From a virus (lineage: Duplodnaviria; Heunggongvirae; Uroviricota; Caudoviricetes), in IMG/VR virus record IMGVR_UViG_2778261252_000002: DNA of 6,224 nucleotides; one strand, given 5' to 3'. The notes beneath the pieces were generated by a model that saw nothing but the letters and a program-made list of their open reading frames with translations, made no database searches and was not told the DNA's origin. Shown in pieces: positions 1 to 6,224 of this stretch. The translations under genes and the position numbers were made by a program. Numbering within the stretch: position 1 is the stretch's first letter; each line of letters opens with the position of its first letter.

Positions 1-402
1 ATGCTGAACGTGTCGCTGGCGCTGATGCTGGCACTGTCCCTGATTTACCCGCAGAGCGTGGCCGTCAGTTTTGTCGCTGCCTGGGCGATTCTGGCGACGG
101 TTATCTGTGTGGTTGCCGGTGGTGTCGGCGTTTATGCCACTGAGTATGTGCTGGAACGCTACGGGCGGGAGCTGCCGCCGGAGTCGCTGGCCGTGAAGAT
201 TGTCATGTCGCTGTTTTTGCAGCCAGTGCCGTGGTGCAGACGGGCGGCGGCTCTGGTGGTGATGGTGGCGACATTTATCTCGCTGGTCGCTGCCGGGTGG
301 ATTTTTACCGCGCTGATTTATCTCGTGGCGTCGGTGTTCTTCCGGCTGATACGTACGGCCTGCCGTCAACGTCTTGAGGGGCGGGAACCATGTCAAAGCT
401 GA
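1..402 (+). CDS. lysA: LysA-like multi-pass membrane protein (lysis timing / holin-associated); true start may lie upstream of the window
   Basis: Open frame from nt 1 to TGA at 400-402. The translation is dominated by hydrophobic stretches consistent with about 4 TM helices. It sits immediately upstream of, and overlaps by 13 nt, an Rz-like gene, as in the P2 lysA-lysB-lysC arrangement. Confidence 0.6.
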   Translation: MLNVSLALMLALSLIYPQSVAVSFVAAWAILATVICVVAGGVGVYATEYVLERYGRELPPESLAVKIVMSLFLQPVPWCRRAAALVVMVATFISLVAAGWIFTALIYLVASVFFRLIRTACRQRLEGREPCQS

Positions 403-815
403 TGATTGTGATGGTTGTGTTGTTATCGCTGGCGGTGGCGGGGCTGTTTCTGGCGAAGCATGAAAACGCCAGCCTGCGCGCCTCGCTGGACAGGGTGAAC
501 AACGTCGCCAGTGAACAGCAGACGACCATCACCATGCTGAAAAATCAGCTTCATGTTGCCCTCACCAGGGCAGACAAAAACGAGCTGGCGCAGGTGGCAC
601 TGCGTCAGGAACTGGAGAACGCCGCGAAGCGTGAAGCACAGCGCGAGAAAACCATCACGAGGTTACTTAATGAAAACGAAGATTTTCGCCGCTGGTACGG
701 CGCTGACCTGCCTGATGCTGTGCGCCGGTTGCACCAGCGCCCCGCCTGCACCGACGCCAGTGATTGTCCACAACGCCTGCCCGAAAGTGAGCCTTTGCCC
801 GATGCCGGGCAGTGA
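390..815 (+). CDS. lysB: Rz-like inner-membrane spanin (i-spanin), P2 LysB homolog
   Basis: 141-aa ORF with an N-terminal TM anchor ([19 protein letters not shown]), a charged Q/E/R/K/A-rich coiled-coil-like periplasmic region and a C-terminal [15 protein letters not shown] motif typical of Rz proteins. A GAGGGGCGGG Shine-Dalgarno-like stretch lies upstream of the ATG at 390. A lipoprotein gene is embedded in the +1 frame. Confidence 0.7.
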
Positions 816-1212
816 CCCGCAGACGAACGGTGATTTAAGTGCCGATAACCGTACCTGCTCTGATGATCCGCTGTTCATCTTTGAAAACTACACCCGCACC
901 GCGCAGGTGCTGGCCGACACGATGGCTGAGGCGCACATGTGGGCGGTGGACAAGCCCATCACCGCAACGCTGATTCGCGACATCGTTGACGGCATCAATG
1001 CCAAATTCCGTGAGCTGAAAACAAACGGCTATATCGTGGATGCGACCTGCTGGTTCAGCGAAGAATCCAACGATGCGGAAACCCTCAAGGCCGGAAAACT
1101 GTATATCGACTACGACTATACACCGGTGCCTCCTCTCGAAAACCTGACCCTGCGCCAGCGTATTACCGATAAATACCTGGCAAATCTGGTCACCTCGGTT
1201 AACAGCAATTAA
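670..1212 (+). CDS. Chimeric ORF: N-terminal ~60 aa of an Rz1-like outer-membrane lipoprotein spanin (LysC) fused in frame to a tail sheath (FI) C-terminal domain
   Basis: ATG at 670 is preceded by GAGG (659-662) and lies inside lysB in another frame. The N-terminus is [21 protein letters not shown], a signal peptide with a lipobox-like Cys, followed by a proline-rich segment ([11 protein letters not shown]...CPMPGSDPQ) characteristic of Rz1/LysC. From about codon 63 onward the sequence ([18 protein letters not shown]...[36 protein letters not shown]) is globular and unlike an o-spanin. It ends 12 nt before the tube gene with AAGGAG overlapping its stop, which is the position of the sheath gene 3' end. 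Confidence 0.55.
856..1212 (+). pseudogene. FI: 3' fragment of contractile tail sheath gene (FI), C-terminal domain only; 5' boundary approximate (+/- ~15 nt)
   Basis: This is the only sheath-like coding sequence in the window, about 120 codons where a functional sheath needs about 390. It lies immediately upstream of FII with the typical short intergenic spacer. No start codon or RBS of its own; it is read in frame with the lysC 5' portion. Confidence 0.5.
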
Positions 1213-1216
1213 GGAG
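1211..1216 (+). promoter_or_regulatory. Shine-Dalgarno sequence (AAGGAG) for FII
   Basis: AAGGAG lies 8 nt upstream of the ATG at 1225 and overlaps the stop codon of the preceding ORF. Confidence 0.6.
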
Positions 1217-1224
1217 CCTGACCG

Positions 1225-1743
1225 ATGGCAATGCCGCGCAAACTCAAGTTAATGAACGTCTTTCTGAACGGCTACAGCTATCAGGGCGTTGCAAAGTCCG
1301 TCACGCTGCCAAAACTGACCCGTAAGCTCGAAAACTATCGCGGTGCGGGGATGAACGGCAGCGCACCGGTAGACCTCGGCCTTGATGACGATGCGCTGTC
1401 AATGGAGTGGTCGCTCGGTGGTTTCCCGGATTCGGTTATCTGGGAGCTTTACGCAGCAACCGGTGTGGATGCCGTGCCGATTCGTTTTGCAGGCTCTTAC
1501 CAGCGCGACGATACCGGCGAAACGGTGGCCGTCGAGGTAGTCATGCGTGGACGTCAGAAAGAAATCGACACCGGAGAGGGTAAACAGGGAGAAGACACCG
1601 AGTCGAAAATCTCCGTGGTCTGCACCTATTTCCGGCTGACGATGGACGGTAAGGAGCTGGTCGAAATCGACACCATCAACATGATTGAGAAGGTGAACGG
1701 CGTCGACCGGCTGGAGCAACACCGCCGCAATATCGGCCTGTGA
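1225..1743 (+). CDS. FII: Contractile tail tube protein (P2 gpFII homolog)
   Basis: 172-aa ORF with a strong RBS. It sits directly upstream of the E/E'-T-U-D cluster. The length matches the P2 tube protein as I recall it, and the N-terminus MAMPRKLKLMNVFLNGYSYQGVAKSVTLPKLTRKLENYRGAGMNG looks tube-like. Confidence 0.85.
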   Translation: MAMPRKLKLMNVFLNGYSYQGVAKSVTLPKLTRKLENYRGAGMNGSAPVDLGLDDDALSMEWSLGGFPDSVIWELYAATGVDAVPIRFAGSYQRDDTGETVAVEVVMRGRQKEIDTGEGKQGEDTESKISVVCTYFRLTMDGKELVEIDTINMIEKVNGVDRLEQHRRNIGL

Positions 1744-1750
1744 TTTTCAT

Positions 1751-1771
1751 CCGGTCAGCCAGGCTGACCGG
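1751..1771 (+). repeat. Perfect 10-bp inverted repeat (CCGGTCAGCC A GGCTGACCGG) in the FII-E intergenic region; potential RNA hairpin or partial terminator
   Basis: Read directly from the sequence: 1751-1760 is the exact reverse complement of 1762-1771. It lies 8 nt after the FII stop and is not followed by a U-tract. Confidence 0.5.
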
Positions 1772-1799
1772 TTAACCCTGATTCAGAAGTGAGAAAACC

Positions 1800-2075
1800 A
1801 TGAACAAAGAAAATGTGATTACCCTGGACAATCCGGTCAAGCGTGGTGAGCAGGTTATCGAACAGGTCACGCTGATGAAACCCAATGCCGGGACGCTGCG
1901 CGGTGTCAGTCTGGCTGCGGTCGCGAACTCCGAAGTCGATGCACTGATTAAAGTGCTGCCGCGCATGACGGCACCGATGCTGACCGAACAGGAGGTCGCC
2001 GCGCTGGAACTGCCTGACCTTGTGGCGCTGGCCGGTAAGGTGGTCGGTTTTTTGTCGCCGAACTCGGTGCAGTGA
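1800..2075 (+). CDS. E: Tail assembly chaperone gpE (unshifted product)
   Basis: 91-aa ORF between the tube and tape measure genes. It contains the T_TTT_TTG slippery heptamer near its 3' end. This is the equivalent of lambda G and P2 E. Confidence 0.85.
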   Translation: MNKENVITLDNPVKRGEQVIEQVTLMKPNAGTLRGVSLAAVANSEVDALIKVLPRMTAPMLTEQEVAALELPDLVALAGKVVGFLSPNSVQ

Positions 2076-2227
2076 CGTTTCCGAAAAATCTCTCGGTCGA
2101 TGACCTGATGGCGGATGTGGCAGTGATATTTCACTGGCCGCCATCAGAACTGTATCCCATGAGCCTGACCGAACTCATCACATGGCGCGAAAAGGCGCTC
2201 CGGCGAAGCGGAAACACGAATGAGTAA
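1800..2227 (+). CDS. E': Tail assembly chaperone gpE+E', made by a programmed -1 ribosomal frameshift at 2048-2054; about 142 aa
   Basis: The -1 frame is open from 2054 to TAA at 2225-2227 and encodes VAELGAVTFPKNLSVDDLMADVAVIFHWPPSELYPMSLTELITWREKALRRSGNTNE. This frame has no start codon of its own and overlaps the T start by 8 nt. This is the architecture described for P2 E/E' and lambda G/GT. Confidence 0.75.
2048..2054 (+). promoter_or_regulatory. Slippery heptamer T_TTT_TTG (X_XXY_YYZ) for the -1 programmed frameshift
   Basis: In the E frame the codons are GGT TTT TTG (2046-2054). The six-T run followed by G is in the correct zero-frame phase for tandem tRNA slippage. Confidence 0.75.
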
Positions 2228-4667
2228 CAATGTAAAATTACAGGTATTGCTCAGGGCTGTTGACCAGGCATCCCGCCCGTTTAAATCCATCCGCACAGCG
2301 AGCAAATCGCTGTCGGGGGATATCCGGGAAACACAAAAATCACTGCGCGAGCTGAACGGTCACGCATCCCGTATTGAGGGATTCCGCAAGACCAGTGCAC
2401 AGCTCGCCGTGACTGGTCAGGAACTGAAAAAAGCCAGACAGGAAGCCGCAGCTCTGGCTGTCCAGTTTAAAAATACTGAACGACCGACAAATGCACAGGC
2501 AAAGGCAATGGAAGCCGCGCGTAAAAATGCGTCTGAGTTACAGGTGAAATATAACAGCCTGAGATTGTCGGTACAGCGCCAGCGTCAGGAATTGAGTCAG
2601 GCGGGTATTAATACCCGTAATCTGGCGCATGATGAACGAGGACTGAAAAACCGTATCAGTGAAACCACCGCACAGCTTAACCGGCAGCGTGACGCGCTGG
2701 CGCGTGTCAGTGCACAACAGGCAAAACTTAACGCAGTAAAACAGCGTTATCAGGCCGGAAAGGAACTGGCCGGAAATATGGCCTCGGTGGGCGCTGCCGG
2801 TGTGGGGATTGCGGCGGCGGGAACGATGGCCGGAGTTAAGCTGCTGATGCCCGGTTATGAGTTTGCGCAGAAAAACTCAGAATTGCAGGCCGTGCTCGGT
2901 GTGGCAAAAGACTCCACCGAAATGGCTGCACTACGCAAGCAGGCGCGTCAGCTCGGCGACAATACCGCAGCCTCGGCAGATGATGCAGCTGGTGCGCAGA
3001 TTATTATTGCGAAAGCCGGTGGGGATGTTGATGCCATTCAGGCGGCAACGCCGGTCACGCTGAATATGGCGCTGGCGAACCGTCGCACAATGGAAGAAAA
3101 CGCCGCCCTGCTGATGGGGATGAAATCCGCCTTTCAGCTTTCAAACGATAAGGTCGCTCATATCGGGGATGTTCTCTCCATGACGATGAACAAAACCGCC
3201 GCTGATTTTGACGGCATGAGCGATGCGCTGACCTATACCGCACCAGTGGCAAAAAATGCCGGTGTCAGCATTGAAGAAACCGCCGCAATGGTCGGGGCGC
3301 TGCATGATGCAAAAATCACAGGCTCAATGGCGGGGACGGGAAGCCGTGCCGTGTTAAGCCGCCTGCAGGCACCGACGGGAAAAGCATGGGATGCACTCAA
3401 AGAGCTTGGTGTGAAAACCTCAGACAGCAAGGGAAACACCCGACCAGTATTTACCATTCTGAAAGAAATGCAGGCCAGTTTTGAGAAAAACCGGCTCGGT
3501 ACTGCCCAGCAGGCTGAATACATGAAAACCATTTTCGGGGAGGAGGCCAGTTCAGCCGCCGCCGTGCTGATGACTGCCGCCTCAACCGGAAAGCTGGACA
3601 AACTGACCGCTGCGTTTAAAGCCTCAGACGGAAAGACCGCAGAGCTGGTAAATATCATGCAGGACAACCTCGGCGGTGAATTTAAGGAGTTTCAGTCCGC
3701 TTATGAGGCGGTGGGGACTGACCTGTTTGACCAGCAGGAAGGCGCACTGCGTAAGCTCACGCAGACGGCCACAAAGTATGTGTTAAAACTCGACGGCTGG
3801 ATCCAGAAAAACAAATCACTGGCGTCAACCATCGGCCTCATTGTCGGTGGCGCGCTGGCGCTTATTGGCATCATCGGTGCCATTGGTCTGGTAGCCTGGC
3901 CGGTTATCACCGGCATCAATGCCATCATCGCGGCAGCAGGCGCAATGGGGGCAATCTTCACGACGGTTGGCAGTGCTGTTATGACCGCCATCGGGGCGAT
4001 TAGCTGGCCGGTTGTGGCCGTGGTGGCCGCAATTGTCGCCGGGGCGTTGCTTATCCGTAAATACTGGGAGCCTGTCAGCGCATTCTTTGGCGGTGTGGTT
4101 GAAGGGCTGAAAGTGGCATTTGCGCCGGTGGGGGAACTGTTCACGCCACTTAAGCCGGTGTTTGACTGGCTGGGTGAAAAGTTACAGGCCGCGTGGCAGT
4201 GGTTTAAAAACCTGATTGCCCCGGTCAAAGCCACTCAGGACACCCTGAACAGTTGCCGTGACACGGGGGTCATGTTCGGGCAGGCACTGGCTGACGCGCT
4301 GATGCTGCCGCTTAATGTGTTCAACAAACTGCGCAGCGGTATTGACTGGGTACTGGAAAAACTCGGCGTCATCAACAAAGAGTCTGACGCACTTGACCAG
4401 ACTGCCGCCAGAACTCATGCCGCCACGTATGGCACAGGTGATTATATTCCGGCGACCGGCTCTTATGCGGGGTATCAGGCTTACCAGCCGGTCACGGCAC
4501 CGGCTGGCCGCTCTTATGTGGACCAGAGTAAAAACGAATATCACATCAATCTGACGGGCGGTACTGCGCCGGGGACACAGCTCGACCGCCATTTACAGGA
4601 TGCGCTCGAAAAATACGAGCGGGATAAACGTGCGCGCGCCCGTGCCAGCATGATGCATGACGGTTAA
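2220..4667 (+). CDS. T: Tail tape measure protein (P2 gpT homolog)
   Basis: 815-aa ORF. The N-terminal third is rich in Q/R/K/A/E heptad-like sequence (coiled coil), there is a central Gly/Ala/Ile-rich hydrophobic block, and it sits immediately downstream of the frameshifted chaperone. This position and composition are canonical for a tape measure protein. Confidence 0.9.
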   Translation: MSNNVKLQVLLRAVDQASRPFKSIRTASKSLSGDIRETQKSLRELNGHASRIEGFRKTSAQLAVTGQELKKARQEAAALAVQFKNTERPTNAQAKAMEAARKNASELQVKYNSLRLSVQRQRQELSQAGINTRNLAHDERGLKNRISETTAQLNRQRDALARVSAQQAKLNAVKQRYQAGKELAGNMASVGAAGVGIAAAGTMAGVKLLMPGYEFAQKNSELQAVLGVAKDSTEMAALRKQARQLGDNTAASADDAAGAQIIIAKAGGDVDAIQAATPVTLNMALANRRTMEENAALLMGMKSAFQLSNDKVAHIGDVLSMTMNKTAADFDGMSDALTYTAPVAKNAGVSIEETAAMVGALHDAKITGSMAGTGSRAVLSRLQAPTGKAWDALKELGVKTSDSKGNTRPVFTILKEMQASFEKNRLGTAQQAEYMKTIFGEEASSAAAVLMTAASTGKLDKLTAAFKASDGKTAELVNIMQDNLGGEFKEFQSAYEAVGTDLFDQQEGALRKLTQTATKYVLKLDGWIQKNKSLASTIGLIVGGALALIGIIGAIGLVAWPVITGINAIIAAAGAMGAIFTTVGSAVMTAIGAISWPVVAVVAAIVAGALLIRKYWEPVSAFFGGVVEGLKVAFAPVGELFTPLKPVFDWLGEKLQAAWQWFKNLIAPVKATQDTLNSCRDTGVMFGQALADALMLPLNVFNKLRSGIDWVLEKLGVINKESDALDQTAARTHAATYGTGDYIPATGSYAGYQAYQPVTAPAGRSYVDQSKNEYHINLTGGTAPGTQLDRHLQDALEKYERDKRARARASMMHDG

Positions 4668-4675
4668 GGAGGTGA
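4666..4675 (+). promoter_or_regulatory. Shine-Dalgarno sequence (AAGGAGGTGA) for U
   Basis: A near-consensus SD lies 8 nt upstream of the ATG at 4682 and overlaps the T stop codon. Confidence 0.6.
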
Positions 4676-4681
4676 CGAAAA

Positions 4682-5161
4682 ATGATGCTCGCGTTAGGTA
4701 TGTTTGTTTTTATGCGCCAGACGCTGCCACACCAGACCATGCAGCGTGAATCAGATTATCGCTGGCCGTCAAATTCCCGTATCGGTAAACGGGACGCCTA
4801 CCAGTTTCTCGGTGTGGGTGAGGAAAACATCACGCTTGCCGGTGTGCTTTATCCAGAACTGACCGGCGGCAAGCTGACGATGACCACGCTCAGGCTGATG
4901 GCAGAGGAAGGCCGGGCGTGGCCGTTGCTGGATGGCACCGGCATGATTTACGGCATGTATGTCATCAGCAGGGTGAGTGAAACAGGGAGTATTTTCTTTG
5001 CAGACGGCACACCCCGGAAAATTGATTTTACGTTGTCGCTCACCCGCGTTGATGAATCACTGGCCGCGCTTTATGGCGATATCGGTAAACAGGCGGAATC
5101 GCTCATCGGTAAGGCTGGCAGTATGGCGACTAAATTCACGGGTATGACGGGGGCGGGATAA
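4682..5161 (+). CDS. U: Tail protein gpU (tail tube terminator / tail completion-like)
   Basis: 159-aa ORF with a strong RBS between the tape measure and D genes. Its stop overlaps the D start as TAATG. Size and position match P2 gpU. Confidence 0.85.
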   Translation: MMLALGMFVFMRQTLPHQTMQRESDYRWPSNSRIGKRDAYQFLGVGEENITLAGVLYPELTGGKLTMTTLRLMAEEGRAWPLLDGTGMIYGMYVISRVSETGSIFFADGTPRKIDFTLSLTRVDESLAALYGDIGKQAESLIGKAGSMATKFTGMTGAG

Positions 5162-6224
5162 TGCTGGACGCGCTGACATTTGATGCAGGCAGTACGCTGA
5201 CGCCGGATTACATGCTGATGCTCGACAGCAGGGATATTACCGGCAATATCAGCGACCGTCTGATGAGCATGACCCTGACGGATAACCGGGGCTTTGAGGC
5301 TGACCAGCTTGATATTGAACTGAACGATGCCGACGGGCAGGTCGGGCTGCCGGTTCGTGGCGCTGTCCTGACGGTGTATATCGGCTGGAAAGGTTTTGCC
5401 CTGGTATGCAAAGGGAAATTTACCGTTGATGAGGTTGAACACCGGGGCGCACCGGATGTGGTCACCATCCGCGCCCGGAGTGCAGATTTCCGCGGGACGC
5501 TCAATTCCCGCCGTGAAGGCTCCTGGCATGACACCACGCTCGGTGCGATTGTTGAGGCGATAGCCTCCCGTAACAGACTGGAAGCCAGTGTCGCTCCGTC
5601 ACTGGCCGGAATTAAAATCCCGCACATCGACCAGTCGCAGGAGTCTGATGCGAAATTCCTGACCCGTCTTGCAGAACGCAACGGCGGTGAGGTGTCGGTA
5701 AAAATGGGAAAACTGCTGTTTCTCAAAGCGGGGCAGGGGGTGACTGCCAGCGGTAAAAAAATCCCGCAGATTACCATCACCCGCAGCGACGGTGACCGTC
5801 ATCATTTTGCGATTGCTGACCGTGGCGCCTATACCGGCGTAACGGCAAAGTGGTTACACACCAAAGACCCGAAGCCACAAAAGCAGAAGGTAAAACTGAA
5901 ACGCAAAAAGAAAGAGAAACACCTGCGCGCACTGGAGCACCCGAAAGCGAAACCAGTCACGCAGAAGAAAGCGCCAAAAGTACCGGAAGCACGCGAAGGT
6001 GAATACATGGCTGGTGAGGCTGACAACGTTTTTGCCCTGACCACGGTATATGCCACGAAAGCGCAGGCCATGCGCGCCGCTCAGGCGAAGTGGGATAAGC
6101 TGCAACGGGGCGTTGCGGAGTTCTCCATCAGTCTGGCTACTGGTCGGGCAGATATTTACACGGAAACGCCGGTCAAAGTGTCAGGCTTTAAGCGCGTCAT
6201 AGACGAGCAGGACTGGACAATCAC
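5161..6224 (+). CDS. D: Tail/baseplate hub protein gpD (late control gene D; gp27/VgrG-N-terminal-like), 3'-truncated by the window edge
   Basis: The frame is open from ATG 5161 to the end of the window (354 codons, no stop), which I checked by manual translation. The N-terminus is MLDALTFDAGSTLTPDYMLMLDSRDITGNISDRLMSMTLTDNRGFEADQLDIELNDADGQ. It is translationally coupled to U. It is absent from the supplied ORF track only because it has no in-window stop. Confidence 0.85.
   Translation, partial: MLDALTFDAGSTLTPDYMLMLDSRDITGNISDRLMSMTLTDNRGFEADQLDIELNDADGQVGLPVRGAVLTVYIGWKGFALVCKGKFTVDEVEHRGAPDVVTIRARSADFRGTLNSRREGSWHDTTLGAIVEAIASRNRLEASVAPSLAGIKIPHIDQSQESDAKFLTRLAERNGGEVSVKMGKLLFLKAGQGVTASGKKIPQITITRSDGDRHHFAIADRGAYTGVTAKWLHTKDPKPQKQKVKLKRKKKEKHLRALEHPKAKPVTQKKAPKVPEAREGEYMAGEADNVFALTTVYATKAQAMRAAQAKWDKLQRGVAEFSISLATGRADIYTETPVKVSGFKRVIDEQDWTI

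Follow-up and report, generated by a model that had tools for sequence, protein, structure and literature searches.

Defective P2-like prophage remnants are known in Escherichia coli, among them the ogrK–yegZ remnant of strain K-12 and the P2-related prophage of E. coli B. Hot spots of illegitimate recombination are also known, namely the deletions between short repeats in lacI and the events that give rise to lambda bio transducing phages. In both of these systems the two endpoints recur together, as a fixed pair of repeats.

We analysed a DNA stretch of 6,224 bp (hereafter the window), which is the complete draft contig NODQ01000066.1 of assembly GCA_002474525.1 and which is part of a defective P2-like (Peduovirus) prophage in an Escherichia genome. 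It resembles defective P2-like remnants of E. coli (KFu022, EH01-18-02, DC71) in having an internal deletion with short homology, in the loss of morphogenesis genes and in the intact state of the neighbouring genes, but its exact junction occurs in 0 of 5,426 complete E. coli genomes. The deletion by itself is ordinary prophage decay and, as a single locus, routine. The part that deserves attention is not the scar but its right-hand breakpoint in the tail sheath gene FI, which recurs with nucleotide precision. Like the lacI and lambda bio hot spots it is a recurrent endpoint with very short homology; unlike them it consists of one fixed bond that is combined with ~20 partner sites, often with 1–2 nt of homology. 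A literature search found no description of this FI hot spot.

Gene content of the window

The features of the window are as follows (positions are those of the window).

1–402, + strand: lysA, 133 of 141 codons, 5′ end cut at the contig start (open reading frame list, P2 alignment from nt 7533, Pfam LysA)
390–815, + strand: lysB (Rz-like i-spanin), intact, 141 aa, equal in length to P2 lysB (TIGR03495 phage_LysB, 171 bits)
670–1212, + strand: chimeric reading frame lysC′-′FI, 180 aa; signal peptide, LCAGC and Pro-rich LysC part, then the sheath C-terminal domain
670–846, + strand: lysC codons 1–59 (of 96), in the +1 frame within lysB (P2 LysC identity, NF038368)
846–851, no strand assigned: junction, with TA at 846–847 common to both parents (three-way comparison of product, lysC parent and FI parent)
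847–1212, + strand: FI codons 276–396 and stop, with a complete Phage_sheath_1C domain (megablast to FI of many phages from 846)
1225–1743, + strand: FII tail tube, intact, 172 aa (TIGR01611 tail_tube, 168 bits)
1800–2075 (E) and 2072–2227 (E′), + strand: tail assembly chaperone pair E and overlapping E′ (open reading frames, P2 annotation of the −1 frameshift)
2220–4667, + strand: T tape measure, intact, 815 aa, equal to P2
4682–5161, + strand: U tail protein, intact, 159 aa
5161–6224, + strand: D, 355 codons, 3′ end cut at the contig end (PF05954)

Apart from the chimera and the genes cut by the contig ends, all genes have the lengths of their P2 counterparts. As in P2, E′ shares its first bases with the end of E and its last ones with the start of T, and the layout for the −1 frameshift of E and E′ appears to be conserved. 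The contig starts within lysA and finishes within D. Because both ends fall inside these genes, they suggest that the source genome holds a second P2-like element with identical sequence, which would have broken the assembly at both places.

A reading frame with two parents

The chimeric frame runs from ATG 670 to TAA 1210–1212. The initial annotation, made from the letters of the sequence, had described about 60 aa of o-spanin sequence that switch near nt 845–860 into the C-terminus of a sheath protein, and this description was borne out. BLASTP aligned residues 1–59 with P2 LysC 1–59 (57/59 identical, 97 %) and residues 60–180 with P2 FI 276–396 (119/121 identical, 98 %), and the switch was placed at 846/847. 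The first part matched the Pfam family LysC (PF23793; aa 16–60, 28.7 bits, cut-off 27) and the NCBIfam model P2_Rz1 (NF038368; aa 4–62, model positions 1–59 of 85, 80.8 bits, cut-off 27). The second part matched Phage_sheath_1C (PF17482) over aa 64–166, covering model positions 1–104 of 104.

With P2 LysC, an Rz1-like o-spanin, the chimera shares the first 59 residues, the start inside lysB in a different (+1) frame and the layout of the N-terminus, with a signal peptide and a putative lipobox Cys in the motif LCAGC. It lacks LysC residues 60–96, however, and has 121 foreign residues in their place. The chimera therefore scores above the cut-off of the family model without having the full length of the family (96 aa in P2 LysC), and we do not count it as a functional LysC because the C-terminal third is missing.

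The comparison with the P2 sheath gave a similar picture. P2 FI is composed of PF04984, PF22671 and PF17482; the Pfam search of the chimera found PF17482 only, and the N-terminal 275 residues with the Phage_sheath_1 and Gp18_domIII_N parts are gone. The chimera resembles FI in its complete Phage_sheath_1C domain and in its distance to FII, which starts at 1225, 12 nt after the stop as originally noted. Since only the C-terminal domain is present, the product is not a sheath protein. No record of the exact 180-aa protein was found, because the gene caller chose the ATG at 802.

The deletion and its junction

Nucleotide alignment to P2 placed both breakpoints. Window positions 1–851 correspond to P2 nt 7533–8383 and positions 846–6224 to P2 nt 18476–23854. 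The same two segments, lysA/lysB/lysC on the left and the 3′ end of FI to D on the right, matched ~80 P2-like phages with 95–98 % identity, and in these phages they always map as two separate places. FII does not directly follow lysC in the P2 annotation, and no phage record has a contiguous lysC–FII arrangement.

The missing DNA amounts to 10,098 bp in P2 coordinates (P2 nt ~8380–18476) and to ~8.4 kb in fiAA91-ss, the closest relative on the left side; the large gap between lysC and FII that had been assumed is real, while the value of about 9 kb given for it does not hold as a fixed size. By the P2 annotation, the lost interval comprises the last 37 lysC codons with a putative attenuator, R, S, the terminator of the O operon, orf30, the activator site and transcription start of pV, V, W, J, I, H, G, fun(Z), the activator site and transcription start of pF, and FI codons 1–275. 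The contiguous lysC-R-S-V-W-J-I-H-G-FI late region of intact Peduovirus is accordingly absent from the window. All genes from R to Z/fun that the initial annotation listed as lost are indeed missing, and orf30, pV and pF are gone in addition. Its estimate that about 90 % of FI had been removed was too high, the actual loss being 69 % (275/396 codons).

In the three-way comparison, T846 and A847 were common to both parents, position 845 was specific to lysC and position 848 specific to FI. The joint lies in an imperfect TA(T/A)CCG repeat, which reads TATCCG in the lysC parents and TAACCG in FI, and the product keeps the FI version. Flanks that are collinear with one reference, a single sharp switch between them and the short homology TA at the joint identify the locus as a deletion scar. 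A single illegitimate recombination joined lysC (P2 nt 8378/8379) to FI (P2 nt 18476/18477). The lysC′-′FI frame is open because both breaks sit on codon boundaries, lysC codon 59 being joined to FI codon 276. The alignments to P2 and its ~80 relatives agree in this respect with the earlier proposal of an in-frame deletion that made a chimeric lipoprotein. Our explanation as a whole, namely that the window contains a real deletion scar of a defective prophage and that the FI end of this scar is a recurrent hot spot, has in our estimate a probability of about 0.88.

The source of the window is a short-read draft contig of just 6.2 kb with both ends inside phage genes, and the 28-mer spanning the junction was absent from three large contig collections (genome, viral and metagenome) and from the complete E. 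coli genomes. These observations would suit an assembly artefact in which lysC and FI reads of an intact prophage were misjoined. Such an artefact is nevertheless very unlikely, because the joint shares only 2 nt perfectly, far below what a de Bruijn mis-join needs. The contig was, moreover, found in two samples, and identical FI-side breakpoints are present in complete genomes (L003, L006). An independent Logan assembly also encodes the same LysC–FI junction: this second fusion (P0126) is carried by a 29-kb contig and belongs to the protein cluster of the contig's gene call. P0126 differs from the window on both sides of the joint (DPETNG, PLFLFEN). As the same joint stands there on other alleles, at least two allelic backgrounds carry the junction in nature. 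For the source assembly, the evidence for the junction consists of the contig itself and the protein of the second assembly. Contiguous flanks were absent from the phage records and from the 5,426 complete E. coli genomes. The only full-coverage match among the latter was KFu022, whose deletion is another one, between S (P2 nt 8953) and FI (P2 nt 18215).

Recurrence of the FI breakpoint

When the chimera was used as the query of a homology search, many of the matches were short E. coli proteins with an unrelated N-terminus followed by FI from codon 276. At least 20 independent deletions in E. coli P2-like prophages end at the FI bond concerned, GGGGT^AACCGT (P2 nt 18476/18477; ^ marks the bond; site sequence GGGGTAACC). 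They pair it with 17 different partners on the left and, where FI 1–275 is the part retained, with 3 on the right. Ten joints were read as DNA, and seven were seen at the protein level, their parental DNA being inferred from relatives. In all right-fixed joints the FI-derived DNA starts at AACCGTACC (P2 18477). The left partners read as DNA are listed here with the sequences in which they occur.

lysC: the window
Antisense strand of P: L003 (complete genome EH01-18-02), and three SRY genomes
I: L006 (complete chromosome)
J: L008
N: L009
FI codon 45: L010 and L011
X: L012
S: L013
Y holin: L135
FI codon 161: L136

The left partners seen at the protein level are R, L, an internal site of N, codon 13 and codon 62 of a DNA invertase, the cos-proximal region and one further sequence without an assigned parent. 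For the opposite direction we searched with FI 1–275, which ends in FRFWG, and found fusions of it with T (at residue 612), with D and with the +1 frame of ogr; the ogr fusion is a widespread 289-aa variant.

Among the fusions that keep the 3′ part of FI with at least 93 % identity, ~17 of ~30 begin at codon 276, and the others are distributed over at least eight positions. The hot-spot prophages adjoin different host genes (fieF, a peptidase-U32 gene and a PFL-like gene). Because these neighbour genes and the left partners differ, we regard the events as independent; the different left partners and chromosomal insertion sites likewise argue against common descent. The census comes mostly from the protein search, which sees open-frame fusions of up to ~315 aa and gives no absolute frequencies. 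Since the site was intact in 120 of 120 P2-like contigs of IMG/VR and a degenerate pattern for a hot-spot junction not preceded by G was absent from the three contig collections, the events are rare per prophage. In complete genomes, the left 60 nt of the FI site were too polymorphic for megablast.

The FI bond is a mutational hot spot rather than a trace of selection acting on the products, because the same bond is used by deletions that keep the C-terminal domain and by deletions that discard it. We weighed against this the idea of a domesticated fusion, in which the LysC signal exports or anchors the sheath C-domain and the product is kept because it is useful, for example by poisoning the sheath assembly of superinfecting P2-like phages. 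The preserved frame, the complete C-domain (the Pfam model begins 4 residues past the joint), the many independent fusions that keep exactly this domain and the intact tail genes downstream would all agree with it. We nevertheless consider domestication improbable, and the same low credence applies to its corollary that recurrence at codon 276 reflects selection for the complete domain. Selection is unable to pin a break to one phosphodiester bond, and it would not end deletions at this bond when FI 1–275 is retained and the C-domain lost. The partners, besides, include antisense and out-of-frame sequence (P0002 and the +1 frame of ogr), the in-frame status of the fusions is imposed by the protein search used, and a periplasmic lipoprotein cannot meet sheath subunits in the cytoplasm.

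The decay of P2-like prophages does not proceed at random here: of the fusions found that truncate the sheath, more than half go back to a single bond of its gene. Should a particular enzyme or DNA structure lie behind the hot spot, this factor would count as a new influence on how P2-like prophages become inactivated or domesticated, and the site would offer a handy natural system for illegitimate recombination in enterobacteria.

Two apparent additional cases were rejected. P0027 (Pluralibacter) has a +1 frameshift in the G run, and P0135 (ENA, 38 member sequences), which reads FRFWGNRT and then LSLIHI, is an artefact caused by read-through into the Nextera adapter CTGTCTCTTATACACATC 9 nt past the hot spot. 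The G run itself also varies. In Pluralibacter gergoviae (L137, ~8010) and in P0094, TGGGGG stands for TGGGG, and the resulting +1 frameshift splits FI into parts of 281 aa and 128 aa. This could be real slippage or a homopolymer error of long reads.

Anatomy of the hot-spot joints

The first base 3′ of the break is A in 20/20 partner sites. The base 5′ of the break is T in about half of them, and positions +3/+4 are often CC. The partners resemble weak copies of GGT^AACC, such as GAT^ATCC, GAT^AACG, GGT^ACCG and CGT^ACCC. Perfect homology at the joints is often 1–2 nt; a better repeat a few bases away went unused at the J and N joints and probably at the I joint, and P2's own I allele has only ACCTG in common. 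Neither a mobile element nor extra bases were present at the 10 joints read as DNA. In contrast, other deletions in the same remnants use microhomologies of 4–12 nt at scattered sites.

The product keeps the repeat version of the right-hand parent, which is that of FI in the right-fixed events and ATCCGT of the T gene in the T fusion. This right-hand polarity fits an event on one strand. An antisense 3′ end that copied, or ends with, the complement of AACC may have paired elsewhere; the other option is that a single strand was cleaved and ligated.

There is a second, weaker recurrent endpoint in FI, 127 nt upstream of the hot spot, with the core GGGGT^AAAC and three partners. Its sequence is GGGGT^(A/G)AACGG at P2 nt 18345–18353 (L002 11846–11854; L138 5414–5418), and the partners are two different V sites and one FI site (P0012, P0013, P0015, P0017). 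About half of the FI alleles read GGGGTAAACGG at this place, which gives a GGGGT^AA core as in the main hot spot. In P2, GGGGT(G)AAC occurs only at the main hot spot and at this second endpoint.

Possible causes of the hot spot

We hypothesize that the events start from a site-specific lesion at the FI bond, be it a nick, a break or an antisense 3′ end that became arrested or was released, and that the end so formed then joins sites with 1–6 nt of terminal homology. As sources of the lesion, a sequence-specific enzyme and template switching during replication appear about equally likely to us, and selection is unlikely.

An enzymatic origin is possible, though short of probable: a sequence-specific nuclease, nickase, HUH enzyme or recombinase would cut GGGGT^AACC, and weaker look-alikes would also be cut or joined. 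Candidates are a homing or defence endonuclease, a relaxase or Rep protein and a Y1 transposase. In 20 events the break falls at exactly the same nucleotide, and deletions in either direction use it; the partner sites resemble the hot-spot site on both sides of the break, with a tendency to G-(G/A)-T^A-(A)-C-C, and the second recurrent endpoint has the same core, GGGGT(G)AAC being restricted to these two places in P2. The retention of one parent's version throughout is what cleavage and ligation of a single strand would yield. On the other hand, our searches yielded no candidate enzyme for the site, and an identical 8-mer (GGTAACCG) at P2 18029 is used far less. Because the prophages sit at different attachment sites and carry different cargo, no common phage-borne enzyme is evident either. 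It is a tentative and rather doubtful proposition that a dedicated DNA-cleaving or strand-transfer activity acts on GGGGT^AACC, located in the conserved FRFWG^NRTCSDD region of the sheath. If true, P2-like prophages across E. coli would repeatedly lose their tails through a defence or homing nuclease or a one-strand HUH-type enzyme, and the deletion in the window would have arisen in this way.

Under template switching, the nascent antisense strand would be released after copying AACCGT and would re-prime upstream by pairing of its last bases. The release point would lie beside the GGGG run, at the foot of the inverted repeat ACGGTT(14 nt)AACCGT. Both the switching and this release point are conjectural, and we rate each as rather unlikely. 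The terminal base pair is absolute (A at +1 in 20/20 partners) while further pairing is partial, and the version kept is always the right-hand one that would already have been copied. In the predicted centroid fold, a 6-bp inverted repeat has the 5′ edge of its right arm exactly at the break, and the +1 frameshifts that other genera show in this G run suggest trouble for the polymerase. The jumps of 0.3–17 kb, however, are much longer than typical slippage, and the hairpin is weak and not significant against shuffled sequences. The left-fixed events, furthermore, use the site as a landing site, which a stall model does not predict.

Several known agents were considered and rejected. The nick of the P2 A protein at the origin (GCGCCTCG^GAGTCC) is unlike the hot-spot site. 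A role of Chi and RecBCD was dismissed, Chi (GCTGGTGG) being absent from both strands of P2 (33.6 kb) and of the window. For restriction of the BstEII type (GGTNACC), P2 has 12 sites, five of them in FI, and only the hot-spot copy is hot. The hairpin ACGGTT..AACCGT is predicted, but with a z-score of −1.8 to −1.9 it does not differ significantly from shuffles. Rpn nucleases are without sequence specificity, and quinolone-trapped gyrase prefers G after the cut, where the site has A. A DNA invertase acting on gix/hix-like sequence was set aside on inspection: the crossover predicted for it would fall 5–6 nt right of the observed break, and TAACC of FI is retained in the products.

Probable consequences for the prophage

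Because the genes for tail completion, baseplate, fibre and sheath are missing, the prophage should be unable to form tails. The spanin pair is probably inactive, as LysC has lost its last 37 residues (60–96). No terminator-like site was found between the joint and FII, and for this reason FII-E-T-U-D would most likely be transcribed only through read-through from the upstream late O operon. The locus provides an example of one deletion that makes an open frame for a chimeric lipoprotein and at the same time places the genes from the tail tube to D under another late operon.

Other deletions and cargo in related remnants

L008, which contributed the J joint, carries at 4745–4751 a further deletion between lysC and S (P2 8377–8383 joined to 9162) at a perfect 7-nt repeat with S (CATATCCGT). 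Since this deletion uses the same lysC ATATCCG as the window, the left site of the window is also reused.

P2-like remnants (L008, L009, L013, L138, L001, L139) often contain several independent internal deletions with microhomologies of 4–14 nt. Examples are deletions joining Q to Y, Q to P, lysA to S, Q to K, S to FI and FI to the end of D, and a 1.7-kb deletion internal to T. Within FI there is a perfect 12-nt direct repeat (ACGCTGATTCGC; L002 11942–11953 and 12098–12109), which matches an in-frame deletion of 52 codons (..TTLIR^DIVDG..) in three sheath variants of 344 aa (P0142–P0144).

The cargo sites of L136 (863–2089), L010 (167–1875) and L008 (1–2203) hold different genes. The cargo genes are a Shedu-type SduA_C gene, two protein kinases, and an AAA_15/ABC ATPase beside a Y1 transposase of the IS200/IS605 type.

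Follow-up and report, generated by a model that had tools for sequence, protein, structure and literature searches.

A defective P2-like prophage of Escherichia coli, probably deleted recently, with its junction at a recurrent breakpoint in the sheath gene FI

In P2 (Peduovirus P2, NC_001895), the gene order is lysA, lysB, lysC and, further along, FI, FII, E/E', T, U and D, and a tail tube, tape measure and hub cannot make a contractile tail without the sheath and baseplate. Defective relatives are known in E. coli: the ogrK-yegZ remnant of K-12 and the defective P2-like prophage of E. coli B carry internal deletions that leave the FII-D-ogr end in place. The same attR-proximal end is left in the defective E. 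coli prophages L002/L003, L004, L007, L009-L012 and L015, whose internal deletions show short or imperfect homology. Hosts also retain P2-related tail genes without the full phage as R-type tailocins. Gyrase-mediated illegitimate recombination is known from prior work.

The window, the whole 6,224-bp stretch of DNA analysed here, is the entire draft contig NODQ01000066.1 (assembly GCA_002474525.1). It resembles P2 in gene order, in its frameshift site and gene overlaps, and in nucleotide identity (about 95-96%; over 846-6224, 95.8-96.7% to P2, P37, fiAA91-ss and others). For 86% of the window, matches at 95-100% identity come from 83 phage records and 1,550 E. coli records. The termini of the contig lie inside lysA and D, which hints at repeats.

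Two prophage blocks and their junction

The window consists of two blocks of a P2-like (Peduovirus) prophage with a deletion of about 10 kb between them (Table 1). The left block (1-847) holds lysA', lysB and lysC'; the right block (846-6224) holds the last 121 codons of FI, followed by FII, E/E', T, U and most of D. They map to P2 7533-8383 and 18476-23854, and the P2 interval missing from the window is 8379-18476. Compared with P2, the genes of the F operon have thereby been joined to the O operon without their promoter pF, and the C-terminal domain of FI has been fused to LysC.

Table 1. Features of the window (L001 is the undeleted prophage of E. coli GF43)
Feature	Position	Strand	Basis and remarks
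lysA, lacking its first 24 nt (contig start)	1..402	+	L001 2575-2976 of gene 2551-2976; precomputed Pfam LysA tag
lysB, Rz-like i-spanin, intact, 141 aa	390..815	+	Agrees with GF43 and P2 lysB annotation
In-frame chimeric ORF, 165 aa	715..1212	+	LysC residues 1-44 (715-846) fused to FI residues 276-396 (847-1212)
Deletion junction	846..847	.	Break set at T846/A847, equivalent to P2 T18476/A18477
FII, major tail tube protein, intact, 172 aa	1225..1743	+	Pfam Phage_tube, E=2e-60; RBS AAGGAG upstream
Palindrome between FII and E	1751..1771	+	Read from sequence; 9-bp stem, 3-nt loop, no T-run
E, tail assembly chaperone, 91 aa	1800..2075	+	Pfam Phage_TAC_7
E+E' via predicted -1 frameshift, tail assembly chaperone	1800..2227	+	Pfam Phage_P2_GpE
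T, tape measure protein, intact, 815 aa	2220..4667	+	Pfam PhageMin_Tail, E=3e-45; same length in P2 and GF43
U, tail protein, intact, 159 aa	4682..5161	+	Pfam Phage_P2_GpU, E=3e-44
D, tail/baseplate hub protein, open for 354 of 387 codons, cut by contig end	5161..6224	+	Pfam Phage_GPD; GF43 D is 1,164 nt

The set FII-E-E'-T-U-D stands in P2 order, and each product matches its family in Pfam. A predicted -1 slippery site, T TTT TTG, lies at 2048-2054, with the E' frame open to 2227; the P2 record annotates the same E/E' frameshift, at 19685. The preliminary description had regarded the tail-core frames as fully intact and their coupling overlaps as preserved. This holds for FII, E/E', T and U, which are uninterrupted, while D is present for 354 of its 387 codons. 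The overlaps were correctly read: the start of T overlaps the stop of E', and the start of D that of U.

The two blocks meet inside an open reading frame with Pfam matches to LysC at residues 1-45 and to Phage_sheath_1C at residues 49-151. Its LysC part corresponds to the signal peptide and lipobox region, and the 121 codons of the FI remnant contain the complete Phage_sheath_1C domain. The gene caller began this chimera at the ATG at 802 (P0001, 136 aa); as exact proteins, neither the 165-aa form nor a 219-aa fusion ORF had a database entry. The chimera, the truncation of D by the contig end and the recurrent FI breakpoint discussed below are additions to the preliminary description.

Deleted are the 3' half of lysC, R, S, the gene at the orf30 position, V, W, J, I, H, G, the ORF at the Z/fun position and FI codons 1-275. 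With R, S, V, W, J, I, H and G absent between lysC and FI, this contig does not carry a viable P2-like prophage; nor does it carry a complete F operon, as the deletion has taken away both the late promoter pF with its Ogr-binding site (P2 17555-17628) and the first 275 codons of FI. The earlier wording, a tail core without sheath, baseplate or fibre genes, was imprecise for the sheath, of which the FI remnant is kept, and accurate for the others within this contig. Other contigs of the draft genome may hold the tail genes missing here, or a further P2-like prophage. The element itself is unable to build tails, and its o-spanin LysC is truncated; that a tube, tape measure and hub alone would not give a contractile tail, as had been stated, follows from established P2 biology. 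R-type tailocins need a sheath, baseplate, fibres and a lysis cassette. With its sheath truncated and its baseplate and fibre genes deleted, the window is not a tailocin. The related remnant L015 keeps capsid genes, in contrast to the lack of capsid genes expected of a tailocin.

E. coli GF43 (NZ_CP172127) and EC77 carry, at yegQ, an undeleted prophage that is 99.9-100% identical to the window over both blocks and is effectively parental. Window positions 1-851 correspond to L001 2575-3425 (99.88% identity, differing solely at the junction base) and positions 846-6224 to L001 14001-19379 (99.98%; one of 5,379 bases differs, in the FI remnant). From FII to D there are no substitutions. Unrelated P2-like prophages differ by 2-6%. 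In GF43, the two blocks are separated by 10,581 bp carrying R to FI; the GF43 prophage keeps R through FI and has an IS3-family insertion between S and V, all of which is absent from the window.

At the junction, the left parent is the lysC palindrome GAT/ATC (P2 8376-8381; slashes mark the broken bond here and below). Exact microhomology between the parents is limited to TA; over TAWCCG at 846-851, five of six bases agree. An alternative is that the prophage is really complete and that assembly made a false join in this short draft contig. The contig is only 6.2 kb long with both ends inside genes, and the lysC/FI junction was found in none of 5,426 complete E. coli genomes. However, assemblers need long exact overlaps, whereas these parents offer TA or five of six bases, and the unique flanks of 845 and 5,379 bp are unlike a collapsed-repeat product. 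The identical junction is also present in L015, on a 29-kb contig of a separate assembly, in a prophage only 94% identical to the window. The L015 junction arose independently of the one in the window. Furthermore, the same FI endpoint occurs in the finished genomes of L002, L004, L007 and L009. We therefore regard an assembly chimera as highly improbable.

Age of the deletion, selection and transcription

We consider it about 85% probable that the window is a recently deleted defective E. coli P2-like prophage, in which FII to D are intact for want of time rather than through selection, the junction falls at a fragile bond in FI, and any transcription would be read-through from pO. A single illegitimate recombination event would have joined lysC (P2 position 8378) to FI (P2 position 18477), with the recent loss of about 10 kb; the timing of the deletion is inferred from its near identity to the undeleted prophage. 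FII, E/E', T and U would be intact, and D open, because too little time has passed since the deletion for mutations to accumulate.

The preliminary description had offered a very recent deletion or selection on the module as alternatives. Recency is favoured by the single difference in 5,379 bases of the right block relative to GF43, with none in FII-D. Since FII-D carries no substitution, intact frames are expected without selection, and a dN/dS comparison is powerless here. Zero substitutions neither show nor exclude selection; selection is simply not needed to account for the frames. In itself, the finding is a routine one, a freshly deleted P2-like prophage, whose intact tail core is uninformative on selection.

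A selective reading would be that FII-E-T-U-D, with or without ogr, is kept as a domesticated module that complements or recombines with incoming P2-like phages, or whose orphan sheath C-terminal domain interferes with their tail assembly. Eight independent remnants with different deletions (L002, L005, L006, L007, L009, L010, L012 and L015) have all five genes at full length and FII-D-ogr intact, and this retention could reflect selection and not mutational bias alone. The LysC'-'FI fusion in the window is in frame and retains a complete sheath domain. On the other hand, the absence of FII-D substitutions relative to the intact prophage leaves nothing to explain, and other remnants lose these genes through further deletions: L004 lacks E' to D, L008 lacks FI to D, and L011 is deleted inside T. 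Weighed together with the hotspot junctions described below, maintenance by selection is unlikely.

By P2 annotation, the deleted interval includes the attenuator (8399-8417) and terminator (9397-9433) of the O operon and the late promoters pV and pF; the earlier claim that the FI promoter region had been deleted agrees with this. Removal of the attenuator, terminator, pV and pF fuses FII-D to the pO operon, and read-through from pO into FII-D is plausible. Any transcription of these genes would make them the last part of the capsid-lysis operon, which Ogr activates at pO. In a consensus scan of the window, promoter-like and terminator-like sites were not above shuffle expectation. Positions 1-1225 hold three weak terminator-like matches.

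A recurrent breakpoint in FI

The FI bond broken in the window, GGGGT/AACCGT (P2 18476/18477; window 846/847), recurs: about 20 independent types of junction in other E. coli prophages end there as well. A partner to the left of the hotspot would lie beside AACCGTACCTGCTCTGATGA and one to its right beside TTCCGCTTCTGGGGT. Junctions break at this bond in both directions, giving right-fixed and left-fixed events. Many defective prophages share the FI endpoint of the window, often with several deletions each. Their left partners differ, and only L015 has the exact junction of the window. A minor cluster of breakpoints (L008, P0013 and P0016) mirrors the FI bond on the 5' arm of an inverted repeat.

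These junctions also bear on selection. The right-hand side is kept in 17 of 20, as selection for the tail core would have it, but the protein search seeded with the FI C-terminus found most of the right-fixed events, so that this count is biased. In three hotspot events, the deletion runs to the right and reaches into T, D or ogr. Moreover, at some hotspot junctions, L004 and L007 among them, the reading frame is lost or the partner is antisense DNA, which indicates that the precision is at the DNA level and not at the protein level.

We propose, with somewhat less than even confidence, that an enzyme cuts the FI bond as a sequence-specific fragile site and that the ends are rejoined to GGAT/AWCC-like prophage sites; a type II topoisomerase is the most plausible enzyme, some nickase the alternative. 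The site would account for more than half of the deletion endpoints inside FI and constitute a major, quasi-programmed route by which these prophages are disarmed in E. coli. A site-specific break at this bond followed by low-homology rejoining would be the likely route. If this is correct, the decay of E. coli prophages is channelled through one bond and depends on a DNA-enzyme interaction instead of random erosion, and the hotspot accounts for the look-alike P2-like remnants that keep the attR-proximal FII-D-ogr block.

Pattern scans for hotspot junctions (HNAACCGTACCTGCTCTGATGA) gave none in species-representative genomes or JGI metagenomes, both of which contain few E. coli. A literature search on P2-like prophage remnants, deletion and tail sheath gave no report of the FI hotspot. 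An apparent occurrence in another genus, Pluralibacter (P0022), comes from a +1 frameshift within the G run GGGG and not from a deletion. A fork-direction model for one-sided deletions was dropped once left-fixed events were found.

Candidate mechanisms of breakage

Several specific explanations for the hotspot were rejected. The annotated nick site of the P2 A protein at the origin, GCGCCTCG/GAGTCC (29892), has no similarity to the FI sequence CTGGGGT/AACCGT, excluding a pseudo-origin. For restriction of the BstEII/Eco91I type at GGTAACC, P2 has 12 GGTNACC sites, five of them in FI, and only one is hot. The lysC partner is a perfect EcoRV site, GAT/ATC, but FI GGTAAC differs from it at two positions, and the 13 other GATATC sites in P2 are not prominent. 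Against CRISPR self-targeting, a search of 5,426 genomes with the 120-bp hotspot window gave no partial match of spacer length. Protection by Chi was discarded, as Chi sites are absent from P2 and from the window in both orientations.

Deletions at rolling-circle origin nick sites are known to have one fixed end and variable partners, a signature that the hotspot fits. A local hairpin might stall replication or be cut, or a site-specific nickase (HUH-type or other) might cut the top strand at T/A, followed by rejoining with 0-4 nt of homology. The bond lies in an inverted repeat, ACGGTT...AACCGT, with T/A exactly at the top of the 3' arm, and the minor cluster is mirrored on the 5' arm. The predicted fold has an energy of -8.1 kcal/mol (z = -2.35), yet this is a weak hairpin, which 5 of 200 shuffled sequences equalled. 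A polymerase should stall at the base of the stem and not at its top. The dissimilarity to the A-protein nick site counts against a nickase as well, and no candidate enzyme turned up. We consider this origin of the breaks doubtful, slightly more so than cleavage by a topoisomerase.

The leading candidate, possible but unproven, is strong cleavage of the FI bond as T/AACC/G by DNA gyrase or topoisomerase IV, with deletions arising from trapped cleavage complexes by subunit exchange or by breakage and rejoining. The FI break is precise to the nucleotide and two-sided. Similarity between FI and its partner sites is confined to positions -4 to +4, with A at +1 in 16 of 17 partners and C at +4 in 12 of 17, and is at background from +5 to +7; it ends where the 4-bp stagger of gyrase and topoisomerase IV would place it. 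Partners are enriched for G at -4 (10/17), and A is commonest at -2 (8/17), though FI has G there.

The reported preferences of bacterial type II topoisomerases are -4G/+8C, -2A/+6T and +1G/+4C (PMC12324340). FI carries -4G, +4C, +6T and +8C, whereas its +1 is A instead of the preferred G and its -2 is G. By a crude match score against the published 133-bp gyrase consensus (Sutormin et al., PMC6379681, supplement), the FI bond ranks in the top 1.3% (central) or 0.3% (core) of P2 positions, and the exact T/AACC/G register is a local maximum. By the same score, however, more than 100 P2 positions do equally well and are not hot, and the recurrent lysC partner scores poorly. In addition, the products always bear the four bases of the right-hand parent, while simple annealing of overhangs predicts those of either parent.

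The hotspot has features in common with illegitimate recombination associated with gyrase and with the strong gyrase sites of Mu (SGS), pSC101 and pBR322: breakage prefers certain sites, the junctions show little or no homology, and the register is 4 bp (PMC6379681, PMC12324340). The hotspot departs from the classical gyrase model in its moderate consensus match and in a strand asymmetry of the products that the model does not predict. If a fragile site of this kind exists, gyrase poisons (fluoroquinolones, CcdB, microcin B17) are possible triggers, and FI would offer a natural, abundant and easily scored in vivo substrate for illegitimate recombination. In annotation and assembly, contigs or pseudogenes starting exactly with NRTCSDD... 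would be signatures of the hotspot.

Gene content and age of the deletion

The window spans one draft contig completely (NODQ01000066.1, assembly GCA_002474525.1), both of its termini being contig ends; a protein search with the junction ORF returned a 100% identical protein of 136 aa, known from that contig only. In megablast searches, positions 846–6224 align at ~96% identity with 83 Peduovirus (P2-like) phage records and at 95–100% identity with ~1,550 E. coli chromosomes, and positions 1–845 match these phages in their lysis region. In intact prophages, ~10 kb lie between these two blocks. Judged by its gene content, gene order, frameshift site and 95–100% identity, the element is a P2-like prophage; it does not qualify as a complete F operon, as a viable prophage or as a tailocin.

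Features of the window, checked by ORF list, Pfam scan and reading of the sequence
Feature	Position	Product	State
LysC–FI chimera	715–1212	first 44 residues of LysC + FI part	in-frame fusion
FI remnant (codons 276–396)	847–1212	121 aa	complete Phage_sheath_1C domain
FII	1225–1743	172 aa	intact
E	1800–2075	91 aa	intact
E'	ends 2227, via T TTT TTG at 2048–2054	frameshift product	intact
T	2220–4667	815 aa	intact; start overlaps E' stop
U	4682–5161	159 aa	intact
D	5161–6224	354/387 codons	frame open; cut by contig end

The preliminary description, of five fully intact tail-core genes without a sheath gene, is partly confirmed. It stands for FII, E/E', T and U and for the preserved coupling overlaps, such as that between the T start (2220) and the E' stop (2227). 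D is cut by the end of the contig, and the C-terminal sheath domain of FI survives. The window begins inside lysA (position 1) and ends inside D (position 6224). Contig ends inside genes usually mark repeats, and the genome may contain a second P2-like element sharing these flanks. Between FII and E (1751–1771) lies a perfect stem of 9 bp closed by a 3-nt loop. No T-run follows it and the terminator scan does not list it; it could serve in RNA stability or processing.

The nearest relative, in E. coli GF43, is a prophage at yegQ without the deletion. Positions 1–851 of the window correspond to 2575–3425 of this prophage with a single mismatch, at the junction, and positions 846–6224 correspond to 14001–19379, also with a single mismatch, which falls within the FI remnant (877). 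In GF43 the two blocks are separated by 10,581 bp encoding the 3' part of lysC, R, S, a gene at the orf30 position, V, W, J, I, H, G, an ORF at the Z/fun position and FI codons 1–275. The orf30-position gene is split by an IS3-family element inserted between S and V (5037–6265) in this otherwise intact prophage, which may itself be defective given the insertion. What is missing corresponds to 8379–18476 in the P2 annotation and includes the O-operon attenuator (8399–8417), the O-operon terminator (9397–9433), pV and pF; the FI promoter region is deleted, as had been described.

An identity comparison proposed earlier found FII–D identical to the intact prophage, with zero substitutions, whereas unrelated P2-like prophages differ by 2–6%. 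This supports a very recent deletion, one of two alternatives offered for the intact frames. Intact frames would be expected after a young deletion, and selection on FII–D is not required to account for them; because there are no substitutions, dN/dS is uninformative for the window. Read-through from pO into the tail-core genes is plausible, a reasonable inference since no known terminator and neither internal promoter remains. A consensus scan found no promoter-like or terminator-like sites above shuffle expectation, and gave three weak terminator-like matches upstream of FII. The junction of the window occurs in 0 of 5,426 complete E. coli genomes. Defective P2-like prophages and their decay by short-homology deletions are already well known, and the tail-core finding alone is ordinary.

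A recurrent breakpoint in FI

What lifts the finding to moderate interest is the position of the FI breakpoint, T846|A847 of the window (P2 T18476|A18477), in the sequence GGGGT|AACCGT. Other defective prophages carry an equally long pseudogene of the sheath C-terminus next to differing left neighbors: an antisense fragment of the terminase gene P in a prophage at cpxP–fieF (L002/L003), an inverted tail-fibre-assembly fragment (L004) and gene I (L007). At the nucleotide level, all of them retain FI from the identical base, ...|AACCGTACC. From a protein search, and from the 90% cluster to which the ORF of the window belongs, we found further fusions at FI residue N276, with I (residue 39), J, capsid N, X, S, holin Y, R, L, the N-terminus of a DNA invertase, FI residue 45, FI residue 160 and one unassigned frame; four were verified on their contigs (L009–L012). 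A second search, seeded with FI residues 1–275, recovered mirror events (L016–L018) in which FI is kept to ...CTGGGGT and then joined to T, D or ogr.

In total, ~20 different, independent junction types in E. coli P2-like prophages fall at this one bond, 12 of them verified at the nucleotide level; the right side is kept in 17 and the left in 3. Junctions inside FI but away from this bond number about 14 types, scattered along the gene; if endpoints were uniformly distributed over FI, such a concentration would have a probability near 1e-52. A targeted literature search turned up no report of a single-bond, bidirectional, recurrent FI breakpoint. Two apparent cases were discarded. In Pluralibacter gergoviae (L019, 7010–7025), an extra G in the GGGG run adjoining the hotspot position (TGGGGGCAACC) splits FI into two ORFs, which is a frameshift or sequencing error, with no deletion. 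In a 1,222-bp ENA contig (P0130), the FI ORF terminates in LSLIHI, which looks like translated Nextera adapter sequence; it reads as adapter contamination at the contig end.

Candidate causes of the hotspot

Exact homology at the hotspot joins is 0–4 nt (TA, TAAC, GTA, AA); elsewhere in these remnants, at unrelated places, further deletions go through ordinary imperfect homologies of 5–14 nt. Among 17 partner sites with known parental sequence, resemblance to the FI site is confined to −4 to +4, with the consensus GGAT|AWCC (−4 G in 10, −3 G in 11, −1 T in 10, +1 A in 16, +3 C in 10 and +4 C in 12) and no similarity from +5 onward. The bases after the break in the product are always those of the right-hand parent.

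The best-fitting idea, to which we assign a probability of about 0.3, is cleavage of FI by a type II topoisomerase in the register T|AACC|G. Bacterial enzymes of this type are reported to prefer −4G/+8C, −2A/+6T and +1G/+4C (PMC12324340). The FI site has −4G, +4C, +6T and +8C, although its +1 is A; partner sites are enriched for −4G and +4C, and A is their commonest base at −2 (8/17), where FI itself has G. The block of partner similarity stops exactly at the 4-bp stagger. When P2 positions are scored against the published 133-bp gyrase consensus (PMC6379681 supplement), the FI site falls within the top 1.3% for the central part and the top 0.3% for the core, and the observed register is the local maximum. 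However, more than 100 P2 positions reach the same score without being hot, the score of the lysC partner is poor, and cleavage of this kind does not predict that the four central bases should always come from the right-hand parent. For an enzyme-specific cause of any kind, we put the odds a little short of even.

A local hairpin (ACGGTT...AACCGT; P2 18457–18482) places the major cluster and a minor one at mirror positions. The minor cluster lies at GGTTTC (P2 ~18462–18465), 12 nt left of the hotspot (L008 9040–9049, P0013 and P0016). The hairpin is weak, however (−8.1 kcal/mol, z = −2.35).

Four other causes were rejected. Restriction at GGTNACC would have 12 sites in P2, of which one alone is hot; the P2 A-protein origin nick has no similarity to the FI site; and no spacers indicating CRISPR self-targeting were found in 5,426 genomes. 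Chi protection fails because P2 lacks Chi: the site (GCTGGTGG) occurs in neither orientation in the whole P2 genome or the window, so a RecBCD-processed break inside the prophage would not be attenuated there.

The lysC partner and other remnants

The left breakpoint of the window (844–849) falls within a lysC palindrome, a perfect GAT|ATC (P2 8376–8381). An identical lysC|FI join is found at 10040 of a 29-kb contig (L015, SRR31599148) that also carries a full complement of head, lysis and tail-core genes. This contig is only 93.8% identical to the window, with differences beside the junction at 820, 867 and 877, whereas the window and intact GF43 are 99.9% identical on both sides of it. The parsimonious reading is that the two joins arose independently, and both partner sites therefore seem preferred. 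In another remnant (L010, 6745–6751), the same lysC site is the left end of a different deletion, P2 8383|9162, joined into S.

The 44 LysC residues of the chimera are the Rz1-like lipoprotein signal region. If the chimera is expressed, its sheath domain would be directed to the envelope and the o-spanin would lack function.

Remnants in which the FI N-terminus is joined to the end of D (L008 type) occur in roughly 50 complete genomes, as estimated from ranked sampling. Many remnants, including L004, L008, L010 and L011, contain at least three separate internal deletions. Immediately upstream of lysA, the ends of two independent junctions are no more than 7 nt apart (P2 7485 in L008 and 7492 in L006), and this stretch may be another preferred break site.
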